The position numbers and the translations under genes are program-made. Shown here piece by piece: positions 1 to 64,000 of a stretch of DNA of 64,000 nt. The notes under the pieces are model-generated. The model was not told the origin of the DNA, did no database searches, and was given only the letters and a program-made list of their open reading frames with translations. Each line of letters begins with the position of its first letter. The stretch's first letter is position 1. This DNA is from Octopus vulgaris (lineage: Eukaryota): assembly GCA_951406725.2 (NCBI GenBank), contig OX597821.1:21080001-21144000 (forward strand). The letters run 5' to 3'.

Positions 1-299
1 CTTAGTTGTCAGGGCATTCGGCTCACGAACGTAAGGTCACGAGTTCATAAGTTCAATTCAGCAAAACACTTTATTTCACGTTGTTCCAGTTTATTCGGGT
101 AGCAAAAGTGCGTAGTACCTGTATTTCAAAGGGCCAGCATTCTCACACTCTGCGTCGCGCTGAATCTCTCTGAGAACTACGTTAAGGGTAAACGTGTTTC
201 TGGAGTGCTCAGCCACTTGCAAATTAATTTCACGAACAAGCTGTTCCGTTGATCGTATCAGCTGGAACCCTCGTCGTCCGAACCGGCGGAATGCTCGCA
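1..299 (+). mobile_element. tRNA-derived SINE (family A), 5' end cut by the window edge
   Basis: tRNA-like head with B-box-like GAGTTCA; body matches the reverse complement of 841-1127 and 24222-24601; ends at (TA)n/(GATA)n. Confidence 0.8.
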
Positions 300-317
300 C
301 TATATATATATATATAT

Positions 318-392
<75 letters not shown>

Positions 393-393
<1 letters not shown>

Positions 394-776
394 GTATGTG
401 CCATAAACCTCCAACCTGCAACAAAGTTTTATCTTTAATTAATATAGAAAATTTGTGAGAATTTCAGTGTCTTTAAATTTGGCAGTTTCACTTTTTTTCT
501 CTTTTTTCCAATTCAGAAACTGAATTTTTGGCTCATTCGTGTAATTATCCTCACAACTGTGTAGGTCGAACTTGAAAGTGTGTTCTAACACTAAACTCAA
601 AAAAAACCTAAGAAGTATCCCCAAAATCGCTAAAGCGTACTGTAACCACAGACCGTATTTTACCTTTCATTGGGGTAATCTACTTTTGTATACCCAATGC
701 AGCAGAAATTATTTGAAAAAAAATTCAGTAGATGAATTCCCACTGGTTGGAAATTCATCTGTTAGAACCGCTTTTC
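393..776 (-). pseudogene. Divergent decayed exon of the local paralogous array (copy 0; possibly galectin-like)
   Basis: Acceptor-like TTTTAG|AAAAGCG; translates with stops and frameshifts to ITPMKGKIRSVVTVRF...FKFDLHSCEDNYTNEPKIQFLNWKKEKK...KLCCRLEVYG, which aligns by eye with copies A-F. Confidence 0.45.
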
Positions 777-840
777 TAAAACTGTAAATTTTTTTTTTTT
801 TTCTATTTTTCTGAATCGTAAATAAGACTTTTCAATAACT

Positions 841-1127
841 GGCACTCCATCGGTTACGGCGACGTGGTGTCTAGTTTATCCGATCAATGTGCAAGTGGCT
901 GAGCACTCTACAGACACGCATAAACTTAACGTAGTTTTCAGTGAGATCCGGCGTGATACAGAATGTGACGAGTCTTGACCTTTGAAAATCTAGGTACTAC
1001 TCAGTTTTGTCAATGAACTAGGACAACGTGAAGTAAAGTGTCTTGGCCAACGAGCCTCCAGGAATCGAACTCCCGACCTTACAATCGTAAGTCGAATAAC
1101 TTAACTACTAATCCAGGAACCTTCATG
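841..1127 (-). mobile_element. tRNA-derived SINE (family A)
   Basis: Homologous to 24222-24601; B box GTTCGATTCC on the minus strand. Confidence 0.8.
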
Positions 1128-1154
1128 ATGTTCTTTTAATATATACTGTTTAGT

Positions 1155-1399
1155 GCAGGCAGCGAGCTGGCAGAAGCGTTAGCACGCCGGGAGAAATGCT
1201 TAGCGCTATTTTGTATGTCTTTCTGTTCTGAGTTCAAATTCCGCCGAGGTCGACTTTGTCTTTCATCCTTTCAGAGTCGATAGATTAAATACCATTTGCC
1301 TACTGGGGTTGATCTAATTGACTGGCCTCTTCCCCCAAAATTTCGGGCGTTGTGCCTAGAGTAGAGTAGAGTAGAGTAGGGTAGAGTAGAAAAGAAAAG
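1155..1399 (+). mobile_element. tRNA-derived SINE (family B) with 17-bp TSD
   Basis: A box TGGCAGAAGCG, B box GTTCAAATTCC, central CTTTCATCCTTTC..GTCGATA domain; TSD AATATATACTGTTTAGT at 1138-1154 and 1400-1416. Confidence 0.9.
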
Positions 1400-2719
1400 A
1401 ATATATACTGTTTAGTAGACATATATTAAATCTATATCGTGTAATATATGTATAAAGCTGTCGAGGATAACACGTCGTTTCGTAACTACATTGTTTCTCG
1501 ACATCCTCGCTATAAGCTTTTAGTTAACAAAAGCTAGTAAATACATTCCCGGAAGCTGGTATGCAAATATTAATGACCTGTACGGATGCAGTATATCGTT
1601 ATGCACACCTAATATAATACAAATTTTAGTAAACATTTTTATAAGTCAATACAGTGTTCTTCTGTGTTAGCAATGTTATTGTTAAGGTTAAACGTTTAAA
1701 ACGTTGAATATACTTAACAGTCAGTATATTATGGTTGCAGAAAGAAATACTGTGTCCCTACATGTCATTAATATTTAAAATAAGATGTCAGCGTTTCTTC
1801 GTTTCCAGGCGAAAAGCTGAAAGTGTTTTCCTACCGAATGGAATTATTAATGAGCGAAAAATAAAACAGTTGCCTGTAGAGTGTCAGCGTATTTCTATAA
1901 AATATGTAGTATGATGCTGTCATTTTTGAAGTTCGTTCGCCCAAGTATTTTAATTGATTTCCTAATTAGCACTAAGACAGGGAAGCTAAAACAAAAAAGG
2001 AAAAAAAACTAAGGCACAATCGTAGTTAATGGAAAGCGAGACAGATGGTTGCCTGCAAAACTAAGCGTTTTGGCCTCATCTCTTGCATGTGTCTTCTTTA
2101 TCCAGATATGATTATGAAATAAATACTCGTATATCTGGAAGCTATTAGAGGTGACTAATTGTATGTATACATTTATGTCCTTCTATTGGATATATAATTT
2201 AACAAAGCAGGAGAGAAGAAAGTATATACATGATGCACTACTGTTACTATTTCCCGAGACTCACCGCTCTATATCAACAGCTCACAGTGAACAGCTTGCC
2301 GAACGGACTGCCAATCACTTACAGTTCTTTGTTATAACAAATATGTCAGTTCACCTTTAGTCACTTAGGGGTGGTCGGAATCCTTCCGAACACACACACG
2401 CACACACATATATATTTATATCCAACTATGTGAAGATAGATACAGAAAAAGAAGGACACATACAAGGATGAAAAAAAGTGTCATTGGGAACTCAATTTGC
2501 GATGGTACAGAAAATCGAGAGGAAAAGACAGAGTGTGAATCATTTCCAGCAAAATATCAATAACCCATGAAATACAAAGAGTAAAAAAACACTATTATTT
2601 TAGAATAAGAAATTCAATCAATTTTTGTACTGGAAAAATATTTCTGGCAAGTAAAAGTTTTAATTTCATGGGGTTCTGGTAGCGAACAATTGCGGATATC
2701 TCTTAACAACAACAACAAC

Positions 2720-2748
2720 TAATAATAATAATAATAATAATAATAAGG

Positions 2749-2791
<43 letters not shown>

Positions 2792-2815
2792 TAACAATAA
2801 TAATAATAATAATAT

Positions 2816-2886
<71 letters not shown>
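2720..2886. repeat. (AAT)n microsatellite
   Basis: Direct reading; further (AAT)/(ATT) tracts at 3081-3229 and 3787-3878. Confidence 0.95.
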
Positions 2887-2887
<1 letters not shown>

Positions 2888-3080
2888 CCTTTCTACTTTT
2901 TTTTGTTTGGGTGGGGGAACCAGTCGATTGCATCGACGTCAGTGCGTGACTGGTACTTAGTTTATCGACCCCGAAAGGATGAAAGGCAAAATCGTCCCCG
3001 GCGGCATTTGAACATTAGAGCAAACATTTGAACATTAGAGCAAACGAAATACCGCTAACCATTCTGCCAACTCGCTGCCC
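2887..3080 (-). mobile_element. tRNA-derived SINE (family B) within (AAT)n
   Basis: Reverse complement of the family B core (TCGACCCCGAAAGGATGAAAGGCAAA). Confidence 0.8.
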
Positions 3081-3140
<60 letters not shown>

Positions 3141-3172
3141 TGATAATAATAATAATAATAATAATAATATCA

Positions 3173-3229
<57 letters not shown>

Positions 3230-3783
3230 GAGTGAGAGAGCAGTTCATGCCATCAAGGTGACACTGGGGTAAAATATACGAAGCCCAATATACCCATCAT
3301 GACTACCTGTCTGATAAAGGTACACCAGGCACATGCATCACAACCATATGTGCGCGACATGGTGATCTCATATCAAGATAAACAGCACATGACCTTGCAG
3401 GTGGGGCCCAGTTAGAATTTTCTTCAGGTTGAGTAGCCCATCCCGCTCAAACGGTCTCTGAATAAGGGTTGTTTAAGGATGTTGAAAGAACCACCCATGT
3501 TTCCAGAGGCGAACTATTCAAACCCCAAAGAATCCCTCTCAACACATGGCTATGATGCTCCCCCACTACTTCTGCTCATGATCAGAGATGCACATATCGT
3601 CAGCCACTAAGGGACATGCTCAACTGGTTATGGTCAAACAACTGACAAGCAAATCTGTGGTATTGAGTAGAATATTTGCTGTAGCCCATCTTTTATACCA
3701 AGACAAAACAATGTACATGATAACACTTCCAATCAGTTAAGATCAGAAGCCATGAGAGCCACTGCCTTGTACTGCATCAGGGC

Positions 3784-3786
<3 letters not shown>
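3230..3786. mobile_element. Unclassified ~550-bp interspersed element inserted in (ATT)n
   Basis: Complex, more GC-rich sequence sharply bounded on both sides by (ATT)n; no ORF; class not determinable. Confidence 0.5.
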
Positions 3787-3882
<96 letters not shown>

Positions 3883-3884
3883 AT

Positions 3885-4119
3885 ATGTTTCAAGAAATTT
3901 GACAAACTAAGTAAATATAAGGGCTTGGAATTTGAAATACAAAAGATGTATCATCTTAAAACGAGAACAGTTCTTGTTATTGTAGGAACATATGTATGAT
4001 AAGAAATGGATGACAGAAACATCTAGATAAGATTTCAGGAAATCCATATCTCAGAGAAAACCAAAAGATTGTGCTGACAAAGCACTGCCCACATCTTTAG
4101 AAAAACCCTATCCATTTAG
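3885..4119 (+). mobile_element. R4/Dong-clade non-LTR retrotransposon, C-terminal endonuclease remnant
   Basis: KFDKLSKYKGLEFEIQKMYHLKTRTVLVIVG...QKIVLTSTAHIFRKTLSI*, matching the KxxKYxxLxxEI motif; adjacent to (TAA)n, the known Dong target. Confidence 0.75.
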
Positions 4120-4309
4120 ACGTCTGTATTGTATCACATGTAGATATTCATGTAACATCTGTAACATCCTTTGTAACAACTCGTATAATAAGAAAGGTAC
4201 GTCAGACGGTAAAAGAAGGTGACTACGTATTTACAATATCTTGGAAGCCGACACATGCATGCACACATACATATGTACGTACACCCCCCCCCCCACACCC
4301 CCCACACAC

Positions 4310-4372
<63 letters not shown>

Positions 4373-4431
4373 TATATATATAGATATATATATATATATA
4401 TATACATACACATATATATATACATACACAC

Positions 4432-4661
4432 AGGCGGAGAGGTGGCAGAAACGTTAGCACACTGGGCGAAATGCTTAGCAGTATTTCATCTGCCGTTACG
4501 TTCTGAGTTCAAATTCCGCAGAGGTCGACTTTGCCTTTCTTCCTTTCAGGGTCGATAAATTAAGTACCAGTTACGCACTGGAGTCGATGTAATCGACTTA
4601 ATCCGTTTGTCTGTCCTTGTTTGTCCCCTCTATGTTTAGCCCCTTGTGGGCAATAAAGAAA
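4432..4661 (+). mobile_element. tRNA-derived SINE (family B) with a Tx1-like 3' tail
   Basis: A and B boxes, family B core, tail ...AGCCCCTTGTGGGCAATAAAGAAA. Confidence 0.9.
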
Positions 4662-4693
4662 TATATATATACATACACACACGTATATGCATC

Positions 4694-5400
4694 TGTAGGT
4701 GCAGTAGAGGTCAACGTTCTGCTCCCGACACATCTCCTGCAGCTGTCCAGCAGCAAACACCATGTCGATAGTCCCACGCTCTTTCCGGAAGCCATACTGG
4801 CTCTCATGTAGAAGACCCTGCTCTAGGTGTGCAATGAGGTGGTTTAGCAAAGCTCAAGTCAGGATCTTGCCTGTGATGGACAGCAGTGAAATTCTGCGAT
4901 GATTGTCGCAGACCTTGTGGTTTCCATTTCGCTTGTAGAGGTGGATGATGGAGGCATCCTTGAAGTCCAGCGGCACTGTCTCGTACATCCAGATGAACTG
5001 AAGCAGCTGGTGAATTTTCCTGGTCAGGGCCATACCGCCTTCTTTGAAGACTTCAACCAGAAGAATGGCTTTAAGGACACACTGAAAGCCTCACTGAAAG
5101 CCTTCAACATCGAGCATGACACTTGAGATCAGTCAGCTCTAGACAGAGAAGGGTGGAGATCAGCTGTCCACAGGGGTGCCAACACATGCAAGACCAATAA
5201 GATCGCTGCTGATGAAGACCGCAGACAAGCCAGGAAGAACAGAGCTAACAACACTGTAGCAGGCGCTACCATTCCCTGTCCACACTGCCAAAGACTCTTT
5301 CGGGCGCAGATTGGCCTCACTAGCTATCTGCGGAATCACAAAACAAGCCCACCCCACCACAGGATGACTAGATGTTCTTCGTTGCATCGACGGACAACCT
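4694..5400. mobile_element. RTE-clade (BovB-like) LINE remnant with 5' inversion
   Basis: 4694-5054 minus: RT segment FKDASIIHLYK...ESQYGFRKERGTIDMVF; 5055-5400 plus: C-terminus FKDTLKASLKAFNI...DREGWRS...CPHCQRLFRAQIGL and an RTE-type 3' end. Confidence 0.85.
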
Positions 5401-5460
5401 GCACACACATATGTATCTAGCTGCCTACCTATCTCTTTCTCTCTCATTCTCTCTTTCTCT

Positions 5461-5506
<46 letters not shown>

Positions 5507-6257
5507 ATATATATATAAAATCAAATTAGAGATAAAACCACTATTAGGCAACTCAAACACTGATAGACATAAACCAAAACATAAAAAACAAAAAATATAA
5601 TTAATATAATATACAATATATATAAAAAATATAAATTATTAAAATTTAAAATTTTTAAATTTATGTTTTTAAATATATATATATAAATGTGTGTATACAT
5701 ATACACGCACACACATACACACATATACAATATGTGCATGTATGTATACATGCATGTAAATATGCATGCATAAACGGGGAACTGAGATACAGCATTTCTT
5801 TCATACGTGTTACATTAAAGAAACGGACTCAACTGAATTCGAGTTTTATCTTTATTTTCGAAGTTTCGTACTTTCTTATCTGTTTATGCAGCTAGTTTGA
5901 AACAATGAATTTTATTAATGTATTTCACAAACTACAATCTCTTTCCAAGAATTGAAAATAGATTTGGCGTCTGCGATGATTCTTTTATATACTACAGAAA
6001 TATTTGTAGACATTTTCGCTAAAAGATGTTTTGTGTTAGGCTTGTATATGAAACGATAACGATGAAAAAAAAAATTGACCAGAAATTCTCTAAGAATATG
6101 CTAGACGCCAAATATGTTTCAATTCTTCAAAATGTGATTGCGAAGGTGTGTAAACGTTGAATAAACATTTAGTAAATTTATTGTTCGGAAACACGTGCAA
6201 AAGCCTGATAAATAAGGGAAATCTAAATTAAAGAAACTAAAACTGTATTGGTGCAGT

Positions 6258-6317
<60 letters not shown>

Positions 6318-6365
6318 GTATATATTTGTTTGTGTATGTGCGTGCCCGTGTTTCTCTCTCTCTCT

Positions 6366-6404
<39 letters not shown>

Positions 6405-6407
<3 letters not shown>

Positions 6408-6775
6408 GGTGTGCCAGAACTAACTAACTTTGTCAAATTGTTTTTTTAAGCCTCATTTTTATTTACGAATGTTTAATATGCGTTAACAGTGTATAAATTC
6501 TGAATTTTGTTTATAATTTTTGATTTCACTGATGTGTAGGGAGTATTCTCTGGGGATGAAGGATGAGGAAATGATCGCAGCCAAAATTGAAGAAGAGCGG
6601 CTGTGGCGAGATCCAACAAGAATAACAGTAAATCATTAAAAAATTATAAAAACTATAAGATTATAAGGAAAATTACTTTCTAATTTATACACTTTTAACA
6701 TATGGAACATAAAAGTGAGTTTTAAAAAGCTCGTCCGATTTCTCTAAAATAGATAGTTAATTCTGCGACACCGTG
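6405..6775. mobile_element. Tc1/mariner-type MITE
   Basis: Imperfect TIRs GGTGTGCCAGAACTAACTA / TAGTTAATTCTGCGACACC, TA flanks, subterminal inverted repeats. Confidence 0.6.
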
Positions 6776-6809
6776 TATATGTATCTGTGTGCGTGTGTAT
6801 GCGTGTGTG

Positions 6810-7050
6810 TGGAGTAGCGTGGTGTAGTGGCTAGGGTGCCGTGCTGTTGATTGTAAGACTGCAGTTTCGATTTTTGGACCTTGTGATGCTTCGTATTCTT
6901 GACAGAAACATTACACTTTACACTACTCCAGTCCATCTAGTTGTTAAAACTGAGAAATCCTTCGACTCATTGGCGTCCCGTCCTGGAGTAATTAGACCAG
7001 AGAATTCGGCAAACTGTCCATATGAGTCTAAGGGCCGAGCGGAAAATTTT
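6810..7050 (+). mobile_element. Old tRNA-derived SINE
   Basis: A box TGGTGTAGTGG, degenerate B box GTTTCGATT. Confidence 0.6.
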
Positions 7051-7074
7051 GTCAATTACATATATATTAATTTT

Positions 7075-7237
7075 TTTATTCTTTGACTTGTTTCAGAAAC
7101 TTGATTGCAGCCATGCAGATGCACCGCCTTCAGTCGAAGAAGTCCGCCCCAAGACTTATTCTTTGTAAGCCTAGTACTCGCTTAGCTACGAGACGTAAAC
7201 ACACCAACAGCGGTATCAAGTGTGGAGACAAATGCAG

Positions 7238-7240
<3 letters not shown>
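7075..7240 (-). mobile_element. SINE family C, 3' portion
   Basis: GACTTATTCTTTGTAAGCCTAGTAC matches the reverse complement of the family C tail. Confidence 0.7.
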
Positions 7241-7329
<89 letters not shown>

Positions 7330-7335
7330 ACACAC

Positions 7336-7561
7336 ACACAGTTGGCAGCTGAAAAAATTGTTGTTTTTAGGTTAGAACGAAAAACATGATTGTATGCCCA
7401 AACTTTCCAGTTATTTTACAGGGCCTAGAAAAACGAAGGATCGCTGCAAGAAATATGTGTCAGTCTGAGAGGGGAATATGTTCAATAAAATCATATTTAA
7501 CTGGTCCAGCTGTATTTTCTTTTACCCATCCCCAGGAACTTTTCAGTCCCCACCCTTGTGT
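7336..7561 (+). mobile_element. mariner-derived non-autonomous element
   Basis: Transposase C-terminus remnant (VSLRGEYVQ*) and right TIR CCAGGAACTTTTCAG, related to 25013-25208. Confidence 0.55.
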
Positions 7562-7637
7562 ACACACAGTCACATACACACTTTATATATATATGTATGC
7601 GTGTGTGTGTGCGTGTGTGTGTGTGTGTGTTTTAATA

Positions 7638-7715
<78 letters not shown>

Positions 7716-7829
7716 TGTATGAATGTATATGTGCATGTTTTTTGTTTTTTGTTCTTTAAGCATTCGATCTTTACAAGGTTCTTAGACCACTGAAAACTTA
7801 AGACCTACTAGAATAAAATGGACGCTAGA

Positions 7830-8165
7830 CAGATGTCAATAGGCGACGATGTACATTACACTTAAAAAACTGGAGGTCATATTGAAGAGGGAAAGAAGAC
7901 TGTGGATGGGAATTCCAAAGTTCAGAGGTGCGAGGGAAGGAACTGGTACCGTAAAGTGCTTTACGGCAATTAGGAGTTTGCACATTATATTGATGAGAAC
8001 TATATATATATCTGCAAGTCTAGTTGATCTGTGATAAGGTCTAAAAGGAGGAACCAGGTAAGAGAGCTCAGCTGAACAATATCCATGAAAATACCTGCAG
8101 AAAAATGACAAGAAGGTCACACGACGATGATGAGAGAGTGAATACAATTTAAAAGAGAGATCATG
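7830..8165 (-). mobile_element. Jockey/CR1-group LINE, RT C-terminal remnant
   Basis: LSHHRRVTFLSFFCRYFHGYCSAELSYLVPP...RSTR, followed by an LWNS-like motif after a frameshift. Confidence 0.7.
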
Positions 8166-8229
8166 ACTAATAGCATTACAAATATGTATGTTTATTTATA
8201 CGCTTGTATGTGTACTTATGGGCGTGTAG

Positions 8230-8660
8230 GTCTGTGTATGACTATATCACTTTTCTCAAAGACCGATATCACTACTCATATGGGATTGCCTCTTCTTCGT
8301 CTTATATCATACACCAAACTAACGTTCTACTTGCCAATACAAGTAAATTAATCCCATGCACACCAATTTCTATCTATTAACCTTCATCAAAAACAGTTTT
8401 TCCATCTCTTTCTTGCATAAATATCAAATGAAATGTTGCCACTTGCTTCTATTTCTGTCGTAATATTTCAAGTTGAAATTGAATTTAAGAGAAATAACTT
8501 TCGAAAAAATACAAAGATTCCATTCTACATTAAAGCAGCTGGAGATAATCAACGTTCATTTAATCTTTAGTTTAAAAGTAATTTTGACATTTTAGAATCT
8601 CAAAATATCTGATAATGTAAAAATGGTAAGTGGATCTCATAAAAACAAAAGTCAGGTTTT
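8230..8660 (-). pseudogene. Decayed paralogous exon, copy A (possibly galectin-like)
   Basis: Acceptor TTTAAG|AAAACCTGAC; DILRF*NVKITFKLKIK*TLIISSCFNVEW...KFNFNLKYYDRNRSKWQHFI; clear nucleotide homology to copies B, C and E. Confidence 0.6.
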
Positions 8661-8803
8661 CTTAAATAAAATTTGTGGCTTTTTTCAATGGCGTACTTGC
8701 GGCTTTTGTATTGTGCTAGATTATATTCTGTCTTGAACAAAGCATTTAATTATACATACGTATTTGTCTACTTTTATGGAATCTTTGGAGTAAATATATA
8801 TAA

Positions 8804-8875
<72 letters not shown>

Positions 8876-8974
8876 ATATACCTACGTACAATTATATATA
8901 CCTACCTATATTTATATACATCAGTATGTGTGTACTTATTTATATGTATATAGGTATGTAAATAGACGAATGAG

Positions 8975-9400
8975 AGACTGAATCGTAAGAGGAGTCCTTC
9001 CTAACCGCGTGGTTCCATGTTCAATCCCACTGTGTTGTATCTTTTGTAATTGTCTTATACTATAGCCTCAGGACGGCTAAGACCTTGTGAGTGGATTTGG
9101 TTGACGAAAACTGAAAGAGACCAGCCGTATATATAGATATAGATATACGTATACAACAGGTGTGTGTGTGCGCGCGTATGAGTATGTGTGCGCATGTGTG
9201 TATGTGTGTGTTTGCGTTTTTATGTCTGTGTTTGTCCCCCATCACCGCTTGACTACTAGCGTTGGTGTACTTACATCCCCCGTAAAATAGCGGTTCACCA
9301 AAATAGACCGATAGAATAAGTACAAGGCTTAGTTGATAAGTTCTGAGATTGATTTCTTGTACAAAAATCTCTTCAAGGCAGTAACCCTGCGACACTGAAT
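8975..9400 (+). mobile_element. tRNA-derived SINE (family C), degenerate
   Basis: GTTCAATCCCACTG head, CCTTGTGAGTGGATTTGG core, internal microsatellite, GACCGATAGAATAAGTAC tail. Confidence 0.75.
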
Positions 9401-10037
9401 TCAAAAAACTGTTTATACATGTATACGTGTATGTATGAGTGTGTGTTTGCGTGTTTGTGTGTATTTGTGTATATGTATATGAAGAGAAATGCATACGCAC
9501 ACACAGTCATACATATATACATACGAAAGAGTAGGCAAACGAAAGAAGGGCTACATGTATGGATCGAAACAGTTTGATTCAAATTTGTTGATATGAGTTT
9601 CAAGCGTGATGCTAGTCGGCAGCCATTTCACCAGTATTGCTAGGGGTAAGAGTCAAAACAATTACATTACCTTAGAAGCCTTATCTTAATAACTGACAAG
9701 GGTAGGCAAATCACTGGTGATTTCCAATTTTCATACACAGAATATTAATTCTCATCGGTAGCACTTATTGCGCCAAGGGTTAAACAATTATGAAAGTCTT
9801 GACCGTATGGAAATTTTTTTATAATTTCATGTTCTAAGGAATTTCCTGTAATTTCAATTTCTGAAGGTCATTCAATATTTGAACGACAGGATTTTCATGA
9901 ATTCACTGCGGTGAAGATTTAATAATTAATATTAATTCGTTATATATATTTAAGGGATACGGTCTCTTTTGTAAGCTGGTGACTGATAAATCATTAATTA
10001 ATGAATTTATCCTAATTATGTATGCATATATATATAT

Positions 10038-10354
10038 AAAATCACAATAAGGGTGACAAAATTGAATATTAATTAATAACATCAATTTAAAACACCTAGC
10101 GTAAAAAAACTAAGATACAGTAAAAATTATTAATACATGTAATAAGAGAGAGACCACATGTGGTCACTCTAACGCTAGAAATAGATCCGCAAAGGGAATC
10201 CACCACTAAATAATTGTTCTCAAGTATTAATTCAACACGCCAAGAATGTAATCGGGTTGAATTAATACTTGAGAACAATTCTTTAGTGGTGGATTCCTTT
10301 TGCGGATCTATTTCTAACGTTAGAGTGACCACATGTAGTCTCTCCCTCTTATTA

Positions 10355-10357
<3 letters not shown>
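10038..10357. mobile_element. Fold-back element in (TA)n (probable Penelope-like 3' end with inverted copy)
   Basis: ~97-bp inverted arms 10140-10237 / 10257-10353; both ends abut (TA)n. Confidence 0.6.
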
Positions 10358-10414
<57 letters not shown>

Positions 10415-10867
10415 GTTGTATTTGAGAAGGTCACGTTGTCAATTTAGCCAGTGGAAACACACGCACTATTATTCGGTGTTCACTTACTTCAGCTTAATTT
10501 CATATTGATGATATTTCGGCCAGAGTTCTTTCGTTACACTTTATTATATTTTGTTTATAATAACTTTATTCCATTTATATTACTATTTTATTAGTTTCAT
10601 ATTATTATTAGTTTATGGAGATCTTATTCTGTCATCATATTCTGGTGTGAGCGTGTGTTCTAGTCTTCCAATCCAGTTTCCTATTTAGCCTAGGTTTATC
10701 TTCTATTATGTGTGTAGCTTCCGTAATTTGTCTAAGCGTTGCGTCCGTTCTATGTGTGGACAATATTTTTTATTTCTTGTTTCTTGAGTGAGCCACCGTA
10801 TTACCTATCGGCGTGTTGTTATAGTACCGATGCGGTGTTCTCTTCTTTGAGTTTATATATACATATA

Positions 10868-10957
<90 letters not shown>

Positions 10958-11037
10958 TATGTGTGTGTGTTTGTTTCAACATATGAATTGGCATAAGGTA
11001 TCTTGCAAACTAGATACAAAAGTGGGGTATGCATTTA

Positions 11038-11180
<143 letters not shown>

Positions 11181-11296
11181 AATAGTAAAAAGTGAAAAAA
11201 CTACAGAAGACTTGTTTTAAGAGGTTAAAGAATATATATTCAAGTCAATATGTCTGAAGAATATTATAAATTTTTTCTTACAATGACATAGTTTAG

Positions 11297-11335
11297 AAGA
11301 AAGACCGGTTTCGCGTTTAGCTTTTCAAATTTCTT
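11297..11335 (-). ncRNA. Minimal hammerhead-like motif in the inverted arm (variant core UUGAAAA)
   Basis: Reverse complement of 15293-15331. Confidence 0.55.
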
Positions 11336-14300
11336 ACGTCGTTATGTTTATGTTGAGTGGAGTTATCGTTATGTTTATGTTGAAAAAAGTTCTAAATAAG
11401 GGGAGGTAATAAGTGATTTCTTCCGATGTAAGGGAGATAATCGCTTAAAATTCTTTTCCTTTCCTTTGGGGTGAATTTCTCTGTATAACTATGTTGGAAT
11501 GGTTAAGTCTGGGCTTGTACTTTTCAATGAAGAATGTTTCCTTGTTTAGTCTAGTTTGTGCTGATGATCCGAGAGCACATTGGTAAAATGGGAAGATTAA
11601 AAATTGTGGTAGTAGTTGCTTTGCGCATTTCTCAATGTATCGTTCTGTATTCTGGGAATGCAATCTGTTGTTGATGCAGTGTGAATCTACGTCTGAGTGA
11701 TAGCCCCGTGGATCCCACGTAGTCTTGGTGGCAGCACGAGCATTTTATGACATAAATTATGTTTTCAGAGGCACAAGTAAAATTAGATTTGATCTTGAAT
11801 TTCTGTCCCTATTTGAAACACAGAAGGACATCATACGCACCCGAATTAACCCAGCAAAAAGAAAAATAGGAAACATTGGGAATACAAACCTGCACAATAG
11901 AAAACTCGCCTTCTGGGACATGATAAAAAATTCCAACAAAGCAGATATATACGAGGGATGGATGAACTCAACACCAATTGTCCTCCCACGCAAATTCCAG
12001 ATAAAAATAATTCCTAACGAGCCTGACGGACAGAGAACTATTAGGGAATAGTCAGCTCTATTCAAGTTAAGATCAGAAATAGAGCTTCTAAAACTAAGGG
12101 CCTCCACAAATGAGGAAAAATTTAAAAGCATCGACGAGGAGATGCACGATATAATACAAAAAATCATATCGAAGGACAACCCCTCGAAAATACATTAGAT
12201 CATTGGAAGGATACCTGTGAAAAAGAAGAGAGAAATTCTCTCCTGCGCTGGGAAAAAAGCAACAATTTCTTCCAAAGATATAGTTTAACTTTCAAAAATG
12301 AATTGGGTACAAATAATCCCTTCCTTAAGAAAATTACAAAAAATAAAAAAGAAAAACCAAACAACCCACGAACAACCCCAACTATCCTCCATACACTAGA
12401 AACAGAAATCACCCACAACCAACATTTTCAAACCACGCAAGACTTAACAGGGAACAAGCTGACAGACAACGCGTCTATGAAATAAATTACACCAAAAACA
12501 GAACGCACCAACAATATCCTAATACCAGACCCAACCATCATACAGCACAAAACGTCACTAGAATAAGAAATACACCACACACAAGTCGCTACTACCCCAT
12601 GATTCAAAATTACTGGTCCCCACTGAACACAAGACAAACGCAAAAACCACTATGTCAAGCAACATCCCACATACAAGCAGTTCAAAACAAAAATATTTCA
12701 CATACAGAAATTTTACACACACCACAAACAAAAACAACCATAGATTCCCACACACACACAACAATCGGTGGCAACAATACCACCATTCCCCCGACCCAAT
12801 ATCACACAACCTCACAGACAACTCATACAATCAAAATTACACCCAACATTTTTTAGCCAGGGACCAGAGACACCAGGACACAGGCTGGAAAGTAGTAATA
12901 AGGAAAAACCGAAGATAATCAATCTTTCAACCAAACCTCTTTCTAACATAAAATTGACATCCTCTCAAAAGGGCTCAAATTTACACTAACTCCACGCAGA
13001 GCCAACCTAAATGAAATCAAGGATAATATAACAGAATTTTGCAGAAAATTAAGACTAGCAGAAGCATCAACCAGTTTCAATACTGAAGATGAATCACTAG
13101 TCAAGAACAAAAGTGAACGCATCCCCCACAGAGGAAGAAATAAAGATCTTGACGAATTCTGTAACCACATTGAGAACTTTCCCAACCATACTATACATAA
13201 ACAGAAAGTTAACTCAAATTTTAACACTACACAATGGAAGGAACTGATAGAACTTCAAAATGATGAAGATATAACCATTAAGGAAGCAGACAAGGGAAAT
13301 GCAGTTGTAATAATGGATATATCATACTATAGAAATCTTGTAATTTCCTTGCTTGATGACAACCTACATTATGAAAGAATTACCAACTACACCCCACAAA
13401 AAATAATGAAAACTCTATCTTCACTAATTAAAACCCATGAAAAGGAACTAACAACCAAAGAGATTGACTTTCTAACAAACTTTAAATGCAAACCTAGCCT
13501 TTTCTATGGTCTGCCAAAAATTCATAAATGAAACCATTAAAAAATCACCAAAGACATACACACACCTAACCCGGAGGACCTAAAACTACGACCCATTGTA
13601 GCTGGCCCAACCTGTGAAACACACAGACTAAGTCTATTTATGGACATCCTCCTGAAACCCTTCCTTAAACATATCGATAGCCATATCAGAGATGACTTAG
13701 ATATATTAAACCACCTTCCAAAAAAAGCCAAGGAAGAAACAATCATGGTTTCATTTGATGTAGTTAACTTATATACCAGTATACCTCATAATTATGGACT
13801 AGAGGCAATACAGTTCTGGCTGGACCAATTTCCGGAAGAAATACCAAAAGGATCAGTAAAGAATTCATTACTAAATCAATTGAATTCATCCTACATAATA
13901 ACCACTTCATGTTTGACAATACATTTTACCGTCAAAAATCCGGAATTGCTATGGGTACAAGGGCAGCACCAGTCATTGCGAACCTAACAATGGGCTACCT
14001 GGAAATAATCATTTACCAGGAATCTTTATCAATCTTTGGAAACCCCTCTCTCAATACATAAAAGAGAATTGGAAACGATTCCTGGACGATTGCTTTATAC
14101 TCTGGAATAAAAACACAGATAAACTCCTAAAATTTAAAAACCTATTGAAAAGCATAAACCCAAATATACAGTTCACAATGGAATACAACCAAAAGGAGCT
14201 CCCATTCTTGGATATACTAATTAAAAAAATTAACCTTAAAATAGAAACAGACATTTTTTACAAAGCCACAGACGCCAAGCAATACCTTCTTTTAATTCAT

Positions 14301-15292
14301 GCCACCCAAAACACACTAAAACAAACATCCCCTTCAACCTTGCAAGAAGAATATGCACAATAGTGTCAGAACAAAATACCAAGAACTTTAGACTGCAAGA
14401 ACTCAAAAACACCCTAATTGACAGACATTACCCAGCTCAACTCATAGAGGATGGGATCAGACGTGCAACAGAAATCAACATAGAAACTTTAAGAAAAGTT
14501 CAACACAACAACATACCTTCTCCGAAAATACTACCTTACATATCTACATACAACCCCAGAAACAAAGAAGCCTTCACCATCATCACCCAGAATTTACCAA
14601 TACTTCATAAGGACCCCAAATTAAAGGAAATTCTAAACATACACCAAATCATTAAAAGCTACAAACAACCTAAATCACTTAAAAAGGTTCTCACAAAGGC
14701 AAAATTGTTTTCTGAAATTACGGATGCAAAAGTAAAAAAATGTGGTAGACCGAACTGTGCAACATGTCCAAACCTGCTAGAAGGATCAGAATTCCTCTTC
14801 AAAGAGGGACAGAAATTCAAGATCAAATCTAATTTTACTTGTGCCTCTGAAAACATAATTTATGTCATAAAATGCTCGGGCTGCCACCAAGACTACATGG
14901 GATCCACGGGACTATCACTCAGACGTAGATGCACACTGCATCGACAACAGATTGCATTCCCAGAATACAGAATGATACCTTTAATGAGCACATTGAGAAA
15001 TGCGCAAAGCAACTACTACCACAATTTTTAATCTTTCCATTTTACCAATGTGCTCTCGGATCATCAACACAAACTAGACTAAACAAGGAAACATTCTTCA
15101 TTGAAAAGTACAAGCCCAGACTTAACCATTCCAACATAGTTATACAGAGAAATTCACCCCAAAGGAAAGGAAAAGAATTTTAAGCGATTATCTCCCTTAC
15201 ATCGGAAGAAATCACTTATTATCTCCCCTTATTTAGAACTTTTTTCAACATAAACATAACGATAACTCTACTCAACATAAACATAACGACGT

Positions 15293-15331
15293 AAGAAATT
15301 TGAAAAGCTAAACGCGAAACCGGTCTTTCTT
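15293..15331 (+). ncRNA. Minimal type I hammerhead-like motif in the Penelope 3' UTR (variant core)
   Basis: Stem I AAGAAA/TTTCTT; TTGAAAA in place of CTGANGA; GC-TAAAC-GC; GAAAC-CG-GTC with palindromic ACCGGT. Confidence 0.6.
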
Positions 15332-15485
15332 CTAAACTATGTCATTGTAAGGAAAAATATTCTTCAGACATATTGACTTAAATATATATTCTTTAACCTT
15401 TTAAAACAAGTCTTCTGTAGTTTTTTCACTGTTTACTATTTTCTCTATATTCAACCACGTCCTTTCACAAACCAACTTTCTTATC

Positions 15486-15545
<60 letters not shown>

Positions 15546-15547
<2 letters not shown>

Positions 15548-16067
15548 CAAAAGGGTAATAATATAGATTAGTACCAGTGGCCCAGCACAAAGGACGAATT
15601 AGTCATTAGACAAAATATTATTCATGTAGAAATATAATTAAGGGCTCCTAAATAAGGATGCCAAGTGCTAGGGACACAAAAAAGGGATAAATTTATCGAG
15701 AGCGAAAATCAAGAACATTTACCGATAACGTTACATCCCGGACTGATATCAGTTTCTACCTCTTTCTAGCAAAACAGACAGAATATGTTTCCTAAGGCTG
15801 GTTTCATCAGCGAGACGCCTCAGTTAGGACGAGATGCGCAGCGCGTTAGACCATGCGTTGATCTAAACAACTTGCAGATCTTAACTTTTCAAATCTCTGT
15901 GCAGACGCAAAACCTACCCGGCGATATAGGGCATGCCGGGAAGGAATTTTACGAATAAATCCATGTATCGTTATCGGTAAATATTTTTGATTTTCACTCT
16001 CGATAAATTTATCCCTTTTTTGTGTCCCTAGCACTTGGCATCCTTATTTAGGAGCCCTTAATTATAT
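15546..16067 (-). mobile_element. Non-coding hammerhead-bearing fold-back element in (TA)n
   Basis: Inverted arms 15632-15736 / 15963-16067; internal hammerhead; (TA)n on both sides. Confidence 0.75.
15733..15818 (-). ncRNA. Type I hammerhead ribozyme, intact core, extended stem II
   Basis: Minus strand: GCGTCTCG-CTGATGA-A-ACC...GGT-A-GAAA-CTGATATCAG-TC-CGGGATGT; 8-bp stem I (3 G.U pairs), palindromic stem III ACTGATATCAGT, GUC triplet. Confidence 0.85.
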
Positions 16068-16080
16068 ATATATATATGTA

Positions 16081-16170
<90 letters not shown>

Positions 16171-17621
16171 GTTAGAGAGAGAATGAGAGAATGAGAGAGA
16201 GAGAGAGAGATGGAGATGGAGAGAATCATAGACAGATAAACCGAGACAGAGACAGACTAATACATACATAGATACATATATACATTCATACATACATACA
16301 TACATACATATGTACATACATACATACATACATACATACATACATACATACATACATACATACATACATACATACATACATACATACAAACAGCTTTCTC
16401 TTTGATGGTACTACATTTTTAAAAAATTAAAGACCCGCTCAAACTATTATACGCTGCAATTTGTTCCCCGCAGTTTTATTTCTCTATGTTCTTATTGGTA
16501 AGAAACTTTTATGAGATGTTACTTTATACTAATGTAGGAAATTGTATCCAGAAAACAGTAAGTCATAAGTCCTGATATATTCAACTCATGAGTTGAATTT
16601 ATTTCTGATCATGTTTTGTTTTTTTTTTACGATATCATTTGCCCTCAAGAGAAAAATGTGGGTTTTGTTCATGATGAGAATTACTGGAAGAGAATTTCTT
16701 ACGATTCACTGATCTGTGATTTCAAAACCTGCTTACTAATCAAATATGCGTTTAATTCTTTCGGGGTTCTTAACCATTTCAGTGCAAATGGTGTGCCAGA
16801 ATTGTTGACTGGAGTGCTTTAAGTAATATTGTAGCCCTGAATATACTAACTTCAAATCCCATCATAGCACTCGTGCGTGGCAGCCGTAATACATTATTCT
16901 TTTTAACACCTGTCAAATTGGGTGCATTCAGTGCAATCCACTTTATTGTAATCTTGGTTTCTCTAATACATTGAAGGTGTCTCCTCTGCCCTCCCTCCTG
17001 CTAAACTGATATGTACTGCAAAGATGAAGAACATTGCCTTCTATCCTGACAAGAAGTGAAAGAAAAATAGCCTAGAGTTGGTTAAATCATTATTTTTGAG
17101 TCTCTTTTGGTTGAAAGTGCAGATATTTCTAGCCATGGATTTATTTTAAAAAATAGTTTTAGAGTTAACATCATCTTTATCAAAAAGTCTACAGATAAAT
17201 GCTTTATTAGTTCAAAATACATGGATTCTGTTTAATTATAATGAGAATATATTGACAGACTGCTGCCGTTGGAAATATCTTACTTCACAAAGCTTGAATT
17301 TGGAATAATTTGAATTGATCAAAGCTTTCGCTGCTTTTGGTTATGACACTCCTGATAAATAGAGAGAAAATAACATCTTAAAATATATTACCAGCATGGG
17401 TCATTTCAAGAATGTATCTACATCATTAAAAACAAATAGTTTCATAATTTGTTTTTCAAATTAGTTGCAATTAATATTTTTTAGTAGAATGTTAAGGTAG
17501 TTAGCTAAAAAAAAAAGGAACACCTTAAATTACTGCCCCAGGAAATTTCCATCATTATTAGTTACACACACAAACACATCCAGACACAGGCGCGCAAACA
17601 CTCTAACATATACAGACAGGC

Positions 17622-17686
<65 letters not shown>

Positions 17687-17801
17687 CATACATACATACA
17701 TACATACATACATACATACATACATACATACATAGGTAGATAGATGTATAGATAGACAGATAGATAGACTAGATACATAGATAGATATATAGGTAGATAG
17801 C

Positions 17802-17868
<67 letters not shown>

Positions 17869-17877
17869 GTAGGTAGG

Positions 17878-17948
<71 letters not shown>

Positions 17949-18043
17949 GTAGGTAGATAGATGGATAGATAGATAGATAAATAGATAGAGAGAGAGAGAA
18001 AGATGGATAGGTGGATAGATGGATAGAGAGATAGATAGACTTT

Positions 18044-18130
<87 letters not shown>

Positions 18131-18144
18131 CATACATACATACA

Positions 18145-18175
<31 letters not shown>
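17622..18175. repeat. Compound (GATA)n/(CATA)n microsatellite
   Basis: Direct reading. Confidence 0.95.
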
Positions 18176-20632
18176 GTTTCTTTATTGGCCACACAGGGCT
18201 GCACACAAACGGGACGGATTACAAAGTAGAGATTTTCTTTATTTGGAAAAAAAAATTGGGTTAGGTTTTCGAACAAAAGGGATCGTAAAAGGGAAAAAAG
18301 GAAAAAAAGAAAAAAAGGAAAAGAAACAAAAAAAAAACAAAAAGTAAAAAAGGAGTAAAAAAGGAAAACAGGAGAAAAAGAAAAAAAACGATTAATAGTG
18401 ATCGTGTATCACAGTGTCATGATGTACGGTGTAAAGGGGGAGGCAGATAAGGTTTATCCGTGGGAAGAAAAGCCGATGGAAAAGACCACGGTAACCTCGG
18501 TCAATATTGTTACATGTTACCACATTTGTTTGCAAGTGGGTAACCCTCTGTTTCCAATTTCTGGGTTCATAGGATTATGCTCAAGGTGGCTTCGTCATTC
18601 ATACGTGCCATCCTTGCTACATTCACCCATCTTTTTTTAAAACATTCGTTAGACATAACTTGCCTCTCTACTCTCACTTTCCTTTTCAAGTGGTACTTGA
18701 AGAAGTTGATGAGAGTTTGACCAGAGAGGAAAGTGTTTGTCTCCAATCCTTTCAGACGCGTCCACCAGATACATTCTTTCGCCATAGCCACAAGGATGAT
18801 GAAAATAGCTCTTCCTTCCCGTTTGAAGGAAGGAGGCGTAACAATATTGAAGATAGACTCAGCTGATAAACAGACTCGTCCCACACGTGACAGCAGTTGT
18901 TCGACATAGGCCCACAGGTCGGAAATTGTTGGACACTGCATGCGTGCGTGTAGAACGGTTTCGTTGCTCTGACCGCATCTCGGCCCCGTGTTTCTCGAGC
19001 CGTGTCTGTAGAACTTATCCCGAACGGGTAGCGCTTCTCCGTAGCACTGCCAGGACAGGGATCTCTGGAAGTTGTCCATGGGCCCTGGCCCGAAAGTCGT
19101 CCCGAACAGGCGGGTCAGGTATTCCTCGTCGACGTCCAGGTTCGCCACGAGCTCGTCGTCGTACCCCCTCCATTAATCCCCTATTGAATGCTTGGGTTGT
19201 GTTGGAGTCACTCAAGGTCGACCCGGGACGACAGAGTTGCTTGAGAGCAACGTGACACTCGCAGTGCCATTCGCCCTTCCTCGGCCACTTTTTGATCCAC
19301 GATTGCAGTTCGGTCATGGAGACGTGTTGCGGGAAAGCGTGCCTCACAAACGGCGACCACACCTGTTCACCGTCGTCTACGTAGAGCACCTGTCTGCGCA
19401 TCATCAACCACGGCATGGGGATTAATGGGGATTAATGGAGGGGGTACGACGACGAGCTCAGGGCGAACCTGGACATCGACGAGGAATACATGACCCGCCT
19501 GTTCGGGACGACTTTCGGGCCAGGGCCCATGGACAACTTCCAGAGATCCCTGGCCTGGCAGTGCTACGGAGAAGCGCTACCCGTTCGAGATAAGCTCTAC
19601 AAAGGGTGTTGACAGCAAATGGATCGCCTGACCATCGGGACGCATCCTTTCCACAAGAAGCGGAAGAGAATGCGTTCTAGTTTGGTGATGGTAGGATCGG
19701 GACAAGGCACGACGGCCAGGCGTTAGTAGATGATGGACGCGATGTACGAGTTCGCCAGCTCATCCCGACCTTTTAGGGACAGTTTCCTCTCGGTCCATTG
19801 CCGGGTGAGAGTGACCACCCTACTTGTTATCTCGTTCCAGTTCTTCTCCATTTGGAGGTCCTGAACAAACCAGACCCCGAGCAACTCGACTGGACCGTCG
19901 ATCCAGCGTCCCACGACGGAGGCGCTGGTGGACGGCATGGGCTTGCTTCTCCAGGTGCCGAGTCGCAAGCCCACTGATTTTTCCCGGTTTATTTTCGCTC
20001 CTGTCACCGCTTTGTAGTTTTTCAGTGTCTCGCCGACCTGCTCCATGGGCTCGTGGCTAGACACTATGACGGTGACGTCGTCCGCGTAAGCAGACACGCT
20101 CGTCCCGCATCCCAGTTCTCGCGGGATGTCCCTCAGAGTTGCCAGCTTCCGCAATAATGGCTCGAGAGTCAATACGTATAGAAGCGACGAGAGGGGGCAT
20201 CCCTGACGGACCGAACGTGCGATGTCGAACGGTCTCGATAGATGTCCATTTACGCGAATTTCCGAACAAATACCTCTGTACAAAGCGGCTGTCCAGCCAC
20301 GGAAGACGAGACCGAAGCCAGCCGCTCTGAGGACAGCCTCCAATTATCGATGGTCTACCCTATCGAAAGCTTTCGATTGATCCAAATTGATCAGCGCCCC
20401 ACCCATTCCAGGTTCCTTAACTACCATGTCTATGATGTGGCGTATTAGGTGGAGGTTGTCATGGATGCTCCGGCCCGGCACGGCGCACGTTTGTGCCTTG
20501 TCGACCAGTTTCTCGATGACAAGCGCCAACCTCTTGGCTAACACCTTGGCCAAAATTTTCAAGTCTGCATTAAGCAGAGTGATGGGCATAAAGTTATCTA
20601 TTACATTCCCCTTGTTTCGAACTTTCTTCAGC

Positions 20633-20633
<1 letters not shown>
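18176..20633 (-). mobile_element. L1/Tx1-clade LINE, 5'-truncated ORF2 plus 3' UTR
   Basis: PITLLNADLKILAK, DQSKAFDRVDH, SVRQGCPLS, AYADD, zf-RVT-like segment (RCGQSNETVLH..C); premature stops at 20344 and 19723; T-rich UTR, AATAAA and (TATG)n tail. Confidence 0.92.
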
Positions 20634-20710
<77 letters not shown>

Positions 20711-20754
20711 TTACGGTTACCATACGAGTTTCAGAGTGCGCATGTGTGTGTATA

Positions 20755-21230
20755 TAGCTAGATAATTTGATATCTAGAAAGATGCAGAAATAACCAGCGT
20801 TGTTGCCTATGCTAATCAATTGAGAGAAGTAACAATAAAGCGCTTTAAACAATTTTCCTTCTTCTATATCAAATATCTTCCTAGAATTCTCTTTTCCAAT
20901 AGAGAACGATGTAACACAACACAGCATGACTACATGATATCCTTCATCAAAATTTTTTTTATCTATTTTCTCTTTTCTCTACCAAATGAATCTAAGCTAC
21001 ATGCCGCCATTACAGTCGAAATGTCTAAGGCAGAATTTGAAATACCACAATCGTAAAATACGCAAAGGAAAGCGGTTCTTAAGAGATCAACCTCACTCCA
21101 CATTAGAATAGCAGGAAATACTGAAAGTACTTTTAAAATGTCGACTAAAAGTAATTTTGGCATTATGGAATCTCAAACAGATAATAATTAAAAAGGTGGC
21201 GAGATTTTGTTAAAACAAATATCGGGTTTT
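20755..21230 (-). pseudogene. Decayed paralogous exon, copy B (possibly galectin-like)
   Basis: One register over ~140 codons with four stops: LRFHNAKITFSRHFKSTFSISC...FKFCLRHFDCNGG..FIW*RKEKIDKKNFDEGYHVVMLCCVTSFSIGKENSRKIFD...GYFCIFLDIKLSS; acceptor AG mutated. Confidence 0.65.
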
Positions 21231-21301
21231 ATAAATAACTGTTATTAAACTCTATTTCTAAATGTCTTGGCGAGTGAGCTTGTGTACACATACATGATAT
21301 A

Positions 21302-21332
<31 letters not shown>

Positions 21333-21540
21333 CGCATTATATATACATATAAATATTATGTATGCATAAGTAATATGTATACATATATATGCGTGTGTGT
21401 ATGTGTCTGTGTGTCTATATGTGTGTATGCATATGTGTGTATGTGTGTGTGTGTCTGTGTGTGTGTGTGTGTGTGTGTATTAAGCAGTGATATGGATGAA
21501 ATGAATTGTAGGTTAGTTAAAATATGTATGTGAAACATCT

Positions 21541-22240
21541 CAGCTTCTAAAAGCTAATTCGCTGCAGTTGATGTGGAGAAAAACTTCTCAGTTCTGGTAA
21601 AATGTGTAGAAAATCTACAGTTGTTTAGTAGCCTCCAGCCCGTCATCAGACTCTCAGACACGTTTCTGCCTCTTTAGCGTTCACCTGTAGGAAATATCGA
21701 AGAGTGATAATTCGAGCAGATTCTAAAATTTTAGATATTGCTAGTGGTAGGTAGTTTGTTTAGATTTTGCTTTAGATATTAGTTCGGAAACAGTTTGAAC
21801 GTAATGAGATCAATTTCATCTCTTATGTGCCTCGGTATGATGTTCAAGAGAGCAGAGCCGGTTGAGGTGAAATAGTTCTTTGCCAGTGTTGTGATGTTAT
21901 GAGAACGTAAATTGTCGAAAGAATGGGGACCAAGTCTTGGATGAACTATAAAATTTATGTCAACATCATTTGGGCAATGCTACCGGGATATTTTAGCCAT
22001 CACACATATAATATAGCCCTAGCGACGACGTTGGAAAGAATAAAGTTTTAGTCTATGAGAAAATCCCAATTATCAACTCCAGCCACGTCATCTGTTATTT
22101 TCGTGATTGGTCTCTGTGGATGGGGGGGGGGGCGCCTCTTCAAATATTTTGCATCTTTTAGGAAGACTACAGCGGACAACAGTATGCAAGATAAAGGCGG
22201 GCGAAAATGAAGAGGAAAAAGATAATCGTAGTAGTGTCGA
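21541..22240 (-). mobile_element. CR1-group LINE 3' remnant
   Basis: QRPITKITDDVAGVDNWD..KLYSFQRRR...HCPNDVDINFIVHPRLG. Confidence 0.75.
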
Positions 22241-22332
22241 CCATATACATACATGCATACATACATACATACATACATACATACATACATACATACATAC
22301 ATACATACATAAAGGAGAAATAAGTTTATTAA

Positions 22333-22761
22333 ATCTCTGAGCGAGATATTAACAGTAGCATTACGGAATCGTAATATATAATTGCCAACCAAAGCCTCAG
22401 CTGGCTAATAACACACATTCTCCTTCTTCAACCTCAGTGACAGTTTGTCGCTGTAAAAAAGGATATAGTATTTTGCGAGTGAAATGAGTTATCATCACTA
22501 GCTAGTGATTAACACACGCTGAGGACAGGTAACCATCCAGAAACTTGTGTCCGTGTGTATCATGTAAGGCGAGAGACGTGGGGGAGGCGGATGACATCTC
22601 ATTCCAAATACTAATCGGACACACAATGTTAGCCAGCTGGAAGAGATGTCTTCCTGGGTCTATAAACGTCAGTAGCACAGTCCAGTAGAGGCCACCACAC
22701 TTGGTTGGCAATTATATGTTACGATTCCATATTGGTGCTGTTTATATCTGCGCTCAGAGAT
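22333..22761. mobile_element. MITE with ~60-bp TIRs flanked by TTAA
   Basis: ATCTCTGAGCG...TAATTGCCAACCAA / TTGGTTGGCAATTA...CGCTCAGAGAT; TTAA at 22329-22332 and 22762-22765. Confidence 0.75.
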
Positions 22762-22769
22762 TTAATATA

Positions 22770-22978
22770 TATTTCTTTACTACCCACAAGGGGCTAAACA
22801 CAGACGGACAGAGAAACTGATTAAGTCGATTACATTGACCCCAGTGCGTAACTGGTACTTAATTTATCGACCCCGAAATGATGAAAGCCAAAGTCGACCT
22901 CGGCGGAATTTGAACCCAGAACGTAACGGCAGACGAAATACGGCTACGTATTTCGCCCGGCGTGCTAACGTTTCTGCC
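22770..22978 (-). mobile_element. tRNA-derived SINE (family B) with 12-bp TSD
   Basis: Family B core; TSD AGATTTAATATA at 22758-22769 and 22979-22990. Confidence 0.9.
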
Positions 22979-23009
22979 AGATTTAATATAGTTTATTTCT
23001 CCTTTTTCG

Positions 23010-23200
23010 AGATCAGCTGGAAAAGTATTCGGTATTTTGTGAGTGGAGTGAGTTTTCATCACCAGCTGGTGATCAACACATGCTGAGGATGAGTAAGCGG
23101 AGAGAGAAAACGTGTCGTTAGCCAGTGATGCCTTCCGGGGGCTGTAAACGTTAGTAGCACTGTCCTGTACAGGACGAAGTACTTTGTTGGCATTTATATG

Positions 23201-23205
<5 letters not shown>
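23010..23205. mobile_element. Partial second copy related to the 22333-22761 MITE
   Basis: Shares TATTTTG.GAGTG.A.TGAGTT.TCATCAC.AGCT.GTGAT.AACACA.GCTGAGGA and AAACGT.AGTAGCAC with the MITE interior. Confidence 0.6.
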
Positions 23206-23290
<85 letters not shown>

Positions 23291-23714
23291 TATGTATATA
23301 TGTACGTATACATATATAAATTTATATATATATATATATATTTCATGTTAAGTTATACTAATTGCATTGGTATGCGTGCGCGTTTCTATCTCTCTCTGTC
23401 TATTTATCTATCTATACATACATACATATATGTGTGTGCGCGCGTGTGTGTGTGTATGTATGTATGTATGTATGTATGTATGTATGTGTTTGTGTGTGTA
23501 TATACATATGTGTGTATGTATATATATATTTGACTGGCGTCATATATAGTGTCCGCCTACCAAAGTCATTCACAATAGCATCGGACGGTCCGGACTATAA
23601 TAGAAACCAATTGTCCAATGTGCCCCGTAATCGAAATGAAGACGACAAACCACTCGTTTTCAAAACTAACTTTTTAACCACACAATATGTATAGATGGTT
23701 CTGTATCGCATAAA

Positions 23715-24188
23715 GTAGTTTTGTTCGATATCTAAAAATATACACATATCTGCCTCACTGTCCACTCAGCATGATCGATACAAACAATAATAACACGATA
23801 CAAACCATTCAGATTCCCCTGTATCAAATATCCTATCTTTCTTGTTTCCAATATAGAACGATTTAATACAACACACCATGTGTATATGATATCCTTCATT
23901 GGAGTTTTTATCTATTTTCTCATTTATTGTATCAAATGAAAGCCAGTCTCTTGCCGCCATTATAGTCGACAAGTCTAACGTCAAAGCTGAATTAAGACGA
24001 CATTGGAAAAATAATATTAAATATCAAGAGAACAGTTCAAGTCTACATTAAAGCTGATAGGAGATAATCAACATTTATTTAATCTGTCGTCTAAAAGTAA
24101 TTTCCACATTTCAGTATCTCGGTATATCTTATAAAATAAAGTAAAATAAGATATTTAGAGGATCTGCTGAAGAAAGGAATCATATATT
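23715..24188 (-). pseudogene. Decayed paralogous exon, copy C (possibly galectin-like)
   Basis: Acceptor TATTTCAG|; NVEITFRRQIK..FSFDVRLVDYNGGKRLAFI..EKIDKNSNEGYHIHMVCCIKSFYIG..IFD..CIFLDIE, with frameshifts. Confidence 0.6.
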
Positions 24189-24221
24189 CTGAAATACTTA
24201 ATGTTTCTGTCACCGTTAGTA

Positions 24222-24601
24222 GGAGCACTCCGTCGGTTACGACGATGAGGGTCCCAGCTGATACGATCAATGGAACAGCTTACTCGTGGAATTAACGTGC
24301 AAGTGGCTGAGCACTCCACAGACACGTGTACCCTTAACGTAGTTCTCGGGGATGTTCAGCGTGACACAGAGTATGACAAGGCTCGCCCTTTGAAATACAG
24401 GTACAACAGAAACAGGAAGAAAGAGTGAGAGAAAGTTGCGGTGAAAGAGTACAGCAGGGTTCACCACCACCCCCTGCAGGAGCCTCGTGAAGCTTTAGGT
24501 GTTTTCGCTCAATAAACACTCACAATGCCCGGTCTGGGAATCGAAACCGCGATCCTACGACCGCGAGTCCGCTGCCCTAACCACTGGGCCATTGCGCCTC
24601 C
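24222..24601 (-). mobile_element. tRNA-derived SINE (family A), full length
   Basis: Head GGAGGCGCAATGGCCCAGTGGTTAGGGCAGCGGACTCGCGGTCGTAGGATCGCGGTTTCGATTCCC. Confidence 0.9.
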
Positions 24602-25012
24602 ACGTGCACCGTTACTGGTTGTGTAATAGCATAAAAAACAATCAGTTTTCTATCGTGGAAGGACAGGAATCAGATGACTCTATTAGAAGGCTTTAAACCA
24701 GGCTTAGGTACCTAATTTCGAGGAGCGGGTCTCGATATATATGACTTATTACTGAACTTGCTAAATTGCTAAAAAGAAATTCAAGGTAATATTTCGAAGG
24801 TGCGTCATTCAGTATATCCCGCGGGTCGCAGTTTGCCCAGGACTCACGTAAATCTTACACCTTATCGTCCTTAGGTTTGCATTAGAAAGAAGTGTCTCGG
24901 GGGTAGATTCAGAGTTAACAGAAGTTATACACACACACACGCATACACAAACGTACACATACATACACGCACACAAGCACACACACATACAAAATACACG
25001 CGCGCGCATGGA

Positions 25013-25459
<447 letters not shown>

Positions 25460-25466
25460 GTATATA

Positions 25467-25964
25467 CAAGCAAGACGCCTCCCGTCCAATGGTCGGTGCT
25501 GAGTTGTCAAACATTTAAACCAAATTTTCTCAAAATAACTTGTCCGACCGTCCCATAGACACCATCAAAAGAAATAAATAAAGATAGACTTTTTTCTATT
25601 CCAAAAAAAACGATTTTATTCACACAAATATACAACCGAGGAGTTTAAAGTACTAGTAATGATAAGGCTGTTGACTGGGAGAACACAAATATGGTTTAAA
25701 CAGTAAGCTTGGCTTTAAGCAGTACAAAAACAACAAAAAATGGAAGGTGCAGCTATGTACAGGTTGACGGAAGAGAAGCAGAACAAAAACGGCTTCATCG
25801 ATCGCATTTTCACCTGGAATCAATTTTTGTAATTTTGTCAAAACTTTTACACGCCCTGATACCGTCAGTATCTACATATCAAATTTGAGCGCAATCGGAT
25901 AGAGGATACTCGAGATCTTAGAAGACACACTCACAGACAGACAGAACGGATTTTATATAATAGA
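25467..25964 (-). mobile_element. Non-autonomous Helitron
   Basis: 5' TCTATTATATAAAA; subterminal hairpin CCGACCATTGGACGG; degenerate 3' end CTTG|T. Confidence 0.6.
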
Positions 25965-25974
25965 CATACACATA

Positions 25975-26240
25975 TGAAGGCGAATGGCTCAGTGATTAGA
26001 GCGTTGAACTCACAATCATGAAGTAGAGAGTTCGAATCCTAGACCGAGGTGTGAGTTGTGTCCTTGAAAAGACACCTTATTTCACGTTGTTTCAGTGGCG
26101 TGGAGAAAGGATGCCAGTAAGCATGGGTAACTGCTGGTCTTCCGTAAACAACATAGCCCGGACTTGTGCCCAGGATCGGAACTTTCTAGTTGCAATACCA
26201 TTGTCGTTCATGACCGAAAGGTTTCTTTACCCTTTTTTAT
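25975..26240 (+). mobile_element. tRNA-derived SINE
   Basis: A box TGGCTCAGTG, B box GTTCGAATCC. Confidence 0.8.
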
Positions 26241-26270
26241 ATACACCTATATGTGAATATGTACACACTT

Positions 26271-26338
<68 letters not shown>

Positions 26339-26345
26339 ATGTATA

Positions 26346-27184
26346 CGAGGATAAGGCAAAAAGTATATGCAATCTTGTTTCAGTAATCTATCAAATCAAA
26401 AAGCAGGATTTGAACAATTATACCATTTTTTCGGATTAGCCTCCTTGCTTTTCGATGCACTTTTTCTAGCCGTCCACAAACCTGCTTATTCCATCGGAGA
26501 AGAAGGTTTCTCGGTTCCCGCCATTCATCTTCCCTAGCAAATCGCCGACCTCGTAAATGAAGTGTGAGTGGTTCAATGATAATTGAAAGAACAACATATG
26601 GATTGCATCCCAGCAATTTGAAACCCAAGTCATCAATGGTTTCAACGGGGGTAGGTGGCCATATGTGGGTGTGCATTGTCATGCAACAATAACACTTGAT
26701 TTGAAAACAGACCTTGACGTTCGGTGCGAATTGCTGGTATCAAATGGCCAGCATTTCACTGTAGCATACACTGGTGACTGCAGACCCCTTATTACAAATA
26801 ATGTTCCAGTATAGGTTCGCTCTTTGCGTCCGCAAAAAAAACAAACTGACAGCGTCAATATTTCCACTGTTTCTAATTCCTTTTTTGTTGGCCATTCCGA
26901 GTGTCCCCTATCCATACTTTACCCATTTGGATGCTGGCTCAATTCTTATCTCCTATAAAGTATCTCTCCAATAACGAGTCGCTTTCATCATTGCAGTGGT
27001 CGAGTAAGCGTTGACATATACTCACACAATTGCACCTGTGCGCTTCGATAAGCTCTCTTGGTAGCCATCTCACACAAAGTTTACAGATTCGATAGCTTGT
27101 CGTGGAAGAATGCGTTTGCAGAGCCGTCATCAATTTTGTAAAAAAATTGCGACCTCATAGATGGTAAGTCGTCGGTTGGCCAGA
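26346..27184 (-). mobile_element. mariner (DD34D-type) transposase pseudogene
   Basis: KLCVRWLPRELIEAHRCNCVSICQRLL..YFIGDK (WVPxxL and TGDE-like motifs); HLRGRRF; TIR CGAGGATAAGGCAAAAAGT after TA. Confidence 0.8.
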
Positions 27185-27869
27185 ACCATCCCTATCGCTA
27201 GTGGCAGTGTTTGTGGTGTTTGAGGATCCGATAACAGTACTGTCAGTGTTAGTATTTGCTTTAACGGTAGTGGTGGTGTTGGTGATGTTGTTGTTATTGT
27301 TGTAGCTGTTGTTCTTGTTCTTGTATTTGGTGGTGATGGTGCTGCAACTGTTACTGCCAGTAGTGATAGCGATAGTGATGTTGGTGCTCTTGGTGATCGT
27401 GTTAGTTGCGCTGGCGGTGTACGGTCTTTGAGAATAGAAGATATGCATCGCCAACAGCTGGTCTGCCAAGATAGACTTTACCTAGGACTATCAGGCAGAG
27501 AGGGAATTACTAAATGTAAATGAGTTTCCAAGGACAGAAACATGTGCAGATTATACATTATGGACAAACACTTTGTGTGTATATGTGTGTGTGTGTTTGT
27601 TTGGCTGTCTATGGATCCGTGTGTGTGCGTGCTTTTGCGAGCTTTTGCGTGTATTTGTGTGGGTGGGTGCATATGTGTCTGTGTGTTTATGTGTGTGCCT
27701 GTGTGCGCATGAGTAAAAATGGATAGATGGACAGGCATAGATTTAGTCATCCATTTCCATATTTATAAAGATAGCCTAATTAATACATCTCTCATAATTA
27801 ATGTCTGGTAACCTATTGTTAGAAATACTGTTCATGTAATCTTTCTGGAATTTTTTAACTTTGCAATGC

Positions 27870-28375
27870 TGGAGTGATGTTGGTTGTGGAAGTGTTTGTA
27901 GCTGTGATAATAGTGATTATGATGATGTTCGTTGTGGTCACAGTGGCGTAAATATTAATGTTGTTAATGGTGGTAGTAATGGTGGTGTTGGTGGTGCTTC
28001 TGCTGCTATGCTGGAGTTATGGTGCTGACGGTAGTGGTGGTGTGTTTGCGTTCATATTAAAAGCAGCGGTGGTATTGGTGGTGATAGGGGTTGATATATT
28101 AATGTTGAGGTTAGTGCTGTTGTCGGTGGTAGTTATAGTGGTGATTGTGGCGATAGTGTAATAGTGTTTGTGGTTGTGATAATGGTGGTGGTAATGTTGT
28201 TGTGACGTTAGTGATTATGGTGGTGGAGATAATGATGGTGGTGGTTATACTTCTAGTGGTGTTCGTGATTATGATAACGGTGGTGATGGTGGTGATGGTT
28301 GTTATAATCCTTGTGATGGTAAAGGTGGTGGAGGGGGCGTGTCTGTGATGGTTTTAGTTGCGGTGGCCGTAGTAG
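27870..28375. repeat. (GGT/GAT/GTT)n low-complexity tract
   Basis: Direct reading; a similar tract lies at 27200-27420. Confidence 0.85.
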
Positions 28376-28424
28376 ATAGGCTATAAATATATTTGTTTTA
28401 TGTTATCGATAATATAGAAATATC

Positions 28425-28705
28425 ACTAGTACCTGTTCTTTGATATCGTAGAAATAAAATGGGTAAATGTAGCATAGATATGCGTTCAACGCATGTTCTT
28501 TGATGTAACATGATTAATACGGTAACCTGCATACAATTTCCAATAAAGAACATAGAATACAACAAACCTTCTGTATATGTGATATACTTCATTATAGTTT
28601 TTATCTATTTTCTCACTTCTCTATTAAATGAAAGCCAGCCGTTTGCCGCCATTCTATGGAAATTATTATGTAACGTTGAAGATGAATTAAGAAGAAAAAA
28701 ATGTA
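28425..28705 (-). pseudogene. Decayed paralogous exon, copy D (5'-truncated)
   Basis: FIFNVT..NGGKRLAFI**RSEKIDKNYNEVYHI..FFIGN..YFYDIKE; homologous to copies C and E. Confidence 0.55.
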
Positions 28706-29429
28706 GATCTAGAGGGCTCGGTGATGAATTACATGTTGCGAAATTTGTTTACAACCAATCAACTCCCTAACGTTGAGGAAGAAGAAAACAATGAAAACAA
28801 GGAATAGGTGAAAGTTTTAGAGATCTTTGGGAGGATGGAAACGGAAACCTTGTTTTAATATTCTTGATGAAGCTAATGGAGATGTGAAACTCGAAAAATC
28901 ATCTCTACTAAGGTGCAGCTTTAAATAAATTCATATATACATATTTGTATGTGTATGTGTGAGAGAGGAAGAGAATGTACGTATGTATTTATGTACGTGT
29001 TTTATTTATAGATATTTTTCTTGCTCCTTGATGTTGTCTTTTATTTCTGCGTGTTTCTACCTACTTACTTACAAAGTGACGACGTTCTTTTGTTCAAACG
29101 AAACATCAATTTGTATTTGGAGTTATCTGAATTGGTTGATATCTTCTATCCATGCAGTAGGTGTTGAGCCACTTTCATCTACAAGCATGTGTGTTTCATT
29201 GTTATTTGTGAGTGAATGTTTTTTTGTATCCAATACGTACGTGTGCTTGAATGTTTGTGCTCATCCCAACAAACGTAAATGGAGAATCACTGAAATGTGC
29301 GATAGTTTACTTTACTCAACGTTGGATAAATCCGGCGATTTTAGGCTTTCCTATAAGTCTCTTAATATGGAGCCCAGTGCACATGTGATAACTGGTACAC
29401 TGAAAATGCACCTCTCGAAAATATAAATC

Positions 29430-29960
29430 TCCGTCAAATTCTCGACAGATATTTTTCTTTTTCCAAATTTTGAAAAAACATTTGCATCCGCTGGAAATCT
29501 GATCTCTACAATATTCCATGAATTTCGGTTTCTGTCTCGCCGAACAATATCTTGTCGTATTCTGCGTTCAGCAGCTTGTAGCTATTATTTGAATATTGCT
29601 GATGTACTTTACTTCTAACTGTACGTTACGACTCACATGTACCGTTGGGATGACCATGAAAACAATTTTCTTGTACATAGCACTGAAACAGTTAAAGCGA
29701 AGACAGCACACCATATTCAACGGTAACATTTTCCTGAATTTCTGAACAACAGCTGCTGATGATACAACTGAGAGGAATAAAGTTTGAGATTTTTGAGACA
29801 ATTCTAATAATCAAGATCTTTCACATCGTTTATTATTTTCGTGATGGGTCTCTGAAGTCTTCAAATATTTTCCTTCGTTTAGGAAGACCACAGAGGACAA
29901 CAGTGTTCAAGTTGAAGACGGGTGGAAGAGCATAGGAGTAGAGTAATAGTAGTTCTGTAT
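29430..29960 (-). mobile_element. CR1-group LINE 3' remnant, paralogous to 21541-22240
   Basis: LQLEHCCPLWSS..QRPITKIINDVKDLDY*NCLKNLKLYS. Confidence 0.75.
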
Positions 29961-30169
29961 GAATGTATGCATGCGTATGTGTATCTGTATTTATTTAGGC
30001 CAGATTGTGTATTGGCAGAACTAACTTTCGCTTTCATCAAAATACTGCGAGAACCTTACACCAGTGCCCTTATCAGTATAAATCAGCTAGTTACTAGTTG
30101 AAACATGTGTTTCATAAAAAATAACCGCTGTAGGGATCGATGGTAAATGTCTGATTCGAATTTTGACAC

Positions 30170-30340
30170 AGAGGAAATTACATCGACACCCGTGTTCAAC
30201 TGGTCATTATTTTATCCACCACGAAAGAACGAAAGACAAAGTCTACCTCGGCAGAATTTGAACTTAGAACTGTAAGTCGGAAGAAATGCTGCTAAGCCAT
30301 TTTCCCGACACAGCAACGATACTACCAGTTCACCGTCTCT
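30170..30340 (-). mobile_element. SINE family B, degenerate
   Basis: AAAGTCTACCTCGGCAGAATTTGAAC core. Confidence 0.7.
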
Positions 30341-30570
30341 ATTAAGGTTAAATATTAACTACACCAAACATTTCATATTCTTTTTTATAACAAGGCAATA
30401 AAAATAGCTATCGGCCTCATTTTGTTTGAATAAAAAGTTGGAATTTATTAATGACTGGAAAATGGATTATTTTAAAATATACTTCTACTTGACATCAAAT
30501 CTAAAGTCTAAAGTAAAAAAAATTCATAAATATGTAAAAAGTTTCATTAGTATGTAAAAAAGTTTCATTA

Positions 30571-30732
30571 GGCGCAGGAGTGGCTGTGTGGTAAGTAGCT
30601 TGCTAACCAACCACATGGTTCCGGGTTCAGTCCCACTGCGTGGCATCTTGTGCAAGTGTCTTCTACTACAGCCCCGGGCCGACCAATGCCTTGTGAGTGG
30701 ATTTGGTAGACGGAAACTGAAAGAAGCCTGTC

Positions 30733-30800
<68 letters not shown>

Positions 30801-31010
30801 CTGTGTGTTTGTGTGTCTGTGTTTGTCCCCCTAGCATTGCTTGACAACCGATGCTGGTGTGTTTACGTCGCCGTCACTTAGCGGTTCGGCAAAAGAGACC
30901 GATAGAATAAGTACTAGGCTTACAAAGAATAAGTCTCGGGGTCGATTTGCTCGACTAAAGGCGGTGCTCCAGCATAGCCGGAGTCAAATGACTGAAACAA
31001 GTAAAAGAGA
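30571..31010 (+). mobile_element. tRNA-derived SINE (family C), full length, with internal (TA)n(TG)n
   Basis: Head GGAGTGGCTGTGTGGTAAG..GGTTCAGTCCC; near-identical to 35397-35813. Confidence 0.9.
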
Positions 31011-31392
31011 GTATGTATGTTCTAAACTTTAGTTAGCGTTGCATACCCTAACAGTAATGTACCTATATGTAGCTATTTGTGTATATTTTAAGTTAGGATA
31101 GCTATGATATGCAACGCATGCATACATACATACATTCATAATACATACATACATACATATATACATACATTCATACATGCATAAAATATGAGAGAAAGAA
31201 ACAGTAAAGGAATTCACAAAACTATTTATTATTCATTACGGTCGTTTCGACCCATTGTGCATCGGTGCTGTACGAGTGATTGTAGTATATCGATGGTGTC
31301 GGTGTGTCTTTTAAGGTGACTTGTCAAATGTCGCCTCTTTCTTAAAGTGTATAAATTGCATACTAAAAGGGTTATGCCAAAACTTAAAATTA

Positions 31393-31441
<49 letters not shown>

Positions 31442-31514
31442 CATACATAATACATACATACATAATACATACATACCTACATACATACATACACAATACA
31501 TACATACATACTTA

Positions 31515-32113
31515 GTACCAGTGAAGGTCACACTAAAATGTAAACACAACCGACCTGATATAATGATTGGGATGGAGAAAAGAAACTATGCAGAGTTATG
31601 GAAATTAGCTACCCAGCGGATGTTAACATAAAGCTGAAGATCACCTATGCTGAACTATTGAGAAATATGTAGACGCTATCCAGATTACAAGTTCAGGTTT
31701 ATACCTGTAATTACTGAGACCCTGGGATATGTAGCACACTGCCTAAATACCAGTCTTGTTAAATTAGGCTTCTCAAAACCAAATATGAGAAAGGTAATTC
31801 TAAGACTATAGATCCAATCCATCACTGGAACTGTGAAGATCTGTAAAACTTTCCAGAGGTTTATCACTTAAATATATATGAGCATGTCTAGATATGCAAC
31901 TATATTCATGAGGATAAATACATAAAGCATACAAATCTGCATATATATGCATACATATATGCATACATATATGCATACATACATGCATACATACATACAA
32001 ACAAATGTACCCTGTTGTTGATGTTGAAATTCCAATGAAGAAACTTTGGATCTAGGTTAGAAACCGGTTTATTTCTCTTTTGGCAAGAAATCTTGAAATA
32101 AACTGAAGAATGA
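31515..32113 (+). mobile_element. R4-like non-LTR retrotransposon 3' end in (TACA)n
   Basis: CKHNRPDIMI..EISYPADVN..YPDYKFRFIPVI..LG..SITGTVKICKTF; (CATA)n tail. Confidence 0.8.
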
Positions 32114-32139
32114 CATACATACATACATACATAGACATT

Positions 32140-32428
32140 ACCTATCCTACTGTCGTGAATATCTTTTTGAAAATCAAAGAGAAAGGAGATAACTATAGAT
32201 AAATGCTTCTGAACTTCCAGCTATATATCCAGATCACAAATTTTACATTCATAACAATGATAATTGGAGCATATGGTTTAGCAATTGGTTTGGTAAGTAT
32301 ATACCAAACTGTCAGTTTGGATAAGCTTGTATTTTCAAAAGAGAGAAACCAGCCGACTGATACGGACATTACCAATATAGTCTGTAAGCGGAACAATAAA
32401 ACTATGCAAGGCATTTCTCAGTTTTTAA
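32140..32428 (+). mobile_element. Older second R4-like 3' remnant
   Basis: VNIFLKIKEKGDNY..YPDHKF..IIGAYG..SVSGTIKLCKAFLSF*. Confidence 0.65.
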
Positions 32429-33014
32429 ATAGGACATTATTTTTGTTATCCACAATCCAAGATGGAGATTCGTATCATTGATAGAAACCAGCTCTTTCTT
32501 TGGAGGAAGAATTTAAATTATTAAATGAAGAAGTGGCATGCCTACATACATACATACACACATATATGTGTTTGTAATATGGACATATTGGAATATATTT
32601 CTGAAATATAAATAAATGAATAAATAAATGCATGTATGTGTGAGCGCGTATGCTTATATATATATGTATGTGTGTGTGTGTGCGCGCATATGTGTATGTA
32701 AATGGGCATAGTTCGATAGATATTGAAATGGTCACCCGTGCTCGATATACAAAGCTAAGGTAGTTGCTGGTGACCTATTACAACAAATAATCCCAGTTCG
32801 ATATTTCTAAAATTGAAAAAATGATATTGATCGTGTCTTCCGTGGTCGTCTTGACTCTATTAGTCGTTCTAGCTCTAGTATTAGTTGCAATGAGGAGAGA
32901 TATAGTGGTGATGTTGACCATTGGAAATAGCATATAAATCTATTTGTTGTAATGCTTTCCATAATATAGAAATGTCTTTGAAACACGTTCTTTGATACCA
33001 TAAAAATATTATTG

Positions 33015-33471
33015 GTTCACGTTCTCAGATATCGTAGAAATATAAATGGATAAATGTTATTTGATAGCACAGATACACGATTGGTTCATGTTCTTTGATG
33101 TAAAATGATTACCTCTGTGTGCTGCATGTAATTTCCAATAAAGAACGATTAATACCACACACGGAATGTATATGATATCCTTCATTAGAGTTTTTATCTA
33201 TTTTCTCGCGTATGTATCAAATGAAAGCCAAGCTTGTGCCGCCATTGCAGTCGACACGTCTAAAGTTAAAGCTAAATTAAGAAGACATTGGCAGCGGAAA
33301 AAAATAGTAATGTTTCAAACAGATCAATTCCAATCCACATTAAAGCAGCTGGAGATAATCAACGTATGTTTAATTTGCAGTCTAAAAGTAATTTCGACAT
33401 TTTGGAATCTCAAAATATCTTATATAGTAAAAATAGCAAATAGATATCGCTGAGAACTGTAGTCGGGTTTT
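33015..33471 (-). pseudogene. Decayed paralogous exon, copy E (possibly galectin-like)
   Basis: Acceptor TTTTTCCAG|AAAACCCGAC; DILRFQNVEITFRLQIKHTLIISSCFNVDW..FSFNFRRVDCNGGTSLAFI*YIREKIDKNSNEGYHIHSVC. Confidence 0.65.
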
Positions 33472-33688
33472 CTGGAAAAAAATTTGACTTTTCAATGATT
33501 GTTTTATGACTAGTTTTCGTAGAAATATCGACCGAAACGTCCATACTTTAAGCAAAAAGAGAAATGTGGTGAGTAGAAAATAACATTTAAGGGCCGTGTG
33601 AATGAAAAATATTATATTAAATATTCCTGAAAAGAAACTCGGAATAGCATCAGACGTGAAGCTCATTTTATGTATATATATATATATA

Positions 33689-33960
33689 CAGGGGTTGGAC
33701 AAACTAATGGAAACACCTTAACATTTCAAATAAATTTATTTTAATATGGGTAGGGCTGCCTTTGGCAGTAATTACAGCTTGAATTCTACGAGGTATAGAC
33801 TCGTAAAAAATTTTGAAATTTTTCCAAAGGAATTTTAGTCTTTTCTTCAGCTAAAACAGTATCCAGTTATTATAGTGATCGTGGTGGAGTATATCGACTC
33901 CTTACTTTTTTCCTAAAATGCACCATAAATGTTCCGAGAGTAGGGAGTTCGGGGAATAGG
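33689..33960 (-). mobile_element. Tc1-like transposon terminal remnant
   Basis: TA|CAGGGGTTGGACAAACTAATGGAAACAC TIR; C-terminus SIPRRIQAVITAKGSPTPY*. Confidence 0.75.
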
Positions 33961-34624
33961 GAGGATAGCTCTTTCTGGTGAAGGGGACCAGGATATCTCG
34001 TAACTATACTGTTGTATATTCTGTCTATGAGGCTATGTAGGTATGCATGCATACGTACATAGACATAATCAAACACACACACACTTATATGTGTGAAAAT
34101 ATGTTGACTTCTGTATGAAATGAAGTTTCCACTTTATGAAATATATAACATATAAAACATACACGTGTTACACAACTACATATGCATGTATGAGCGTATG
34201 TACGTGTGTTTATACGTATGTACATGTGCATACTTATGTATGTGTATGTGTATATGTGTATTTTATTTATTTATTTTATCTAGTTTCAGCTCACGAGCTG
34301 TAGCCATGCTGGGGCATCGCCGTATATATATGAACATAATGATCTCAAATTTCGGCGCAGGGTCTGCAACTTGGATTCAGGGCGAATCGGCAACATCGCT
34401 ATCAATAATTGACTCCTGCTTATTCTATCGTCCCCAAATGGATTGAAGGACAAAGCTGACTTCAGCACAATTAGAACTCAGAATGTAAAGACAAGTGAAA
34501 TCCTGCTAAGCATTTTGCTCTGCCTGCTATCAGCGACGTGTATGTATGTATGTAAGTATGTAAGTATGTATGCACATGTGTATAAATATATATATATACA
34601 TATTTATACACACACACCCATGCG

Positions 34625-34798
<174 letters not shown>

Positions 34799-35267
34799 TA
34801 GATATGTATGTATGTATATACATATTATATAACTGAGTAAGATTACTATTCTCAACTAAGGCAGCTTCGAATTATAATAAAGAATGTATGTACATATATG
34901 TGTGTGTGCTTATGTGTGTTCGTTTAGAATTTGCATATGCGTTCTTCGTCTGTGTCCCAACGCGTGTACATATAAATATAGATAGATCGATAATTATTTA
35001 TAGCCACAGCTTTTTATAGTCCCCCATCCTTGAAAGCGAAAGCTTACTGTTTCTACATAATTAGCAGTTGGTAACCTGTTGGTAAAAATATTTCTGGAAT
35101 AACTACGAAATCAGTTTTATTTTATTCCATTTTCTGTGGCATCTTTTGAAATGTTGATATGGCTGGAAAAGTACTATAAACGTATTTGTTTTATGTTTTC
35201 TGTAACGTTAGCGCATCACCATTAAAATACACATATGTTTCATGTTATTTAGGACCAAAAAATATGA

Positions 35268-35390
35268 TTGGCACATGTTCTTTGATATCATTCAAATAAA
35301 ATGGGTAAACACATTTTGGTAGCATAGATATGTGTCCTGGATTCATGTTCTTTGATGCAAAATGATTAACCGTGTTATTTTGGATGAAAT
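35268..35390 (-). pseudogene. Decayed paralogous exon, copy F (3' part only; abuts a SINE)
   Basis: TGTTCTTTGATATC..AAATAAAATGGGTAAA..GTAGCATAGATATG..CATGTTCTTTGATG shared with copies D and E. Confidence 0.55.
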
Positions 35391-35396
35391 ATGATT

Positions 35397-35813
35397 ATGC
35401 AGGAGTGGCTGTGTGGTAAGTAGCTTGTTTACCAACCACATGGTTCCGGGTTCAGTCCCACTGCGTGGCATCTTGGGCAAGTGTCTTCTGCTATAGCCCC
35501 GGGCCGACCAATGCCTTGTGAGTGGATTTGGTAGACGGAAACTGAAAGAAGCCTGTCGTGTATATGTATATATGTGTATGTATGTATGTATGTGTGTGTG
35601 TGTGTGTGTGTGTGTTTGTGTGTCTGTGTTTGTCCCCTTAGCATTGCTTGACAACCGATGCTGGTGTGTTTACGTCGCCGTCACTTAGCGGTTCGGCAAA
35701 AGAGACCGATAGAATAAGTACTGGGCTTACAAAGAATAAGTCCCGGGTCGACTACAGGCGGTGCTCCAGCCTGACCGCAGTCAAATGACTGAAACAAGTA
35801 AAAGAGTAAAAGA
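35397..35813 (+). mobile_element. tRNA-derived SINE (family C), full length
   Basis: As 30571-31010. Confidence 0.9.
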
Positions 35814-35920
35814 GTATATATGATATATAGATATATGTGAATGTGTGTATCAGCATGAGTTATATATGCATAAGGTATATATATGCTTGTTTTTTTTTCG
35901 TATGGGGGCGTATGTAGGAG

Positions 35921-36002
<82 letters not shown>

Positions 36003-36403
36003 CGTATAATATAATATAGAAATGTGTGTATTCGCTTTTCACTTGAAAACGGCTTCACCAATTACGTCCATAGTTGTGATACAAGAATAATTTGAACGCG
36101 GACATAATTCATTCGATTGTTTTTTGAAGACAAAATATTGCTTTATAGTTATGATTCACTTCTTTAAAAAGGTTTCTCAATGTCAACCTCCGGTTTTGAG
36201 GTAAAAATGGCGAGGTCTCTCACTGTCTATTTTAACGTTCTCTATTTGTAAACAGCAACGATAAATTACTGAAGGAAATATTTACAAAGTTTACAAATCT
36301 AAATATTCATTACAAGATTGTTTTTAACGTGCCTTTATTTATACGATTTTTTTCATGCCCCCTTTATCTCATTCACTCTTTGCAATGTTCTCTCTCTCTC
36401 TCC

Positions 36404-36464
<61 letters not shown>

Positions 36465-36710
36465 GTACACACACTCTCTCTCTCCTGGTTTGATTTCGTT
36501 CCGAACTTGCACACTTCGTTAATTTCCGTAAATATTTATATATTTCCTTTTTGCTCGTCGTGTTCAGCTCTATGTATTTGTAGTCAGTTACACACGCACA
36601 CGTGTGTTTTTGTATGTAGGTTTATATACATTTATGCATATGAATGAGCCGCTGTGTGTGTGTGACTGAAGGGCTGTGTTTTCATGTGAATGTACATACA
36701 TAAATACATA

Positions 36711-36928
36711 TACATTATTTACATTATTTACATTTGACGGATATTTATACTTATCTTGTTTGTTGTTAACACAACGTTTCGGCTGATATACACTCCAGCC
36801 TTCATCTGGTGTCTTGGGGAAATTTCAAACCTGGATTCTCACTCATTAACAACAAACAAGACGAGGACAAATATCCGTCAGATGTAAATAATGTATATAA
36901 TTCCTCATCTCTTAAATATAGAACTGTA
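36711..36928. mobile_element. Fold-back copy of the hammerhead SINE (3' part)
   Basis: Homologous to 57845-57976; inverted arms 36720-36769 / 36846-36895. Confidence 0.8.
36768..36813 (-). ncRNA. Minimal hammerhead motif with one core mutation
   Basis: GACAC-CAGATGA-A-GGCTG...CAGCC-GAAAC-GTT-GTGTT. Confidence 0.7.
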
Positions 36929-36963
36929 TTATAAATACATATGCATACACCTTTTTCTATGTA

Positions 36964-37011
<48 letters not shown>

Positions 37012-37280
37012 TAACGTCTAAGTGACACTTTCTGTCTTTCTCTCTTTCAGACACATAGGCACACATATGTACAAGAAATATGTATCTATGTATGTACGTA
37101 TACATGGCAACACACCCCTTCAATCGCTTTCTCTGTCTCTCTCTCTCATACACACACACGTCCATTTCATCATATGTTTCATACTGTATGCATATGTATC
37201 TATGTGTGGGTGTGTTCGTGTGTGTGTATATGTGTGTATGCGTGCATGCGTGCGACGTTCTACAATCGCCAGAAAAAAGC

Positions 37281-37396
37281 AGAGGAATTTTCTTTCTTGA
37301 TGCTCCTGGGGGCACAGGTAAAACATCTGTAATATTGCTTTTCTTCAAGTTAAGGTAACAAAAGAGAATTGCAGTTGCTGTACCATTGTCTGGCTT
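37281..37396 (+). mobile_element. Helitron/Pif1 helicase fragment (Walker A)
   Basis: GIFFLDAPGGTGKT..KRIAVAV..SG. Confidence 0.75.
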
Positions 37397-38347
37397 TGTT
37401 GGAAGTTGAACTCAGGACGTAATGACGGAGGAAATGCCACATTTTCCCAGTGCGCTATTAATTCTGCCAGCTTCATGTTATATCTCTTCACACACATTTT
37501 TTTTCCTTGGTGATTAACAAAAGGAACTATCCATTTCTTACTTTTTATTCTTTTCTACTTGTCACAATAATGGGAATGCGACCACACTGGGGCACCAACT
37601 TGATGGATTTTAGTCGCACAAAATGACCGTAAAACATATTTTTAAAAAGCTTTACTCGTATTCTGTAACTTTATGAAGATGTAAACAAACGAAAACGGTG
37701 GCGAGGTAAATACAAAGAGGGATGCATACAAAACACGCAAATACACGTATTTGCTTAATGAACCACGCAGTAGGATTGAACTCGAATGTATGTGGCTGAG
37801 AAACAAATTCGTGAACAACACAGCCATGCATATATTAGACATTTCACACAATTGTACCTCAAAGTAGCGAATTTCTACTTCAAAATATTATAATACATCC
37901 ATTTCAAATACTTCATAGCCGTATTTTTTAAAATAAAATTCTATATTTTCAAAGTAACACATATTTTAATATATATTTTTAAGATATCTTCTTCCTCATC
38001 GCATAATATTTAACGATAAGTTCTGATCACTTCATGGAATTGCTGAAATACCTGTAGATAACCGTTACTTCGTATTCAAAGGTCATTTTGTTTTCTTAAA
38101 TATCACCAACTGCGATTTTAATCTAATCTCTTTGCAATAGACATCACTAATTTAATAACATTTCTTGGGCTTGTTAATTTACAAAATAACCATAACATTT
38201 TTTATGACACCATAATTTTACGCTACCATATTTCATTTAACCTAATTTATAGAAAAATATTAACTGTATTTTATCTGTCTAACGAGTCTATCATGTTATA
38301 TAAGAAATATGTTTCAGAATATGTATGTATGCACGCGTGAGTGTATG

Positions 38348-38389
<42 letters not shown>

Positions 38390-38756
38390 TTATAAATTGA
38401 GATAGGGGTTGAAAATTCAACCCACCATGGGATAATATATATCCAATATACTGCTAGATAGGTACCCAACAAAATTAATAAATAGATGTTAAAAATTGTC
38501 AAACAATCAGTTCATCTATTGTATTATATGGGTAAAGGTAATAATATTACCGTAAATTAATACTACAAAATTAGAGAATGGAGAAACATACTTAAATCAG
38601 TAAAACATCAACTATCCGATGATACTCAATCCATACTTTAATACACCATTACATATGAGTAAGGGCAATATATAAAATGAAATGAGATATACAGTAATAG
38701 TAAAAAGATAAAGAGATATAAGTAAAAAATTTCAAATATAATATGCAAATAAATCA

Positions 38757-38872
38757 AAAACTGACAGCTGTTTCGGCAGTGAGGGCAGTCATACCTCATT
38801 TAACCTATAAGCCATAAAGGCAGGTATAAATGAGGCATTAACAAGGATGCCCCACGGCCTCTTCAGAGAATT
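38757..38872 (-). ncRNA. Hammerhead ribozyme with ~85-nt stem II (3' pLTR)
   Basis: CTGAAGA-GGCCGTGGGGCA..ATGCCTCATTTA..TAAATGAGGTAT..TGCCCTCACTGCC-GAAAC-AGCT-GTC; stem I weak. Confidence 0.8.
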
Positions 38873-39216
38873 AAATTAAATTTGTTATAATAGTGAAAAA
38901 TATTATATAATCATATACATATAAATATAAAAATATAAAAATGTAAAATATAAAAACTTATACATCATAATGCTACACTTATATAATATAATACACATTT
39001 GTACAAAAAAGGAAGGTAAACAGAACAAAATAAAACAAAATATATAACAGTGTATATATTAATATTAATAAGTACCGATATTATACATATTTGGCTAATA
39101 GTTTTTTTTATAAAAAAAAAAGGCTAACACATATGGAGATGAAAAATAATAATTAAAACCATGGTACAGTTCATAAAATTCTAAAGCTATAAAAGTTAAT
39201 AAAAATTACTATTAAT

Positions 39217-39316
<100 letters not shown>

Positions 39317-41016
39317 TAATAAAAATAGATACAGTTAAGTTAGCACCAAGTCCATCCTTTCAAGATCGAAATGACTATGAGTTAAGAAATGCTGACCACT
39401 AGGTAAAGAAAATTTAGATTAATTCGATTGGCTATTGGTTTGAAATTTAAATCACAAAAGAAAATTATACGGTTGGTTAGTCAGGGAACGCCAATATTCA
39501 CACACGCATCTACAGATCAATCGCACATACACACATAGTTATATGTATATACATACACTTATACACATACATAATCACAAGCAACAACTAGCACTTAGAT
39601 AAACAAAAAAGGGAAGCAACTATGCTACCATTTAGTCCTTCAAAATTATAACTGTGCCTCAATAACAAAAAAAGAACCATCCATGCATTCCATAAAATAT
39701 TTAATTTAGATATAAATATATTTTTAAATATCAGTATGTTACTAAGTCAGATAATTATTTCATGGGTAACTTAAAATTTATAACACCGGTTTGTTGCAGA
39801 GTAAACATACGGTTGTTAGATTTATCGTAAGTTTGTTATGATTTTAAGTACGCTAAATTATAAAATATAAAATATAAAATATATATTAATTTAAATATTA
39901 TAAATAAGTCACTTATTAACTTAATAAATATAGTGCCATAATATACCAGTTTAGGCATTAAAAAATAGAAGGGGAAGTACTAATGTAAACGCTTATGAGA
40001 ACATCACAGAAATTTTAAATAAATTTTATATTATAAAGACTTAAGATGAAAAGTGATAAAATAAATAAGAAGGAATAAATACGGTTATACACATAATTAT
40101 AAGTACAAACCAGTATATATGTATTCATATATTATTAAAATTAAATAAAAATATATGATAGATATGTATGTATAAAACTACCCCAGTATAAGTAAATAAG
40201 TAAAAAAATAAATAGGTAACAAATTAGATGACTTGATATGTATGTAAACATCTACACTTAAATAGGCAAATAAATAAATAAATAGAAGACTAGATGCAAA
40301 GATTGATAACATTACAATAAAATGGAAAATAAATAAAAAATAAATAAAGTGAATATATATGTTATATTGTTGAATGTAAATATGTATGGAAGGATAGTTT
40401 AAAGTACAGATCCAGAGGACTATAGATATAAACTAAATATATAAGGCTGGTAATAATTATAAAGCAAAATGCATGTAAATGAGAAAATGAAAAAAATGAA
40501 AAAGGTTTATCAGTGAATAGCATAAGATACAAATTAAGGTGAGTACAAAAAGACCAAATATACAATAAAAACCTTCCAAATAAACACATACAAAAAAACC
40601 TATAATCTTAACCTAAACCCACCAAACTCACAAAAGGCTCTCATATATTACATATTATACAATATCATTACATTATCCAGAGCTAGGTATCTAACCAAGA
40701 TATATATACATACTATGCAATATACTATGCAATATTAGAAAACTTCAAAAATCACACATTACAAGGCAAATACCAAAATGAATATGTTATTTTATGTCAT
40801 ATTGCATTTCTCTTAAAAAAACAAACAAAAACCCACATACAAAAAACAAGAAACCAATAATACTAGACACATCCATTAATTATTATACAAATGTAGCTAT
40901 AAAAATTATAAAATTATAAAATTTATAAATTGTATACTTTAGAATTATAGAAGACCACAGGTATATTTAGTTAAAGAAGGGAATTAAAAAATTAATAATA
41001 GTGGAAGTGCTAAGTT

Positions 41017-43859
41017 CTATTTGAATCTAGAAAAGGTGAACGGTAGCCTATGAATACAAAAGAAGTTTTTTTCATTAATGTTGTTAATAATTTGCCGACC
41101 CGCTTTAATAATGAAGAAAATTTCATTAATACATAGAGAGCATTTTTTATTTTTTCCATTATACACAGGTGCTGAAGTTAGTATTTTCCAGTTTAATCTA
41201 AAATCTAAGTTCTTACTTTTAAGTTCCCAAATGTATGCACTTAGCCCTGTAGAGTACATTCTATTTTTATTCCTAAAAGTATATCTGTGATAATTCCATC
41301 TTTGTTTTATGCTATTCATAGTTGCCCCGATATACACCCTACTACTCAATTGTGTATCTACAGTGCATTGGTAAACTACCTCCTTCCTGAGGCATTGATT
41401 ACCAAATACACATTTATTTTTATTTCTGCAATTACAAAGATTAACAGAATGAGGAAATCTAAGATTGGACACCACCCCTATACTACTATTCACATTATAA
41501 GTGTTACAATTGTTATCATCATCCAAACCCAAAATCAACGAATGAGTTAATTTCACATTATCGGCTATATTCCTATCACTAGTACTAGTAATGGTAGTAG
41601 TAGTATGATCTATTACATTTATATTATCTCTGACAGGTACGGTGCACTCATTATTAGTAAGGAGGTTGTTCCCATTCGTTCCAAGAAAGTTTCTATTCCT
41701 ATTATTAATGAAGAGGGGCAAGTTTTCCTGGTCTAAATTCAATTTTCTATCCTTATAGAAGTGATCCAGTTTCTTGTTATTAAAAGAGGAGATAATGGTG
41801 GCTAGATTATGAGTAATGCTATATCCCACTCTAACAGTACCGTTGTTAATTAAAGGACTAAATTTATTCTTATCCTTACCAAAATGCCTAAAAATAACAT
41901 TATGCAAAGCTCTCACTATGTTTGTTTTAATCTGCATTGCATATGGGATAATCAACCAAAGAATATCCTTATCAGAATTAGGATTGCCTATAGAATTAAT
42001 GTTATTTGGAAAAATCCTATTCGTAGACCAACTCATAGGATTACTATTCTTACCACTGTCATTGTTATATCTATCTATATCAATATTACCATGGTTATTG
42101 CGCAAGTAAACTTTACCATTATCATGTCTACCATAAGTTTTAATTCGTATATTATTATTAATATTACTACTATTACCCGTATGTTTAGATCTATTTGAGC
42201 TACCGTTCACCTTTCCAAGGTTAACATCACTTCTACATTTATTATAGGTGTTATCATATATTCTATTTTTACTATTCTTATGTATATTGTTGATTATCCT
42301 AAATCTATTTGTGTTGTTCCTGATAGTTCTACCTCCATTAGGAGGGTTCCCCTTAGGTATAAACCAAATCTTACTTTTATATCCTGCCTTAAGCAATGCT
42401 GCATTGTATCTATCACAGTGTTTGTTAAAAATTTCCTCGTTTGAGGATAAACTAGAAATTCTCTGACTAATGCTACGCACTAGTGCATTTTTAATTTGAG
42501 GGGGTGATTACTTGAACGGTTAATGTATATTAGGTTAGAATTAGGTTTAATATAGGGTTCATGTAAACCATTAGTAATGTTACAATTAACATCTAAATAA
42601 TTAGCAGAATAATTTTCACTTTCAATGATAATGGATAGGCCGAAACTTTTAAAAAATTTATTTATTCTTTTTTTCAGAAGATCTAATCTCCTATTTGATG
42701 TATTCCTAGCACAAAATAAGGCGTCATCCCTGTATAATCCACCTTTTAATTCAGGGAATTCCCTACTAAAGTTATCTAATAGATACATCCCAACTAGATC
42801 AGTCACCTCCGCTGAGTCCGGCGATCCCATTGTGATATCGAACAAGTTGGGTGTGTCCTTTCTAGCCCAAAGTTTATTATCAAACTCTATTAAAGTTTTC
42901 CTGGCTGTTAGTATAACCTTAATCTCCCCCATACTTAATTTAGTGTGTTTTCTAGCAAAAATTAAGGACTTATTTAATATAATAGGGTTAATGGAAGTGT
43001 AATAATTCTGTATATCGAATTGTATAAATTTATTTCTATTATAGCTAAAGTTGTTACTGTCACAGACCTTAATGGCAGAAAACCAATCCAAAGCACCCTG
43101 AGTATTCTTCCAAAGGTTTAGTTTGATTTTATTGCGGATGGTGGGTAGATATTTATCTAGAATGAGTTTACTTAGTCTGCCTAAGTCAGATTTAGTGGGG
43201 CAAATTAATCTGACCTGTGTGTTTCCAAGAAAATTCTCTTTATGATCCTTTAGTGTAATTCTCGGTCTAGATGGGGTGTAGGGTTCCGTTTTTTCTTCTA
43301 GGTAGTAGTCAAATATGATTTCTCTGATCTCCAGGTTCAGTTTTCTAAGTGTACTAGAAGGTACTACTTTGTATTTCTTGGTTATTTCCTTGTGTAGAAG
43401 ATCATGATATGCAGTAATGTCAATGTTGTAGATGTTGCTGGTTTTGTCAGAATGTGTTAGAATGCCGCTCTTACCTTTGAGAGTTCTAATTAAGTCTTTC
43501 AATTCTCTTTGGTGCGGGTTATATCTTAAAGGATGATTTCTAAATTTTATGTTTTTTATAGTCTCCCATAGTTCTTGTTCAAAATTGTCTAGATGTATAT
43601 TTGGTGGAGGAGACTTCCTAGATTTAAATGTAGTGCCTGTTAGTTTTAATATTTCTTCATAGGTACTTCCAATTCCATTACGGATCGTTTCCCCAGTGTG
43701 TTGTTGGTTTATTTTATTATTATAGTTCTCATGGTGGAAAATCCTCCATCTGATCCTGTGGATGAATTCATTAATTCTATAAATTAGTTCTTTAGTGTAA
43801 TGGTCTTTGGTAGGGATAGGTACATCCTTCATTGATGAATTGATCAGTATTTTCTCCAT
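41017..43859 (-). CDS. Naiad-type PLE polyprotein (RT + Cys-rich linker + GIY-YIG endonuclease), one frameshift near 42500
   Basis: MEKILINSSMKDVPIP, HSDKT, ITLKDHK, RLICPTKS, FDIQNYYTSI, FDITMGS, LYRDD, NYLDV; CNCRNKNKCVFGNQC, VVYQC..VYIG, CSLC..CIH; one added base in the C5 run restores SNHP[P]QIKNALVRSISQRIS. Confidence 0.9.
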
Positions 43860-44366
43860 TCTTCTAGCAGTAATGATCAAAGGAACAAATATACTACACT
43901 AGGGTGTATTCACATGCACTATTAATATTTAAATCAATAAATGGATGCTTATATTACACCAGTATGAGCAATTCAGGTTCCTCAAAAGATAAATTTAGGT
44001 TATAAATTGAGATAGGGGTTGAAAATTCAACCCACCATGGGATAATATATATCCAATATACTGCTAGATAGGTACCCAACAAAATTAATACATAGATGTT
44101 AAAAATTGTCAAACAATCAGTTCATCTATTGTATTATATGGGTAAAGGTAATAATATTACCGTAAATTAATACTACAAAATTAGAGAATGGAGAAACATA
44201 CTTAAATCAGTAAAACATCAACTATCCGATGATACTCAATCCATACTTTAATACACCATTACATATGAGTAAAGGCAATATATAAAATGAAATGAGATAT
44301 ACAGTAATAGTAAAAAGATAAAGAGATATAAGTAAAAAATTTCAAATATAATATGCAAATAAATCA

Positions 44367-44482
44367 AAAACTGACAGCTGTTTCGGCAGTGAGGGCAGTC
44401 ATACCTCATTTAACCTATAAGCCATAAAGGCAGGTATAAATGAGGCATTAACAAGGATGCCCCACGGCCTCTTCAGAGAATT
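44367..44482 (-). ncRNA. Hammerhead ribozyme with extended stem II (5' pLTR)
   Basis: Identical to 38757-38872. Confidence 0.8.
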
Positions 44483-44583
44483 AAATTAAATTTGTTATAA
44501 TAGTGAAAAATATTATATAATCATATACATATAAATATAAAAATATAAAAATGTAAAATATAAAATATAAAATATATATATAT

Positions 44584-44629
<46 letters not shown>

Positions 44630-44672
44630 GAGAGAGAGAGAGAGACAGAGACAGACAGACAGACAGACAGAC

Positions 44673-44706
<34 letters not shown>

Positions 44707-44739
44707 ATAAATATATATATGTGTGTTTGTGTATAAATT

Positions 44740-45506
44740 TTCAGAATGAGATAATAATCCAAAGCTTGCGAAAGATTTTAGAACATTTATATGAAAAAGG
44801 TCTTACAGATGTTTCCGGAATATTTTATATATCCCTTCATCGGAGACGATGTGAAAAATGGTAAGCAATATTTAGTAAGCAATATAAGATATGAAATTGT
44901 TAGTGAAGTGGTCAGTCAAGATAAAAATTGATAGTAGGAATAGAGAGGTGAGGGTGATAGAGAGAGAAAGATACGAGAGTGTAAAAAGATGATATGGTAA
45001 AGAGTGTAGGAGTGCCAGATAGAAGGAATGGGGAGGTGATAGGTGATAGAGAGAGAGAGAGCGGTATGAGAGTGTAAAGAGTAAATGAGTGTCAGGTATG
45101 TAGTTATAGAGCCTAAGTGAGGGGTAGAGAGGGGTAGTAAAATAGTGGAATGAAAAATTTTGGAATATAGGTTAGGTTGCTTAGAGGACAGGTAGTTGAA
45201 GTAGTTGAAGGGAATATATATATGAAGATGTATACAAATGCATATATTTTACATGTATATAGATATTTATACATATCTATACCTACACATACAGCACGTA
45301 CTCATATGTATATGTACATACGTACACTCATATAAACGTTAAGCACTGACCTGTATTCTAACCAACCTAACCTATACTCCCAGATTCTTCTTTCCACTAT
45401 TTTACTACCCCTTTCTACCCCCACTTAGGCTATATCACTACATACCTGACACTCCTTTACTCTTTACACCCTCATACCTATCTCAACATTAAGTTGACAG
45501 TATATA

Positions 45507-45510
<4 letters not shown>
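44740..45510 (-). mobile_element. Penelope-like 3' remnant with hammerhead motif and internal inversion
   Basis: Motif GTCT-CCGATGA..GAAAC-ATCT-GTA-AGAC at 44800-44847; inverted arms ~45060-45195 / 45345-45485. Confidence 0.65.
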
Positions 45511-45574
<64 letters not shown>

Positions 45575-45577
<3 letters not shown>

Positions 45578-46020
45578 ATTCTATAATTATTACTATAATT
45601 ATAATCAGGGTTCAGCAAAATGTGCTTCACCACATACCGAAATGTAGAAATAACAGTTAAACTACTATTTGACTACCATAAGATATCTCCCAGACAGCAG
45701 TACGCAACAACTCACGCAAGTAAAGAGAAATAGATAACGAATCCACCCGGCTATGATTAACTGTGTACGCGTTTCGGAGTTAGAGAGATGTGAAAAATGT
45801 AAAATCATATTTCTACTCACTCATTCTCCTCATTAGTACAGTAATTCAAAATTTTAAATTTGAGAGCACAGAAAATTAACATACGCAATTTGACCAATTA
45901 TGCTCATAATTATAGAATTTTTGTATAAGTTTACCGATAATGGTTCTTTTAGCATACCGAAATAATTGATAAAGTTATTAATTATTAATTAATTAATTTT
46001 ACCCTTTATTGTTATTGATA
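45575..46020 (-). mobile_element. Non-coding hammerhead-bearing element in (TA)n
   Basis: ACTGTA-CTAATGA-GGAG...CTCC-GAAAC-GC-GTA-CACAGT at 45760-45842; short inverted arm AATTCTATAATTAT (45577) / ATAATTATAGAATT (45906). Confidence 0.65.
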
Positions 46021-46021
46021 G

Positions 46022-46072
<51 letters not shown>

Positions 46073-46615
46073 GCATGTATTATGCATGCATGCACGCATG
46101 TGTGTATGTATGTATAAATGATCACATACGAAGGCCCGGAAGTAGTATGCTAATCTCTTATTATAAAAGGCAGATTTTATCTGCCTCCCTTTGTCTCTTA
46201 TAGAAATCTACAATATAGGATTTCTTCAATTACAATTTACCTAGCATTTTTAAGAGTAGAATGCATCGGGTCGTGCCAGGTTCAGTTTTTAAAATTTCAA
46301 CCCCAATTAAACAAAATTTAGAGAAAACTCACATTGTGGTGTATAAGTAAAATGCTTTTCTTAGTGTGGGCTACAGCACACGCACACACACAGTGTGCAA
46401 CGATTAAAGTGAAAGTAATTCACTTTTTGTAGTGAGTGACTCTTTCACTCTGCATTCCCACTTCCTCTTTACACACATAGACACGCAAATATATAAATAA
46501 AATTGTAAGCTAACCTGTGTGTGTGTTTGTGCGTGTGTGTGAGTGTGTGTGTGTGTGTGTGAGGGTGCGTGTGTGTGCGTGTGTGTGCGTGTGCGTGAGT
46601 GTGTGACAGGAAAGC

Positions 46616-47119
46616 TTTTTAGGACGAATATAAGACCTAAAGTATATCCAAGTAGCAGAAAGATCGCCCAAAAGTGTATATAGATATTTAAATGTATTTA
46701 TATATTCATCTATACACAGATGTATGTATAATGTGTGTGTATATATTTCCATAGACGTAACCTTTCACTCCATACAAAGTTTTTTAGGACGAATATAAGA
46801 TCTAAAGTATATACAAGTAGCAGAAAGATCGCCCAAAAGTGTATATAGATATTTAAATGTATTTATATATTCATCTATACACAGATGTATGTATAATGTG
46901 TGTATATATTTCCATAGACGTAACCATTCACTCCGCACAAAGTTTTTTAGGAGGAAAATAAGATCTAAAGTTATCTCTAAGTAGCACAAAGATCGCCCAA
47001 AAGTGTATATAGATATATAAATGTATTTATATATTCATCTATGCACACATGTATGTATAACGTGCGTGTATATATTTCCATAGAGGTAACCATTCAATCC
47101 ATACAAAGTTTTTTAGGTC
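46616..47119. repeat. Three tandem ~164-bp units inside the Helitron
   Basis: TTTTTAGGA...AAAGATCGCCCAAAAGTGTATATAG... starting near 46616, 46781 and 46944. Confidence 0.9.
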
Positions 47120-47373
47120 GAAAATATTTATATATAAAAGAAAGGTTGTGTGTCTGTCTACTCCGATTTAGATTCCTAACTACTCCCACATTTTGCGATG
47201 CAGTTTAACCAAAACCGGGTATCTTATAGTCGTGATTCATATCGAGCCCTTCTCGGTATTAGCGCGCGTCTACGATGAGTCTATGATTTTACAAATAATT
47301 TACCATCATTTTTTTCCATTTTAATGCATATTTTTTTTAATAAAGGGAAGTAACTCTCAAACTTCACACCAAT

Positions 47374-47895
47374 ATGCGTGCTCATATGCGACATAATATC
47401 ACATCAGCAGCATTTCCTCACACCCTCCTTGCACTTGGCGAAGCCAAAATACCAGGGGATGAAAATGGTAATATTGCCATCGATTCCATTTGTACCATTG
47501 TTAAGACGCCTTCTGATCTCAGAGATGCAGTGTTCCCAGATCTACAAGCTAATTATCAGAATATGGATTGGATTGGCAAAAAGGCTATACTGGCCCCGAG
47601 GAATAAAACTGTTCACCATATTAATGATGAAATGCTAAAACTCATTCCTGGGGAAATCTATGTATATCAGTCTATCGATACAACTCCTGACCCAGAGGAC
47701 GTCATTAACTATCCAATAGAGGTACTCAATTACTTTGAGCACCCCGGACTACCACCACACTTTCTCAAACTTAAAGTTGGTGCCCCTATAATGCTCATCA
47801 GAAATTTGGTTCCCCCAAAACAATGCAATGGCACACGTTTGATCGTTAAGTCCTTATCTCCCACCGTAAACTTATATCAATATTTGCCTGAATAA
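47374..47895 (+). pseudogene. Helitron Pif1-family helicase fragment
   Basis: AILAPRNKTV..IN, YQSID, PGLPPHFLKLKVGAPIMLIRNL..CNGTRLIV. Confidence 0.9.
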
Positions 47896-48169
47896 TCATC
47901 ATAATTCAGTGCAATCATTAACAGTACTTTCAAGCAATTCAGCCCCGAGCAACGCCGGGCAATTCTGCTAGTGAGATATAAAGCCTTTATTCTATACTTG
48001 AAGGGAAAGTGATAGGAGAAACGGGAACAAACTCATTGGTTATTAAAGTGACGTCCGCCGTGGGATTTGGATTTTGTACGTAATCCTGAAGAAGTAAGTG
48101 AACTTAATGTCAGTTTATTAGGCGTTATAGCTACACTTGTATGCAGTGTAAATGGAACATTCTGTACAT

Positions 48170-48269
48170 AAGTCGGCAGTGGTAAGAAGCTTGCTTCCCA
48201 ACCATAGGGTTCTGGGTTCTGTCTCACTGTAGACGGAAACTGAAAGAAACCCGTGTCTGTGTGTGTGTG

Positions 48270-48315
<46 letters not shown>

Positions 48316-48522
48316 TGTGAGTATTTGTGTCTCTGTGTTTGTCCCTCTAACATGGCTTGACATTTGATATTGGTGTTTTTGTCCCCGTGACTTTGTGGGT
48401 CAGCAAATGAATCCGATAGAATAGGTATTAGTTTTAAAAGGAATAAGTCCTGCGGTCCATTTGTTCGACTAAAGGCAGTACTCTAGCACTGCCGCAGTCA
48501 ATGACTGAAACAAGTAAAATAA

Positions 48523-48527
<5 letters not shown>
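48170..48527 (+). mobile_element. SINE family C, degenerate
   Basis: GTGGTAAGAAGCTTGCTTCCCAACCA head, GACGGAAACTGAAAGAA core, ATGACTGAAACAAG tail. Confidence 0.75.
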
Positions 48528-48606
<79 letters not shown>

Positions 48607-49344
48607 TACATATATATAAATATACATATACATATAACCATATAACATATATACATAAATATATGTGTATGTGTGTGTGTGTGCATAAAAAGAAATTTTA
48701 TATCATATCTCGACGTCGATTTCTCCAGCGATCAACCGTTTTATCTCCTGTCTCGTGTATCTCCCTGCATATCAAAACTATGCTATTTTCGTTTATGTTC
48801 GTCTCCCTATAAACATACACATACGTTTCTCTTTGCATCTATTAGTATTTGCCTCGCGTTCACAATATCTACATACCTGTTTTTTCTACATTATTATTGA
48901 TCTTACTCCATCTTAAGGACATTATAAGCCATAAAATATATCCATTTATCTACTTAGATGTGTCGTCTGCTGAAAAATGGCCACTGATACATATATTTTG
49001 AGATGAAAGCGTTTATTGTCTTAAAACAATATCCTCTAAGTCTTAATGAGATACTAGCTCAGTATTTTTTCAGTTTATCTATCTCGCTGCTTATTTTTTC
49101 TGCCTCCTTCCTACATCAAAAATAGCGTTTGGAAAACCTGTTCCGCGTATATATACGCACATATTTACAAACAAGCACAAACACATTCCATGTATACATG
49201 CATCAGAATGTTAGTGTATATATATACATACAAGTGTGGGTGTATGTGTAACGGATATATATACATATATATAGTCATCTATATGCATACATAATAAGAT
49301 ACAGAGAGATGCATGAATGAATGTATGAATGAATGTATGTATGT

Positions 49345-49396
<52 letters not shown>

Positions 49397-49831
49397 GCTT
49401 CATCACGGATTTAGGAGGAACGTATCTAAGTAACAGACCCAAGTCAGGAGAAAACTACATATATACACAGCGAGTAATAAAGCAAAACAATTGCTTTTAG
49501 GTATGGAGTGAGACATAATATGAAAAATGCTGGAATGTGGATGAAAGATGCTGGAATGCGGTTCCTTCCATAGTGGAGGGAAATATGCTTTGTGCGGTGT
49601 AGTTTTAAAGTAAAGGTATATTGCTTCGTCGCATTATAACAGCTCAGCACTGCTGAAGCTAACCACACGCATATGAATGTGCGTGTGAGGGCATGCATAT
49701 GTGTGTATGTGTATATTTATTGATATAGGTACGTGTGAATAAAGATATGTACACACACATAAACATACATATATGTATATATATGCATACGTGTATGCAT
49801 ATATGAATATATGAATATATATATATAATAG

Positions 49832-49882
<51 letters not shown>

Positions 49883-49886
<4 letters not shown>

Positions 49887-50528
49887 TAAGGATAACTTCT
49901 TAATAAGGAATCTTAACAAGAAATTATCAGGTAGATAACGTGAAAAACCTCATAAGAGAAAAATTTCGAAAATAATTCTTTCTTATTGAACATATTAATT
50001 TATATATAGAGGGCATTTATCTGTAATAATGCCCTCTATATATAAATTAATATGTTCAATAAGAAAGAATTATTTTCGAAATTTTTCTCTTATGAGGTTT
50101 TTCACGCTATCTACCTGATAATTTCTTGTTAAGATTCCTTATTAAGAAGTTATCCTTAATTGTTAAATAATTTTATTCCGAAAAAACTTTTCCTAACCGA
50201 AATGCAATTCGAAGAAGCCTGCCATTTACCGGATGTATTATATGTAAACTTCCCCATGTGCGTCGTTGGGGTTGAACAGATAGCTGTTCGGCTTTGACGG
50301 TACAGGTTCGTTTATTTATGATATGTTCAGAATCAGTCTTGCTGAGTACGGTCGAATCTTCGATAAGTACGAAATCACAGGGGATACAAGACTAAATTCA
50401 TTTTTTTAAATGTCTTGCTTCGGAAAAATTGCATTGGATATGATTAGTAAAACATTTTTTGGTAGAAATGACTAATGTCCCTCTTAGCGTGTGGCATGTA
50501 TGTGTAATAATGCCCTCTATATATAAAT
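49883..50528 (+). mobile_element. Retrozyme-like element: palindrome plus hammerhead-bearing unit in (TA)n
   Basis: ~135-bp near-perfect arms 49883-50017 / 50030-50163; terminal direct repeat TGTAATAATGCCCTCTATATATAAAT at ~50022 and ~50503; hammerhead remnant at 50335-50393. Confidence 0.7.
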
Positions 50529-50604
50529 ATATATAATATATATATACATACAGATAAAACTTACTGGGAAGGGGATACGTGGCGTTCAATCAAATAATAA
50601 TATA

Positions 50605-50681
<77 letters not shown>

Positions 50682-50710
50682 AATATACAAACGTATATGT
50701 ACATACTTAC

Positions 50711-50904
50711 ATTTGTATGTGGTTCCAACGTGATCATCGGCCATATTTCCTTTTTTTCTCCGTTGTAGGTGAACAAGGAAGACGTGTTCCTGGTTGTCTC
50801 CTGTCCTAGCTTGATTTGGGCGTTCGCCACCACAATCTCTTTTAGGTTTAGCAGACCATCCTGATTGTTTTCACTGTCCTGTTTGTGTTACCTGTTTTGA
50901 CCCT
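50711..50904 (-). other. Candidate host exon
   Basis: Acceptor TTTTCGGATTTTGCAG| and donor |GTAAGT bracket a 194-nt non-repetitive segment; contains AATATGG ([11 protein letters not shown]). Confidence 0.5.
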
Positions 50905-51194
50905 CTGCAAAATCCGAAAATGTATTTAATATGCTTTGCGGGAGCAACTCTTTTATCGAAAGTTTATATTGTTGTTAAATACTCGAAATAAGAGAATAGG
51001 AAAACAGCCTGCAATTGATGAAGGGTCATTCGTTATATGTTTGTCTTTCGTTGTTCGAAAGAATAGTTCATGTTCCATGTACCCGTGCTTCGTACTTTTT
51101 TGTTGTACACGTTTCCCGAAGTCCTGTGCCCACAAATGCGTATATACATATATGCGTACAAATGTGAGCACATACATATATATAGATGCATATG

Positions 51195-51293
<99 letters not shown>

Positions 51294-52139
51294 CGGTTAT
51301 GCATTTGTATTGCAAGATTCCTGATGTGAAATCGTCTGTTGAAACCTATATTGCTATATCTGGGGAAGGTCATTTTTTAAATATTTTTTCTTCACTCCTT
51401 TATTACTGTTCTTATTTTAACTCATGTCCATTGTCCAGAAATCATTCGTTACAAATCTGTGACCTCTTCAACGACACTTCGTGTCCGTGTGTCCGTTCTT
51501 ACTCCACTTATTCCATTCCGTTCTTCTAAGTTGTGTATCTTTACGTGCATATTGGTTTGTGTCCTTGTTTGTGTGTGTGTGTGTGTGCGTGTGTGTGTGT
51601 GTGTATATGTATGTGTGTGTGTGGGCACGTGTGAGTGCGTGCGTGTTTGTGTATGTGTGTATGCTTGTGTCGGACTGTTGATATAGTAACGAAACTGAAG
51701 CAATTATAAATCTTCTCCAAGCAGATTTACTCTGCGTGCTTTAGCTTCGTTACTCTAGCAACAGTCCGGATAATTTTTCATCAGACCTCGCAAATATATA
51801 TATATATATTACACGAACATGAAAGCCTCACATAGAGTACCCAGAATTTCCCGGCAAGACACGAGTATAAAGTTAGCTTAATTTTTAATTTAATGAACTA
51901 ACTCCAAGTTGAAAACATATTTCTGAAGAATATTTTATTTTATTTCATTTTTTTGCTTTTATTTTGTTACAGTTAATTAGAGAATGGGCAGTTTTTATTT
52001 AGACGTGTATAAATAAAGGGAAGAACAATTTCTTCATTTCATCGAAACCTTAATAGTATTATTACAAGAATGCTATTCTCTACATTACGATAAACATTTT
52101 TATAATTTGTTAACACACACACACAGAGTAAAGAGTAAA

Positions 52140-52485
52140 GAGTAAAGACTCACCTCGATCATGAAGGACCATACGATTGCTTCTAATAATTTCCCCTCCG
52201 CGGTAGTTACCCCACCCCTGCTAGGTTGTTTTAAGGAAGACCAGCAGTCACACATGCATGCAAGCCTTTCTTATCCAAACCACGATGTTATCCAAAGGAA
52301 AGTCAAATGACGATACTGTTTGGCACCAGTGAAGTAAACCAGCCATTTCTACATTTGAGTGAACTAGAGCAACGTGAAATAAAGTTTCTGGCCGAAGAAT
52401 ACAACACACTGTCCGGGCATGGAATCTAACTCACTATCCCATAGTAGTGAGCTCCAAGCTCTAATCACCGAGCTAAGCGCCTTCA
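52140..52485 (-). mobile_element. tRNA-derived SINE with (TTTACTC)n tail
   Basis: Head GAAGGCGCTTAGCTCGGTGATTAGAG..GAGTTAGATTCC. Confidence 0.75.
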
Positions 52486-52588
52486 CTATAAATATATATA
52501 TATATATAGATAGATAGATAGATAGATAGATAGAGGGAGAGAGAGAGAGATACATATATACAAACATACATATATATATATATATATA

Positions 52589-52644
<56 letters not shown>

Positions 52645-52647
<3 letters not shown>

Positions 52648-53864
52648 GGTGCATAAGCTGTTTGAGAATATATAATTTTTGGGGCACTGGTGCATTTTTT
52701 TGCTAACACTCTATAATCTTTGTTTCAGAAAATAATAATGCCAGACCATCAGCTTACTCTAGAAATGAAGTGGCATGCTCTTATTGTGGTTATAAAGGCT
52801 GAGCATAGTGATTTAGGAATACCTCGAATTTTAAAAGGTGCCAGATCTTCCGTCTACAGAGTTTTTAAGGAGTTAGAGACCTAAAATCACAAGTATCAAA
52901 GAATAAAACGCATTCTGAACGCTCTGAAATCATCAGAAGACATGAATTTATCCAGAAAGTTCAACACATATAGATTACAATCCCAGAAAGTTCATGTGGT
53001 CAATTGCAAAATATCTCCACGTATCAAAAGGAATAGTCAGATTTGTTGTCCATGAAGACATCAGATATATGTCTTGTATGACAGGGAAAGGTCAATTTGT
53101 ACGAAAAAGCAAAGGAAAATCACTACATCAGATCGTAAACAAAACAAACTGAAAACTCCAGAAGATGTGATTTGGGTTTTGTTAAACGAGAAAAACTTCG
53201 ACCAAGATCAAAAAGTTAGCAGAAGAAATGACAGATGGTTATATGCAAACCCTTCTGAAGTTCCAAGTGTTATGCATACAAAATTTCCTGCAACTGTCAT
53301 AGTTTGCGGGGTGGTCAGCAATGAAGGTCGTGTGATTCTTCCTTACTTCTTTCTATAACGTATTTGAGTTAACGCTGCTGCCTACAGTGAGGTGCCGGAA
53401 ATAATTGTTAAGTCCTGGATAGACATTGTATTCAAAGGAAAGCCATACGTGTTTCAGTAAGTCTCTGCACTATCACACATGGCCCTAGTAACATAGGAAT
53501 GGAGGGCTGAAATTTTTCATTATCACATAACCTCTAAGATTTGTCCTCCTAATTCTCCAGATCTCAATTCATTGGACTATTACATGTGGAGCGTTGTTGA
53601 GAGAGAGAGATGAATGAACACGCCAATAAGCCCAACGATTCTACTGAATCTGCCATAGTCCAAAATGAACCAGGCACACTTCATTCGAGCATATAGAATT
53701 AGATCTCATATAGAATCAGTTGTTGAAGTTGAATGTGGCTTTATTGAATAACATTATAGAAGAGAATGCTTATTATTATACTCGTAGCATTTCGGATAAA
53801 TGCTATTATTATATATATGTTTTTTATAAACACAGATCCGTCCTCAAATATCTTACGCACCCAG
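52645..53864 (+). mobile_element. Tc1/mariner superfamily (maT/DD37D-like) transposon, full-length pseudogene
   Basis: TA-flanked TIRs CAGGGTGCATAAG / CTTACGCACCCAG; NEKNF..RRNDRW, HTKFPATVIVCGVVSNEG, YVFQ, PPNSPDLNSLDYYMW. Confidence 0.88.
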
Positions 53865-53888
53865 TATGTATGTATGTATATAAATATA

Positions 53889-53953
<65 letters not shown>

Positions 53954-54499
53954 ACTTCGCTTCAGATATTTTGGACTACCAATTTTGATTTCGTAAGTAG
54001 CTACATAACCAATTTAGTTATAAATATGGAACCGGATAGCCTTAGCAAGCATATTTGAGAGCAACCTGGAAAACATCTGTCAGTTCCTTATATATCGGGT
54101 GTAATATTGGCAGAAGTAGCAAAATCTTTTAAAAATAACTGACTGAAATCGAAATTAAAATAATAACTATTCAACCTGTTTTTCTGTGCCTCCACAGAAC
54201 TGAATTAATGTAAAATTTTATCTTGAGGCATCTCTGTAGTATTTCCCTTCGTAAAATATCATTTTTGTCGAATTAATAAAACTTTCCAACGTAAAGTTCC
54301 GCGTTCACTGTCTTATGTCTATTCTACATTTTTTCAAAGCTTGAACATTTGCGTTGTCTACATACATACATACATACATACATATGCTATTTACAATTTA
54401 TATGTGTGTGTGTGTGCATACGTGTGTGTGTATGCATAAATACAATAGCATGCCTACTCACAATACATATACATGAATATATATCTATAAATACATACA

Positions 54500-54658
54500 G
54501 CAACCAACAACACGGTTCCAGGTTCAGTCCCACTGCGTGACATCTTGGGCAGGTGCCTTCTACTATAGCCTCCTGCCGACCAAGGCCTTCTGAGTGGATT
54601 TGGTAGACGGAAACTGAAAAGAAGCCCGTCGTATAAATGTATATATATATATATATAT

Positions 54659-54695
<37 letters not shown>

Positions 54696-54898
54696 TGTGT
54701 CTGTCTGTCCCCCCAACATCGGTTAACAACCGATGCTGGTGTGTTTACGTCCCCGTAACTTAGCGGATCGGCAAAAGAGACCGATAGAATAAGTACTAGG
54801 CTTACAAAGAATAAGTTCTGGGGTCGATTTGCTCGACTAAAGGCGGTGCTCCAGCTTGCCCGCAATCAAATGAGTGAAACAAGTAATAGAGTAAAAAC
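54500..54898 (+). mobile_element. SINE family C
   Basis: As 30571-31010, 5'-truncated. Confidence 0.85.
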
Positions 54899-54899
54899 A

Positions 54900-54950
<51 letters not shown>

Positions 54951-56226
54951 TACATACATAACCATATAAAATACAGTGTACATTTAAACACATTAAGAGG
55001 TTACCATCATAGGAATCCCTTACGCTAGAAGGAACACCTAAATTCCAAACCACTAATTAGGTATAAACTCTCCAAGGGAATCAAAAATGAAAGCATTTAC
55101 AATCTATTTACTGGACCATGATTTCTGACTTATTTTAACAAATAAAATAAAATAATTTGCTAGGCGAAGTCTTCCTCAACAGGTACGCCTAGATTAAACA
55201 TAATATACACAAGGCCAATCCAGCATGTGCCTTTTGCTTATGCATTTTAATGTATAATGATCCAGGAATAATATATTGTGTATTGACTAATTTTTCTTTA
55301 CGCTAGGCCACTGGTAGTAAAAATTTCTAAACTCTTTATTACCCTGATATTATTAATTATGTATGCATAATCATATGTAAATATACAAATAACTTTAGAG
55401 AGAGAGGGGGAGAAAAGGAAGGAAGAATTAGAGAATAGGAATAATAAATGTCTTTAAGGAAGTATACTTCATAGCAGGGTATGCTTCACTCAGTAATTTA
55501 TCAGAGAGACTGGCAATTTCCAAAGTTTCCTGTCGCACAACTGATTACTCCTCTTTATGCCCTTTCATAATTTGTATAGTGGTTCGTAAACGCACATAGA
55601 CATGTACATACAAACACATATGTATACATACAAACATGCATACACACATGCATATACACTCACATATGCTTGCATGCATCTGTACACACTAATATGATTA
55701 CAAGTCCAAGGATTTGAGCGAATGAACTGCAGTAATTTGTATCCTTGTAATGTATACAGCCCCATACGCGTGGAAGTCTGTGACTCTTCAAGTCTATCTC
55801 TGTGAGAGAGAGAGAGAGAGAATGAGAAAGAGAGAGAGAGAGTGAGAGATGAACATAAAAAAGAAGGCCCTTTGTATGTGTTTATATGACAAAAAGACAA
55901 GGAGGAATGAAAATGAGTAAAGGATTAATATATACGTATTTGACATACAAGTTATTCTAGAAAGTCGAACAGTTTCAAAGATGAAATAATGGAGAAGAAA
56001 TAAGGATGCCCATGAAACGAGGAAAGAAATGAATAAAGAGAAAACTTTATTGAATTAAGAAGCTATACAGATGTATCTGGGAGCATTACATTATAACTTA
56101 TGAACGTATTTAAGATACAGAAATGTTGGCGACAACAAAATGAAGAGAGAAGGGGAAATTCAGTTACATAGAAGTATGGAATATTTCATATGAAAATCTA
56201 CTTAAAACTAAACACACATACACACA

Positions 56227-56326
<100 letters not shown>

Positions 56327-56420
56327 TGTATGTATGAATTCAGAATTGAATTACATTTGATATAATATACTAGTATATACCTATGCATACGCCTGTATTT
56401 ATGTGTGCATCTAGTGTATG

Positions 56421-56472
<52 letters not shown>

Positions 56473-56535
56473 CTTATTTATTTGTATATATACTGTATTT
56501 ATAGTGAAGTACATGCATATACATTTGTGTGTGCG

Positions 56536-56596
<61 letters not shown>

Positions 56597-57721
56597 GTAT
56601 GTATGTATGCATGCATGCATCTATGTAAGTACATGTTTATCTATGTATTTATGTATGTATAAATCAATTCAAAATAGAGAAGAAAGAAATGAGGATGTGA
56701 GAAAAAGTGAGAAGGAAGTGCTTTCGAGAAGAGTGGGAATTATAAGTGCATGAAAAAAATTTATAGGATGACATATACGGAAATACGAAAATTTGCGAAA
56801 GATAAGAACAAAGAAAGACACAAGAAATAAATAAGAGTAACAGAGAACAAAAGTTAAATAAAGGCGAATAGAAAGAACGAAGAACAGAAGGAAGGAAAAC
56901 ATATAAAGAAAGAAAGTAAGAAAGAAATGAAATAGAGCGATGCATAATACGTCTGTCCAGTACTTATAGTCATAACATAAAAATCAAGTGACAAGACTAG
57001 TTTTTTTTTTAATTTTACAAAAAGAAATTTCCTTTTAATAAAGTACTTAAAATTTACATCGAATATGCCTTCAAATACTCTTAGCTTCTAGAAAGCATTT
57101 ATCTAAAAAAGAAAAGTTTACGAATAAGAAAGTAGAAATGTATATTTTTTAAAGAATATTCAAAGTATTTAAGAGGAATTCGAAATTCGAAGAATCTCTA
57201 AGAGATTTTGCTTTGAATGTATAAAATATATATAAGCTTATTTTTATATACATATATATATAATATTGCGACGCTGATATCTGTATTGCTTGTGCAATTT
57301 CAAATTTAGTTCATTTAGTTGATTATAATAAATTTCATTGCATTTACAATACCAATAGTACTTCTGAGCTATATTTGATATATGATCTAGAATGAAGAAA
57401 TAAAGCTTCAGATAATTCCACTACTGAATACAATATATATTTCCCATAACTTGATAAGTTTGTCTACAAACATGACATGATAGGAAAATAGGCTTGCCCT
57501 AAATACATAAATGAGTACAGGCTTTGTATATAACTCAACTTAAATAGATATGCGGTTAAATATATATGTACAGCGTCATCTTGCAAAAACAAATGAGTAT
57601 AACACATATTATTATAGGAATTATAGGAGCAATGAAACACTAAAGGAGACATATGTAGAAAGCTAAAACAGGAAAATAAAAAAAACAAACATGAAGAAAT
57701 CGTAACAAAATCGATCAAAAT

Positions 57722-57976
57722 ACATGCCCACGGGCATGTGGCGTAGTGGTTAAGAGCGCCGGCTACTAACCGCAATATTCCGAGTTCGATTCCAGGTAGT
57801 GACCTTAATAATAATAATAACAGCACCAAAAAAAAACCCTTAGGAATGAGAACCCACGTTCGAAATTTCCCCACGAAACCTGATGAAGGCTGGAGGGTAT
57901 ATCAGCTGAAACGTTGTGTTAACCACAAACAAGATTAGGACAAACATCCGTCAAATATAAATAATGTAAATAATGT
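57722..57976 (+). mobile_element. tRNA-headed SINE carrying a hammerhead ribozyme, 12-bp TSD
   Basis: A box TGGCGTAGTGG (57739), B box GTTCGATTCC (57784), hammerhead at 57875-57920, TSD ATCGATCAAAAT at 57710-57721 and 57977-57988. Confidence 0.85.
57875..57920 (+). ncRNA. Minimal type I hammerhead ribozyme
   Basis: GAAAC-CTGATGA-A-GGCTG-GAGGGTATAT-CAGCT-GAAAC-GTT-GTGTT; loopless palindromic stem III. Confidence 0.75.
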
Positions 57977-58829
57977 ATCGATCAAAATGTTACAATCCAT
58001 TACAATCGAGTACCCGCGTTACATGTAAATAAGTAACTCTATGAAGTTCTCTACGAAAACGAAGTCCTCAAAGATCCTAATAATAGGATGCTCAATAATC
58101 TGATGCGGACAGTATCAGACGTTGTGTCAGGGTAAATCGGTTTTGATTTTCAATGTAGTAGGATACAGTGTCAATTCCTGAATTCAAAATAAAAAGGAAA
58201 ATATTTGTTTGTTAATAAAGGAGGTAACAATTTTTGTTTCCAAATCACATGCGATGCACCGTAGGTGAGTGTCTTACACCTCCGAGACGACCAGTGATTT
58301 CTGAATGTATATGGCAGGCGGAAAGTGAAAGAAGTACATCGTATGTGTGTGTGTGTATGTGCGTGTGTTTGCTTGTGTTCGTGTTTGTGTTTCTTCCTCA
58401 AGCGCTCGCTAAACGGTATCCGTTTGATTATATTCTCGTACTCTTAGCGATTCCGCAGACAGACGTGACTGATACAATAAGTACCAAAGTCAAAATATGC
58501 CTACTGGGTCAATTTGTCGTCTGGAACCCTTCGAAGCAGGGCTCCAATATAGATGCAGTGCAATAACTGCAGCAAATTATCTCTTAAAAAATGAGAAAGA
58601 TACAAATCTCTTGGATAAAATCCTTTGACAGAAAGTATTACAGCTAATGCCGCCTCACACTTCAACACGCTTTATAAATGATACACAAACTGTTGTCAAG
58701 TGTGTCTCTTATAAAAATATCTAAATAGAAATTTTATATTATAATTCCATGTTAATTTATGTTCCAAGTACCACCTTATATAGACTGTTATATTAATAAT
58801 TATTTCATTATCTAATCGGCTGAATAAAT

Positions 58830-59010
58830 AGCACGCCAGACAAGATGCTTAGCGGCATTTCGTCCGTTTTTATGTTCTGAGTTCATATTCCGCTGAGGTC
58901 AGCTTTGCCTTTCGTTCTTTCGGGGTCGAAACAATAAGTATCAGTTGAGTACTGGTATCGATGTAATCGACTTACCTCGTGCCCTGAAATTACTGGCCTT
59001 GAGCCGAAAT
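58830..59010 (+). mobile_element. SINE family B
   Basis: ATGCTTAGCGGCATTTCGTCC..GAGTTCATATTCCGC..CTTTCGGGGTCGA. Confidence 0.8.
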
Positions 59011-59561
59011 TTAAAATCAATAATTACTGTATTATTTTCATTCTTATTCCAAAATAACTTTTCGAAAGTTATTTCTCGAAAAGTTATCCGTGGAATAAAT
59101 CTAGTATCTTTCGGTTCAAAAAAAGTATAGTGACAAAAGTATTAAAATGTTAAAATGTGTTTTCTACGATGCGTCAATGTGTTTGTATTGTAATCCGTAA
59201 CAGTTTTTATGCCTCATCAAACTGATTTATTTTACTGCAGAAAAGGAAATTTTTACTATACTTATCAACGTTTTAATGAGAATCTTTATATAAAAATTAC
59301 CGGTATAAATGTTCTCTAGTTAGTTTGCTGATTTCTCTAGTCAAGCTTTACGTTGTATAGAGAAGGGTAGGGAGGGAAAGAGAGAAAGTAAAATAAAAAC
59401 GAAAGAAGATAATATAAGAGATGCAGCCACAGTGTACGTTCTAGGTTGACTAAAGTAACGCTACACAGACCGTTAGAGAAAATGATTGCAGAGGAAAAGG
59501 AACAGATTGGGCAAATGACAGAGGAGTTACGGGAGGAGTAATGCAATTTTCAAATTTCTTT

Positions 59562-59959
<398 letters not shown>

Positions 59960-60499
59960 CTATATATTTTCCTTTCGAACATTTTTCTTCATTTCATCTA
60001 TAACTGTGTTATAAGAAGTTATTTTTCTTAGTGACAGGTAAGAGTCGAATTTACAGGCCTCAGTACTTCACTAGTATTTTCTTTTATCCGCTCTGGAGGG
60101 ATAAAAGTGAAAGTTGTACTCTGTGGGATTCGAAATTTGGACGCAAACTGGTGAAACAATGAAAAGTAAGCCTCTTTTCCTCCAACGATCAAACGAATGT
60201 GCCAATATATCTCCCTACCAATAGCAAAAATAAATAAATAAATAACATTTTTCATAATAGGCAGAAGGTTTATAATTGATGTGGAGGCAACTAGAAGAAT
60301 ACCTTGAGCCCAGAGGTCAGTTTGTACTTCATTTATCGACCTCCAAAAGGATGACAGACAAAGTCGTCTTCCGTGGCATTGGTACTCAGGAACGACAAAA
60401 ACTAATGGTTAATGACAAAGGTATAAGACCATCAATTTTGCGAGAAGCGGGGTTCTCGACCTTAGGACTTAAGTAGCATTTTAGTTTATCAATTTTACA

Positions 60500-60655
60500 T
60501 GAACCTCGATGAAATTAATTTCCAGAGTGTAAAGATCTCCAGGGCATTTTCCAGTCTTGTTTGTGATTCTAAATTCACCACCCGACGTATAACATAAAGG
60601 ATATACAAGATTAGAATGCCTGCTGGTTAGCAGTGACATATCAAAACTATTCACC
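60500..60655 (-). other. Candidate decayed exon
   Basis: Acceptor ATTTTTTCAG|; open frame VNSFDMSLLTSRHSNLVYPLCYTSGGEFRITNKTGKCPGDLYTLEINFIE; no strong donor. Confidence 0.3.
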
Positions 60656-61544
60656 CTGAAAAAATATCTCATCTTTTACTACTAGGATCAACAAAACAGA
60701 AAAAAAATCGCATGGATTCATAAGCTGCAAGCCCCCATAACCAATATTATTTTCCGTTCACAAATACATAACAAACACTATAAATAAATGGGATTTAGTG
60801 TTTGATTTATAAAACGTGTTTCATAACTATGTCAATACAATTACGATCAAGATTGTGGAAATATGAAATTTTATAAAAGAAATGTGAAAAAACAACGTAT
60901 ACAGAAAATAATCTCAAAAGACAGCTGGCGAAATATCAACAAAAATCGTTAAAATTTGTCGCAATCAAACATTTGCACACGTCACTTAATTGAGTGGTTC
61001 TACGTTTTTGTTGGAAGATGTTAAATGACTTTGTAAAGGTGGAATTAGGACCAATTTGGTGCCACTTAAAAATATCAGCGTATTATCTCACCAAGTTTGG
61101 ATAAAAGAGATAAATTTAGGCAAAAGGCGGAGAAAAATAATACAAAATAGAAACATGGTAACTACTTTAGTTCATTAAAGCATAACTCACGTGGATGTGC
61201 TTCGTTTCGTATGTTTTCAAAGATGTCGTATCTACGTACGAGTAAGACACACACAAATACACATATGCTTACACCATTATACAATAAATCTAAAGAGAAA
61301 ACGTATACATACGAACACACACGAACATACTTACATACATAATGTCTATATGCCTATATGCTCATATATAATTACTAAAACAAAAAACTTGAATAGGTAA
61401 AAGTATATGTATGCGTCAATGTATGTTTGCTTAATGCATATTTGTATTATGCCCGTGTGTGTGTATAAATATATATATATGAGTGTGTGGGTGTATGTAC
61501 ATGTATGTTCCTATATGCATATATATATATATATATATATTTAT

Positions 61545-61587
<43 letters not shown>

Positions 61588-61613
61588 ATATATATATATG
61601 TGTGTGTGTGCGT

Positions 61614-61907
<294 letters not shown>

Positions 61908-62580
61908 TAAATATATATATATATATATATATATGTAGGAACATACATGCACATACAACCACACACACATACACATACACGCATATGTGTATATATATAT
62001 ATATATACATCTACGCATGTATATATGTACACACATTCAAACATAAATACCTACACGCATCACTCATTCATTCTCTCTCTCACTCTAAGTCTCTCTCTCT
62101 CTCTCTCTGTGCGTGTGTGTGTGTGTGTGTGTGTGTATCAGTCTGTCTGTCTGTGTCGAGCATGTTTATAGGCATATATGAATTCCACGAATATACATAC
62201 ATCCAAATATATAGAAATAAGTAAAATAAGTAAATGGATCTTCGGTCGATTTCGAAGAAGAGTGAATATTCCTGTTATCAATCAATAGAACCGATGACTC
62301 ATTGAATTACTATAGAAATGAAAGTGGATATATGTATGCTTCTAAATGCATGCTACTATGTGTATCTGTTAGTATGTGAGTGTTTTCGTGGTGTTTTGAC
62401 GTAGATGAATATGTGTGTGCATGTGGGATAGTGTGTGTAATATTTATAATCCTAGAGATTAACAAGCATGCATACGCGTGTACTTATACAACCAGTCTCT
62501 CACAATCGTAGAGATAAAGATTGAATGCACAAAAAATATACAAATGTACGCACCTAAATATATGTAGTTCCTTCTGATAA

Positions 62581-62611
<31 letters not shown>

Positions 62612-62741
62612 GTGTGTGTTTGCGTGAGTATACGTATACACACACACACACATATATATATATATACATACATACATATATATATATGCATATATGCATA
62701 TACGTATATATATATACACACACATATATATATACATATAT

Positions 62742-62806
<65 letters not shown>

Positions 62807-62929
62807 TAGATAGATAGATATACACACACAGATATACATATATATACGTATATACATATATATATATATATATATATTATATACATGTATGATTGTATGT
62901 ATATATGTATATAAAGACAGGCAGACAGA

Positions 62930-62960
62930 CAGATAGATTGATAGATTGATATATATATAT

Positions 62961-63026
<66 letters not shown>

Positions 63027-63034
63027 GGCTAGAC

Positions 63035-63096
<62 letters not shown>

Positions 63097-63129
63097 GTAG
63101 GTATGTAGGTAGGTAGGTAGGTAGGTAGG

Positions 63130-63203
<74 letters not shown>

Positions 63204-63216
63204 GATAGATAGATAG
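62930..63216. repeat. (GATA)n/(GGTA)n microsatellite
   Basis: Direct reading; one of dozens of TA, CA, GA, GATA and CATA tracts in the window. Confidence 0.95.
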
Positions 63217-63672
63217 ATGACTGAGTGTACTTTTTATTCTGCTATATCTGCGAATATATATTCATACGTTCCTATATTTATTCGCAAACACACACACAGG
63301 CACAAACACAAACACACACACAGGCAAACACATTTACACACATATATGCACACCCATACACATATACATCCACATGAAACAAACATGCAACAGAAACGCA
63401 GACACTCGGAAACACGCACGCCGCACATGCGTAAACGCAAGTATACAAGCATGCAATTCGCAACACATGCCAGTTATCCACGTAGCCCTAGTCCTCATCG
63501 GGCTGATTAGACTGTTCAATAACGCAACAGCGTAGTTCCGTCCAATTAGTGAGAACATGTCCTCGGCTCCACCAACAAAACTGTAGTTAATGTCGAAGGA
63601 ATGTTTCCCTGTATCCTGCCTCCTTTAATGACAATCAATGCAATGAAACATACGCACATCAACCGAAAACAC

Positions 63673-63707
<35 letters not shown>

Positions 63708-63833
63708 CACGCATACACTGAAAAACATTGACGAATGCATAGACATATACACACGCGAAAACGTACGTATTCATATTTATTTTTTCGCACAGAGAAACAT
63801 ATGATTGCACTTATAAGAGGATCTCTCTATCTC

Positions 63834-63902
<69 letters not shown>

Positions 63903-64000
63903 ATCTTTTCCCCTTTTTCTTCTTTTTTCATTTCTCTTTTCTTTTGTTCCTTTCCCTTTCTTTTTTTTTCTTTTATTCTTTTTATTTTTTATTCTATTTT

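What the first reader, a model, noticed from the sequence alone, without database searches (positions are those of the whole stretch)
15733..16067. Inversion breakpoints fall next to hammerhead cleavage sites
Seen: in the 15.5-16.1 kb element the predicted cut lies between 15741 and 15740, and the inverted arm (15963 onward) copies sequence starting at 15736, 4 nt downstream. In the unrelated 36.7 kb element the inverted arm (36846 onward) starts 3 nt after the GTT site. At 45867 a CACAG..TTAA.CATA stretch weakly resembles the post-cleavage sequence of the 45.76 kb ribozyme. Inference: the second, outward-facing cDNA was copied from the self-cleaved 3' RNA fragment and ran off its 5' end, leaving a genomic footprint of ribozyme activity during insertion. 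The sample is two clear cases and one weak case.
Basis: partly seen in the sequence, partly recalled or inferred. Interest (0 to 1): 0.72.

Follow-up and report, generated by a model that had tools for sequence, protein, structure and literature searches.

The report
Penelope twin-primed insertions, faint ribozyme footprint
These back-to-back repeats are ordinary insertions of Penelope-type jumping genes whose joints fall all along the element; only one of four families shows a small excess of joints and tiny deletions at the predicted self-cutting site of its RNA, which likely records occasional cutting but is not what builds the inversions.

Summary
Both 'clear' cases are real: inverted arms start at +5 (15963) and +4 (36846) after predicted hammerhead cuts, each with 2-nt microhomology. 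The third is wrong (true joint 45896/7; arms start about -129 and +169), and a fourth fold-back hammerhead element next door (11178-15485) joins at -527. Genome-wide, joints scatter; three families show no clear peak. In the abundant SINE-like family of 36.7 kb, +1..+7 is the hottest of eight windows (3.1% vs 0.3-1.8%), mostly symmetric hairpins at a palindrome right after the cut (23 loci; control palindromes 1, 2, 0; RNA 5' end 308). About 7% of its arms carry a 3-nt deletion spanning the cut, often in one arm only (17 of 25 pairs). Exactly one arm carries the Penelope 'tail' in 163 of 172 pairs. Best reading: two target-primed cDNAs, one from each start site, likely of one RNA, joined by microhomology; cleavage is an occasional side event (about even odds), not the cause. 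The architecture is published. The scan has noted similar cut-site signals before, in this and other genomes.

The parts
15546..15962 (-). Element 1 long arm (family 1, 457-nt tandem unit with hammerhead); starts at -223, ends at the long (tail) site about +219
15735..15816 (-). Type I hammerhead, palindromic stem III, long stem II; predicted cut 15741/15740
   Evidence: cleavage untested
15963..16067 (+). Element 1 inverted arm, +5 (to +7 with microhomology) to the short site +108, runs into (TA)n
36708..36844 (-). Element 2 long arm (family 2 SINE-like element), -71 to the short site about +62, no tail
36768..36813 (-). Minimal hammerhead (core with one change in this copy, palindromic 15.2-16.2, H17 = U at 36773)
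   Evidence: no Rfam hit
36846..36930 (+). Element 2 inverted arm, +4 (to +6) to +97, carries the 34-nt tail
45577..45897 (-). Element 3 long arm (family 3), about -129 to +192; hammerhead H17 = 45766; position 45867 is internal, not a joint
45896..46026 (+). Element 3 inverted arm, about +169 to +306 (tail side)
11818..15485 (+). Element 4: decayed autonomous Penelope-type element (RT-like and GIY-YIG-like reading frames in pieces), hammerhead with U3-A8 core, H17 = 15325, tail present
   Evidence: Pfam gave no significant hit on the pieces
11178..11817 (-). Element 4 inverted arm, starts at -527, no tail: counter-example in the same window
57725..57977 (+). Full-length, non-inverted family 2 copy (tRNA-like head, (AAT)n, hammerhead, short 3' end)

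Best explanation
These are head-to-head insertions of Penelope-like elements and their non-autonomous derivatives, likely made when both ends of a cut AT-rich target prime reverse transcription, one at the element's long (tail) start site and one at its short start site, probably on the same RNA, and the two cDNA ends are likely joined by short microhomology wherever they stop. Shown: joints scatter along the element; one arm has the tail in 163 of 172 pairs; arms share rare variants above chance. Inferred: in family 2 a minority of templates were already nicked by the hammerhead; cDNAs then either ran off at the nick (hairpins on the palindrome at +2..+9, about one for every 13 hairpins at the RNA's 5' end) or jumped the nick by a 2-nt GT microhomology (3-nt deletion in about 7% of arms). 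Odds that these family-2 signals record cleavage: about even. Element 1's +5 joint is most likely chance plus microhomology; element 2's +4 joint may be a run-off (about 35%).
For: Tail on exactly one arm in 163 of 172 family-2 pairs, 86 expected, both-tail 2 vs 40.5; same asymmetry in window elements 1, 2 and 4. Arms share 30 rare non-CpG variants vs mean 7.4, max 15, in 200 shuffles. In elements 1 and 2 the short arm cannot be a snap-back copy in the simple sense for element 2, because neither arm contains the other. Two RT start sites defining the tail, cleavage and extension of both strands, predicted dimer, hammerhead cleavage dispensable in vitro (PMC11167929, parts 1-2 of 4 read). Joint rates per 7 nt in family 2: 1.52, 1.77, 0.76, 1.05, 0.55, 3.10 (+1..+7), 0.33, 0.83%. 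Hairpins 23 vs 1, 2, 0 and 308. Cut-spanning 3-nt deletion: 13 of 173 arms, the commonest indel; 883 exact matches vs 12,123 anchors; one arm only in 17 of 25 pairs, 5 of these 17 sharing other minor variants, L614 three, whereas the source variant at +38 is in both arms in 23 of 34 pairs.
Against: Control windows are themselves heterogeneous (p = 0.008), and without hairpins +1..+7 (2.11%) is close to the hottest control (1.67%). Plain 5' truncations are not clearly enriched at the cut (11 vs 6.8, p = 0.10) and only 2 of 83 partner starts lie there. Starts peak at +2..+5 rather than at +1. Palindromes at inverted joints are a known Penelope trait explained without ribozymes (PMC3846280, passages). 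No peak in families 1, 3, 4 and no matching deletion scar in families 1 and 3. The deletion is scarce on the +38G background (1 of 41 vs 40 of 235, p = 0.015) and uneven along contig C1 (2 matches in the first 19.3 Mb, about 7 expected), as a sub-lineage would be; the neighbouring AAC repeat also slips (7 of 173). One RNA versus two is not shown: a fixed long/short division of labour in a dimer gives the same asymmetry.
Confidence: 0.6

Rival explanations
1. No cleavage footprint at all: the family-2 excess comes from the 8-nt palindrome and T/G-rich microhomologies at +2..+9, or from RT pausing at the foot of stem I, and the 3-nt deletion is a co-active sub-lineage or slippage.
For: T-rich control windows without a cut reach 1.5-1.8%; direct jumps also land on the GTTAA microhomology; a pile-up at -10..-7 near the foot of stem II; sub-lineage signs for the deletion; three other families flat.
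Against: Same-template pairs discordant for the deletion.
Confidence: 0.4
2. One reading: the outward-facing arm is normally copied from the self-cleaved 3' fragment and runs off its 5' end.
For: Two window cases; top window in family 2; 11 of 14 scored non-hairpin +1..+7 arms carry the tail, not significantly above controls (p = 0.23).
Against: Only a few per cent of arms start there; 2 of 58 in family 1, 1 of 26 in family 3; elements 3 and 4 in the window contradict it; Naiads lack canonical hammerheads yet invert (PMC8557442).
Confidence: 0.05
3. Self-priming or snap-back: one cDNA (or an antisense template) folds back at a palindrome and copies itself.
For: Proposed for palindromic joints in PMC3846280; hairpin arms share private variants (L494, L501, L503).
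Against: In hairpins and other pairs one arm ends at the short site and the other at the tail (13 of 15 hairpins by eye; 163 of 172); in element 2 neither arm contains the other.
Confidence: 0.12
4. A new copy inserted, reversed, into an older copy at its TTAA, leaving the older 3' part as the short arm.
For: Penelope endonuclease prefers AT-rich sites and may home to its own repeat (PMC11167929).
Against: None of the 21 family-2 loci with a +1..+7 arm shows the predicted upstream remnant beyond the long arm.
Confidence: 0.03

Closest known systems
Endonuclease-positive Penelope-like element insertions (PMC3846280, PMC8557442; passages read)
   Same: 5'-truncated unit with adjacent inverted truncated copy, 30-40-nt tail at one end, microhomology at the 5' joint, palindromes at inverted joints, microsatellite targets, hammerhead near the 3' end.
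   Different: Those passages give no count of tail asymmetry and no map of joints against the cut; they ascribe the tail to endonuclease resolution and the palindromes to self-priming. Family 1 and 3 tails are about 110 nt.
Poseidon element of the green anole in vitro (PMC11167929; parts 1-2 of 4 read)
   Same: Two internal RT start sites that define the tail; both strands cut and extended; protein-assisted hammerhead whose cutting is not needed.
   Different: It found no RNA reads ending at the cut; here the possible trace is in genomic joints, and the one-long-one-short pairing is shown statistically.
Minimal type I hammerheads of PLEs (PMC4209133; parts 1-2 of 4 read)
   Same: Core, extra base before stem II, palindromic 15.2-16.2, pairs on opposite strands 100-700 bp apart, U3-A8 variant (element 4).
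   Different: Activity in vivo was left open there; family 2 has U at position 17.
Animal non-LTR retrozymes (PMC7229834 passages; bioRxiv 10.64898/2026.07.22.740005 parts 1-2 of 5)
   Same: Family 1 is a 457-nt non-coding tandem unit with a type I hammerhead, a likely non-autonomous PLE derivative.
   Different: Mostly partial tandems with tails and inversions rather than long arrays; circular RNA not tested. Family 2 has a tRNA-like head instead.
R2 HDV-like ribozyme (PMC3774820, PMC3414825; abstracts in listing only) and L1 twin priming (recalled, not read)
   Same: A ribozyme cut can fix the 5' joint of an insertion (R2); both target ends can prime on one RNA and give an inversion (L1).
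   Different: In R2 the cut defines the normal 5' end; here at most a few per cent of arms. In L1 the two arms do not overlap; here both contain the 3' end.

Membership tests
EN+ Penelope-like element (element 4) | RT plus C-terminal GIY-YIG reading frame | tested here: inconclusive
   Frames in pieces with Penelope-like RT motifs by eye; nearest Atlas clusters carry GIY-YIG and PF26215 at 0.96; no significant Pfam hit.
EN+ Penelope-like element (all four) | Inverted 5'-truncated copy adjacent, tail at one end only | tested here: met
EN+ Penelope-like element (all four) | Insertion into AT-rich or microsatellite DNA | tested here: met
   (TA)n or AT-rich flanks seen directly; target duplications not scored.
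EN+ Penelope-like element (families 1-3) | 3' end shared with an autonomous partner | tested here: inconclusive
   No partner found among fetched loci; no dedicated search was made.
Type I hammerhead ribozyme | Conserved core, stems I and II, NUH, stem III or palindrome | tested here: met
   the window copies of families 2 and 3 each have one core change.
Type I hammerhead ribozyme | Self-cleavage | not testable with these tools
   RNA-seq lay was uninformative.
Non-LTR retrozyme (family 1) | Tandem non-coding unit of a few hundred bases with a type I hammerhead | tested here: met
   457-nt unit, partial tandems and dimers; slightly above the 150-450 range quoted in PMC7229834.
Non-LTR retrozyme (family 1) | Expressed as circular RNA | not tested
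   No lay was made for family 1.
tRNA-derived SINE (family 2) | Head with Pol III A and B boxes and tRNA likeness | tested here: inconclusive
   A- and B-box-like motifs by eye (motifs recalled); ARAGORN none in 5 loci; Rfam none.

The most novel reading that the evidence does not exclude
In the family-2 SINE a sizeable share of templates were nicked by the minimal hammerhead while bound to the Penelope protein, and the genome records it three ways: twin run-offs sealed as hairpins just after the cut, single run-offs, and thousands-scale 3-nt scars where the reverse transcriptase jumped the nick. This would be genomic evidence that Penelope-type hammerheads cut in vivo during retrotransposition and that both arms come from one RNA primed at two sites.
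Probability: 0.4. Interest if true: 0.72.

Novelty: new variant of a known kind. Interest (0 to 1): 0.45.

Why it matters
Whether Penelope hammerheads cut in vivo, and how the inverted, one-tailed insertions arise, are open questions in the papers read (PMC8557442, PMC4209133, PMC11167929). The 163-of-172 one-tail rule gives a concrete twin-priming model, and the hairpin and deletion counts give a cheap genomic assay for cleavage that can be run on core-dead sub-families. The finding as first stated (inversions made by run-off at the cut) does not hold as a rule.

Tried and rejected
Whole-window Rfam scan: top 150 of 212 matches were microsatellite noise, no hammerhead among them. Treating 45867 as a joint: rejected. 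Exclusion screen for family 3: too rare (1 hit, 25 anchors). Family 4 screen: 10 of 461, 6 at +1..+7, but 30 unselected copies gave 2 starts at +1..+7 and 11 between -58 and -6, so no clear excess. First screen design was swamped by the 3-nt deletion and was not used for joint rates. RNA: no RNA holder listed; three unstranded raw RNA-seq runs added by species label showed no place where many molecules begin or end, which such libraries would not be expected to show. Homing into older copies: rejected. Autonomous partners of families 1-3: not found in loci held. Literature searches that found no report mapping PLE joints to the hammerhead cut or applying twin priming to PLEs: (open-access library only; supplements not read).

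Full report
Coordinates: H17 of the hammerhead is 0 and the first base after the predicted cut is +1. The window lies in G000, a 2.8-Gb microsatellite-rich animal genome.

Observation. Element 1 has a type I hammerhead on the minus strand with H17 at 15741 and an inverted arm from 15963 that starts at +5, with 2 nt shared by both arms. Element 2 has a minimal hammerhead with H17 at 36773 and an inverted arm from 36846 that starts at +4 after a 4-nt stutter and 2-nt microhomology. The third case fails: the long arm runs through 45867 to 45897 and the inverted arm starts near +169. Next to element 1 lies a fourth fold-back hammerhead element, a decayed autonomous Penelope-type copy, whose inverted arm starts at -527. 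In the window 2 of 8 arm starts lie at +1..+7.

What the elements are. Family 1 is a 457-nt non-coding tandem unit ending at +108 or about +220. Family 2 is a SINE-like element: tRNA-like head, (AAT)n linker, hammerhead, 3' end at +62 or, with a 34-nt tail, +97; 12,123 exact matches to one 18-mer. Families 3 and 4 also have a short and a long end. Inverted truncated copies, a tail at one end, microhomology and palindromes at joints are published Penelope traits (PMC3846280 and PMC8557442, passages).

Test in families 1, 3, 4. Family 1: 30 best BLAST loci plus 82 of 86 exact-pattern hits gave 29 inverted loci; 2 of 58 starts lie at +1..+7, one being this window's copy, against 28 starts within -60..+60 (counted by eye after removing duplicate rows). 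Family 3: 1 of 26 starts, picked by the screen itself, with 7-nt microhomology. Family 4: 10 of 461 screen hits, 6 at +1..+7, but the unselected background is as high. No clear peak.

Test in family 2. Patterns demanding an exact anchor and four mismatches upstream gave 663 of 12,123, 159 of 6,890, 141 of 6,919 and 337 of 10,274. Of the first 100, 100, 73 and 88 listed hits I fetched 77, 63, 70 and 70; the rest were judged by eye to be short indels, internal deletions or duplicates, so the direct-jump class is undercounted in two sets, and the sets cover different contigs. After correcting for detection, inversion starts per 7 nt were 1.52, 1.77, 0.76, 1.05, 0.55, 3.10 (+1..+7; 22 vs 6.9 expected), 0.33 and 0.83%; controls are heterogeneous (p = 0.008). 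Seven of the 22 are near-symmetric hairpins (0.4 expected); without them the rate is 2.11% against 1.67% in the hottest control. Plain truncations were 11 vs 6.8 (p = 0.10). Of 83 partner starts, 15 lie at the element's 5' end and 2 at +1..+7. Whole-genome counts of 26-nt perfect hairpins: 23 at the palindrome +2..+9, 1 at the matched 8-nt palindrome -53..-46, 2 at -5..0, 0 at -56..-51, 308 at the 5' end; the last three patterns allowed CpG decay.

How the pair is made. In 172 head-to-head pairs (from loci chosen by their 5' side, not by tail) exactly one arm has the tail in 163, both in 2, neither in 7; 86 discordant expected. Arms share 30 rare non-CpG variants against 7.4 in shuffles. With two RT start sites, both-strand extension and a predicted dimer in vitro (PMC11167929), the simplest model is twin priming, one end at each site, likely on one RNA, then microhomology joining (inference). 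Snap-back cannot give element 2, where neither arm contains the other; homing into an older copy leaves a remnant that none of 21 loci shows.

A second possible footprint. A 3-nt deletion whose 2-nt microhomology flanks the cut is the commonest indel in family 2 (13 of 173 arms; 883 exact matches). Other 2-nt microhomologies outside the AAC repeat give 0-2 arms; the AAC repeat gives 7 to 11. It is in one arm only in 17 of 25 pairs, 5 of which share other minor variants, while the source variant at +38 is in both arms in 23 of 34. This is what a jump from the 5' end of the cut 3' fragment onto the 3' end of the 5' fragment would leave (inference). Against it: it is rare on the +38G background, uneven along C1, and has no counterpart in families 1 and 3. 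I first filed it as a sub-family and re-examined it after reading note e1-9120866.

Verdict. The inversions are ordinary Penelope-type products and do not need the ribozyme. One family carries a small, specific excess at the cut that is about as likely to record cleavage as to reflect palindrome, pausing and sub-lineage effects. I found no paper mapping such joints to the cut, but the scan's own notes report similar and opposite results on other DNA (unchecked).

Noticed in passing
window 11178-15485: Decayed near-full-length autonomous Penelope-type element with inverted arm, one-sided tail and a hammerhead with the U3-A8 core; 461 exact anchors genome-wide; 4 of 16 arms have one extra base at +1.
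   Followed up: partly
L159, L207, L209, L297, L359 upstream of the family-2 head: Several copies share about 40 nt upstream of the head with a TATA-like stretch and a small hairpin at the start, perhaps the flank of a source gene.
   Followed up: no
window 57725-57977: Family 2 looks like a tRNA-headed SINE with a hammerhead and a Penelope-type 3' end; no such SINE turned up; partner not found.
   Followed up: partly
G000:C2:2734234-2735993: Tandem array, period about 215 nt, of family-2 units that all carry the 3-nt deletion.
   Followed up: no
family 1, -8..-5: 30 of 67 arms lack 2 nt in stem III, which stays a perfect palindrome, as a dimer-dependent ribozyme would need.
   Followed up: no
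L581: Family-4 copy with a tandem duplication of +1..+12 starting at the cut.
   Followed up: no
window 49882-50163: Fold-back with 136-nt arms, 99% complementary, 10-nt spacer, no hammerhead core found by my scan.
   Followed up: no
window 19007-19601, 22316-22776, 1565-1776: GC-rich inverted duplication (175 nt, 96%) and two elements with terminal inverted repeats, MITE-like.
   Followed up: no
L197:2281-2957 (-): RT frame (RVT_1, E 6e-8) 0.8 kb upstream of a family-2 copy; link untested.
   Followed up: no
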